DNA of 64,000 nucleotides from Cirrosporium novae-zelandiae (Eukaryota), in NCBI GenBank assembly GCA_026023565.1, contig JAPETS010000053.1:1-64000 (forward strand), written 5' to 3'. The position numbers and the translations under genes are program-made. The notes beneath the pieces were generated by a model. That model saw only the letters and a list, made by a program, of their open reading frames with translations. It was not told where the DNA came from and did not search any database. Positions 1 to 64,000 of this stretch are shown here, piece by piece; the first letter of the stretch is position 1; every line of letters starts with the position of its first letter.

Positions 1-122
1 AACCCTAACCCTAACCCTAACCCTAACCCTAACCCTAACCCTAACCCTAACCCTAACCCTAACCCTAACCCTAACCCTAACCCTAACCCTAACCCTAACC
101 CTAACCCTAACCCTAACCCTAA
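1..122. repeat. Telomeric repeat (CCCTAA)n / (TTAGGG)n, about 20 copies; left chromosome end
   Basis: Perfect AACCCT x20 from base 1, with the C-rich strand at the 5' end as expected for a left telomere. Confidence 0.99.
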
Positions 123-850
123 ATATTTTTATTATTTAGTGTTTTGTATTTGAGCGGCGGTTTTGTTCTCGTCTATTAAATATATTTTGGATCGATTTCA
201 GCGATGTTTTGGAGGTGGTCGGGTGTTAGAGCTGTTTTGAATATTTATATTTATTAAATTATTAAAGTAGTAACGATAATAGAATTAATAATAATAGTTT
301 ATAATAATAGATAATAAAATAGATATAATATAATTATAATATATAATAAATAAAAAAAAAGAATCAGGATAATAAATATATATAGCAGGAATTATTCAAT
401 ATAACGATCGTTAAAGGATTATTTATATATATTTATTTATATATTTAATATTTAAGAAATATATAAAATAAAATTGAATTTATATTTAAAATTGAAATAT
501 TTTTTAAATTTGTTTTTATATCTGAGGTTAAAGAAAATTTTTTTTTATAAAAATTATAAAAAAATTATTAATTCCGTAATAAATAACGCGCTGTCTATCG
601 AAATTCGTAATTAATTAAATTAATTATTAATATTTTTCATAAATCTATAATAGATAAAACGTTATCTATCGAAATTCGTGATTGATTAAATAGTTATTTA
701 GTATTTCCGATAATTTTAATACCGTATATATTTTTTGATTGTGCCACGGCTATTAATCCCCCAATATTCTAAATAATATTATTCGAATCCTCTCATCGAA
801 ACGAATCTAACCGTGTTATTTATATTAAAAAATATTTATTTTTAAATTTT
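123..850. repeat. AT-rich subtelomeric block, probably RIP-degenerated repeat DNA
   Basis: Very AT-rich; TpA abundant, CpA/TpG visibly scarce, CpG retained; internal 71-bp-offset duplication (TCTATCGAAATTCGT at 594 and 665) whose following bases differ by G/A transitions. Confidence 0.7.
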
Positions 851-1334
851 GATGTTCTTGCGTTTTCTTCACTTTAAAATCTAGCCCTCGACCTTTTTTC
901 CCTATAGAATCTCTGAATCTCTGAATCTCTGAAATCGTATGACTTTTTCCAGTCCATAGAGGGGACGATCTCGAAACCAGACGGTTGAACCAACTTTTTG
1001 ACAGCAGTCAGTTGTGCATCATACATAGTAGGTGAGGCTAGATCCGGCTCAGAGTCTGCTATCCAGCTGAGCCTCTTGGTTTTTGCAGCGGGAGGCTATT
1101 TTCCATGAAAGCCTGGGTAGGTTGAATCTTTGTAGGCCAAACTAGGTCCTCACTTCTCTCGCTAAGCGGGATGTCATCCCCGCGCTCCAGTCTCACTATC
1201 TGGCAGAGCTTATCGCACCTTGCCTTGCGCCAAATGGTCAGGTAATCCTCACTCACAAAGTGTATTTTAACCTCTGTTTGGATTTTCCCATCCAGCAAGT
1301 CATACCCTACCACAGGGATGGGTTCTCTTCTATC

Positions 1335-2592
1335 ATGGGCTTCTTAGAGTCAAACCAAGAGGAAGCCTTAAAACGCCAGTTTCAATCACTCCGGCCTCAG
1401 CCATCATCTTCCAGACCTCTATTCGAAGCCAGTTCATCTCAACATACCAAGAATCAAGGCCTTGGTGCCTCGTTTTCTACTAATGATTCAGAAAGACGAG
1501 TTGTAATGAAAAGGCTTGTAGAAGGTCTTTCAGAAACGTCAAGGAGGAACCAGGCATACGTGGACTGAAACAGCTTGGGGGGCTTTCCAACATCAAGAAG
1601 GAGCTTAGGACCATAGCACTCTCTGCTCTCAAGTATAGCCACCTATTTCGGCATTCAGATAGTTTGGGCATGCCCAATAACTTTGGAGTCTTTTTGCATG
1701 GTCCGCAAGGGACTGGAAAGACGGTATTAGTTTCTGGATTCGCCAAAGAGTATGGCTTTCCCATGTTCGATGTCTCATGCGGAATGCTCGCTCATGGTCT
1801 ATTTGGCGATTCGGAAGCGTAAGTTGGCCATCGCCTTCCTTTGGAAAGCAGTCCCTAACCTGTTGCAGGTTTGTCCAGATGCTATTTCAGCTTGCGTCCA
1901 AAGGCTCTTCTTGCGTCATTTTCTTGGATGGGTGTGATGCTGTACTATCTCCCTCAAGAAATAATGACGGAAGCGTACGCCTCAGCATGCAAAACGAGAC
2001 GAAAAAGCAATGGTCGGACTTAATAACCAAGGGACGTCTGTGTTCGTCTTCGGAGCCACCAACTATCTTGGGCTGATCAAGTTCGACACGGGTTTCGGGA
2101 GGAGATTTGAAACTCAAGTTCACGTTGGTCTTCCTGGTGAAGCAGCTATGGTCCAGATCTTGGAACCTAGTCTCAAGATCATCTATCATACCGTCCAAGT
2201 TGGAGAGTATCTCGAATTGGCCGAAGCAGGCCTGGGGTTGACTGGCGCTGATATTTCGGTACTAATGATAAAGATGGTACGAAAAGAGATTTCAAACCTG
2301 GTAGCCGCAAAAACTTTTACCAAGGTATTCTTTTTGGTCCATTTATCTTGACCATACTAACACCATGCAGGAAAAATTTAATGGCAAAGATATTCTAGTT
2401 CCTTGCAGGCAGAATGTAAGTGAAAGTATCAAAAAAGACTCTCCGGGATATAATGACTCCATGGTTTGGTGTAAGCCATTCTCCAAAAGGGATATTCTTA
2501 CCACTCTACGTCACGCGAAGCGATCGGTGACAAGGCTAGAGAGAGAAACTCATGAAAAATGGTCAGATGCAAATAGTACCATGTCGGCGTAG
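1335..2592 (+). pseudogene. Divergent Vps4-like (meiotic clade) AAA+ ATPase, disrupted
   Basis: Walker A FLHGPQGTGKT (~1690-1723), degenerate Walker B VIFLDGCD, SRH-like VFVFGATN...GFGRRFE, helical lid GLTGADIS, C-terminus resembling the Vps4 beta-domain/Vps4_C (ILVPC...KRDILTTLRHAKRSV...EKWS). Introns 1819-1868 and ~2325-2370. In-frame TGA at 1566 and frameshifts near 1580 and 2030. Start uncertain. Confidence 0.7.
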
Positions 2593-4898
2593 GTGGTTTA
2601 GATAGAGCTTTAGTATTACTTGTGATAAAGAGCTAGCGCAATGTCACTACCCGAATGACAATCCTGTTGAGATTGCTATGTAAAATGCCATTTATTCGAG
2701 TAGGTGCCGACAAAGGTGTTGGTAGAAGCCTACATTTTGAATATAGAGCAGGTAATATCGGCAAGGAGTGGGTTCGGTAGACCAGACCTTTATTTCATCA
2801 GGTCTATTAGGTCTATGGATACGAATTTTAGGTGAAAGGATTTTTGTGGTGTTGAGGCTGAGGTGGTTTGTTGTGGAGAGAAGTCTCGCGATATTGAATT
2901 TCTGTGATTTTAAGTTTCGTCTAGAATCAACATGGCATAATCCACCTAACCTTGCCGCTCTTCACCCCTGAATATTTGTAGCCTTACGACCCCAACGCCT
3001 TCACATAGTACTAGGAACCGAGGCTTACACTGAGGCTCACAAAGAAAGGAGAGGTGGAGAAAACTAAAAATGAAAAAAATCCTTTTATATGCAATTTGTT
3101 ACCCACTTGTTCTGCGGCAGACAGCGAGACCATGTGTAGTCCAAGGTCGATTTGAGGTTGTTGTAGATGATATCAATGATACCTGGTTAGTGATAGATAT
3201 TTGTGATGAAGCAAAAGGTTCCGTGCCAGGTGTTATAACATAAACAACATAGCTTATAAAATCTTTGGTTTGTCAACCCAAATTCAACACGGTGCTCAGC
3301 CTCGGTCTCAGCTGTCTAATTATTACCATGCGCGCTTGTCATTAAACTCAAAACGTAATCAAGACATCCAGGAGACCCCGATTCGTAACAACAGAAAACG
3401 GGAACTTAAAGCAATATGACATAAGACTGCCAACAACGTCGAGATTTCGAGGGCCATCTCCTGTTGCAATTAGAGAGCCGTCGACCCGTCGAATAGTGTA
3501 CTTTGGTTATTGATATATCATTCGTTTTGATAATACTTTAGTCTAATCGGTATAATTCCATCAACTCGTGGTGGGAGCTTCGCCTTTCATCAAGGGTATC
3601 TCTTCTTGTGACCCGCAGGATGCAGAGAACATGGGCGCCTCTAGTATTTAAAGTATAGTAGGACGGCCAAGATAGTGATAACAGGATAATGGCAACAAGA
3701 TGACGACAACAGATGACAACTAAGAGCAGATACCACTTGGTTTGCATTCGTTGATGGCAAATTGGGTAAAAATACTCCAATTCACAAACTAGAGCTGTCA
3801 TTAAAATGCAATGGATGATGACAAGTGGATGAAAAATACCAAAGGCTGAAGACTGGTTTAGATCAACAATTCCATGTGTACAGAATTAGAACCAACTGTC
3901 AAAGCAAAAGCAAGATGAAGTTTTTACCAATTAAAAGACATGCTTGGCGAGGATTTTCATTGTGGGACGAAAGTGTTATTTAAACCTCGTATTATGCTCC
4001 AACGAAAATCCCTGTTTCATTTTCCAAATCTACCAATACAAGTACCTAGTTAAGTTTTTTGCATGATCAGATCTAAACCCTAGGGCGGAGGTTGGCTCGA
4101 GAATTCAAGGAATCAGGGATTGGATCGATGATTTGATCGATAATTGATCTGTGAGTTCCCCGAATAAGGGATGATGGGCAATGATGGGCAATGATGGGCA
4201 AGATGCTCGATCAAGAAATTATGATCAGATGGTCAAGTTGAAATAAAGCTTGGCATTGACCTTTAAGTGATGAACATGCATAGATTAATTGTTGAATCCA
4301 ATTGATTCTGTAAATTAATGAATATGAAGCAGCACGACTACATGGTAATGTCTAGTCATGTCAGCTTGTTTCGGCCCCTGGCTACTGGGCTTGTCGTTAG
4401 ACTCCCTTTGGCCCTGAAATGTTTAAAAGTAGTTTAAGCTCAAGCCTATGAGGTTCGGGCGGATTTTCCCCTGCATTGGGTGCATTTGGGTGCAGTAACC
4501 ACAAACTAACTCCGCGGATCCCTGAAAATCCCTCCACATCCCTGTCCAAAACATTCCAACTGGGCTTTGCTGCGTTTCTGGAGAAGGCAAGAAACCACCC
4601 TCTCCAACACTTCATTTTTTTTTCTCTTCTTCTCTTCTCTTCTCTCTTCTCTCTTCTCTCTTCTACTCTCTTTCAACCTCTCCGCTATCAACCCAGTCTC
4701 TATCTAAATGCATTTGTTATCTATCTCACTCTTTCGTTACCTCTGAGATTCTGGTAATCTCCAAGCAGTCCCCTCTCCAGCTGAACATTACCAATTACCA
4801 CACTCATTTCTATATTCTAGACTGCCTTACCATTGAATGTCGGTCAGGTTAAACTCTCTCACTTGAATCTTGAGTCTTGAATACCAGTACAAATACTC

Positions 4899-7869
4899 AT
4901 GTCTGGTAACTCCACACGTCACTTTTCACGAGAAGGCTTTCGTGAACTGCAAAACACAATGGGCAACCCAAATGATGCAACAATCGATATTCCTCTTCAC
5001 CACGTCAACAGTCGAGGTCAGACAGGGGCTCGGAAAGATGGAAGCGTGTCACCTTCTGCTGCCTATGGCGCTTTACCCTCGTTTCCCGACCAGCCTACTG
5101 AAAAGTCCATCAACAATGTCGATGAATCCCACTTTGCTGGCCTACGAAGAGTTCGAGGGCTCGATATAGCTCGCCAGGATACAGACGATAGTCTCGATGG
5201 CCAGGGTACGCTAACTCGGATGGGGAGAATCTACGACAAGATGATCCACTTTTCATTCATCACTCGATATCTCATCTTTGTGCTACCCCTAGCCGCCATA
5301 TTCGCCATTCCGATCATTGTTGGATGTACTGTGGCCCCGGATGCAAAGATTGGAACAGTTCGAATCATCTGGATATTCACCTGGGTTGAAGTCGTTTGGC
5401 TCAGTCTTTGGGTGTCGAAAAGCTTTTCAAAACTGATTCCCCACATCTTCGAATTTCTATGCGGAATTGTCAGCAGTGGTGTTCGGAAATACTCTCTGAT
5501 ATTGAAAGCTTTGGAGATTCCCTTGTCGCTGGTCGGCTGGGCTTTGGCATCGTTGATTACATTCAAGCCGGTGAGTTAATCCATGTAGCTAGGTAGTATT
5601 TTGATATTGAAACTAATTGAGTAGTTGATGCAACACAATCCCGACACTCGTGCAGCAAAAGCCAAGGCAGCGGCAAACAATGAGACTTGGAGCTGGCCGG
5701 AATGGGAGACTATTGTCACTCAGGTCCTGGCTGCTGCAGTCATTGCAGCTCTAATCTTCTTAGCCGAGCGATTTCTCATCCAGCTCATCTCGATCAGTTA
5801 CCACCGTAAACAATTCCATACCAGGATCAAAGGGTCGAAGCGCAATCTATATCTTCTCGGCCTTCTCTATGATGCCTCTATCAAGCTGTTCCCTGCTTAT
5901 TGCCGCGAGTTCATGGAGGAAGATTACATCATCAACGACGATATTGATATAGGGATCCTCAAAGCTCGGACTCGGCATAATCGAGCAAGCTCGGCTAATC
6001 CGTTACGTTTGATCCAGAACGTTGGAAGGGTTGGTGACAAGGTCACAGCTGCTTTCGGAAACGTGGCCAAGGAAATCACTGGAAAAAAAGTCTTTGATCC
6101 TACGTCGGCACATTCTGTCATCGTAGAGGCGCTAGAAAAGAATTCTTCAGCCGAGGCTCTTGCAAGACGTTTGTGGATGTCGTTTGTTTGCGAGAGCAAG
6201 GATGCTCTATACCTCGAAGATGTGGTTGAAGTTTTGGGTCTAGACCGTAAAGAGGAAGCCGAGGAAGCTTTTGCTGCAATTGACCGAGATGGTAACGGAG
6301 ATATCAGTCTTGATGAGATGATTATGACTGTCTGTGAAATTGCACGCACCCGACGCTCCATTTCAACGAGCATGCATGATGTGGATGCTGCTATTCATGT
6401 TCTCGACAACCTTCTCTGCACGGCAGTCTTCATTGTGGTCGTCTTCATTTTCGGTAGGTCGTTTTCAAAAGTGTACAAATACATCAGTCTAACATGAATT
6501 AGTCGCATTCTTGAACAAGAATTTTACTACGACTCTTGCCACGGCTGGTACTACACTGTTGTCGCTCTCCTTCGTTTTCTCGGCAACATGTCAAGAAGTT
6601 CTGGGGTCTTGCATCTTCCTCTTTGTCAAGCATCCCTATGATGTTGGAGATCGTGTGGATGTTAGTGACGTTCAATACACTGTTGACCACATCTCCCTGC
6701 TCTTCACAGTCTTCCGGCAAGTCAGCTCCCACAAGACCACTCAAATGCCCAACAACATTCTAAACGGCCTTTCAATCGACAATGTTTCGAGATCGGTGGC
6801 AATGCGGGAACAACTCACCATGTACATCAGCTTTGACACATCCCTCGAGGATATTCACCTCTTAAAGAACGAGTTGCTCAAGTTTGTCTTGGATAAAGAA
6901 AACAGCAGAGACTTTCTGCCAGAGGTGGAGGTTGAAGTCACTGGAATTTCTGAAATGAACAAGTTGGAGCTAAAGGTCGATATTTGTCACAAGTCCAACT
7001 GGGCCAACGAATCTGTCCGTGCTGCTCGTCGTTCAAAGTTCATGTGTGCTCTGGTTCTGGCTCTGAGAAGAATTCCAATAAATGCTCCTGGTGGCGGAAG
7101 TGCTTCGCTTGGTGATGCAGCTAACCCTAGCTACTCCGTCACAATATCCGATGATGAAGCTGCCAAGAATAAAGCAAAGTACGATGAAGACAAGGAAGGT
7201 AAACGCATGGTGCCATCCAAGAAGACAGATTCATCCTCGGATACAAGAGCCACTGGTTCTGATCCTCTTGGTCGTTCAAATTCTGGCCTCCGTAATCGAA
7301 GTACCGACTATAGCAATGTGCCGGCTTCAGAAAAGATGTACCTTGAAACGCTCAACGCTCGGGCCCCTGGATTAGATCTTGGTCGTGATGTCGTCCAAAA
7401 TTATAACGCACCGACATCTCGCTCTGATAGTAGCAGCACCCTAGGTGATGACCATGTACGCTCCCCGGTGGAAAACGATGAAAGATCTTCTCTTCTACAA
7501 CGGGCAAGTACCCAAGGTCGCCGCAAGGCTGGTGCCAGTCCTAATATGCCCACTGCCGCAATGTTCCCCGCCCCTCCAGTCCCTACAATCGCTGAGCCCA
7601 CACCACCGCCAATGACATCTCCTACAGCTCGACAGCCTGTGCCCTCCTTTCACGAATATACGCCCACGATAGCCAGTTCTATGACTATAGGCCTGGAGTC
7701 GGTAACTTCGCCTACAAGTCCCAATTACAACAACCCATATGCACAGCGTATTCAATATCAGCAGCAAATGCAGTCACCAACTCAAAATGAGAGGGACCTA
7801 ACATCTCAGCCTACGAGGGGCAATGAGAATGCGTTTGCACAGCAATCCCCCCAAGATGAAGAAAGGTAA
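4899..7869 (+). CDS. MscS-like mechanosensitive ion channel with EF-hand (Msy1/Msy2 type)
   Basis: 3 exons (introns 5571-5624, 6454-6502); TM helices, EF-hand DRDGNGDISLDE, MscS motif FLFVKHPYDVGDRV, HKSNW..E..RAARRSKFMCALV. Confidence 0.93.
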
Positions 7870-9058
7870 CAATTTAGAAAGGTAGGCAAAGTATCGGAAG
7901 AATACTTGGTCAACAAATAATGACAAAATCATGAGCCATGTGTCTCTTGTGTTATTAATTCTCGGACATGGTCAGCAATCATTATGAAAGGAAATATGGG
8001 CGGATATTCCGAATTTCAAACCCAAAAGCGTAAACTCTTCTGGCTTTTCAGTATACGAATTTTCTTGTATTTACAATTCTATGCGAGTCACCAGGAATGG
8101 ACGGGGCTTTTTGGGCTAGGAAAAGGAAGCGTGGAAGATAGGGAGGTACAATTTGATTAATGTCAAAGGACAGACAGATGGCTTTCAATTCAGGCTTCCT
8201 GGGATTTAATTGGTATTGGATATTTCTCCTGTAGAAGCCTAATTTTTGGACAGGCTTAGGAACGGAAAGGGATGGAAAGGAAAGGAAACAAAGGCACTTA
8301 GTAGTGAGGTGGTTCTATATCTTAAGAGAAACAAATGACTACTACTATTGTCCACTTCACAAGAAAGCCAGACTAAATATTTCTCGTTGACAGTTCATTT
8401 CATTCTCTTATTCCCTTTGGGCAAGATTTAATTTATACAACAAGAAACTAATTGTTTTTAAGAACAAACGCCAAAGAAACATGAGAAATGATAAGAAAAC
8501 ATATCGAGTTGGCTTTTTTTCTTTCCTCTTCTCTTTATAGTTACGGGTTTCGAAACTACCATAATGAAGATGAAAGCCTTGAATAAATCATCTTTACTTG
8601 CTTGCCCTAAGGTGTCCCCGACTCGTATTTGCCTAATATGGATCATAAAACTTCACCTCCTCCATATATATCCTCGCCTATCCTCTCAACTCTTGCAGCT
8701 AAACTAAACTAAACCGAGGTAACCTGGCCCCCCCTGGCGTGCATAAGTATCTTATCTTATCGTTTGTGCCTCCCTCCTTAAAAGTCGTTGCGCCGGCCGT
8801 GAAATAAATGTGATTTGTAGTGGTGACGAATAATGGATGTGGAATAGGTAGATTAGTGGATAAGTGGATAAGTGGATAAGTGGATAAGTGGAAGAATGGA
8901 AGAATAGGAGAATGGATGAATAATGAAAAAAAGTGAAATAGAAATAACAAGGGGAAATAGACAATAGTAATAAAGTTTGGATAGTATTTTTAATGAACCA
9001 TTATCGATTATTGTTCTCGTTCTTTGTTCATAAAGGGTAGGTATAAGATGCAAGGATT

Positions 9059-12000
9059 TTATTCAAAGTCATCAGATGAAATTCCTCGTGACAATTTATC
9101 CTCCATGAGTTTCAGCAAGATAGGTGGAGCAGATTCGTCCGTCGCGCGAATGGTGACGCGATACATCTGACCCAAGTTAGCTTCCATTCTCACTGCATAC
9201 CAAAAAATACTGGTTAAACATACCTGAGTCTCGTAATTAGGTTCACACCTCAGTAAACATCCAAGCTTCCCTCCGCCGCTGGTATGTAGCACGCTAGCCC
9301 CAACTATGTTCTTTGGATTCGGGTCCACACCATCCACCACACCCCATCTAAACCCAGTAATCGTATTCTTCGTAAACTCCATATTAATCTTCCTATGCTT
9401 GCTTGAACCATCAAGCCCAAAGACTTTTTGAGCTTCTCTAGGGGCTCCGCCTATCTGTCTCCATCGCTTGAAAAAGTCGTCATGTGAAAGTGCAGCAGGA
9501 TCCATGTATTTGTGTACTGCAACAGGGAGCTTGAGGGTATATGCTTGAAGGGCACCTGCTAGGTAGCTTATTCTGATGGTCGGGGATTCGATAAAGATGG
9601 CCTTTGCTTCAAAAGCGACAGTCATACCGACCTGTTGTTCTGGATAGATGGTAGGATCAGGTAGACTGGTGGTATCGATTTTGAGTTGGTCGTGATTAGG
9701 ATTATCCAAAGTGACTGTAAAGGAGCCGACAGAGAAGGCTGCTTTGTTGCGGAAATAGAGCTTCAGCATTCCGAGATGACCACGATATTCAGAACGTACG
9801 CCCACTTGAATTTGGGCATCTTCAAAGAGAATGCCAGAGGCAGTGGACAAAAGGGTATTGTACCCCGGTTCCCAATCGGGGGTGAGATGAGCGGCAGAGG
9901 CGAGATTGGGAGCTTTAGAGGAGCCATCTCCGTTCATGTCAAGGCCAGCAAGGTCGCTGTTTATACCGTCCATACCGGTGCTGTTTGATTTTACAGCACG
10001 TGGCCTTTCTCCGGCAAGCATGGTGAAAGTACGTTTGGGTCCTCCTCCTGTTGGTGAGGTTACGAGGCTGACTTCTTTAGGGTCGGCATTTGCGTCTTTA
10101 CCACCGACAACCCAGGTCCTCTTCTCACTGGTACCGGCATTCTTTTGATGCAGCCGTGAGAGCAAGGCCGAAGTCCGTTCGGAGAATGGAGGCATCTCGT
10201 CACATACGGTTCGGAGCAGATCGTCGGTAGGTTGGCTGGCCAAAGCCATGTACTCGCATGCTCTTTGCTGCAACTCCGAGTCCAATGAACGGCTATAGGT
10301 GTCAAATATCGATAGTAGTTGCGGTTTGATTTCTGGGAACAGATTGACCATCTTGATAAAAGAAGACAGGATCATGGCCCTAGTGCTTGTAGAGCAGCCT
10401 GGCATCTTCGAAGAAAGGGCCATATATTGTTCAATAGGACTGCAGGTTTTGGTTTCAGCTATGAGATGGCCAAACTCTCCAAGAATATATGCACCGATTC
10501 TGACTAGTGTCTCATGGCAATGGTCTGCCTTTACGTAATCCAGTATAGTCTGTGCAGCATACGTTTGGAGCTCTTCATTATTTGTGATGATTTGTATCAC
10601 CCTCTGCCAGACCTCGTCGCTAACATGGTCGCCTGCCATATAGATGAGCTTGAGCGATGTGTTGACATACCACTTGCTGTCCGTGGCATATTTCTCGGCC
10701 AATATAGCAATTTTCAAGACCATCTCCTCACGGATACCATAGTCTGCACTGCTCAAATATTTGAGTAGCTCATTGACAATTACCCGTGCATTCGAAGAGT
10801 CACACATGCTATATAAGAGGTCAAGTCCCTTGCGACGAACACTAATATCTCGATCTCTCAATGCACCTAAAATAATACTCTGATGTCGTTTGATAGGATC
10901 GAGGGTATCGGCACGAGCCGCAAAATGGGTCATGGCATCCAAACCAAGATATCGGATATTGGTCTCTCGAGATTGAATAAACTTTCCAAGACGAGATGAT
11001 ATCTGGACCATCAGGTTATGTTCCGTGTCCAGATGGATGACAAGGTTGATGGCTTCAAATAAAACGGCATTCTGAGCATTGTTTTGTTGAACGTTTTTAG
11101 GCATTTCCATGGCGGCATTGAGGATTTGCTGAACTGATTCCCGAATGAGGTTTCGGACAAAGGTATCCTCTAAAAGCTGGTCAGCAGTTGAAAAGTAAAC
11201 TAGATAAATATAAATTGGTCGTACCTGAAGGTGGATAATATTGCAATAACCTGAGAAATTTGACTTGTATCCAGGGACAAGGAACATTGTAGTATAGGTA
11301 ATCTGAAGAAATCTCATTGTCGACCACAATTCTCTTCAGGCGTTGTGCAGCCTTGATATAGCATCCTTTATATTGGTCGAGATCATCCTGTGAAAGTGCC
11401 ATGATGAGCGAAGTTACAGATAATACCACTCCCATATCCGGGTCATCCATGAGGGAGATGATACGTTCCGCCCATTCATTTTGTACAATTGCGGGGTGTT
11501 TGCGATAAAGTCGGAGAAGTGTTAGGGCAGCCTTCTTCTTGACAAAGGCTTTGGAGGTCCTGCTGCATATTAGTATCCATAACCGTTGAAGAAACTCGCA
11601 ATATAGCAACATACGGTGATATTAGCAGCCGATGAACATCTCCGCTCAATGCTTCTCCCATTTCTCGTCCACCAACATTGGCAATGGCATGTAATGCCAG
11701 ACAGTTGTTGAGTTCATTATGGTCCAGGAGGTCCTTCCGTATACTGTTGACAACGAGATGCAGCAACTCATGTTCTTCATGAAGGAACAGGGTCACTGCA
11801 AGATACCCTATTTGCTTTTCCGAGTACTTATGCGCCGAGACCAGGTTAACTGCTTCGAGGTGGCCAAAGTCAACGTTCCATCCCAGTATATATATATACA
11901 ACAGCTTGCAGACATATTTCTTCTTGTGATATCCACTCAAACTTCCATCTTTGAATTTCTGGCGTATGTTGGCTAACTCTTTGTTGATCCTCTTTTCCTC

Positions 12001-12066
12001 CAACTCGCGTGCTCTCGCATTTCGCAAATCGGCAATAAATTGGACAAGTCCACGCATGGAAGACAT
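9059..12066 (-). CDS. APL3: AP-2 adaptor complex alpha subunit (alpha-adaptin)
   Basis: MSSMRGLVQFIADLRNARARELEEKRINKELANIRQKFK N-terminus; adaptin trunk plus appendage; introns 11560-11614, 11170-11224, 9167-9223. Confidence 0.97.
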
Positions 12067-13099
12067 GTTGAAAGATGATGGAATGAGTAGCTGTATAGCC
12101 ACTCAAAGCGCCAGGATAGGAAAAGGCGTGAGGTTCCGTAAGGGGAATTCTGTTGATGAAGCTTTGGCCAACCGCGGTATCGTTTGATTAAAGCTTCAAA
12201 AAATTAACAAGATTTTTCTTGGGCAATAAAATAATTCAAAAGAGGCGGTTCAGCTTGTCTGAGCAAAGGCGAATATTTAGATTTCAAGGAGTGAGATGTT
12301 GGATGCTGTAAGATGTCGTCGATCGGTTTAGGAGATGGTGAATGATGCGGGTCTCGATGGCGAATGAGCTTGCCAGTGGAGGAGGATGGTCAGTCTCGAT
12401 GGTTGACGCATGGTAATGAGGGCTTCCAATTGTCTTCTCCAACGGTCTATGACCTTGAATATCTGGAGGGTCGATTCAAGTATTCAGGTGTTCTGGTATT
12501 ACAAGATTTATTCATCTCAAGTCCTCCATAGTTATGTTGTGGGTAACCGGTGTTTCGCAGATCAATTTGCAAGTCTAATCGGGCATCCCTGAAGAGCGGA
12601 GGTGTCGGGGTTTTGCTGGTCACTTTAGCACTTTACTGTGTAGGGAACAGCCAAGAGTATTGAATTTGTGCTTATTCCTTCATCTTAAGGGGGTTAGACT
12701 AATCTTACTCCCTATTGAGAATAAGATCTCTAGACTATTAATACAGTAATACCATAATCATAACTATCATAAACTTCACTGAATTAATATTTTTGTTCAG
12801 GGCAGTTGTGAAAGGAATATGCATAAGTTCCGATCACCGATACAGATACCGAGGTAGTTATCAGTGATGCAGAATGCCATGGCTCAGTATCTACCTAGGT
12901 ACCTTTCCCTATCCTATTCATTCCATATCTTGTTCCTATTGGTCCTTGTTCCTATTGTCATTGTCAAGTCATTCCGTACCATCCTTCAACATCAACGCCT
13001 AATTTTCAGAGAGTGACCGGCCCTGTTGCGCCAATTATGTATCATAATCCGAAACCCCAAGTCTTCTCATCAATCATTATGTACTCTTACACCGAGAAT

Positions 13100-13532
13100 T
13101 TAGGCCTTGCCAGTAAAGTCGGTCTCGGTTGCAAGTTCGTTTGATGCGGCTGATTTCTCACAGGTGCAGGCTCCTTCAGGTTGGAATGTCAGCTTGTACA
13201 TGTACCTAATTCATAGAAAGGGGAGATTGTATTTACCCAAGGCTCGTTGGCCACAGGCACATGTAGCCCCAGCCACCTTAGAATTCTCTGAAGAGGCACG
13301 ATCACAGGTGCATTCCCCGGCGGGGCGAGCTCCTTTGCCAAAGTTAGTTGACAAAAATAAAAGGAACAAACGACTTACTGCATGAGCAACGAGGTCCAAC
13401 CACAGTGTTTTCGCTGTTGGCCTTTTCGCAAGTGCAGTTCAAGGCATGCTCTTTGCCGCAAGAGCACTTGGCTTGTTCAGCGCAGACACAATTTCCATCA
13501 GCACGACCACAGCAAGTTTTGGGTACAACCAT
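13100..13532 (-). CDS. Cys-rich metallothionein-like copper-resistance protein (Crd2/CrdA type), 107 aa
   Basis: 3 exons (introns 13333-13378, 13174-13236); 16 Cys in CC/CxC motifs; ends ...ACTCEKSAASNELATETDFTGKA*. Confidence 0.88.
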
Positions 13533-15219
13533 TGTGATTGAGGTCGTTATTGAGTGGTTATTGAGTATGAATTGGTTGAAGATAAAGGATTTGGATAATA
13601 AAGCTCAGAGCTAGGAGCTTTTTAGGTATCTAAAGGTGAGAGAAATTGGATGAAGAAGAAAATAATAGAGGGAATGAGTGGAGTAATTATATACTCCCCT
13701 CACGGTAACAACTGCCCATTGTATTAGGAACACCTTAATACTTATTGGTGCGCTCCAGTAACGCCACGCGCTTAGCCTCATGTTTGTCAGGCGGTAAGGC
13801 TGAAATTCAGGTGGTGGTGCAAGGTAATGGTCATCAAAGCATGCAAACGTCTGCCTTTGAACACTAAGTTTCAACTTGCACCAATCACTCTACATCCATT
13901 GACAAGCAGGATTCTTGCCAATGGGGGTCTTCCAGAGCCACTTGATCAAGCTTTTTCATTGATAAAAGTGATCTGATATGCCTAAGCACACATAACACGC
14001 TAGCCTACGTAGGGCTTACTATCTAATGAAGATGGAGTATTCTATGAAGCCTAGAAAGTCTTGGTCCAAGTTCAAACTCAACATTCTTCCAAAAGGCGCT
14101 AGACCATCTATTCATACATTATCCATCCAGATAGACCATGAGCCATGGACTGAAGCTAATCTTGTTTCAAAGTCTTATACGGACCTGGACTGACTACAGT
14201 GTTGTCCTCTAGCTGTGGTTTCCAATGAAGGTGCATGCAACAGAGGTGGTGCTTGAGTGTATAATTCCTCAAGTGGTGGTGGTCGAAGCCATGATGAATG
14301 AAGGTGTTCGTGGGTGCCATGGGTGCTATGGGTGCTATGGGTGTTGCCGGGGCTATAGGTGCTATCCCAAACGCCATATAAGTATTTGCCAGTATACTCA
14401 TGTCTTCATCTCTTGTTGAATTACTTGAATTACTCATGCCCAAATTATCGTCTCTATTTTTAACCATGGAATATTATCATTTCCATAGCGTCCTACCAAC
14501 TCATCAATGTAACCTTTATAGTAGCAATCGAGTATTACAAGATACCAGTACTGGAAATAATTCTCCTGTCTAGTTGAAAGGCCGATATGCACATATTTTG
14601 GCAACTTCATTTGAGTAATAGATGAATGTGGGAAATGGCATAGATTGATCCTGGTTGTAGAAATGGTTCCTTAATCCTCAATATTTTGACCCCCTGTCAG
14701 TGTATATGTTATTAGTCTCTCTAAGCTTAAGCATCTAAACTAAACGAGGGATAATATAATCCTCTACAGAGAGTGCACGACTTCTAGTCTGTTTAGAGGA
14801 ATTTGACGAGCTTAACGATAGCATGCTGAATATACCTAGGTAGTAAATGGGATGTCAGCTGTTCTTGGCAAGTTATTACTGCAGCGAGTATTGCGATACG
14901 ATTTGCAAGTTGAGTTTCATATTTAATCACAAGTGTATGGATGATCCAGCATCCGAGAGTAGTTGTGTACAAAAAACACAAAGAGGAGAGATGACATTTT
15001 AGAAAAAGTTGGGATATCATAACCAAGAAAAATGAAAAATTGCAAGGCAATCCAGAAAGATTACAGAGCACAAAAGCATCATAGGTAGTTTCCATCAACA
15101 GTGAGACCTATTCTTGTCTGTAGCCTGTCAGTCTAGACTTAATATACTACCTTTCTCAAGCATCACTAACCCCCCTACTCCAGCCATTGCTGGATTTCGG
15201 GATTTCTTACCTTTATAAC

Positions 15220-16123
15220 TTAAACGACTCCTCCCTGCATGGCTGGGGGCTCCTTGACCTTCCTCTCTAGCTTTTCCAATGGACCAATATGATTTTCTCT
15301 TTCTTCTACTTCTCCAACTCCCACAGCCTCTCTCACAGCTTTGTTGTGCTTATTCTGGATATTTCTCAAAAATAAGAATTTGTATACGGCGAAGAGGGTG
15401 ACAAAGACAACGGTACAGCCACCTGTCACGCCTGTAGTGACCTTTGCCGTAATAGAAAAATGTCCACCTTGTGCCGAGTAAACGTTCACAAGGGTAGAGA
15501 TTACGCCTGCGACAGAGTTCATAAATCCAGGCCTAAAGGTTCTGATATCAGTACACTGATTGTTGTATCACGAGTAACAATACGGACAAGAATATCTTAT
15601 TAATTAACCACACATAATTCCACCATAACTGGAACCATAGGGCCACCATCCCCAAGGCTCCAACAACGCAACAAACCCCTGCAAGCCATAACAACCCGAT
15701 ATTTTTCACTGTCTGGATTACCACGTGCGCGGCTTGGCTGGTGGTCGAGGAACCACTAATGTCATCTTCTGATTCTGTGAGAGAGGTGAATGTACTGGGA
15801 AAGACAAGATAGCCGGCAAGAAGAATCCAGCCGCAAAACGAAGATAATATGTTGCACCAGCGGGGGATAGTGTCAAGGCGCAGGAGCATATTCATGTACT
15901 CAGTTTCAACAGTGGGCATGCGAGATAGCCCAGGACGAGTAGATCGGCGGGGGAGCGTAGGCTTGAAGCCATTTTGTCGAGAATTTGTCAAATGGGGTGG
16001 ATTCTCAGAGGAATTTGAAGCCTTAGGGTTTGCAGCTGTATTGGCAGAAGCTTTCCGTTTTGCCGTATTGGTGGTTGGCAATTCCAAAGGTGCTCTGTAA
16101 AACAGATTCTCAATAAAGCCCAT
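15220..16123 (-). CDS. Fungal multi-pass membrane protein of unknown function
   Basis: 2 exons (intron 15533-15587, GTCCGT..TAG) join two ORFs in frame; WILLAGYLVFPSTFTSL and PGFMNSVAGVISTLVNVYSAQGG motifs; several hydrophobic segments. Confidence 0.8.
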
Positions 16124-16767
16124 CTTCTAAAAGCTCTTGTAGTTCTTCAGTTGAATCTCTGGATGGTCTAGATAGGAAATATAGCATAGCAAGACAAGCA
16201 GCAATTGCTAACAATAATGAAAAGGTCTGGCAGCTCATGATGGGGCCAGAAATAAGGCCAGCTTTGTTGGCCTTTTAGCCTTGCAACAGTGAATGATAGC
16301 ATCTTTGCGATAGCAACGGTCAAGCACAAGAACTTTACCGTTTCCTTGCTAGGCAGAGGCAATTGGTGGGATGGATCAGCTTAGCAAAAAAGACGTGAGA
16401 GTCATCCAATAATGGTGGTGAAATCTAAATTGAAAGTGCCTCGGGTTGTTGAGTTAAAGAGTTGAACAAGTTTTGTCCCTGGGCTTATCGCTGCACGGTG
16501 ACGTATAATGTCAAGTCCCACCCAGGTCTCAAACCCTCTCATGGCCTCTACCTACGGGTACTCGTACGACTACTACTACGACTACTACTAGAAATTCTGT
16601 CGAAGCCCACAAGCCTACGAATACAAGCCTACAAATCTACAGGTTCGTGAAACTAGAAACCCTAGAAGCCCTGCTCACGCTACGGTAAGCGCCAAAAGCT
16701 GTCTACGAATCAAACTTTCGCAACCTCTCAACCGTTCAAATCATGAAATTATGAAACCAAGGCCAAC

Positions 16768-17556
16768 ATGCCAATCTGTATCGAATGCTCTTATCCTGTC
16801 TCCAACCTCTTCACAGTTTACAGCAAAGCAGATGATCACTCCCTTGGTGATGGTGTCAGTTTAACAAAATGTCCTTGCTGCAAGCGTGTCGCCGACAAAT
16901 ATGTCGAACATGATTTCGTTATGCTATTTATCGACCTCATCCTTATGAAACCCCAGGTCTATCGCCATCTGCTATTCAACCGATTGACTCCTGCGAGCTT
17001 ATCGGGGTTTCATCCCTCTATCAACAAACTAGCCATACTATTGTTGCTATTTGATGCGTATTTAATATGGGCGAGGATTGAGAAAACATGGACATCCTCA
17101 ATGTCGCCTTTGATGAATCGGTCAATTATAGAGCAATACATATTCTTCCTCACACTCTCTACAGTCTCAACCTTGCTCCATCATATATCTGTTCGCCTGT
17201 TGGTGAGAGTTCTCCTCCCTTCAGATGCTACCACCAGCGAGGACCGTGGTAATAGGATATCTGCCGCCTTATTGATTTCATCATTCGCAAAGTTCTTTAC
17301 TATTGTGACTATGATATGGGACTATGATGTACCGATTGCTGCCATGTGGCTAGGATGGGCAGTTCTCCTCAACAACGTAGTGGCTTTGACAAGTGTCTTG
17401 GGATGTGGGGCTTTGCGAGCATCAATACTCGCAAGTGCTGGTGCATTTATAAGATGGTGCGTTGGAGAAATTATGCTAGGAGCCATGGGACTTGGAAAGG
17501 AGAGCGGGCCAGTGGCTGACTTGATCAGCTTGTTTTCATTAGCTATAAATGGATGA
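16768..17556 (+). CDS. ARV1: Arv1 sterol/lipid homeostasis protein
   Basis: MPICIEC...CPCCKRVADKYVEHD.V.LFIDLILMKPQVYRHLLFN Arv1 homology domain followed by TM helices; single ORF. Confidence 0.93.
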   Translation: MPICIECSYPVSNLFTVYSKADDHSLGDGVSLTKCPCCKRVADKYVEHDFVMLFIDLILMKPQVYRHLLFNRLTPASLSGFHPSINKLAILLLLFDAYLIWARIEKTWTSSMSPLMNRSIIEQYIFFLTLSTVSTLLHHISVRLLVRVLLPSDATTSEDRGNRISAALLISSFAKFFTIVTMIWDYDVPIAAMWLGWAVLLNNVVALTSVLGCGALRASILASAGAFIRWCVGEIMLGAMGLGKESGPVADLISLFSLAING

Positions 17557-18197
17557 TTAGAGACGTTAGAGACAGAACAAGTGATATGGAACAAAATATA
17601 AGCTATTGGTTGTAGCATTGTGATATAAATGAGTAGGAACTTACAAGTTTATATTTCCTTCCCCGAATTACTTAAAACATCTCATATCTCTAGTACTCCT
17701 ATTGCTTTACTCGTTTTATAGAGCAAAAGTTATCTATATACCTTGATACCTAGGTACCTAAGTAGCTTCTAGAAATTAAACAAAGTGAGAGGACATCAGC
17801 TAAAACGAAATAGGCCTCACGAAGCCTCGTGAAACAGACTCATAGTACAATTGAAATAGAACTATAGCGCTTGCTCACTTTAATTCAATGTAGACGCCTA
17901 AATGCTAGGTGTCAACCTGCTAAATATACATGCGTTTCTTCCATTGTCCTCCCAATAATCCACTCCCCCGTGGTTATAAAATCGGAACCATAACACCCTT
18001 ACAAAAAGGTTCGATCCTTCAAGGCGCAGAAAACAAAAGGCTGGACATTCTCTAGCATATTCTCTATTAACATCCTCACAAACATTCCCCTTCCACAAAT
18101 CATGTAGCTTCAGGCATTGCGAATAAGTCTTTGTTGCGATCGCATATCTCGATAAACACAAGGAAAGAAGGTCTGAAAGGTGAAAAGGCGACTGATA

Positions 18198-18574
18198 TCA
18201 GTTGAATGCTAGTCGTATATCTTCAACTTCAGGTCTCAAGTCATTCCGGCGAGGTTGAATCAAAGGGTGGAGCTGGGCCAGGAACGTAATCGCTAACAAG
18301 TCGGACGTTAGCAACCGTTCCATTTACAAGGCTTCTCAACAGCCGTAAACATCACTCACCCCACATGAGATAGCACACTGAAAGTCCAAGCACTAGAGTA
18401 ACTCTCGTGGTCCTATATTTTGTAAGCTTAAGATGCCAAACTTATAGAATGAAAAGGGATAGCTCACGTTTGATCATGCTTGGCAACGAACTTGTCCAAT
18501 GGGGCCTTCCAGACACCAAGGCAAATGGCTGCAATGACAGCGAGCACAAATATAACATTCCAGAAGCTAGCCAT
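18198..18574 (-). CDS. VMA9: V-type proton ATPase subunit e
   Basis: Hand-spliced 3 exons (introns 18413-18467, 18293-18359): MASFWNVIFVLAVIAAICLGVWKAPLDKFVAKHDQTTTRVTLVLGLSVCYLMWAITFLAQLHPLIQPRRNDLRPEVEDIRLAFN*; CYLMWAITFLAQLHPLI is the subunit-e signature; absent from the ORF track. Confidence 0.93.
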
Positions 18575-21500
18575 ATTGGGAAATATGGGAGTGGATATAG
18601 GAAGTAAGTGTAGAGGAGCGAGGTTTGGTAGAGTGGTGAAATCAACTACCTGGTATTGTATTGTCGAAGGTGACTAGTCGGAATTTCGGGGCTTCGGGGA
18701 ATCGGAGATTCGGAGTTTTGAGGTTGATGTTTTAAAGTTTAAATACCAGCGCTAGGTGAGACCTTTAAACAAAATTTAATTCACAATTTCAAGCAACCTT
18801 TCAAGCAACCTATAATCGATACTTGATATCTATACTGTACTGTAGTAGTTCCAACGTCTTTCCATTCTATAGAGCTCATATACCAAGCTACACTTTACCC
18901 GATATCATCGTATAATCTTTGATTACGCCAAAGGCCTTGTCATACAACAACTTCAAACTATATAGTTACTTCTAAATACTATTCATAATAACAGCAGTGA
19001 CAATAACCATCACTTATTAAACAAAACAAAACCAAAACATAAGACATAGTTGATTTAAGCTTATTCTGAGAGTTGGGGATTGTACAAACTACTGGGTACT
19101 TATCCGCTTCTCTGATTATCAGCCATCCCGAGCCTTAATTGCGTGATTGTAAAATAAGTTCCTATTAGCAGTAGCTTTTTCTTATTCTCAACTACATCGT
19201 TTCTCTCTACCTTCAGTTATCAAACCATAACATCCTTCATAACTTCTTATGGCTTCTCAAACTTCCCCAGCTTCATTCTCTCCAAGTACCTAGGTATATT
19301 GGAGCATGACTAGCAATGGTATATATACCTTGACTTCTCCCAGGTTAGAAGAGAGATGTACTTGTCGGACATTGGCTAACTATCATCTCTGGGTATCGAC
19401 AAAGCTAAATTCTGCCTTTCACACTCTATACTTTTTATACTATTCATAATGTGTCAAAGCATCAAACATAGATTCAAACACAAATTCAACCCTCAAAGCT
19501 TCATGTCTCATTCCCATTCCAAAATATCTTATTGGAAATTTATTCTTAACTCGAGTCAAAAAATCTCATGGTGGCAACTATATTATCCCAAAGCCTCAGA
19601 GAAGATAGCTCAGCCACTCAAAGTTTACATTTATATGATCGGCTTCATTCTGGATCTGTTCCATCTCATACACAGCTTTACACTGCTGCTGGTGCTACCA
19701 ATACTAGCTTTGTATTGTTCTGTTCGATGTCGCTGTCAGTCCGAAGATAAGCCACTTAAATCGACTCATGCACCCAAATAAAGGGAAAAGAACAAGTCCT
19801 ATTTGATACACTACAATGTCAAGCGAAAGGCCTTTTCGTAGAAAAACTGGACAGCACACGTACAAGAAGCTTTATTACAAGGGTGGGGTTGGTCAAGATC
19901 CAACAGCCATTATCAGAACCCCACCATTTACCCTTCCCGCCTTATGTTCATCATAGCCCAAGGGCGATATGGACAATAAAATGAATCGTCATCATCCTTC
20001 TCATTTTCTGTTTCTCTCCATGGCTTAATTTGCTTAGCTATTGATCTAACCGCATTTACACCGGTGGGCATCTAGATATCCCTCATGCGTTTTTAGTGTC
20101 CCATTTTTTTGGTACCCCATTTTTATCGAGTTTTGAAAAGAGGAGGAACGTGAAGCATAATCGAGAATCCGTGCTGAGATTGCACTGAGACATGCTACTG
20201 AGTAGGTCAAGCTCTGTCGGTGGCATGCATGTCGTTTAATCCCTCTAATTCTGTCAGAGGATGGCGGCAGGCGTTTCCTAGAGTCGGCTTTGGTTTGCAT
20301 GTCACGGTGATGGATGTTATTGTCAGCATTAGATTGATTAGAGAACTCTGGTCGTATGATGTCCTACGAGCGAGCGGGTTCGGGTAACAATAGCGTTGGT
20401 TCGGCACGCGACGGGCTAGGGTACGGCTCAATCATACTTTTACGGTACAGCAGCGACTATCAACTTTACTCTAGCCATTCATTGGCTTCATTGGCATCTG
20501 ATAACTATACAGTACATAAATTCATGTCGCGATCTTCGATTTTTTACCTCAAGTCAACTTTCGAGTCATGACGGGTATCAGCTATCTGTTGTAAGGTTCG
20601 GATAGTCCCACTCAACCCATATTATCAGCCTGCTGATGCAAATGCACTTGAAAAAACAAACCTTAAAATTGTATGCTGAGAACAACTCCCAGCTAAATGA
20701 TAGCAGTCCCACCTCACTATGAAACCATGAATATTATGTTTCGTGTTCTTTGTCCGGGTAAGGATGTCTGATCTATGATCACGTTAATGCCGTGGACAAT
20801 AAAGGCCACCCCAGAAAGGTATACATCTACCTTTTTCAACTTTCGCTTTTTATCGCCTTCCCCGTGCTAAATCTATTTGTGATAGCTTGCAAAAATTTCA
20901 CAAGCAGACTTTAGTGCCTTTACCCTGGTTAGAAAGATTACGTCAGAAAAAATTTACAGACAGTTTTATAGCCACGTGGTTCTTTAGTTTATGTCAGGGA
21001 TTAACAGTTTGCTATGATAGACCGTGCGCTTGAAAATTTAGCCAGGAATCCAAACCCAGAAGCACTATCACTCCTATCATGGGGCTATGTTAGGCTTGCA
21101 TATCCCAAACATCGTATCCAGAACATAGTGTCTCAAATCGAATTTAAATGGGAAAGCCACTGGAATACCTGTCAATACGAAAAGTCGAGGTAGACGGACA
21201 GAATATGCGACGAGAAAAGCCAGGATCGAAAGTTTCATGATACATACAGATCTAGCATATATCCAAGTATATGCAATAGCATCTGAGAGTATAAATTTAT
21301 CAGAACCCGGTGGATAGTACTTCAAGCATCATATGCAACTTGCCTTAGGTCTCCATAGAGACAAACAAACCATCTCGAAAGGAGTATTTAGAAAAATACA
21401 ACTTGGAACAGGCTAGAAAATAATACAAACCATCGCCAGACTTCATCCTGGTGGCGGTTGGTGGAATTTCGTGCTATGTTGTCTATACCCCTGAAAGATA

Positions 21501-22174
21501 CAACGCTAAAAGAAGGTCCAGATATGATCCGGAGTCCGGGTAAAACCTGTGTACACCAACTAATTACGGAACGAAAGAAAACCCTTGCTAGTTCAAATGG
21601 CTAGCGAAAAATCTGGGGAAGTTGGACTCAATATGTCAACGACACTAATGATAGAGTATGGAGCGCCTATTTTCCATGTGCTCTTGTCACCATACACAAT
21701 AGTTTACCAGGATACTACACGTGCGTGCTAAGAAAACAAGATTACTAGTCTACTATACAAGACACTTGATACAACTATGGCTCTTTTGTCCCCACTGCTA
21801 AGTACCTACTCGTAGATAGTCGCCTGAACCTCCAAAATTAATGCTGATATTGAAATCCATATTAAGCCGGAGCGGATATATGCCGACATGAGGCTTATCG
21901 GTACTCGAGTCTTTTGCAAAGACTACAAGTGGTTCATTCGCCGTCTCCGAACCATGCGTTTTCGGTCTCCATTGCATGGGACTACCCATCTCAGTATCAG
22001 TATAAAAATCTCGATCTACACATCGAAAGAATTTTTCTTCAAGCACACAGCCAGTTTACTTCCTAGGTGATTCGTTCGTCTATTAGTTTATACATAGTTG
22101 TCAACTTGCACTTTTTATTCAATCAATTCGGTTCAGTTCACCCATATTTGTTCAAGTATTTTTGATACATAACC

Positions 22175-23155
22175 ATGGCGCAACCCTTAACAGACCGCGA
22201 AAAGTTCCCAGAATTTTATGTGGAAGATCAGAATATAGATCGTCGAACATGTAAACGTCAGATACCCTTGCAAGTTCTGTCGCTAGGAATGTCCAGAACG
22301 GGGACGATGTGTACGTATCATTTCATTTAATTGCCAGTTCTCGGTTCAAGAGGACGCTGACATCAAACGAACATATTGTATACAGCAATCCGTGCTGCCC
22401 TCTATATCCTCGGCTACAAAAAGCCCTGCCATGCCTTCACATTCTTCGAAAACCCCCGCGACTTTGACCTCTGGACCGAGTATATCAAAGCCAAATTCGG
22501 TCCCCCAGGGTGCACCAAATACCCGATTCCCGGCCGGGTAGAATTCGATCAGATCCTAGGTGATTGTGATGCCACTACAGACATGCCAACCAACCTATTC
22601 GGGCCGGAGCTCGTGGCCGCATATCCCGACGCCAAAGTCATCCTCGTGGAACGGGACATTGACCGCTGGGCAGACAGCATCTCCAAAGCCATCTTCCCGG
22701 TCCTATTCACCCGCCTATGGATCTACATCGGCTACCTGGACTACCACAATCTCGGTCGCTGTCTTACCTGCCTGCGTACCTGGGGTCGCCTATATTTCCA
22801 CGCCACGGCCATGGACGAAGCGACCCACAATGCAAAAGCCACATACCTGCGCCACTATTCCGAGATCAGAGCTGCTACACCTCCGGATAGGCTCTTGGAT
22901 TATAAATTTTCCGATGGCTGGGAGCCTTTGTGTAAATTTTTGGGGAAACCGATACCAGATGTGCCGTTCCCGAGGGCGAATGATGCGCAAGAGATGCAGG
23001 ATAGGTTGACGGTTGTTTTGAAGAGGGCAGTCATAAAGGGAGTGAGGAGGTTAGCTTGGTTGGGGAGTCCGATGGTGGTTTTGGGAATTGCTACGTTGGG
23101 GTATCGGTATGGGTATGGAGCAAAGGTGGTGGAATCGGTAAAGGAGTGGCAGTAA
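22175..23155 (+). CDS. Sulfotransferase-family P-loop protein (Sulfotransfer_4-like) with C-terminal TM anchor
   Basis: 2 exons (intron 22311-22385); VLSLGMSRTGTMS P-loop, ELVAAYPDAKVILVERD..W, DGWEPLCKFLGKPIPDVPFPRAND. Confidence 0.88.
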
Positions 23156-23674
23156 AGATGGTTAAAGTTCCATGCTCATGAAGGATAGGAAAGGAGAGTT
23201 CAATATACACATATATATACACAATCATATACGCATTTAGATATCAGCAGATCTGACCTCTCCTTGGGATATTAGGGGTACTTGAGGATCTCAGGTTACT
23301 AAGATCAAGCCCTCCTCTCAAGGGTCCACGCTATAGACAAATACCCTGTGGGCCCAACATACCTCAAAATTAAGAGTGATACCAATAGTTCACAGAGTAT
23401 ATGCATAGTCCAGTACAGATTTCAAATCAGCAAAGTTTGTCAAGCTACCTAGGTATTTAGGAGATCTTCGAGTAAAATAGTAAACAGTGTAGCCTTATAT
23501 AAGGAACCGATATACTAGTATTGTCACTTGTTAATTCCACCCTTGAATAAAATACAGAACGTACATTTCAAGTCTCTAAGTGAAAAATAAAGTGTGGGGG
23601 AGCTGCTGCCAAGATCTCTCTCAAATTCAAATGGACAGATTACTCGGAAGGTGATCTCAGACCCCTTATCGTTT

Positions 23675-24360
23675 TTAGATAGTCCCTGACACCACTGCTA
23701 GGCTTCTCATAATCCCCGCCCAAATCAACAGCCCTCGCATAAGTTTCTTCCCCGTAAATTTCTCGACATTTTGAGCATCATTGACCCTTGAAAATGAGTA
23801 GGGGGATATCAGGGCTGGGGGGTGGAATAATGGGGGAGAAGGGGGAGAGTGAGATGGTAATGGTTCGAACGATACTGATGGTGGATTAGAGAACGGGAAT
23901 AGTGAATTCCTTCTAGAGGCTCGTGTCGAGTTCCTGGATTCTAGATGACACCTTGGAAAGGACTCTACGACATAGAAGGTGTATCTCGCGAAATGCATGA
24001 TAAGCATATCGAGCAGTTGAAGAAGATTATGTCCAAGGAGAAACTGTGTTTCCTTGACGTAACGGATGGTTTGGAGCCACTTTGCAGTAGCTTGGATATG
24101 GGGATGCCGGAGAGCGGCCGACTTTGTTGAAATCCATGCACATAAGCCAGTAGCGGGGAGCAGAGATGGAGAAGAGGACCTAGCAGAATAGCCAAAGCAC
24201 AACTTTCTTAGATAAAGGCTCCAAGCTCCTTCACTCATCTAGATCCCTTACCATACAAATATGATCACGGCATCCAGGAATACTTGCATCAGTTCGGGGT
24301 GAATTGCGAGCCTGGATAGTCTATGAATACTGCATAACGGGTAAAGGCACTTTGAACCAG
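23675..24360 (-). pseudogene. Sulfotransfer_4-like pseudogene with an internally inverted segment
   Basis: Minus strand: IDYPGSQF..ELMQVFLDA, ICMVRDLDE*RSLEP (stops, frameshifts). Plus strand ~23950-24110: WKGLY...HIEQLKKIMSKEKLCFLDVTDGLEPLCSSLDMGMP. Minus strand ~23810-23675: FSRVNDAQNVEKF...RGLLIWAG. Confidence 0.75.
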
Positions 24361-25142
24361 CTTTAATCTAGCTTTGACCCACAACACGGTCAGTAACGTT
24401 GTACGTTGGCATTCAAGAGGACATGCAGGAGATGGTTTTCAGCGTTGTGAATACACTAGACCAAATAGACAGTCTACCCTAGACCATCTATAAACCATAG
24501 ACCGGCCAAGCCAAGGCGGCCAGTCTGGTCAATCTAGGCTATTCACAACACTGACGGTTTTGATCAAAGGTTCGACGTGTGATTCTGATAAGCCAACGAT
24601 TTGAGTGGCGCCATGATAGATGAGGCCATGGAGCGGTATCTCAAGAGCTTGGCCAAAGAAAATGGTGCCTGCGCGAGGCAAGCCGGTACCAATTACCTAA
24701 AATCGAACAATTAGGTTCAGTTTAGAAGCTTATTGGATCACGATATTTCTCTGGACGGTGTAAGATATCAAAGGAGCAAGCCAGGAGCACAATACTAAGC
24801 CGATGAATTTGTTTGAACATAAAAGCACAAGAGACTTTGACAAGAAATCAACATAAGAAATAAACGACGTTGTTGACATGATTGTTAGGATCTGACTATT
24901 CTTAACACTGTGCAAATAATGTACAAATACTGTGTAGATGGTAGGAAAGGAGTTGAGCTTGACTTGAGTGGCGCTCAAGTTGTCAAAATCTCGTGGAATA
25001 GATACAGTCAAGGTCGGCATTATCCACAGAACCTTCTTCTTGAAATCTTTGGGATCAAGTCAAGTCAAGTAAAATAGCTGTTGCTCCCATACACATTCAG
25101 CCATGTTTATTAAAATATCGGCCAGCATCAGTACTTAAAACA

Positions 25143-25540
25143 TCAACCTCGCTTCATATGAGCTTCATCGTTCTCCTTGTTGTTCTGTCTGGCCTCATCA
25201 ATCATTGTATCGAGTCCGCGGTCCTTGAGGGCTTTCTATAAAGATTGAGATTGGCATAAGCACAGTAAAGAAAAGGATCAATTCAACAAACCGTCAAACA
25301 CTGCTTATACTGCTTGAATAGTCCTTCGCATTCATCGTTTGCAGCTTGACCTCGAAGGAATCCTAATTTATTAGTGCTATTCTTGCATAAATGCTAGGAG
25401 GTATGACCGTACTCTCGCTATACCATTTTATGAAACAAGAGTCATATTTTCTGTGACGAAAATTAGTGATATATACGGCAAGGTAATCCGGTAACCAACT
25501 CTTTGGCCTCATTACATTCTGGAGCGAGTGAGGCCGACAT
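25143..25540 (-). CDS. MDM35: Mitochondrial intermembrane-space twin-CX9C-type protein Mdm35/TRIAP1
   Basis: Hand-spliced 4 exons (introns 25451-25499, 25363-25412, 25236-25291): MSASLAPECNEAKEKYDSCFIKWYSERFLRGQAANDECEGLFKQYKQCLTKALKDRGLDTMIDEARQNNKENDEAHMKRG*. Confidence 0.95.
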
Positions 25541-26097
25541 TTCTGTAGTTTATAGATAAAAATACGGTTGACTGGGACTCTGGGATTTATTAAAAGGATG
25601 TTTGGTCTGTTTGACAGTGACTTCATTAGGTATGTGGCACGTGCGTGGGTACCTTTATTAGTGCCTTGGTGTCTTGATACTTGATGCCTCGATGCCTTAA
25701 TATTTAGACCTAGTTAGTCACGTGTTATGCTGTTGTCTTCGTATTCCCCGATAGCCGACAAAATTTAGAAGCTCACTAGTCTACAGCAACTAAAGCTCAC
25801 TTTGCGCCTGAAGCCAAAATCTCATTAATTCTTTCGTCACCCATGGACTTCTTGAACATATCAATAAACAATAATGATACATAAACCAAGTTAGTACATA
25901 ACTTGTCAGAGATCTCCAGAGTAATCTATTACTTGGATCAGGGAGCTTTGTTCGATTACCATCAAAGAGTTCCCTCTGATTCCAAATTCACATTCTACTT
26001 TATGGAAACAACCTGACAGTCGCATAATCTACAGTTTCCTAGTGATTGAACAGAGTGAGGGTATTTCATAAAGCTGTTGGCAGCTTTACATTTCGCA

Positions 26098-28615
26098 ATG
26101 GATCCTACCAAAGATTTCTCGTCATTTCAGAGAGATGTAACATCTACTCTAGTCAGTACCACAAAAACCGTCGGTCAAATTTCTGTACAGGATTTGTCAT
26201 TTCAAACGTCAATCAACCCCTCGCTCTCAAAATCTCTGGATAACCAAAGAACGCGCTTGTTAGGCCTTGCCGAAAAGTTATTGAAGACAGCTACTAGTGG
26301 CTCTGGGGTTGATGCGCAACCGCTCGAGGATGCGGATGCTGTTGAAGACAACTGGCGAGGGGTCGTTGATATAATCGATAACCTTCTAGAAAAGGTTGAT
26401 TCTTGCCTTGATGAATACACTGGGGTGATAAAAAGATTGAGCCCAGCAGGACAGACACAGTCATCAGGAGCTTCAACGGAGCGGACACATTCTAGACCTA
26501 AATTTGGTCAATCCAAGAATATACCAAAACCACAACTTCTTTTCAATAAAGTACCTACCAACGATGAAGTTACAACATTTAAACCACTTCTTACGTCGAA
26601 ACCCCACGCTATCGAACCATTGGATGAATCTCTTAAAACTTTTGTTGATGAAGATGGGCAAGAGGCGTATGACATCTCATTTTATCATCTTGTTAAAGAC
26701 CCCCAACAATTCCAACATCAAATTGACACCACTTTCAGATACAAAAACCCATATGAAACAGAAATCGACCGATACAAGTATCCTAAATTCGTTTATGAGC
26801 GAAAAGAGCCGATACCCTACCTACCATTTGAATCTACAGCGGCAACATTTGTGGATACCCCCGAAGCTGTGACCGCCATGCTCGCCGAATTGAAAGAGGC
26901 CAAGGAAATAGCAGTAGATCTCGAACACCATGATCAAAGGTCGTATATCGGAATCGTCTCGCTGATGCAAATAAGCACTCGAGACAAAGATTGGATCATA
27001 GATACCCTCAAGCCTTGGAGGGAAGACCTTCAAGCTCTCAACGAGGTATTTGCGGATCCAAACATCTTGAAGGTAGGTCTGAAGCCGTTGTATTATCCGA
27101 ACATAATTGAACGTAGAAATAGGTCTTTCACGGCTCGCATATGGACATGATCTGGTTGCAGCGAGATCTAGGTTTGTATATAGTTGGTCTGTTCGATACT
27201 TTTCATGCTACAAATGCTCTAGGCCATCTAAAACATAGTCTGGCGGCATTGCTTGAACGATATGTACACATTATAGCAGACAAGCAGTATCAACTAGCAG
27301 ACTGGCGAACACGGTATAATCCACCCACAACTAACTGAAGCCATTCGATAGCTAATGACGTCTTAGGCCGCTGTCGGATGTCATGATGAAATACGCCCGA
27401 TCCGACACACATTATCTCCTCTATATATACGACAGGCTTCGAAATGATCTAATTGAACAATCAAACCCAAGTCTTCCTGATGGAGATTTGATTGACCAGA
27501 TCCTTGATAATTCTAAAAAAGAGGCCTTACAGCGGTATGAACGGCCATTCTACGACGATGCTAGAGGAAGTGGCCGGTTTGGATGGTATAACCTTCTGAC
27601 TAGAAGCTCGGCTATTTTTACCAAAGAGCAGTTCTCTGTGTTTAGAGCTGTCCACAGATGGAGAGATACCGTTGCACGCAAAGAGGATGACTCAATCTAT
27701 TATGTCATGGCCAACAAGACGATATATAACCTGGCACGGGCGATGCCGATAGACGTGTCTTCCGTCATTGCAGCATGCAATCCTATCACGCCAGCCATAG
27801 AAAGAAGATTTTCGGAGCTTGCGAAACTAATCAAAAAGGCCAAGGATGCCGGGAAGGACGGCCCCGAGTTTCGTGATGTGATCCGGCCGTGGAAAACGAG
27901 CGCTGAAATTCCCCAGACTTTGGTTCAAAGCCAAGAGACTTCAGAGCCAGTCCAAGCGAACATCAAAATGGTGTCATGTACCCCGGCGAGCGCTTTGGCT
28001 GCCAGGTCTTCGGAATCTCGTTTCTGGGGGGGCACATTAGCCAACAATCCCGCTCACGAGATCTGGAGGGGTTTCGATACGGTACCTGAAGCTCTTCGTT
28101 TGGCTTTGCCGCTACCCCAGCTCGCCTCCGGGGAGCCGATTATACAGAGCATAGCGGCAGAAAGGCTGCCAGCATCTGCAGAAACCAACTCGGAACCGGA
28201 ACCAAGTTCTGGTAGGAAACGTGAGCGTGAAGAGGTGATAGTCCTAAATGCTTCCAAGAAAAGAATGGCCCCGGCATCCGAAGACGATCAGATCGGAGAC
28301 GCGTCCTCAAACACCAGTAGCCCCGTTGATAAGAACAAGAAAACGTCAAAGAGGATTGCCCGTAAGCAGGCAAAGGAGGCACGGCGACTCGCTAATATGA
28401 TGAATAACCTTGAAAATAATAGAGAAGATGGGGACCAAGAAGCATTCGACTATGAGAATGCTACATCGGTGCTTCATGCAAAGACAAGCAACAAGGCAGC
28501 CTCGACAACACAACCAAAGGCATTCAATCCTTACGCAAAGGCTATGGAAGCACCGGCAGGAGCAAAAAAGACGCACCGGGAGCAGACAGGGAGAAGCTTC
28601 ACGTTCAAGCGTTAA
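26098..28615 (+). CDS. RRP6: Nuclear exosome 3'-5' exoribonuclease Rrp6
   Basis: PMC2NT-like N-terminus, DEDD exonuclease ([48 protein letters not shown]), HRDC ([11 protein letters not shown]); introns 26667-26738, 27073-27122, 27314-27366. Confidence 0.97.
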
Positions 28616-30204
28616 TGGCACTTCTCGGAGCCCTGTACATTAAAAATGTAGCTCGATTTATTCTAGTACTCGAGTAGTTCCGGCGCTGCCGATGTTCCCC
28701 GCATTTGATATTGTGTATCTTCGCGTGGGTCCAAAGGTTATTGGGGGAGCGCACCCATGGGATTCCAAGCTTGATGACAATTCTGCAGACCTACACTGAT
28801 TACATTGAAGCGATCAAGGATGATTGCGCATCTGAACACTGTAAGGCAGGAAGGGTTGAGCTGATTGAGGTACGCCTTGAACTTTTCAGCTGGTAAAGAT
28901 GGCTTGTGTATACTATTCTCAAAGTTAGCTATTACTGCCCAACGGCTGTGCCTATAGGAATGTGTGCCCTATCAAAGCTGACAGGCGCTACGGGTAGGGC
29001 AGAAGGCAAAGAATCCACATGTTGATAGCGAACAGGTCGGGAGCTCAGCCCGATAGTTTGTGCAAGCGAAAAGTTTGTTGCTGATGGGTGGTCGAGGGGC
29101 GTTTTTCCATTTCATGCATTGTTGTTCTAGAAATGGTGGCATCCATCTAATACCAGGATACAGTTTTACTCTGAATGTCTTAGTACTGACCAAAATTCAA
29201 AAAGGGGTGTCTAGATCTGCCAAGGATAGACTGTCAGGGTGTGTTGTAGCGTGCCGTTTGTTTCTGAGATGGTCAAGGCAGTTGTATAAACAAACTGCCG
29301 GATGGACCAGCAACGTAACGGCATTCATCTGGTTCATGGTAAGGAGCAAAGTATGGCTGACGCCAACAGGTCAGGAGAGTTTGTACGAAACAGGTTCCTT
29401 CAGGACTCAGGACTCAGGAGCATTTTGTACGTGTTTTTCCTTTGGCGGTGATGAAAGTCGGAGCAGGCTACCCTAACCAGTCCGATCTACATTTACACGA
29501 GCAAGAAGAGGGCGATTTACTATTATTAATTGTTCCCTTGATGATACCAACAAGTTGAAAGGTGATGCACAAGTTTCAAAGGACACATGGTTGTTCCAGC
29601 TATCCCTGAACCTTGGAGGGAGCTGGGACCCTCTCTTGTGCAACATATAATTTGGAAGGGATTGGAGGGGGGGGGTTGAGTTATTGCTAGGTATTGTTAG
29701 CAAGGGACGTTGTCGGGTTCGGCTGGAGGAGGAGGTGTGTGAATAGTTTTTTGGCAGAAGTTGGGAAGTTGGAAAGTTGGGAAGTTGGGTAGTCAAAGTC
29801 AGTGCGGATTGATCTACCGTCTTTTAGATGAAAAGCACCACTTTGTACCTCAACTAAACTGCTTTGGATCACCATCGGCTGACCAGATAAAACGCGAACA
29901 GGAACAGGAATGGCCATTTTGATTTCTTGAACCAATTAGCAGTGGATTTAGGGAACAGATAGTAACAGATAGTCAAAAGATAGTCAAAAGATAGTTGGAG
30001 ATAGTTGGAGATAGTACAAGACATTTTCTGACATGGACCGTGTTTCGACGATCCTGACATCAGTTGAAAATAAAGAACTGGAGCCAAGCAGGACAACTAA
30101 AGAGGAAAACGTTCATTGCGCGGCATTTCAATGGTAAGAGTCATTTTAGTACATTAGTGGATTTGATTATTTGACTAGTTACAGTCGTACTAATTATCTA
30201 GTGG

Positions 30205-30305
30205 ACAGAAAGTGGAACAGAAATGGAACAGAAATGGCACAGAAATGGCACAGAAATGGCACAGAAATGGCACAGAAATGGCACAGAAATGGCACAAGAA
30301 ATGGG
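30205..30305. repeat. 11-bp minisatellite (ACAGAAATGGC) x6 perfect plus flanking variants
   Basis: Perfect copies 30228-30293; degenerate copies on both sides. Confidence 0.95.
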
Positions 30306-30564
30306 GCCGCAGGGGCCCTACCTTACCCCTTCGCCACTTGACATGCCTGTCTCTGCCTGTCCGACATTTCTAAACTAATTTGTAGTACAAGTGTACGTGC
30401 ACCCTAACAACTAACGATTTAACTATTAATTACTTCTTTCTTGACTCTCCTGGTGTAAATAAATAAAGAGAAGAGGAGAGAGAAGAGGGAGGGAGAGAGA
30501 AAAAGAACGAAAGAAAGAAAGAGAAAAGGATTCTTTGTAAAAATGAATTATCTGTGATTCCTTG

Positions 30565-30640
30565 GATGACGATGATGATCATAATAATCATAATCATCAT
30601 AATCATCATAATCATCATAATAATCATAATGATGATGAGG
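30565..30640. repeat. Compound trinucleotide microsatellite (ATG/ATC/ATA)n
   Basis: Read directly from the sequence. Confidence 0.9.
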
Positions 30641-31496
30641 ATAAAATGTATTAATTCTTGGCAGGGCCTGGTAATAACTCTCCTCTCTCTTTCTCTCTCT
30701 TTCGGTTATTCAAAGGGTAAACAAAAGAAAGAAAACAAGGTAAGCGGTGAAAAACATGGAAGATGAACAGAAAAAAAAGATGATTATTCACTAAAAGCTA
30801 TAATGATGATAATTAAAATGATAATAATGATATAAGTAAAAAGTAGCAATTTCTCTCAATGTTGTGTTGCCTTCACCGGTAGACTTGTCCGTCTGGTCTT
30901 GTACATGTACCTTGCACCTTACACACACCTAACTACCTCCAGTACCTACTACCTACTACCTAAGTACATGTACCTACCTTACCTTACCTTACCTACCGAC
31001 CACCTACCTAACTACCTACCACACCCACTTACCACCTTACCACCGAGCCTACCTATCTAACTTGCCTTTATTCTTTCATCCTCAAACCCTTCCTGCCACA
31101 CCCCCCCTCTTTGAATTGAATTGAAAATCCTCCCCCTCCTTCTAATCCTTTCCAAAAAAAAAAACAACTCCCACCCTAATACCCTAATAATATCTATCCA
31201 TCGCTCTCTTTCTCTTTCTCTCTCTTTAACATCCATCCCACACCACCCCCCACCCTCCTATCAACATACCAATCTCAACCCAAACGAACCTTTCGGCTTC
31301 TTTCACCACCTTTTGTCGCTCCTTACCATCCCTACACAACAAACGCGCCTTTCAAACTTGAAACAGACGCCGGGCAAGAGATAACTCGGCGGGACCGCAA
31401 TCTCTTGTCGACAACCTTTGAAAGACCAAAAATTCATTCCCTTGCGTTTGAAACCCCCCCCAACATAGACCAATTGCTTGGAGATTTGCTCCAAGA

Positions 31497-34012
31497 ATGT
31501 CGGTCGCTACAATGCTTCAACCCGCCTCGAGAATGTCCCGCGCATCCACATCTTCATCCTCTTCATATGTCCCGATGACTCGACAAAACACAATGTCCTC
31601 GCACGATGGCAGATCTCTTCGCCAATCGAAGCGCTACTCCGTCACGGCCGTCTATCTGTCCATGTCTGCCAAGGACAAAGATTTGGAGATTGATGATGCA
31701 CTTGCGAAAGGTAATGGTGTGCATCGTTGGATAATTGCTTGAGCTAATGCATCTTTCCAGCCCAGAAGATATTACGCGAATTAAAATCCAAAATATCATC
31801 GCAGTCGAAAAAGAACTTTGTACTTGAAAAGGATGTTCGTTACTTGGATTCTAGAATCGCACTTCTTATTCAAAATCGCATGGCCTTGGAAGAGGTATCT
31901 TGTTTCATCTCTGTCGATTCGGAACATCTACTAACTGAACCAGCAAAATGAAGTCGCAAGCCATCTCGAAGATGCGACTGACCTTCAAGAAGGTTTCTTC
32001 CCAAATGATGAAAAGACTCAGAAATATGGCAATCTATTTTTTCTCCTCCAATCCGAACCTCGTTATATCGCTCACCTCTGTCGGCTTGTTACAATGGCTG
32101 AAATAGACTCTTTATTGCAAACTGTCATGTTTACTATTTATGGAAACCAGTATGAAAGCAGAGAGGAACATCTGCTGTTGACCATGTTTCAGTCCGTCTT
32201 GACTTACCAGTTCGAAAATACCCCAGAATACTCGTCTTTGCTTCGACAAAATACTCCTGTTTCTCGTATGATGACGACCTATACCAGACGTGGACCCGGC
32301 CAGAGCTATCTAAAGGATATCCTCGCAGACAAAATCAACTCGCTAATTGAACTGGAAGATGTGGATTTGGAAATTAACCCGCTCAAAGTCTACGAGCGGA
32401 TGGTAGCACAGATCGAAGAAGATACCGGTACTCTTCCTCCATATCTACCCAAGGGTGTTACTGGAGAGGAAGCTGCAGCCAACCAGCAGGTTCAGGCCAT
32501 AATCGAGCCGAGATTGACCATGTTGATGGATATCGCGACTTCGTTCCTAACCACCATTATCGATGCTGTGGATGAGACTCCCTACGGAATTCGTTGGATT
32601 TGTAAACAGATTCGAAGTCTGTCCAAGAGGAAATACCCCGATGCTTCGGACACGACCATCTGCACCCTTATCGGTGGTTTCTTTTTCCTTCGATTCATCA
32701 ACCCCGCCATAGTCACTCCACGGTCATACATGCTAATCGAGCATATTCCAAATGACCATCCTCGTCGAACACTAACCTTGATTGCCAAGATGCTCCAGAA
32801 CCTGGCCAACAAACCATCCTATGCCAAGGAACCTTATATGGCACGGCTACAGCCATTCATCCATCAAAACAAGGAGCGAGTCAACAAGTTCATGTTTGAT
32901 CTCTGCGAGGTACAGGACTTTTATGAAAGCTTGGAGATGGATAATTACGTGGCCTTGTCCAAGAGAGACCTTGAGCTCCAAATAAGTTTGAACGAAGTGT
33001 ATGCAACACATTCCTTGTTAGAAAAACACGGCGCTGCGCTAGCCAAGGATGAGAGCAACCATCTCAGCATCATCCTAAGTGAGCTCGGACCAGCGCCTGC
33101 GCAACTGCCACGCAAGGAGAACAGGGCTATCAATCTTCCGCTGTTCAGTAAATGGGAGACGTCCCTTGATGACCTTACTGCGGCTTTGGATATTACCCAG
33201 GAGGAGGTTTTCTTCATGGAGGCCAAGTCGACATTCGTCCAGATAATGCGGTCGCTTCCAGAAAAGAGTTCAGCTACCCGAAGACCTCTGAGACTAGATC
33301 ATGTCGCAGAAGCTGCCGCTACTCTGAAGAATGATGGGGTCATGGTGAAGAAAGGGATAAGAGCCATGGAACTGCTGAGCCAACTACAAGAGATGGGAGT
33401 CACTGACAAGTCGGATGGGTTTGCCCTCCTTCGGGATGAAGTCGAGCAAGAATTGGTACACCTTGGATCCTTGAAGGAGAAAGTTGTTGAAGAGACCAAG
33501 AAACTCGAGGAAGTCTTCAAAACAATCAGAGATCACAATGCGTACTTGGTTGGTCAATTGGAAACCTACAAGTCATATCTCCACAACGTGCGAAGCCAAT
33601 CTGAGGGCAAAACAAGAAAACAGCAAAAACATCAAGTTCTTGGACCCTACAAGTTTACCCATCAACAGCTAGAAAAGGAAGGTGTCATTCAGAGAAGCAA
33701 TGTTCCAGAGAACAGGCGAGCAAACATCTATTTCAACTTTACGAGTCCCTTGCCTGGGACCTTTGTTATTAGTCTGCATTACAAAGGTATGTCTTGGAGT
33801 GGTATTTCTTTTCCTTTTTTAGGTGGTGGGCTGTACACTAATTCTCTACAGGTCGTAGTCGTGGTCTCCTTGAGCTTGATCTAAAGCTTGATGACCTCTT
33901 GGAGATGCAAAAGGATAATCAAGAAGACCTTGACCTTGAATACGTTCAATTCAACGTATCCAAAGTCTTGTCATTGTTGAACAAAAGGTTTGCCAGGAAA
34001 AAGGGTTGGTAA
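31497..34012 (+). CDS. Ras GTPase-activating protein (GapA/Gap1-Sar1 type) with RasGAP_C domain
   Basis: RasGAP motifs [48 protein letters not shown]; introns 31711-31760, 31895-31943, 33787-33851; ends [12 protein letters not shown]. Confidence 0.96.
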
Positions 34013-34819
34013 AATCTTCCCAAGGTACCTTGCATAATGAGCGACACCAAGAGACGGATCGAGTGAACATGGCCAATGCACAATATGTTCCTATTCGATG
34101 GTATAGCAGACTAGGAAGTATATTGCAGCTGGCGATGGAGGTAATGAGTCTGTCCATGTACCATACAAACAACATTGTTATGGTCGACAACTCAATCAAC
34201 ACGACTCGGTGACTTTTAATGTTTGATGATATCCGGATATCGGGATCATCAGTGGAATCATGATGATTTAGGTTATGTCGCTACCGCTATTTCCTTTTTG
34301 GGGTTGAATGGGCTTTGCTATTCTACTTTTCCTCTTAATATGTGATACTCCGAAAGGCGATTCCTTTGGGATGGAAGGCGTTAGAGTTAACAGGATCTCG
34401 CGAATGGATTGAGGGAGCGTGTTTTGGTTTCATCTCATAACTTGCTATGGCTGTGCTCTCAGCCTGCAGGCTCGGGTTGGGTGGGACTTAATTGAACTGA
34501 GACGACTGGCTTTGGGTTGGAATGGATGGGATGGATGGATGGATGTGACGGCGGATTCCTGGACTTTTTTTTTTTTTCCTTTTTTTTTTATAACTCAACA
34601 AATGTGTACGTCTTGCGTTTGTTGCTGCTCTGATCGAAATATCGAAATGGTGTGGCTGGTCGTGATATGTATTTGTATGATGAATTTGAACGAAGGTCGT
34701 TTTTTGTGAGTGTTTTTTGCTCTTGAGAAGAAAGAAAGATTTATACATTTATTTGTTAAACTGTTAGAGTTTGGATCTTATCTTATATGAGGGTGTATAT
34801 GAGTGAGTGAGTGTGAGTG

Positions 34820-36325
34820 TGAATGTGAGATGGCAATGGCAAGTTTTCAAACAAGTACTTTAATATCTCCTCCCTCTTCCGCCCTTCCTTCTTCTTCTCT
34901 TCCCTTCCTTTGCTTTTTCGTGAGAAAGGGTAGCGTTGGGCAAAATTACAAATCAAGTTGTAGGGCTTATGAATGAATGAATGGGTGGGTAGGTGAGTAG
35001 GTGAATGAGTAAGTGTGGGTGGATGGGTGAGTGTATGAACGCTAATAGAACACAATGGGGCACAATTCAATACACAATACTATAGATATGATGGGAGAAA
35101 GAAGAATATAAAGGTATAAAAGAATATAAAAATTGTAGTCTTTTTTTTTTCCCCCACATTTTTTTGGTTCGTTGGATATACCTTATAAAAAACTACCCCC
35201 ACTTCACTCCACTCCCCAACCAAGGGTGATAACTCAACTCAAACAAATAAATTATTAATTAGACAACTTTCTTTTCTCCATACAAAATATATAAATGAAT
35301 AAATATATATATATAGGAACCCCTTCTCCTCCCTCCCCCTTTTTTTTTTCTTATCCAAATCCAAGAAATGATTTTCTGTATACTTATTCTATATACTTAT
35401 TCATTTGTTCATTTGTTCACTTAAATAGATGGATTTCTTTAGAAATAGGGAAATTCTTGACTATTTGACTACCTTCTTCCTTTCTTCATTTGCTTGCTTG
35501 GTTAAACACCCCCCCCCCCTTCCTCCCTTCCCCCCCGACCCCCCGCCTTTCCTAGGATGGATAGGATGTATGTTTGTTTTTTTACTGAGGATAGGAGATG
35601 GAGATGGGTCTACTATAGTGGAGATAGGGATGAGGATGGATATGAGGGGATATGGATTCATCCCATCTCATCTCATCTCACTCTATCCCATCACATCTCC
35701 TATATATATATATAATAAAAAATGGACATGGACATGAAAATCCACAAGTAATATATTTATGATGGATATGGATTCTATCCCATTGCAACCTTACTCAGGC
35801 CCATCCCCATCACATCTACCATATAATTATCCGAAGCAATAATACATAATACATCTCCAACCAAATGTAATCAATTCCCCTCTCTTCTTCCCCTTTTCTC
35901 CCTCTTTCCCTCCCTTACTATACATATTTGGTATTACATTTGCATTTGTATTTATATTGTGCTCTATGATTGCTCTCTTGGGATAAGGAAATCATAATCA
36001 CCCTACTCCCCTATTCACCTATACTCAACCTTATTCACCCACACCTCACACCTACTCACACCTACTCAACGTATTCATTCAACTCACCTATACCCACTCA
36101 CTCGACTCACAAACCCTTACTATAAACTTGCAATTGTGCGAGACAGAGTAGTAGTCTAGTGTTGAACGAGATTGCAAAATTGCTCAACACTATCCCCTCC
36201 CTTTTTTTTTTTCGCAAAAAAAGAAAAAGGAAGGGAAAGGGAAGGGGAAGAAAGAAGGGAAATATTAGAGCGACTTTTCTCTAACTTTCTCTTGAAGAAC
36301 TTGCCATTAACCATCTACTCTATAT
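34820..36325. repeat. Degenerate inverted repeat (arms ~34820-35110 and ~35880-36325) in a low-complexity intergenic block
   Basis: Colinear reverse-complement matches such as GATGGCAATGGCAAGTTTTCAA vs revcomp of TTGAAGAACTTGCCATTAACCATC, TAGCGTTGGGCAA vs revcomp of TTGCTCAACACTA, and GCACAATTCAATACA vs revcomp of TGTATTTATATTGTGC. Confidence 0.7.
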
Positions 36326-36757
36326 TCTAAGTAGCATATATTCTATGTATATAACCTAATATGATCTCTACTGCAATCCTCCAATCCCTCCCCCCCCCAA
36401 CACGTACAAGCCACCCACCCATATATATTTAAGCATTATTATTCGTTTTGATATTTTGATGTTTAGATGTTATACTATACCATCTATCTAATGCTAATTA
36501 GTTAGTAGTGTTATTCTTCTTCTTATTCCATCGTAGTCAGGTAGGTATTCAGGTATTCAATAGACCAATTGATTGAATATCCCCTTTCACAATCACCACC
36601 CTATAATATATACGTACAGCACACACAGTATCATGGCAGAGTTAATAGAATCCACACAATCCACACATCCACCAAAACCAAAACCAAAACCAAAACCAAA
36701 TCCCTCCATCTATCCATCCATCCATCCTAAAAAGGGGGGCCCTGTATTTACCCAACC

Positions 36758-36788
<31 letters not shown>

Positions 36789-37474
36789 GAAAAAGGCAAG
36801 TAATCAAAAATTCCCTATAATATCCCGGAAAGAAAAAATTGAAGTAAAGTGAAAGTAAAGGAAAGAATCTCTCCTCGCTCGCTTGCTATGCTATGCCAGG
36901 TTAGGTTAGGTTAGGTTATTCCGAGTAGAGAGAGTGAGCTTCCCCATATATACCCAAGTATTTATATTTATATCTATATAACCCCTGGGGACAAGAAGCC
37001 CTCTCGAGAGGGTTATATATATATACTGTTGAGAGAGAGGTATAGATACCTAGATACCTGGATAATTTATTCACTCACTGCTAGCTACTTTTCTGTAGTA
37101 GATATATAAATAAGATATCCAAGTAACAACAATAACAAGACTAATAGATAGTACGAGTGAAATAAAAAAGTATTGGTTATAGATAGCTAGTTATTATGTC
37201 TATGTATAGTATAAATACCAACACCCGGAGTCCGTCCATCCATCCGTTGTAAACCTTCCTATCCGTTAATACCCTATTAGAGCATAGGAGCTCTATTGCA
37301 TGAACAACCGAAACATACACACGCACACAACCGCATAGCATGGTATGGCAAATCCAACTTTTCCATTCCCGTTTATCTTTATCTTATCCTTTCCCCCTTT
37401 TTATTTTAGAAGGGAGCTCGTCTGCTCGTTCGTCCGCTCGTTTTATAAAACACAACACACATCCACCCACTCAC

Positions 37475-40430
37475 TCACAAGGCCAAAACCCCCTCGAACC
37501 ACTTATTCCCTTTAAGCCCCTCCTCTCCCTTCACAAGCCCCCTCAGCAACTCAATCTTCTCCTCCTTGGTAATATCTTCTTTTTTAGAAGTCTCCTCCTT
37601 CCACCGATTCAAAACCTCTTTCAGTAATCGACTTCCCTCTTCCGTGTCTTTTCGTTTCTTTTCTTTCTCATCATCGTCGCCGTCGTCGTCTTTCATAGTG
37701 ACATCTTCTTGATCGGGATTCGCGCTTGAAAAGTCCTCGAGCTCTTCTGCTTTTCGTCGTGCCATGTCTACAACTCTAGGTGGGAACCGTACTAGTTCTG
37801 CAACATGGATTCCGAATGATTGGTCACAGACACCTGGTTCGACTTTGTATAGCAGTGTGACATCCTTGGGGGTTTTACGTTTTGCGGCCGCGGTTCCGTC
37901 TTTTTTGTCTTTGCTGTCACCGTCGCCAATGTGCGCCACGACATGTAGGTTCCGAACGCCCTTCTCACGCTCCTCGAGACGGGTCAGTTCGTGAAAGTGA
38001 GTCGCAAAGAGCGCCCAGCATCCAATTTCGCGAACAATGTACTCGCTAATGGCCCAGGCGAGACCGAACCCATCATACGTAGAGGTGCCTCGGCCGAGTT
38101 CGTCAATGACGATAAGGCTCTCGCGCGTCGCTGCCTTGAGGATATTTGCTGTTTCCAGCATCTCGGCCATAAAGGTACTGACACCCTTAAGTTGGGAGTC
38201 CGAGGCCCCGACACGCGCGAGGATGCAGTCGACGAGGGTGAGTTCGGCCTCGCCGCAGGGGACGAAACAGCCTGTTTGTGCTAGTAGAGCGATAACACCA
38301 ACCTGGCGGATGTAGGTTGATTTACCACCCATGTTGGGACCCGTAATGATAAGAAAGTTGGATTCGTCCCGGAGGAGGGATACGTCGTTGGTGATGAATT
38401 GGACATCGTCTTGCATTTCGAGGCAGGGATGGCGGGCTTCTTTCAGGATGATGGAGCCGGTGCCTCGGGGGTGAAGTGTTGGGCGGATGTAAGGGGTTGG
38501 TGCGTGGACTGCGACGTGGGCAAAAGAGACGATAACGTCGAGGTGGGCGAGGAGGGCCGCGAGGCGTTCTAGGACTGGGACGTAGGAGGAGGCGACGGCG
38601 ACCACCTCGTTAACTAATCCTGATTGTGTGCGGTTGTAGTTGGTTGTCAGCTGGTCATGCTCCCTTCTCAGGCCCTGCAGTGTGCTGGTGGTGAAATATA
38701 CGCCGTTTTTTTGCGTCGAGCATTCCTGGTACTGTTTCTTGTTTCGTATGCAGCCGGCCTCGGTGCGTGTGAGACGGAAGCACCATCCGTGTGTGCGGTG
38801 GTTCTCCATGAAAAGTTTCTTTTCTGTTTCTTGGTTGAGGTCTTTGCCTACGCGTCTGTGCTCGACTTGCATTTCGTACGTCAGCTTATCTAGTTTCTTC
38901 CTGATGGTACGGAGACCATCGTCAAATTCGGGCTTGATGATGAATTCGTGATTATCGAGAGCGTCGAGATCAACTGTGGTTTCAACCATTTCTTGGAGCT
39001 TGGCAAGGCTGGATGAGAGATCCCTTAGTTTAGAGGTATATTGTTCGTCAAGGGGTGCTTGGTATTGCTCATCCATGACACCCTCCAGGGTACCGATAAA
39101 GCCTGGTAGCCGTATGACGACTTGGTATCCTCTGACCACATCCTCTAGATTAGCCATCTTCTTCTGAAAGCGCTTGGATAGACGATAGAGATCTGGAATT
39201 GAGCGGAGATGTTCTTCTTGCATGGTCTGTCGTAATTCAGTATCCATCACAAAGGCTTCCACAAGTTGTTGGCGTTTGGATATTTCTTCGACGCTCATGA
39301 GTGGCTGCTTTAGCCATTGTGCCAGCAAGCGGCTCCCAACGGGCGTTTTGCAGTGATTGAGAAGTCCGTAGAGACTCATGTTTTTTGACCCATCCCTTGG
39401 TCCGGGCATCAGGTTCAAAGCTTTCAATGCTGCAGCATCAAGCTTCATGTACTGTGAAAGATCATGCTGATAGAGCTGGTACTGTCCAAAATTCGAAGAG
39501 TCGGACATTACTCCTAGATACTTGATGAGAGCAGCAGCGGACGCCATGGCAAGCTTGAGATCTGTCTGTGGAAGGGTTCCCGCAGATCTTTCATCCTTCA
39601 ATAGTCGTGTAAGGTCCTGCTCAATATCTCTTGTGGTAAAGTCCCCAGCTGGCCTCTCTGAAATCGCAATGCCGCAATTATCTGCAATGGACCTTAGTTT
39701 GCCCAGTTCAACATCCTTCTTTTGATGATCCATTTGTACGAGACATTCTTTTACACCCAATTGAATCAACAAGGATTCAAAATTCGAGTACAGGTCATTG
39801 TCCAAGAACTCGCTGACACCGAGCTCTCTTACACTAGCATCGGCGAAACACACCCCCACATTCCTTGCCTCTGATGCTTTTGCTGAGATCTTGACCGATA
39901 GTATGATTGGTGCCGAGTCAATTTGACCCCCAAGCTCATCCTCGATATCTTGCAAATTTCCCGGAGAAGCTTGTTTCGTAACCTTCCAATTCATTCGGCC
40001 TGTTGACTCCCACACCTCAATTCTTTTGCCTAATCTGAAAAGGGCTTCTCTTAGAAAGTTTCGGTAGACCGTCATGGTCATGGTAACAGAGGGAAGGCTA
40101 TTGTCATGCCTGCCAAGTTGACGTAAAACAGAGGTTGTTTTGTAAACCTATCAAAATGGTCGTTAGCAATTGATGTAAATATTGATATAAAGTAATTTAG
40201 CGGTGGAAAACATACAGTCCGTGCAATAAAGGCAGCATCATCTCCATGTGCGGTATACCAATCGCCTCGATCAAAAATTCGAATGGTTTCATCATTGACG
40301 ACAGGAAGATTCTTGAAGAATCGGATGAATCCTACTTCATCATCAACCTGGACAGAATATCAGTTTAATTATTTTTCTCGTTAATTGATGGTCGGCAGAA
40401 ACATACCTTTAGCTCAGGTCTAGACGACAT
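37475..40430 (-). CDS. MSH2: DNA mismatch repair protein Msh2
   Basis: MSSRPELK/VDDEVGFIRFF...IRIFDRGDWYTAHG; MutS ATPase ITGPNMGGKSTYIRQ, STFMAEMLE, IDELGRGTSTYDGFGLAW, FATHFHEL; introns 40348-40406, 40148-40215. Confidence 0.98.
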
Positions 40431-40540
40431 GTCGATAGATTCCTATTTCATCAAATAATGTCGTCAGCTATCTAAGATGTAGATACAATGGTCCTATACT
40501 AGGAGTCGGGTTGATAGTAGAAAGAGGCCAAGGACCAAGG

Positions 40541-40665
40541 ACGCGTGTGACGCGATAATGCTGGCGCGTATTAAACTCCTCTTTACGAAATAGTAAGGTT
40601 TAGCTCTAGCGCGACACTACGATTGCATTTGCGTAGTACGAAAAATACGGTACGTACACCCGCGT
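40541..40665. promoter_or_regulatory. MCB (MluI cell-cycle box)-like cluster upstream of MSH2
   Basis: ACGCGT at 40541-40546 plus ACGCGA, GCGCGT, GCGCGA and CCGCGT within 125 bp, 110-235 bp upstream of the MSH2 ATG. Confidence 0.6.
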
Positions 40666-41860
40666 ATACCTACAAGGGATAAGCTAACTATTGACATTCC
40701 CCAAACATGTTGATGTTTCATCATTATTTAGTGCCACATGGGTGACATGCACATTGGTGCTGTAAGGAGCCGTGGTCAATATGTGAGCCGTTCGTCCGTG
40801 AAAACAGATCCCTGAAAGCCTGACAAGCCTTCAGCTGTCACTCCACCCGTGGCCGGTACAAAAGTGATCTTCTCAGGTACGATAGATACAGCGATTACGG
40901 ATTTCAAGTATGTCAACCAACATATCATTTGCCTGGGTTCATTTGCCTTGGGTGCATTTGCCCTGCATGCATTTACTATGTGCTGATATGCGAACGTGAT
41001 GCGACAGAATATACTTCAAGGGCTTGGTATTACCACTCTCTACAACGATGATTGTATTATATAGAATAGATACTTATCAACTCGATACCGGCAAATGTAG
41101 AATTAGAGAACCATTTATATTGTCAATTATGGAGGTAACTGCTTTGCTATCTGCATCAAAGGCCATGACCTCCGAATACCAGAAGCCGTAGGACGTACAG
41201 GGTAGCGACTGGAAGCCGGCACATTACCAGGCTCTCATCAATCCATTACTTTAGCCACTTCCAACATCCACCTCTTCGCCCATTTCAATGACCTACTACA
41301 TACAGGTCCGTCTTCCAATCCGTCTCTATTGCGGTCACTCAAAGCAAGTTGGATGCTGAACTGCAAAGGGTACATCCAAAGCGAGCGTTCAACCGTCATG
41401 CCGAAGCATAAACCCTTTTTTGGTGACCGAAGTCGTAAAAGTACAAGCGAATGTCCGTAGCGTCCTCCGGGGACCCAGGGACGCCAATATTAAGATTAAA
41501 ATAGAACCATCCAACTATCCAAAAAGGCCCGAGGTGCATGAAAGAACATGTACATTCGAATATAGGTGAAGCGGGGATGAGGGGACATCTGGAAGATGGA
41601 GTGTAGAGCAAGTGATCGGTACAGCACGGGAAACCCATGCTGAATGTCTCGGAGATCATTTGCTTAAACTTCCATCTGCGTCCCAAGATTCTCCGCGCAG
41701 CCTCTGCCAATTAACGTTGGATGGTCGTATTAGGTATATGGTGTTGAACGTACAACAACGTTCATTATATGCAAGAACTCCGTTTCATGCTGCCGTGAAT
41801 CATAAAGCGCAAGTGAGAAAAACAATATGGTAATACATCGTAGTATGTGGATGGGTTTGG

Positions 41861-43293
41861 TCACCGACCCATATCATTATCAGACTGCGAAGCAAGAGTT
41901 TCCCCTTCCCACATTGATGAATTTTCATCAACTGGACTCCTAGAGCCCGAGGAAACAGACGAAGAGGTTCCGACGGTCCATTCGTCGCTATCGGAACGGA
42001 AATCCCCATCGAGGTCGGTATACGTGTAACCGTACTCTTGGTGTGAATCCCCAATCTCGACGTAGTCGTAGTCCCAGCGGAAGGATTTGTCGGATTGTAG
42101 GCGTGGTAGGAACTTGGCTTTTGATATATAGAATGTGATTCCAGCAAGGAGACTTCCACCAACAAGATCAACGGCATAATGGTGTGAGAGGTACATTGTA
42201 GCCCACCAAAGCCACATAGTGTAGACGACAAACAATCCTGTCAATCGAGGAAAGACATGACTCAGGAACAGCGCCTCAATGGTGGCACAACCGGCGTGCA
42301 GGGAGGGAAACGCTCCAAAGACCATTGGAGATGCAGTAAACGTAGAAGTATACAAATCAACCCCAAAGAGCTTATCGATACGAGCGAGCCCGGCTGGATC
42401 ACCTGGTATGGAGTAATCGGCCGGCGCAAGGCCATACTTATTCTCGTACCATGGCGGAGAAGTAGGGAAAAAGACCTGAATCAGAGCACCAGCCATGTTC
42501 ATATATCCAAACGCCTTTGCAAATGCTGGAAGAGTTTTTGGCGGTCCCCATATGAATATGATGCCTGAAATAACAAACGGTCCCCCAAAGTGGATGATCC
42601 CATACGGGAGCCAGGCCAGCAAATCGAGCATCGTTGCTTTGTGGGCCGAAAGGATGTTGCTAATGTTTGCTCCGTAGAAAATATTTTCCAGGGCAGGGAG
42701 CACACGAACCGAGATTGGAGGTCGATATTCGCTTGGGATGAACCTTGGATTATGTTAGATGTGACATTGAAAGTAACGTTGGGTATCAAGCTTGACTTGG
42801 TGGAAACCGGGTACCCCCGACGGGAGATGATCATAACTTGCTCAAGAGTCTAGAAAACTGGAGAATCTTACCCACAGGCGTAGAAAAACACCAAATACGT
42901 AATTATAGGTAGAAACGGTAAGAAAAATTGTCGTGTAATAGGTAAAAGGAGCGACGTCAGAAGCAAACTGGCGATGCCTGTCTTGATAATGGCCCCAGGC
43001 GATTCGATCATGCTGAGCGAGAAAATGCCCAGAATAATGAGAATTATGTACTGTCCATCGTAATATGACCACTGATGGTTTCGGAGAGCTCGAAGAGTAT
43101 CAGCTGGAGCAAAAGAGGTTTGTAAAGTTGCAAGATTTGAAGCTGGTGATTGTCTGCTGCGTAATGCTGAACGAATCCTTCTCTTTAACGAATTGGGAGA
43201 GACCAGGCGAATAGGTGGCATAGATAGAGATAACTTGGGGCTTGGGAATGGGCTGGAAGCATCGGGTCTCCAGGAGAAATTAAGTTTCTTCAT
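41861..43293 (-). CDS. AUR1: Inositol phosphorylceramide synthase (aureobasidin resistance protein)
   Basis: RPPISVRVLPALENIFYGANISNILS, PPWYE, GLARID, FGAFPSLH, TMYLSHHYAVDLVGG; intron 42744-42871; first in-frame ATG at 43293. Confidence 0.96.
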
Positions 43294-45994
43294 ATTTGGA
43301 GATGGGTTTGTGGAGGTGACGAGGTTGCTTTGGGTGCCAAACAGCGAATCTTGATTTGAATCCCTCACTCTATACGGATAGAGATGCGAAAGTTATTGGG
43401 AGGTTTTAAGGAGAATATCAACTGCTGAGCTACAAAAAAAATTGGCTTAAGAAGAGTAGCTAGCAACAGCTGAAGCGACCAGATTAACTGGTGGAGGAGG
43501 AGGAGGAGAGGTTGTGTGGAAGTGCGTGAGGGTGAAATTGGCAGGTCGAGATTAATATGCAATCGGAACCGGAATCAGCGGTGGTCAAGGATCTGGTTAG
43601 AAAGAAAGTCAGAGGAGTCAGCAGGTAACAACATCAAAAAGTCAATTTCAAGAGTGATATCCTACTTACAGCACAGCACACGACAGCAACAAGGACACAT
43701 GAACTTTTCCACACACACAAATCAAAGGCTTGGTTTGCTTAATTGGAAAAGGTTCTCGACAAAGAAAAAAAGAAGAGTAAAAAAAGAGAGTAAATTAGGA
43801 AGTGTCGGAGATGGGCTTCATAATAAAATGTAGACCATGTTTGGTGAGGTAACCAGCAACAGGATTTTGCAGGGGGTGGGGGGGGGATGGAGATGGTTTA
43901 AATTACCAATTATGAACCTATCGAAGCAAACTAAGACCCCAGTTGGTTGTTACCTACAGGCCTTTTTCTCAGGCTTCTACTTAGTTACCACTATGTGAGT
44001 CTGTAGAGTTACTACTTACTGCTTGACTAGGAGCATAGGAGCAGAGTACAGCTTTGATACGGGCTGGCCAGTGCATCAAGTGCGGTTTTTTTACTTCAAC
44101 ACAAAACTAAGCCCTGAAGCCATGACGGGTGACGGATGATAGATTTCTTGCGTCTCCGCTTGTCAAGTTGTTTTGATTTGTTGGTTTGGGGTATATGGTC
44201 GGTCAGCAATTATCAGCAAAGCAACTTAACCGCCGATAACCCCGATATTGATTACCGCATCCTACATGTGCGCAGTACCTACAAAGTACGGTAACTGGTA
44301 ATCCAGTAATCCTTCGACTATGTTACTCAGAGAGAGAGAAAGACACTCAGCCTCAGTATTTAGTATTCAGCATTTAGCATTCAGCATAGCATGTCAGCAC
44401 CTTGATTACCTTTTTTGGATAATTTCAAAGATCCTATCATCCTCCAGTGTATCACCATTTAATCTAATTACCTACTTCCCCCCTTTTTGCTTCTTTTTTC
44501 TTCTTTTTTTTCTCTTTTTCATTCTTATTTAGATTTTATGTTGTGTGTACGCAGGTTATGAAATAGTAGTAATTATGGTAATTATGAAATCCACGTATCC
44601 GTATTCATTCAACCAGCCACCCAAATAATGACCAAAGAGGGGGGAGATGCCAAGACTCCGGCATTCCTTCCGACCAATCAAAGTTGATGTGCAATCTCGG
44701 TATCAACCGCGAGGAGAGGAAGCCACGAGAGCCCAAGGAGCCTAAGGAGTCTTAAAGGTCTAAGGAGAACTTGAACATTTCTTTGAGACTCTTTGAAGAA
44801 AAGACTTTTTCAAAAGTCTCTGAATAATTACCTAGAGCTGTGAAAAGATGCCTAACTAGTTAAATCGATGCCTAAACTCCTAGAAATCTGACTGCCTAAT
44901 AAAATCTTGGCAAAAAAAGCTCTTGGAATCCATTTTATTTCTCTTCACTAAGTTCCCTCTAGGCTCTTCCATTCAACTGCCAAGACCAAACGTCTCCTGC
45001 ACTCCAAATGTTACCGCCCGTTTCACTTTCAAGGATCTTCATCATCCCTACACCTTAAAAACCAACAAAATAGCTAGTTGTTCATGCATCTCGACAATGT
45101 ATCTGCCTTGGCTGAAGAATGAACATGGACATTCCTTTTTTCTAGATTATTTTCAGTTGATTAATTATTTTGGGGTATACAAGGCGAAGCATTCAGAAAA
45201 TCAATATTTGGAGACTAAAAGACAGTAGGAGTAGTTGATGATGTCAAATAGATTCAAAGACAGAAAAAAAGCTTTTTAAATCCCGGACCATGCGGAAGAC
45301 CATGGAACGGGAAAAGGGACAACGCGAATCCGATGTTGAGTCCGATGTTGAGTCCGACAGTCCGATGCGACAGAATATCCGAAAGAACCAATCGCTCTTT
45401 GACATTCAGTTTGCATTATTTCCATCGACGAAAGCGGGTTGCCAAAGGAATTTTGATGCCTAGAAACTTCCGAGTACATGTGTCAAGCGTCAATACTCAA
45501 TTGAAGGAGCCATGCTGAAGATCCTTGTCCGTTGCTACCTTCGTACTCGTTTAGGGAAATTTGTATTCTATTTGCCGGTACTCATGTCGCACTGTTTTTG
45601 TCATTATGATGAGATGAGCCAGCCCGATTCGATTTAATTGAGGTTGGAGTTTCACAGCATATCAGTAAATATCCAGGAAAGGATGGAAGAGGCGATTGAC
45701 AATTTCCCAAGCCTCCCGAAGCATTGATCCCTCCATGGGTATGAAAGGTACGAGGGTACGAGGGTACTTTGTTTATGAATCTCCGTAAACATGACTCGTC
45801 AGCCTCAGGCATCAAAATGTTATCCGTGGCCCGTGACTTTGACACATCGGCACACGGAGCTTCCGGAACATAGAAACTCCAGCTTAAGCTGCGAAATCTT
45901 GGCATCTCGAAAATTTTGGGGAAAAGTTCACGATAGATAGATACACCGCAAGCTTCAAATTTCCCAGGTGATCTTCCAGGTGAATAAATAAACC

Positions 45995-47263
45995 ATGGCA
46001 GCCACTTCTACTACCGTCATCGAAAAGGTCACTGAAGGATCGCCGTATCAACTTTCACCTGATCAGGTAAGCCAATTCCAGCTAACACTCAACAATAATT
46101 CATTTTGCTAATCGATATACCAAAATGTGGATAAGACCCTCAAAGCAGCAGAAGCACTTCTCGCTCACATTAAATCCGAAGCGCAAAAAAGAGAATCAGA
46201 GTCCTCCAAAAAGACCCTCCTGCCTGCAGATTCCTCCTCGGAAGATGGCGACTCTGTCGACGGTGAAGATCCAATCTGGCTAATCCTCACAACTAAACGC
46301 CACATTCTCGACAAAACCCGCCTGAAGCCTTCCAAAATCAAGCTTCCCCACAGCTACAATACTTCCCCCACCTCGACCATCTGCCTCATCACTACGGACC
46401 CCCAGCGCGCCGTTAAAGATGTCATTTCAGATCCAACCTTTCCCCCCGAGCTCGCATCCCGCATTACGAGGGTTGTGGGACTCCAAAAAATCCGCACCAA
46501 GTACAAGAGCTTTGAGAGCCGACGCAGCCTTCGGGACGAACATGACATTTTCCTCGCAGACGACAGGATCATCACCCGCCTACCTCATTTCCTAGGAAAA
46601 ATCTTCTACAAAACTAGCAAGAAGCCATTCCCCGTAGCGCTCGCATCCCTCGACCGCGACAGCGACGGGAAGCGCATCAAGCGGGAGAAAAATCCACAGA
46701 AGGCCGAGCCCCGCGGTCTCAAAACCCCAGCGCAAATCGCAAAGGAAATTGAAACTACCCTCGGCACCGCAGCTGTGTTCCTATCCCCGTCCGTGACTAC
46801 AGCCGTCAAGGTCGGACACGCCAAGTTCAGCCCCAAGCAATTGGAGGAGAATGTTGCGGCGGTCGTAAACGAGATGGTTGGGAGATTCGTGCCAAAGAAG
46901 TGGAGGAATGTCAAGTCCATCCACATCAAAGGTGCGAATACAATGGCCCTACCGATATGGCTAGCCGAGGAACTATGGCTGGATGGGAAGCAGATCATGG
47001 AGGCGAAGGAGGAGGAGGATCAGCAGAAAGCTTTGGAGGGAGCTACTGCTGCTGGGGATGAAGTCAAGGCTATTACCGCCGCCGGTGAGGACACCACCAA
47101 AGAAGAAACGCCGAAGAAGCGAAAGGCCTCCGGGGAAGTCGAAAAGGCAGTTAAGAAGACTAAGAAGAGTAAAAAGGATGACGGAGAGGCAAAGGAGGCT
47201 GCGGCGCGGAAAGAGAGGTTAAGGAAGCAAAAGACGGCTGCTAGAAAGGCCCTTGACGAGTGA
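45995..47263 (+). CDS. Ribosomal L1-domain ribosome-biogenesis protein (Utp30/Cic1/RSL1D1 family)
   Basis: Intron 46067-46135; ICLITTDPQR, KYKSFESRRSLRDEHDIFLADDRII..LP..LGKIFYK, WRNVKSIHIKG.NTMALPIW; lysine-rich tail. Confidence 0.92.
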
Positions 47264-47389
47264 AGATAGAAAGAAAAGGCATGAAGTAGCCACGGGGAGT
47301 TATGTAGGCCTTTGTTGTTTTCCCTCCTTATCTGTCATATAAAAAAAAGGTCGATTGTGGCGTCTGGGACTCGAGTGGGAATTCAGAAT

Positions 47390-49650
47390 TCATGAATGCA
47401 CAAGCAAGAGAGGTTCATGATATCAACAGCTTCCACCATGTATGCGTGCCTACTGAGCAACAACTGACAGATTCTACTCTACTCTACATTACAGCACCAG
47501 GGAGCGCAAATGAAAGTAAAAGGGCTTTATGATATCAGCAGCTTCCCTAAATAAAGGCTAGCTATGTATGTATGCCTGTCTACTGAGCAATAACTAACTG
47601 ATTGATTCCATTGCACTAAATTACTAGGGAGAACGTTCCCACACCAGCTAACCAACTAACCAGATATAATCCTCAATCCAGATCTCTCCACAATCCATGA
47701 GCGCAATTGAAAGAAAGAGAGCTTCATGATATCAATAGGTTCCCAAATAAAAGCTATGTATGCCTGTTTGTCTACTAAGTAACAACCGACTGATTGATTC
47801 TACTCTCCATTACATTACCATCACCCGGGAGAAAGGTTCCCATACCAACTAACCAATTAATCAACTAACCAATGACCCCCTCTTCATATTTGCAAAACCA
47901 AATATGCCAGAAACATCTCAAATCACCCCAATATATCTACTACAAACAAATAAACCTCGCCTCCGTCTCCCTGATGAATTGTTTCCCTCAGATAATAGAT
48001 AGCTAGCTATATATGTGTGCCTATTTGAATGTCTACTGAAAAATGACCGACCGGTCGATTTTATTCTATATTATATTACTATTATTATCGCCAGGAAGAA
48101 AGGTTCCTACACTAACTAACCAACTAGTCAACTAACCAGATATAATCTATAATCCTTCAATCCAGATCAACGTCCTCCTCTACACCAAACCATCTCCAAA
48201 CACCTCCTTTCCACCTCTCTCCACACCAAAGCGTCCAACAACCCCCCTCTCCATTCCGTTCCATGCCCATAAAGCCAACATACTAAAGCAGCTTAAACCC
48301 CCCCAATATATATCTTATCCAGTACAAACAAACAAACCTCCTCATCTCCCTAATTGGTTATCTCCCCCGGATCAAAGGTTGGCTATATATACCTACCTTC
48401 CAGGCAATAACTAACAAACCGATTCTATTTTATTTTACATTATATTACTATCACTAGGGAGATAGTCTCCACCCCAACTAATCAGATATAATCTATAACC
48501 CTTCAATCCAGCTCAATACCTCCCTCTCACACACCAAACCAACCGATCGACCGATTCTACTTTATTCTACTTTCCATTATATTACCAGGGAAAAAGGTTC
48601 CCACACCAATTAACCAGATATAACCTTTCAATCCAGCTCAATACCTCTTCTCTCCACATCAAACCAACCAACTAACTATCCAACAACCCCCCTCTCCGTT
48701 CCATGTCTTTAAAACTAACATACCAGAGTGGCTCAAATCATCCCAGGGAGAAACGTTCCTACACCAATCAACCCTTAATCTAGATCCACACCTCTCCAAA
48801 AACCTCCCTTCTACACCTCTCCTCCATATCAAACTATCCAACAAACTGCCCAATCCCCCCTCCCTATATATCCAGCCTCTCTCTCTCCATTCCGTATCTA
48901 CAAATAATATACCAGAACGACTCAAATCATCCTAACCCCAATATACGTCCACTACAAATAAACACATCCCATTTCCTTGATTAATTATTTTCCCCGGATA
49001 ACAGCTATATATATATATATATCTGTTTATCTGCCTGCCTATCTTTTTACTGAGTAACAATTAAGCAACCGATTCTACTATATTCTACATTATATTATAC
49101 TACCAGGGAAAAAATCCCTATCAACTAACCAGAAATAACCTTTTTATCCAGACCAATATCCTCCTCTACACCAAACTAGTTAACCAGATATATATAATCC
49201 TTCAATCTAAATCAACACCTTTCCATATTAAACCAACCAATTCCCTCTCCGTATATGCCCCCTCCTTTTTCTATTCCGTATCCACAAACCCAACAAATCA
49301 GAACGACTCAAATCACCCTAGGAAGAAAATTTCTACCCCCAACTAATTAATTAACCAGATATAACGCTTCATTTCCATCCAGCTCAACACTTTTCCACAC
49401 GTTTCCCCCCTTCACACCAGCTTAAGCTCAACACCTTTCTAAACATTTCCCCACACACATCTCTCTAAATACCTCTATATATCTCCTCAGCACCTCTCCT
49501 CCTCTCCTCCTTCTCTCCTCCCTTTAACTCCTTTTCTCCCTCCCAATATACCAATATACCAACAATATACCACAAACTCTCAAATTACTTCAATATACGC
49601 TCAGTACAAAACAAAACCTCCTCGTCTCTCCCTGATTGGTTAGTTATCTC
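47390..49650. repeat. Complex degenerate direct-repeat array (units ~110-400 bp)
   Basis: Recurrent colinear anchors: TCATGATATCA (~47415, 47527 variant, 47724), GATTCTA(C/T)T, AA(G/C)GTTCC(C/T)A(C/T)AC (~47632, 47833, 48100, 48594, 48752), ACCAGATATA, TTCAATCCAG. Confidence 0.85.
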
Positions 49651-49933
49651 TACTAAATATATATATATATAGACGCTGGATGCTAAGGAAATAGGGGTGG
49701 TGAGGTGGGATGAGAGATGCGGATGGAGATAGGATACGAGACACAAGGCACAAAGCGGGGGTTCCTAATTCTAATTCTATATCTATCACTCGATCACTCG
49801 CTGGGGGGGGGGTTTATGGTTGCTTGTTTCTTTCTTGTTTCTTGTTTTCTTATTTCCTACTTCTTTTAAGGCGGCTAACTAGGATATAAATGTAATAAGT
49901 ATATGCATATATATATGTATATAAGTGAATAGA

Positions 49934-49984
49934 TGGATAGGATAGGATAGGATAGGATAGGATAGGATAGGATAGGATAGGATA
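49934..49984. repeat. (GATAG)n microsatellite
   Basis: Read directly from the sequence. Confidence 0.95.
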
Positions 49985-51523
49985 ACATCTACATAAATGC
50001 ACATGTACAAAATGACTTATCCACTACCACTTTTTTTTCTCTCCCCCTTTTTTTTTCTTCTCCACCTCCTTCATCTCGTCCACCTCCTTCATCTCGTCCA
50101 CCTCCTTCATCTCGTCCAACTCGTCCAACTCGTACATCTCCCACGCCCATCCCCCCCAAGAGAGCGAAAGAAAGAGAAAGCAAAAGAGACAAGAATCACT
50201 CAATCAAATCCAAATCCAAACCAAATAAATTTTTTCTTTCACCGATCTTTAGTTCTCCACCTCTAATCTCCAGTCTCCATTTACTACTACTCCCATTCCT
50301 ATTACCCACAACCCACAACCCACAACCCCTCCTCCCTAAAGGAAATAAGGAAAGAGAAAAGAGTCAGGATGTTATTATTATATACACCTTTACATCTTTC
50401 CCCTACTCCTTTGCTCCTCTTTGCGAGGTTCCTAAAGTTCCAAGTACTTGAAACGAATAACAATCCCCTATGGATGAATGGATCGATTGATATTAATATT
50501 GAAAGGGGTAGGGTGTCTCCCTCTAACCTCCTCTCTAACCCCTCTACTTCTCTGACCTGTCCTAACCTAAATCAAGCCAAGCCAAGTTAAGTTCCCAACT
50601 CCATGTTCCATTACCTATCCTCTACAACCCCCCCCCTCCTCTCTCTCCCTTTTACTCCATATCACTCCCTCCCTCTTCACTCCACCTACAAGAAAAAAGA
50701 GAGAAAAAAACAAAAAAAAAAACAACAACCTCATCACCTCATCCCCATCCCCATCTCAATCCCCTACCTACCCACCCAAACACAAACACACACAAAGAAT
50801 AAGAAGGAGAAAAAAATGAATGAGAATAGGAAGAAGCAACTACTAATTCAATTTGGCTCAATAAAAAAAATAAATAAAAAAAAAACACAGCCTTGTACCT
50901 ATTCCACCCACCCAACCACCTCCAAGTATCCCAACTTCTAGTATCTTAATCTCAATCCCAATTCCAAATTCAATTCCAATCCTCCTTTCCCCTCTCCAGT
51001 CTCCACCCCCATCTATCCCCACCACGCACACACACAACTATTAAAATCAAACCTTTCATCGGTTAGTCATTTTACTTTTTTTTTTTCTTTGTTCTGCTTT
51101 GTTTTGTTTTGGATTTTATATAAGTATACATACAGATAGAAGTATAAAGGGAGGGAAAAGAGGAGGATAGATGGATGGATGGGGGTTTGTGATTTAGGGA
51201 GGTTAGAAAACGGGAGCAAGGAGTGGGAGTGGGAGTGGAAGCGAGAGTAAGAGGGAGAGAGAGAACCACCCTACTCTACACTACACGTTTTTAAATATCA
51301 ATCTATCTATTCATTCATTCATTCATTCATTCATTTGATATAACACAACAATATCCCTTCTCCTCCCTCTCTTTGGCTTCTTTTCCTCTCCCTCTCGTCT
51401 TTTTTATGGGGGGAGAGAGATTTTGTAGGTAGTGTAACAATGGGAATAGGAATAGTAACATGAAGATAGAAATAGAGATTGGGTGGAGGTGGAGGGTTTG
51501 GATTTGAATTATTCTCATTCTGT

Positions 51524-51527
<4 letters not shown>

Positions 51528-51571
<44 letters not shown>
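51528..51571. repeat. (CT)n microsatellite
   Basis: Read directly from the sequence. Confidence 0.95.
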
Positions 51572-51575
<4 letters not shown>

Positions 51576-53191
51576 CCTCTTTTGGGAGATGGAAGGAGAA
51601 GGAAAGGGTGGAAACAGTGGTTGGTGGTGGATAAGGAAGGGATAAGTCGTTTGTGGGGTTAATCGTCTGGGTGGGTGTTATTATATCCCATCTTATCCTA
51701 TCCTATCCTATCCGTATATATATATACCTTACTCCTTACTCCTTACTCAGCACCCCAAAGAAAGAAAAAATAAGAAAAAATAAAAAAATAAAAAAATAAA
51801 ACTTTCCCCAAACAAAGCCATAGATTTAGAAGTTGGAACTCCGTGCCTTGTTATGCCTTCTTATCCCATCCCTTCCATTTGCATTTGCATTTGTATTTGC
51901 ATCTACATTTTGATAAGGGATTTAGTATGATTGGTATGATTTCGAGCCCCCCCTTTTTCAGTCTGGTATCTTATATCCTGTATGGTTGGTTTTTGGTTTT
52001 ATGTATACGTGGATATGGGAATAAGGGAATAGGGGGATAGGGGAATAGGGAATGGAGAGGGGAGTTGGTTGGTTTGGCTTTGTATGTGGAGAGGAGAGGT
52101 GTGTGTGGAGAGAGAGGTTGTTGGTTTGGATTGAAAGGTTATACGGAGAGGGGGTTTGCTGGTTGGTTAGTTGGTTGGTTAGTTGGTTGGGGCGTGGGAA
52201 CGTTTCTCTTTGGTGATGGTAATGTAGAGGGAAGCGATGTGGTAAAGGGGGGTATGGGATGGGGGTCAACTAGCCAGATATTCCTCATCCATTCATTATC
52301 CGTTGATACAGTATGGAGAATCCGATCTTTCTATAACTCAGGCTAAAATTGGCTGAGTTAGTTGAATAAATAAATAGATAAATGAATCAACGAATCAAAA
52401 AAGTACCACCTATAGTTTAACTAACAACCTAGGTACCTACCTACCTACCTACCTACCTACCTACCTACCTATCTACCTATTTAATGGTGTTATAATATTT
52501 ATAATTTTTAATAGGCACTTACTATCCCTCCCTACCTGCTTGAGAACGACGACGACAACGACAACGGCGACGACAACGGTAATATTATAGAGATGTGATA
52601 GTAGTGATGATTATTCATTATTTTACGCCCACATGCCGCTTAAAAGCCATGGCGGACAGATTGATGTAGTAGTAGTAACCGAACCGAACCGAATTAAATC
52701 GAATCAAATTGAATTTGGGGTTTTTTTTTCAAGTATATAACCAGAATCGAAAATATTGCCCCTTGAAAAAATAGACAAGGTAAATGAATGAGTGGCTGAC
52801 AACGTGTGTGTGTGTGTGCGATATTGCTAGGGTACAAGGTGTGATAATGATGATGCGTCCCTCATATGCGGTATCTGAATTGGATTGAATTTGAATGCTC
52901 CAGGCACCAGGAACCACGGAAATTGAAGTTGTAATAATAATAATAATGAAAACAAATCATGAAGATTTGAATGATAGAAGAGAGAGGAGAGGAATAGGCC
53001 AGACAGATAAAGCTACCTAGGTATATAAGAGAGTTCCTCGCGCCGGATATCATTTTGGAATAATCAAATCAATCAATCATAAAACGTAATCCACCACCCC
53101 CTTGGACCAATTTCCGCTTACACCACACGCTAGATGCCACCTAACACGATTCTTTTAACCATCCCCTTCCACACCCCACTTCCACACCCAC

Positions 53192-54827
53192 CTACTGATT
53201 CCCACTCAACCCCCCAACCCACGACGAAAAAGCAACCGGATTTCTCGTCTGCATGAAAACAGTCCCGGGACCCGTGAACTTGCATACCAACCCCTCACCG
53301 GAGCTGAGACCTGAGATGATTCCTCCGCTTGCGACGCGCTCGACGTTGTATTTGCAGTTCCAGCAGACGAGGTGGCCGTTGTCGATTATGTATTTTTCGC
53401 CTTCGATGAGCTGGTGGGGGAGGGGGGGGGAATGGTTAGTGTTATAGTTTTTATAAGAAGGGGTAGGGATGTTGGAGAGTATGTTGGAGGGGTTGTGATG
53501 GGGTATGGGGTTGGCTAATTTGAATTAAACTCAACTCCGTTTGCCTCGACAGAGCTAGCAGAGGTTATCGGGTTGGAGTTCGGAACGAGAACATGCTAGT
53601 CCCAGAGCAATCCAGGCAATTAGTATTTAGCCCTCGATGTATACCTGTGCTCGTTTGGCCGGAAGCCTCCCAAGATGACTTGGTAATTCTGCCACCTTTG
53701 ACAGCTGCCAGTATCCTAGGGACTCAGGTGTTTGCAAAGGACTAGATACTAATGGCCTAGTGCTAGAGGATAAAGGTGGATTGGTCCGAGTAAAGCAAAC
53801 AAAACATGACAATGACGACAGCAGTATACCCATCCAAGCTCTAAATTCTGGGAAAAAACTTACATCCTTTCTGATTATAGCCCCAAAACTTGAAAACCAC
53901 ACAACTCCATTTCCACTCATTTTATACACAAACAAACCCTCCCCGCTAAACATTGCTTTGCTTAGACTCTGCGCTTTGTAATCCTTGACTATGCCCTGCG
54001 TGCATGCGAGGAAATTATCCTTTCCTACATGCCATATGTTTTGAGGACTGTTGAGTTGTAGCATGGCGATATCACCCAGAGATGTGGGGGCCAGGAGAAG
54101 CTCGCCAGGACCGGTATAGGTACTGTGATTAATCTCGCCACCAGCGATAAACTTTTTCATGGAGAATTTGATAGAACCCTTCAGAGTCATGGTAGGGGAC
54201 ATGGAGATCATGGCACCGGGCTTCACCGACAACGGACAACCCATTGCAAGTTGAAACGTTAGGAGAGAGTTTGTATCTCTATGGCTGATCCTGAAGCTTC
54301 CACCGTTGAATGTTCCCACATCATCTTGCGTAGCCTGTGCTCCTATGAAATGTCCAGCCGGAGGAGCACCTCCCGGCATCTGCGCGACCCCACCGTTTGG
54401 AGGAAAGCCCGGAGAAGCCAAGCCAGGAGAGGCTAGAGGCATGCCAGGAGACATTGGTAGGGCCTGAGAATATGACTGTTGACGTTCTGGTGTTTGTGAT
54501 GGAGGTGGAGGATGTGATATTGACGAGTGCCTACCACCCGGAGCCGGTTGCATTTGGGGAGGTGGTGGATATCCTCCATTTTGAGGAGAAGCTTGTTGAG
54601 GGGGTGGAGGATAGTTTGCATGAAAACCTGGTGATTGAAGACCGGGTGAGGGCTGAGGTGGTGGCGGTGGGAAATGTTGGCCTGTAGAGGTCAATTGCTA
54701 GATTCAGAGCGATGTCGGTCATGGTCTCGTTACCTTGGGCCGAAGTTGGAGGAGCTGTGATGATTTAGTAGGAAATTGAAACTGATGCGCTATACTTACG
54801 AGGATAGTAATTCCCTTGACTAGACAT
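53192..54827 (-). CDS. AIM24/DUF124-family protein with Pro/Gln-rich N-terminus
   Basis: 4 exons (introns 54755-54799, 54682-54733, 53411-53863); [82 protein letters not shown]. Confidence 0.92.
53525..53775. ncRNA. Candidate structured RNA element inside AIM24 intron 3
   Basis: 36-nt imperfect stem 53612-53647 / 53725-53760, inner hairpin CCAAG-ATGA-CTTGG, second hairpin AACTCC...GGAGTT (53533-53580); no family recognised. Confidence 0.4.
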
Positions 54828-55233
54828 TGCGAAGAAAAATAAGAGGAAAAATAATTATTTAGATCAGAGCTGGGATGTAGTAATGGTAATTTCGGCTTGC
54901 CCCGCTTCTACCCCGCGATCAGGATAAGAAAAAAACCAAGGGGAGTTTTTGGGAGAAAAACAAAGCTCAAAGCTTTTGTATAATTCTTTAGACAATAGTT
55001 ATAAGTGAATGATAATATTCTAGAGTAGAGGGGAGATTTGGTCTGATCTATAAGAAAGCGCTGGTAAACTTTTGAGGATGGTAGTGCTGGGGGGGGGGTA
55101 AAGGTCAGCGCTAAAAAACAGGTAGACATTGGAGCTACGTTATTCATAGATGGTTTTCTGAATCGTAGTTAGGGAGGATACGGCTATGGGCGCTTATTGT
55201 GGATTGTGTAGTCTATCGGTAAGGATGGATAAG

Positions 55234-55290
55234 ATCACGTGGATGGATAGGTAAGGCTGTGTGGGTCACGTGGATGCCCAGATCACGTGG
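55234..55290. promoter_or_regulatory. Triple E-box (TCACGTGG x3) upstream of the AIM24-family gene
   Basis: GATCACGTGG, GGTCACGTGG and GATCACGTGG within 57 bp, ~410-460 bp upstream of the ATG. Confidence 0.6.
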
Positions 55291-56239
55291 GTTCATGAGT
55301 GGGAGTACGGGAGTCCTGTATGGGTGTGAGGGTGTGAAGGTGTGAAGGTGTGATGGTGTGATGGGATGATGGAATAAATGGGTGACCGAGAAGCGGAGAA
55401 GTGGAAAGATCACAGACCAAAGGTCATATCCCAGGTCCAAAGAATCCCAAAGGTCCAGCCAACAATTAATTTACAGTCATACAATAAAAAAATATAGCTT
55501 TTGTCCCTGTCAATAGTCATCATGCCATATTAACCCTTCTCTCTTTAATTGCAATGCAGCCACCAGAAGCATAGTCGAGGGTGAAGTTCTTCGGGAAATT
55601 GCATATGTTGCTCTGCATAAAGATAGTTAGGTGTATATATCATAAATAATCGGAATGATGCCTCCATCCGATGTTCCACGGCTTCATGATGAGGATATTG
55701 TGCATCGAGAGCATGAATGAAAGGTGCCATGGTACCTATTTCCTCTTACAAGGGTCTACGAGGACTGTGTTCAAGTGAAGTAAAATACCTTTCTAGAAGG
55801 ACCCTCAGAGTTTAATTTATAAAAGAGAATTTGTGTGAAACTGAAGTTCAAGGGGAGCAAAGGAAAGCAAAAGACTCTAGCATTTGCCTGATCAGGGCTT
55901 TTCTCTTGCTGTGTGGTTGTGGTAGGGGCTAGGCATACTCAAGTAATGGGTGGTGGGCAATGGTGGACAGTGGTGGACAGTGGTGGACAAAGGGTAACCT
56001 CTTCCCTGGGTATCGAGGTATCGAGGTATTGAGGGACTGGCTGGCAATGATGGCGCAGGGATTTTGTTATCAAGTCGAGTCAAATGGTAATATTACTCAA
56101 GTATTCATGTACTATGATACAAGTTAAACCAGACAAGGTTAGACTCCGCATCATCACATCACACCACCCTGGTACTCCCCCTCCCTTTCGTTGTCTGTTC
56201 GGGATAATTCTGGGATAAGCTCGATAACTCGATACTCTG

Positions 56240-56320
56240 GCCAGTCCATAGCCAGTCCATAGCCAGTCCATAGCCAGTCCATAGCCAGTCCATAGCCAGT
56301 CCATAGCTAGTCCAATAGCC
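56240..56320. repeat. 11-bp minisatellite (GCCAGTCCATA) x6 plus one variant
   Basis: Perfect copies 56240-56305. Confidence 0.95.
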
Positions 56321-57267
56321 TCTATAGCTTGTCCATGGTCAATCCATCCAATCCATCCAATCCATCCCATCCATCCCATCCATCCGTCTTCGGGGAAAGT
56401 CTTTGTCTGTTAGGTCTCGTTAGTACCAACCCACCAGTTCGGATGACACTACCTGAATCCAACGCGTCCCTCCTTCCGCGAAAATTTAAAAATCTTTTTT
56501 GCAGAAAATTAGGTTATTTAGGTACAAACCGTAAACAAATGGACTGATGTTCACAGCAAATCCCAATATTGGGATCCAGAAAGCCTCTGCAACTTTTCTG
56601 CAAACTTACTAAAGTGCTATGTAATCTCATCCCCATCACCCTCAAACACCCTAATCAACAACAAAACAACTTATTTGCTTCTTTTCAACTCTACCAACTC
56701 TACCAACAATTATTTGCTGCAGTACTTATCTGCATAGCCATAGCCATCTTGCCCCCGAGCTCACATATCATATTCTTCTTCTTCTTCCTTTCTACTTTTT
56801 CTCGTCAATTGCTGACATTCCATTAACTATTAACCATTGACCATTAACCATTAACAATTAACCAAAACTTATTGGGACCTAAACATCGTTTCCCGCCCCG
56901 CCATACCTTTCCTGGACCTTCAATTATCTCAGTCTTGCTTTTGTTTGTCGGTGCAAATCTAGCTTCATCTCTATCCGAGGTAATATATTTGCTCTGATAT
57001 CTGGTGGCCAAGAAACCGGATAGCTTACAAACGCTTTCCTTGAAATCCAAAACCTGTTGGTAAACAAACCAGATCTGTGGGAATCTCCGAGTCGATAAGA
57101 AGCGGAAATCGTTGCCTTGAAAAGAGGTCATTTCCATCTCATAACGGAGATCAACAAACCACCATAAAAACAAAACATTGCCTCACTTCTATCACCTCGT
57201 TTCTCGTCGAGGCCCAATCCTTCGTTACTCAATTACCTGAAATTGGTGATATCAAATTCTATTCACA

Positions 57268-58790
57268 ATGGCTGAGGATCCATCTCACAAAAAATCAATT
57301 TCCGACGATGTCGCTTTTCCGTGGATTCTCGATCACATCTTCGCATATCCCGCAACATACGACATCCCACTACGGACTATGTATACTATCAATTCCACCC
57401 CTCAAAATCAAATTCTACCTGAACTTTCTCAACAAACCTCTCATCATAACGGTGCTTCGCGTTCAATGGACGAATCATCATATTCGGCCTCATCTTCCTC
57501 TCACTGTTCCAGCACATCTCAGGATCTACGACAACAACAACTCGCGGCGCGCACTGCTGCAGCTCAATTCAAAGCAGCGCTTGTATCTCACATCTCTCAA
57601 TTACCTGAACAGCCTTGCTCTCTTCCACCCAACATGATTACCAACTTTGTTCGTCGTGTTTATACGGCCAATCTTGGGTCGGTTGACTTTGCTCAATCGC
57701 TTACTGCCCTAGATTATCTAAAAGATTTTGATCAACGTCGTCGCAAGGAAATCAAAATAGCATTAAAGCGTCTTAGCATTGATACCGACACCCTGGCTGC
57801 ATTGGACAAGCCTGAAGCCGGTGAAAAGGTTTCGCAGGATGAGGCAACCCATCTCCATGCAAATTATCCAGGGGTTGTTCAATGGGTCAAGTCAATTGAG
57901 GATAGGGAGAGAAAAGTTACCGCACTCTACACTCAGGTTTACCTTGGTCTTCGCCGTTGGGTAAGTTTGTTTCGAACAACTAGATGGATTCCTTGCTAAA
58001 CTCACTTCCATAGACAATGATCAACGAGATGTCTCTCAGACCTTTCCACAAGCCAAACTGTATCGCCATGCTCAATACGCTCTATCCTCCGGTTCCCATC
58101 TCTCAACCAACTCCTCAGCTCACCCCCGTCATTCTCGAAAACCAACGCAAGGGCTTCTTCCGCTACATCCAAGCAGTTGATAGAAATGGTGGTGAAGTCC
58201 TCTCCACGCTAATCCAACAAGGCAAACGTGAGGGAGAGGAGACTGGCTGGCCTGTTGTTCACGAAATGGTTGAAAAATATCTCCGTATGACCAATTCAAT
58301 CATTGATGATTGCTCCGAAATCAATGTGAACCACTTTGATGACGGTGAACCTCGGGAGCGTCGTCATGGAAAGAAGACAGACTCTGGTGTGAGCTTTGGT
58401 AGTATAAAGAGCGGACGTCCTTCTACTAGCAGCAGCACGAGCAGCACCCACAACAAAGAGAAACCACTGCCAGCATCTCCACCTCCCGAACAGCCCAAAG
58501 CCCGCAGCGTCATCAGTAAAATCTCACAGGAAATCAAGCGCATCCGCTCTCGCTCTGATGTCAAGGAAGTTGGAGACAAAGACCATAAAAAAGAAAGCAA
58601 GAGAGAGAAAGAAAAGCTCAAGACATTGAAGAAGATGAAATCTACTCCCAATCTCCCAGACAACAAGAGCAGCCATGGCGGTCATTCTCGAAGCGTTTCT
58701 GGAGATGCAGCCAAGTTTGATCCAGAAGAGATGAGACGAACTAGGATGATATGGGAAGCCAAGAACCGCAAAAACAGTACTGCCGAGTAG
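57268..58790 (+). CDS. Hypothetical fungal protein of unknown function
   Basis: 2 exons (intron 57961-58013) joined in frame; globular-looking motifs FPWILDHIFAYPATYDIPLRTMY, DFAQSLTALDYLKDFD.RRR, LYTQVYLGLRRW.MINEMSL.PF.K.NCIAMLNTLYPP, KTDSGVSFG; disordered Ser/Lys-rich tail. Confidence 0.85.
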
Positions 58791-60038
58791 CATGATGTTT
58801 AGGTTTTCTTTTATTTTTTTTATTCCAGCATAGCAAGTTATGTACAAGGTGACGATTCCCAAAGCCAGAAGCAAAAGAAATGGTACGGTCCGGCAGGCTT
58901 GCTTACAGCATTTTCGCAAGGCGCTTGGTGGTGTTTTTTGTTTTACTGTAATGATGGAACGATGATGGTTAACTGTGGCTAAATCCGTTCACGTCGCTCC
59001 TTACTGTTTATGATATGTCACTCTTTTTAAAAGTCCTGACGGTTTGATTTTGTGAGTTTGTTTTACATGATACTTTATTTGTCAAGCGCGACTACATTGC
59101 TGGCGCCTAAGAGGGAGGATAAGGGCGCAGGCTATGGAAAAGGAAATGCCAGGGACAAAAACAAAATCGGAAGGGATAGGGTCAAGGAACGGAAAGCAAA
59201 TTGCTGGAATAGCTATTTTGTTCTGTGCCTGATATGCCTGTCTGTACCAAGTGGCAAGAAGCCACGAATTGAATTGTGAATGAAACTCTTTCTAAAAATA
59301 TGGACAATTGTATTACGTACTCTGAGTATACTTGGTAGGAATACGAATATTTGAAGTTGAAGTAATGATTTGTAACTAGTGGATTTCGGCCGGGGATGAT
59401 TGAAAGGAGTGAGGCGTCCAGGTAATGCATACTTGGTAGAAAGTAGGTTGAATGCCGGTGATGGCAGTGAATCAGTGAGGATAACTTTAAAATCGGTTCT
59501 ACCAGTCACGTGGAATACAACAGGGATAATGATGTCAGTACAGCCCATGACTTTGGGTTTGGTAGGATGCACGGCACCGTTGACACGGTTTGCACGGTCA
59601 ATTTATTAAATCATTACTAATTAATAGTTACACAAACATTTACTGGACTAGTAATCTGGCATGGGTGAAAAGAATAATGAAATCTTTGAGCCACCGACTT
59701 CCTATTGGAACTTTGTTTTGTGGAATGATTTTGGTGATAATGACAAGAGGTAATTAATTATTACATGTACTTATACAGTAGCTTAGCAGAAGAAGAAAAG
59801 AACAAGGAAAAAAAGAGAAAAAAAAAGAAAAGTCAGGCAACCTTTTCTCTCACCGACCCACCGATTCTCGCCTTATCTTATCGCTGCGTCTACAAATCTG
59901 CCACATCCCTCTACCTTGAATACTTTGCATATTTGTAGCGGTAACACTCACTTCCTGTCGAGCACTCAATACTTCTGCAGCCCTATTACGCATATTACCT
60001 GTCTCAGACCTCATCTTGTGGACAACCCATTGCTCAAA

Positions 60039-60690
60039 ATGCCGAAGAACACTGCCATCTCCCCCAAAGATGACATCCCAGACCACCCTGTTTCAATCCT
60101 CTTCGTATGTCTAGGAAACATCTGTACGACTGCCACTCTTCATCTCCCCCAGTCAAATCATCGAATGATTATTCGTTCGTTTAAAAGTTTATATTTGCGG
60201 TACTAACGCCTCACAAACAGGTCGTTCCCCCATGGCCGAAGCGGTCTTCAAATCCCAGACCAAAGGCCACCCTGGCGTTGGGCAGGTTGACTCCTGCGGC
60301 ACGGCTGGCTACCATGTTCTCGAACCTCCAGACTTCCGTGCCATGTCCAAACTACGGCAAAAAGGAATCACCGACTTTGAGCACTCTGGCCGCCAAATCG
60401 CTTCTCAAGATTTCCACGACTACGATTACATACTCGGGATGGATGAAATGAATATGGAAAGTCTGGCGAGGCTGAGGGGAAGAAGAAAGAGTGCTTCGGG
60501 GGGAAGGGCGAGGGTCATGTTGTTTGGGGAGTTTGCAGGAAAGAATCGACCAGAGGAGGTGGTGGATCCATATTACGGGGGACAGGATGGATTTGAGGTT
60601 GTTTATGGGCAGTTGGTGAGGTTTACGAAGGGATTCGTGGACGAGGTAGCGGATAAAGTTGCTGAAAAGTTGAAGGGGGAGCAACAGTAG
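60039..60690 (+). CDS. LTP1: Low-molecular-weight protein tyrosine phosphatase
   Basis: ILFVCLGNIC/RSPMAEAVF P-loop split by intron 60124-60220; DSCGTAGYH, DYILGMD, DPYYGG. Confidence 0.96.
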
Positions 60691-61019
60691 GGGTTTGACT
60701 ACATCCTAGGGATAGGAGGCTTACGAAAAGAAGAGGCCAGGAATCAGCATGACGACAAGAGCAACGACTATGCAAAAAAAAAAACCCCTCATAGGTTCGA
60801 GATATGAGATACGAAGTGTTTATATGGAATATAGATACAAAGGACAAGATACCAGATAGACCCTATACACGACCCCCCTCTCCTCCGGAAAACTAGGGAA
60901 AGCAAGCAGGACATCCGGGACCCACCAATACCAAAAAAAAAAAAAAACAATAAACCATGAATGACTTGCAACAGATAGATGACCAGATAGCTAGATAGCT
61001 AGACGCAACTAGATAAACA

Positions 61020-62460
61020 GATAAACAGATAAACCAATCAAGAACCTCTCCTCCCTCTCTAGCGCTCTCGACCTACAGTACTTACTCTATATCCAACCTC
61101 CAACTAGAACAACAGTGTGACCAATCACTAGCGCTCTCAACCTACTCTATATTCAACCCCCAACCCCCAACCTAGTCTATAGACTCTCCAGAGGGAGAGC
61201 GAGATAAACTTCCCATCCCATCCCATCCCATCTCATATGCAGACACAAACCCAAAACCCAAAACCTACATCCTTGGTACATGCAACAAACGAGCCAACCA
61301 ACCAACCAACAGAAGAAGACGATCCCAGTGATTGGTGGCGCACTTGGAAATCGAATCTGCTAAGCAAGTAACCTGGTATTTACTGCATGGGATTCCGACA
61401 CAAACACACACAACTTACTCTACTCGAGTACTCAAGTACTCAAGTACTTCCTATACTACGAAGTAAATCCTGCCGGATGTCCATAAATACCCTGCAAGGT
61501 TTGGGACCGATTCCCAAGAGCGCTAATTAATGATTGGTCACATTGGTACTATGTATGTATCAATATTTCTTCTTCTTCTTCTTCTTCTTCTTCTTCTTCT
61601 CTCAGTACAGGACTTTCTGCTTCCCACGAACCAACCGACCAAACGATCGACCAGCCGACCGACCGAACCGAGCGAAAGGGATTTTTACTTTCCACCCTGA
61701 GATATACTCGAGTAGGGAAGGTGAGATTGACTTCCCATCCCCCATTCCCATCTCATCGCATCGCATCGCATCTGCATATGTACGTAGTAGATACAAACCT
61801 ACAAAATCTTGCATCCCTTGGTACTTTGGGGACATGTAACGAACGAATGAACTGACTATAGTACACTGATGCTCTCGGGAATCGAACTCAACCTGGTATT
61901 TTATGGCATCTTCCATCTGTACAAGTACAAAGTACTCATATCAGATCAAATAAATACAAAATACCAAGTTACGAAGCAAATTACAAATGGAGTAGATTTT
62001 TTTCATCCATCCATCTATCTATCGACTTGGTATCTACCTACCTACATGTAACGAACAAACGAACGAACCGACCAACACTGATGCTCTCGGGAATCGAACC
62101 TAACCTGGTAGACTATTTACTATGTAATCATGGCATCCTACCAAGTACACATGTAACGAACCAACCAACCAACCAACCAATCCATCCTGATGCTCTCCGG
62201 GAATCAGAACCCCTAGTCAAATCTGATATTTACTGTGTAGAGAGAGTATTGCATCCCACAGTACTCGAGTAGTACTACGTACATGTAACGGACCACATAG
62301 CTAACTAATTAACCAACGAACGAACCAACCAATCCAACCACACTTATCCTCAAAATCAAATAAATCCAAAATCCAAAATCTAAACACAAACACAAAACCC
62401 AAATCCATCCATCTATCTACTTGTTTTGTATCCACCTACCTACCTAGACTACTACCTCTA
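61020..62460. repeat. Mosaic of direct and inverted degenerate repeats containing a B-box-like motif
   Basis: Exact 25-mer ACACTGATGCTCTCGGGAATCGAAC at 61863 and 62075; variants at ~62187 and ~61336; inverted copy ~61410-61550; duplicated blocks ~61190-61300/61710-61850 and ~61940-62045/62350-62450. Confidence 0.75.
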
Positions 62461-62559
62461 TACCCAACATCTTCATCTACCAGTAGACTATACAAATAGA
62501 TATACTTTCTTTCACCTTTTTCCCTATACTATACTAGACTATACTATACTATAGCCCCG

Positions 62560-62599
62560 TTCATTCATTCATTCATTCATTCGTGCCAAGATCCCATGT

Positions 62600-62636
<37 letters not shown>

Positions 62637-63144
62637 TTCTACATACTTCCAGCCATTTAATCCATTCCGCGGCGACCGTAAAGCATAAAGTATAAAGTAT
62701 AAAAAAAAATTAACATAAAAGTAAAGTATAATAATTGCATCCCCGTTGTTCCCCGTCTGTCCCCCCTCCGTCCGGTGGGTGCCGATATAGGACAATGCAT
62801 GTATGCATGCATGTATAGGACATTGTGGGTTGGAACCTAAAAAAAAGAAAAGGATTGGAGCAAACAAACATTGAACCCTTTCCCTTTCTTATCTTTTACT
62901 CTCTTACTTTCACTCTCTCCCTCTCTCTTAGACTACCCGAAATGAAAAGAGAAGAGAAAAAAAAACGAAAGGAGGAAGGAAAGGAAAGGAAAAGAAAGGA
63001 AAGGAAAGGAAATATAGTATAGTATATTGGTAATTACTGTAGTTGGGGAGATTGGTAGGTAGGTAGATAGGTAGATAGTCTAACTGGAGATTAATTAATT
63101 ATCACCTCAATTCATTCCTAATCACTCACTCACTCACTCATTCA

Positions 63145-63188
<44 letters not shown>

Positions 63189-63190
63189 CA
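62560..63190. repeat. Microsatellite-dense tract: (TTCA)n, (CCCATA)n, (GGAAA)n, (CT)n
   Basis: Read directly from the sequence. Confidence 0.85.
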
Positions 63191-64000
63191 AGTCCTATTG
63201 TGTGCACTAGACTAATACCATAAACCCAATCCTCAATCTATTAATCCAATCACTAAATCACTAAATCCCTTCCGAAAGTAAAATAAAACTTGCCCAGATA
63301 CTTAATCTGTGTGACATGTCTATATTTGAGTTATGGTTGGATTAGGAAGAAGGAAGGCAAACAAAAAAAAAATCGGGGCACTTTAGATGGTGATAGTGAT
63401 AGTGATAATTAGTGCATAGTGGTGTTTGCTTAGATAGATAGATACACAGATACAAGTAATTACCTACCTACCTACCTACCTAGGTAATTAGTAATATTAG
63501 TTTAGTAGTTACAGTAGTTAATTAACAATTAACTTAACCCCCAACCCAAAAAAAAAAAAACAAAAAGGAAAAGAAAAAAAAACTAGTAGGGAAAAAAAAA
63601 AACGTGGCTACCCGCCACGAACTTATCCAGTGTTTTGCTAACTTCCCTAATTAACCAACACCAACCAAAAAACTAGCCCACGGAATCTAAACCCGGAGTC
63701 TACCCTAATTACTGTAACCCACGGAACACGGATTTGGAGCCAGGGGAAAGGAAAGAAAGTTATCCGTGTATCCGGTAATTATCCGTTCGCAATCGTAACC
63801 AGATCTGAAGTTGTCGTTGTCTGTAGTTGTCTGTGCCTGTATAACTAGTTAATTAGTTGGCTAGGTAATTAGGGCATTTAGGGATTTGTAAAAACAATTA
63901 ATTAATTTATCTTTATTTTCGTGTGTTGGTTTATATGGTTAATCAAGTTAGCCAAACACTGGACATTGGATCCTGAAGGCCCTGAAGGTTCATTGGCCAC

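Follow-up and report, generated by a model that had tools for sequence, protein, structure and literature searches.

Introner-like elements of Dothideomycetes are present in hundreds of near-identical copies and occupy new intron positions, and they exceed regular introns in length and fold stably (PMC3609843). In the Hypoxylaceae, symmetrical stwintrons carry terminal inverted repeats of 45-55 nt together with a nested donor (PMC8469720). That internal pairing can make a long intron behave like a short one, in the manner of a zipper stem, is an established principle for RPS17B (PMC2536676). In yeast, some introns contain structured RNAs for which phenotypes are on record (PMC4937481), and among fungal hairpin small-RNA loci, well-supported milRNA hairpins are short, with fewer than 20 nt between the duplexes (PMC9757828).

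Here we describe intron 2 of an AIM24 gene of Cirrosporium novae-zelandiae, which lies within a 64-kb stretch of DNA (hereafter, the window) and holds an imperfect inverted repeat, or foldback. Like introner-like elements, this intron is much longer than regular introns and has a stable predicted structure (453 versus 47-73 nt; sense fold z-score -2.26, and -3.09 for its core), but its position is common to 22 of 23 relatives and no copy of it was found in the searched sequence (compare PMC3609843). With stwintrons it shares a strong internal symmetry and the potential to form double-stranded RNA; unlike the terminal repeats reported for these (PMC8469720), however, the AIM24 foldback is internal, starting 66 nt after the donor and ending 183 nt before the acceptor. 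On reading intron 2 we saw no nested second donor and one GTAAGT only. As small, non-coding inverted-repeat DNA with a rod-like fold, sitting in non-coding sequence of a gene-dense region, the foldback also resembles MITEs and other foldback non-autonomous DNA transposons. It differs from them in that neither intact terminal repeats, nor a target-site duplication (TSD), nor another copy was found, and its arms are far more diverged than those of a MITE that lies in the same window.

Resemblances to functional intronic structures come with similar differences. As for the zipper stems of RPS17B (PMC2536676), the 5′ splice site comes to lie near the branch point through a predicted pairing; in the AIM24 intron, in contrast, shuffled sequences achieve the same, and the pairing responsible lies not within the foldback but in the flanks, where it forms a 7-bp A/U helix. 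Like intronic ncRNAs of Saccharomyces (PMC4937481) and fungal hairpin small-RNA loci (PMC9757828), the foldback is structured, in sense orientation and inside a spliceosomal intron, whereas those examples are backed by conservation and/or RNA detection and the AIM24 foldback is a predicted structure. Its hairpin is also much longer than is typical of the fungal milRNA precursors described in PMC9757828. Literature searches, which did not specifically target AIM24 introns, returned nothing in print on AIM24 intron 2, and the three papers found under the species name were all taxonomic.

Taken together with the analyses below, we consider it somewhat more probable than not (roughly 0.55) that the foldback is a lineage-specific, decayed palindromic insertion in an ancestral short AIM24 intron, spliced out passively, and not a new RNA gene.

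AIM24 intron 2 and its counterparts in relatives

The AIM24 gene lies on the minus strand of the window (Table 1). In Pfam searches, the translation of 53864-54697(-) matches positions 1-149 of the PF01987 (AIM24) profile (E = 1.6e-35) and that of 53195-53410(-) matches positions 152-205 (E = 8.7e-19), so that the two AIM24 exons occupy adjoining parts of the profile. A 354-aa deposited protein, annotated as a hypothetical protein from a metagenome-assembled genome of Cirrosporium novae-zelandiae (class Xylobotryomycetes), is 100% identical over the part searched and reads AIIRKD|LIEGEKY across the intron 2 junction. The coding length of the three exons (28 + 818 + 216 nt) amounts to 354 codons, which is the length of this protein. 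The intron begins with GTAAGT (53858-53863) and terminates in CAG (53411-53413), and, were it retained, in-frame reading would meet a stop after 78 codons. AIM24 intron 2 is a true phase-0 GT..AG intron, and it is presumably spliced as annotated.

The original prediction had singled out this intron as oversized, with a high-complexity core between low-complexity flanks, and both descriptions hold. Its 453 nt compare with 118 nt for intron 1 of the same gene and 47-73 nt for the orthologous introns; the C/A-rich 3′ flank is of low complexity and has no predicted fold, while the foldback itself is high-complexity. When compared with dinucleotide shuffles, the flanks of intron 2 are less structured than their shuffled counterparts.

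We scanned metagenome contigs with the exon upstream of intron 2 and obtained 25 loci at 63-82% protein identity, in 23 of which both flanking exons could be placed by tblastn. A GT..AG intron occupies the identical phase-0 site in 22 of these 23 loci, with lengths of 47-73 nt and 16 distinct sequences. In the one remaining locus (L005), the flanking exons are contiguous and the intron is absent, reflecting either intron loss or a contig derived from cDNA. The foldback is absent at the orthologous intron site in all 23 relatives. Named protein matches at 70-79% identity come from genera of several different Pezizomycotina groups, and this spread means that nothing close to C. novae-zelandiae is among them. 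Judged from these sequences, the ancestral state of AIM24 intron 2 is a short intron, with approximately 390 nt gained on the long branch leading to this fungus.

An imperfect inverted repeat at the centre of the intron

At the heart of the original prediction was a 36-nt stem, for which the coordinates and the letters of both arms proved exact. Of its 36 positions, 25 are Watson-Crick pairs, 4 are G-U pairs and 7 are mismatches, the same on each strand, and 25 Watson-Crick pairs in a gapless 36-nt inverted window were reached in none of 200 shuffled introns (mean 19.8, maximum 24). The prediction had counted three G-U pairs in the pre-mRNA; the count is four, and it is four on the other strand too. 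This stem forms the central part of a longer, 204-nt foldback (53594-53797), whose minimum free energy (MFE) structure on the sense strand has its apex near 53695-53698 and one bulge per arm. The contiguous helices of the foldback measure 8, 8, 8, 7 and 6 bp; it holds a 21-nt segment that is 86% complementary, and the arms of its best duplex lie 103 nt apart. When the core is compared with its own reverse strand, nhmmer aligns 53601-53764 (E = 9.6e-6 with 164 kb searched), and alignment of the left half with the reverse complement of the right half gives a score (z = 3.7) that is reached by none of 500 shuffles. The inverted repeat in AIM24 intron 2 is real.

Two smaller hairpins that had been proposed alongside the stem fared less well. 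The letters of the CCAAG-N4-CTTGG hairpin are present at 53670-53683, but the sense MFE structure pairs those bases with 53708-53720 instead. The stability of the neighbouring second hairpin, tested as 53533-53580, falls within chance (z = -1.27 and -1.28, with 23 of 200 shuffles as stable on each strand).

Fold z-scores were calculated from 200 dinucleotide shuffles per region. For the whole foldback, the sense strand reaches z = -3.67, with 1 of 200 shuffles folding as well, and the antisense strand z = -0.97 (37 of 200). The comparison with shuffles that had been suggested as a check of the prediction comes out in its favour for 53612-53760, where the sense strand has z = -4.76 and none of the 200 shuffles is as stable; the antisense strand of the same segment has z = -2.97 (1 of 200). 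Over the 276-nt core (53525-53800) the values are -3.09 for sense and -2.24 for antisense, and over the whole of intron 2 they are -2.26 and +0.60, respectively.

To place these values, we folded 5,110 segments of 150 nt across the window (step 25, both strands). Placed exactly, the foldback would rank 3rd of 5,111 such segments in composition-corrected MFE. Loci of comparable or greater strength by shuffle z-score are 61876-62025(-) at -7.44, 24426-24575(-) at -5.89, 33826-33975(-) at -4.90 and 41551-41700(+) at -4.40. About six loci across the 64 kb fold strongly, the foldback included; it is genuinely unusual and not unique, and one other strongly folding locus in the window is a transposon (24440-24553).

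Table 1. Features of the AIM24 gene and its second intron (positions in the window)
Feature	Position	Strand	Basis or remark
AIM24/DUF124 first coding exon	54800-54827	-	ATG 54825-54827; deposited protein
AIM24 intron 1, 118 nt	54682-54799	-	gene model and deposited protein sequence
AIM24 middle exon (proline-rich N-terminal part and most of AIM24 domain)	53864-54681	-	Pfam, deposited protein
AIM24 intron 2, 453 nt, phase 0, GT..AG	53411-53863	-	Pfam, deposited protein
Segment between foldback and GTAAGT	53798-53857	-	fold z +1.36 sense (tested as 53798-53863)
Imperfect 204-nt foldback (putative decayed palindrome)	53594-53797	-	66 bp in sense MFE; nhmmer; arm alignment
Outer left arm, starts TG	53594-53614	both	71% complementary to 53777-53797 over 21 nt
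Outer right arm, ends CA	53777-53797	both	pairs with 53594-53614
Left arm of 36-nt stem	53612-53647	both	25 Watson-Crick and 4 G-U pairs of 36
Right arm of 36-nt stem	53725-53760	both	pairs with 53612-53647
Small second hairpin (AACTCC..GGAGTT)	53527-53581	-	no more stable than shuffles
C/A-rich low-complexity 3′ flank, 114 nt, holds branch point and 3′ splice site	53411-53524	-	sense MFE 0.0
Putative branch point CACUAAC, branch A 53436, 25 nt from 3′ splice site	53435-53441	-	motif match
AIM24 last exon, 72 codons, stop at 53192-53194	53192-53410	-	PF01987; C-terminus of deposited protein GGLSGNQ

Tests for a selected RNA or a splicing role

Rfam covariance models gave no matches inside intron 2 at E ≤ 1 and none at the gathering score across the whole 64-kb window, and a tRNA scan returned no genes. 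The sense strand contains no C-box-like site at up to one mismatch, and the plus strand, though it has three C-like sites, contains no CTGA that could serve as a D box. Hallmarks of known RNAs are absent from the intron, as the original prediction had stated, both by the Rfam scan and by the C/D boxes. Outside the intron, Rfam hits at E ≤ 1 are chance matches to low-complexity sequence, for example of miRNA models to the CT/GA microsatellite at approximately 51450-51740. None of the five ORFs inside intron 2 matches a Pfam family at E ≤ 1. One ORF of 73 aa lies on the plus strand, and a palindrome is an unlikely coding relic.

An intron-encoded snoRNA, of either the H/ACA or the C/D type, is highly improbable. 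The antisense (+) strand does offer a mimic of the hairpin-H-hairpin-ACA arrangement, with AGAACA (53588-53593) between the hairpins and ACA (53799-53801) after the foldback. This layout, however, runs opposite to the host gene and would require a second hairpin as long as 204 nt, and on the plus strand the foldback is no more stable than its shuffles (z = -0.97). The sense-strand linker of 12 nt from the foldback to the second hairpin (TGTTCTCGTTCC) contains no ANANNA and, as it is devoid of A, no H box, and no ACA follows the second hairpin. With the sense strand also lacking a C-box-like site, the plus strand lacking CTGA, and no Rfam snoRNA family matched at E ≤ 1, the snoRNA reading is largely refuted.

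Selection on an RNA helix classically leaves G-U pairs concentrated on the transcribed strand. Such a concentration is not seen here, with 4 G-U pairs per strand in the 36-nt stem, and 8 of 66 bp on the sense strand versus 6 of 67 bp on the antisense strand in the whole foldback. The sense strand nonetheless folds better, by 9.6 kcal/mol. Of 200 palindromes simulated to decay in the absence of selection, 44% showed an advantage at least as large; the simulated palindromes were less decayed than the foldback (mean best MFE of -0.53 versus -0.35 kcal/mol per nt). Under this model, the strand asymmetry would be ordinary for a decaying palindrome.

These results bear directly on the reading of the foldback as a long hairpin RNA hosted by the intron, that is, a rod of approximately 200 nt that is diced into small RNAs (milRNA or hairpin-siRNA) or that stabilizes the excised intron as an ncRNA. 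Such an RNA would be consistent with sense z-scores of -3.67 (204 nt) and -4.76 (149 nt), both stronger than their antisense counterparts, and with the series of 6- to 8-bp helices and the 86% complementary 21-nt segment. The foldback is also of high complexity, has no second copy in the window and the 25 loci, and lies in sense orientation inside a transcribed gene, and the structured intronic RNAs of yeast provide a precedent (PMC4937481). Yet the foldback is missing from the orthologous intron in all 23 relatives, its G-U pairs show no strand preference, its strand asymmetry appears ordinary for decaying palindromes, and Rfam gives no match. Furthermore, its duplex arms are separated by 103 nt, as opposed to fewer than 20 nt in the well-supported, short milRNA hairpins of fungi (PMC9757828). 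We consider a hairpin RNA unlikely on balance. What stands of the intronic ncRNA proposed in the original prediction is the fold z-score; the Rfam match and the snoRNA boxes are missing. It is decidedly unlikely that the foldback represents an RNA gene that is young and lineage-specific, situated in an old intron, born from a palindromic insertion and acting as a long-hairpin precursor of small RNAs or as a stabilizer of the excised intron. If the hairpin-RNA reading were true, this locus would offer a snapshot of an intronic hairpin RNA locus arising de novo from inserted inverted-repeat DNA.

The structure might instead act in cis on splicing, with a self-folded core allowing the long intron to behave as though it were short. 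Just upstream of the branch point, nt 412-418 (AAAAACU) pair with nt 4-10 (AGUUUUU) in the whole-intron MFE structure, and the 5′ splice site is thereby brought from a linear distance of 417 to a structural distance of 8 from the branch point. This short distance, the location of the splicing signals in unstructured flanks, the folding of the core as a self-contained unit, and the principle established for RPS17B (PMC2536676) would all fit such an aid. However, among MFE structures, the only ones considered in this comparison, the distance was as short or shorter in 15 of 60 trials when all sequence separating 5′ splice site and branch point was shuffled (mean 21, s.d. 16), and in 55 of 60 when the core alone was shuffled. 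Hence the intron ends are not brought together by the core, and because of these core-only shuffles the splicing structure that had been proposed is not supported. Relatives, moreover, manage with an intron of 47-73 nt and no such element. A role of the foldback as a splicing aid is accordingly improbable.

Transposon marks, copy number and origin of the extra DNA

We scanned 53440-53850 for terminal inverted repeats (TIRs) with termini matching at 9 or more of 12 positions and flanked by a TSD of at least 3 nt, and repeated the scan at a stricter threshold of at least 10 of 12 over 53500-53830. No candidates emerged in intron 2, and the same scan recovered the control at 24440-24553. The stricter rerun, applied to seven strongly folding loci (the intron and six others), found only 24440-24553. 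This control is a MITE of 114 nt whose termini match at 11 of 12 positions (CAGCGTTGTGAA / CAGTGTTGTGAA) and which is flanked by an 8-bp duplication (ATGGTTTT/ACGGTTTT), a combination that we take to fit the hAT pattern. It lies 29 kb from the foldback and folds as well or better (z = -5.89 for 24426-24575(-)). In the foldback, by manual count, the terminal 12 nt of the outer arms match at 7 positions. Of the features that define a MITE, the foldback has the small size and the lack of coding capacity (204 nt; no Pfam families for the five intron ORFs), and it shows neither TIRs at its ends nor a flanking TSD.

The tetranucleotide AACA can be read by eye just outside both outer arms (53590-53593 and 53798-53801), a pair that failed the TIR and TSD scan. 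A likeness between the foldback and the MITE at 24440-24553, also noticed by eye (CAGGTGTT.../CAGTGTT...), proved to be due to chance, with 100 of 300 and 225 of 300 shuffles scoring as well.

Searches with blastn and nhmmer found no second copy of the foldback in the 64-kb window or the 25 loci, which together comprise 164 kb, about 100 kb of it from the relatives' loci. In sequencing run X1, which is possibly the source of the window, only 1 of 157,048 contigs lies on the AIM24 gene at 80% or greater likeness; this X1 contig, of 3,820 nt, passes through intron 2 without a difference. Contigs from X2 and X3, which represent other organisms of X1's study, match only short conserved exon pieces with no cover of the intron and are uninformative either way. 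The single X1 contig is a weak pointer to a single-copy foldback, given that X1 is perhaps the window's own source and that contigs cannot prove absence. With no transposon signature and no second copy in the sequence searched, a mobile origin of the foldback is thus unproven.

We consider it unlikely that the foldback still belongs, in recognizable form, to a dispersed MITE or introner-like family that is present many times in the genome. Its shape, small size and lack of coding capacity would suit such a family, and so would the TG...CA ends of its outer arms with AACA on both sides (a by-eye reading that, at four bases, is weak), the presence of a bona fide hAT-like MITE 29 kb away, and the greater length and stable folding described for introner-like elements in PMC3609843. 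No other copy appears, however, in the window or in the relatives' loci (64 and 100 kb, respectively); one X1 contig runs through the intron and no other among 157,048 does so, although this is weak as X1 is possibly the source. No TIR and TSD pair is present, and similarity to the window's MITE is no greater than that of shuffles (100 of 300 and 225 of 300). For an introner in particular, the intron position is ancestral and not gained, and a site common to 22 of 23 relatives argues against this class.

Among the three options that the original prediction had left side by side, a MITE-like insert, an intronic ncRNA and a cis-regulatory splicing structure, the insert fits best. This is because the approximately 390 extra nt are absent in 22 of 23 relatives, G-U pairs are equal between strands, and the strand asymmetry appears ordinary for decaying palindromes. 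Its MITE-like aspect did not carry over, with the TIR and TSD marks missing and a second copy not found in the limited sequence searched.

We propose that an ancestral short AIM24 intron took up approximately 390 nt on the branch to Cirrosporium novae-zelandiae. The centre of this extra DNA, the 204-nt inverted repeat at 53594-53797, would have arisen at the DNA level, either as a foldback or MITE-like non-autonomous transposon whose ends have become eroded, or as an inverted duplication during repair or replication. It would since have decayed to about 70% complementarity between its arms. Transcribed as part of the pre-mRNA, the foldback would leave with the intron through GUAAGU, CACUAAC and CAG, all of which lie in the unstructured low-complexity flanks, and the fold of the sense strand would be a by-product of the palindrome rather than a selected RNA. 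We infer both the DNA-level origin and the neutrality of the foldback from the comparisons above.

If this proposal is correct, the uptake of inverted-repeat DNA can lengthen a short, conserved fungal intron six- to ten-fold. The locus also suggests caution for genome scans, in that a strong fold z-score on one strand is not by itself enough to tell selected RNAs and decaying palindromes apart. Here, the distinction came from three controls: the strand symmetry of G-U pairs, simulated palindromes and orthologous introns.

Several further observations bear on the reading as a relic. The surplus of 390 nt has persisted while the arms diverged and the relatives stayed at 47-73 nt, which counts against a relic in that it could hint at constraint. 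Also pointing away from a relic, the fold of the sense strand is clearly more stable than those of its shuffles (z = -3.67 and -4.76), and that of the antisense strand less so. Conversely, and in keeping with a relic, foldback insertions do occur in this same window, as the element at 24440-24553 illustrates.

Foldback structures in the window

The most stably folding of the 150-nt windows in the grid scan, which was ranked by composition-corrected MFE on both strands, coincides with a short foldback element (z -5.89 on the minus strand, relative to shuffles). Its termini, CAGCGTTGTGAA and CAGTGTTGTGAA, match at 11 of 12 positions and are flanked by an 8-bp duplication (ATGGTTTT / ACGGTTTT). 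The element looks like a MITE, presumptively of the hAT type.

Among the loci tested, the strongest shuffle z (-7.44) belongs to a minus-strand hairpin, where our scan for terminal inverted repeats with a flanking target-site duplication found no such pair. The same scan found none at either of two high-complexity long-stem loci. The minus-strand locus lies at the 3′ end of a RasGAP-like gene, and the plus-strand locus sits just past the low-coordinate end of minus-strand PAP2-like ORFs, a side that would correspond to the 3′ end of that gene.

Features identified in the window
Feature	Position	Strand	Description
Foldback element	24440-24553		114 nt; termini and flanking duplication
Rrp6-like gene	26059-28612	+	PMC2NT, 3′-5′ exonuclease and HRDC domains
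High-complexity long-stem locus	33826-34025	-	z -4.90
High-complexity long-stem locus	41551-41725	+	z -4.40
CT/GA microsatellite, long	about 51450-51740		
(TACC)n tetranucleotide repeat	52430-52475		downstream of AIM24 gene; read from sequence
Hairpin	61876-62050	-	stem ~16 bp, AACTTGGTATTTTGTA... / ...ATAAAATACCAGGTT

Low-complexity sequence

Strong folding on both strands was also seen at 35551-36300 and 62876-63025, where purine-rich and pyrimidine-rich low-complexity tracts oppose one another; these are probably microsatellite-type mirror tracts rather than elements. In the Rfam search, miRNA and lncRNA models from plants and animals matched the CT/GA microsatellite weakly (E 0.12-0.97), all far under gathering scores, and we attribute these matches to chance.

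Gene structure at AIM24 and the Rrp6-like gene

Among the 23 metagenome loci carrying both exons that flank the AIM24 intron position, only one (L005) is intronless there, its exons abutting at 1126/1127. This locus represents either an intron loss or a transcript-derived contig.

In the Rrp6-like gene, the gap between two long ORFs (27148-27358) corresponds to positions 82-143 of the exonuclease profile. Because these profile positions fall there, we infer that one or more small exons, together with at least two short introns, are located in the gap.
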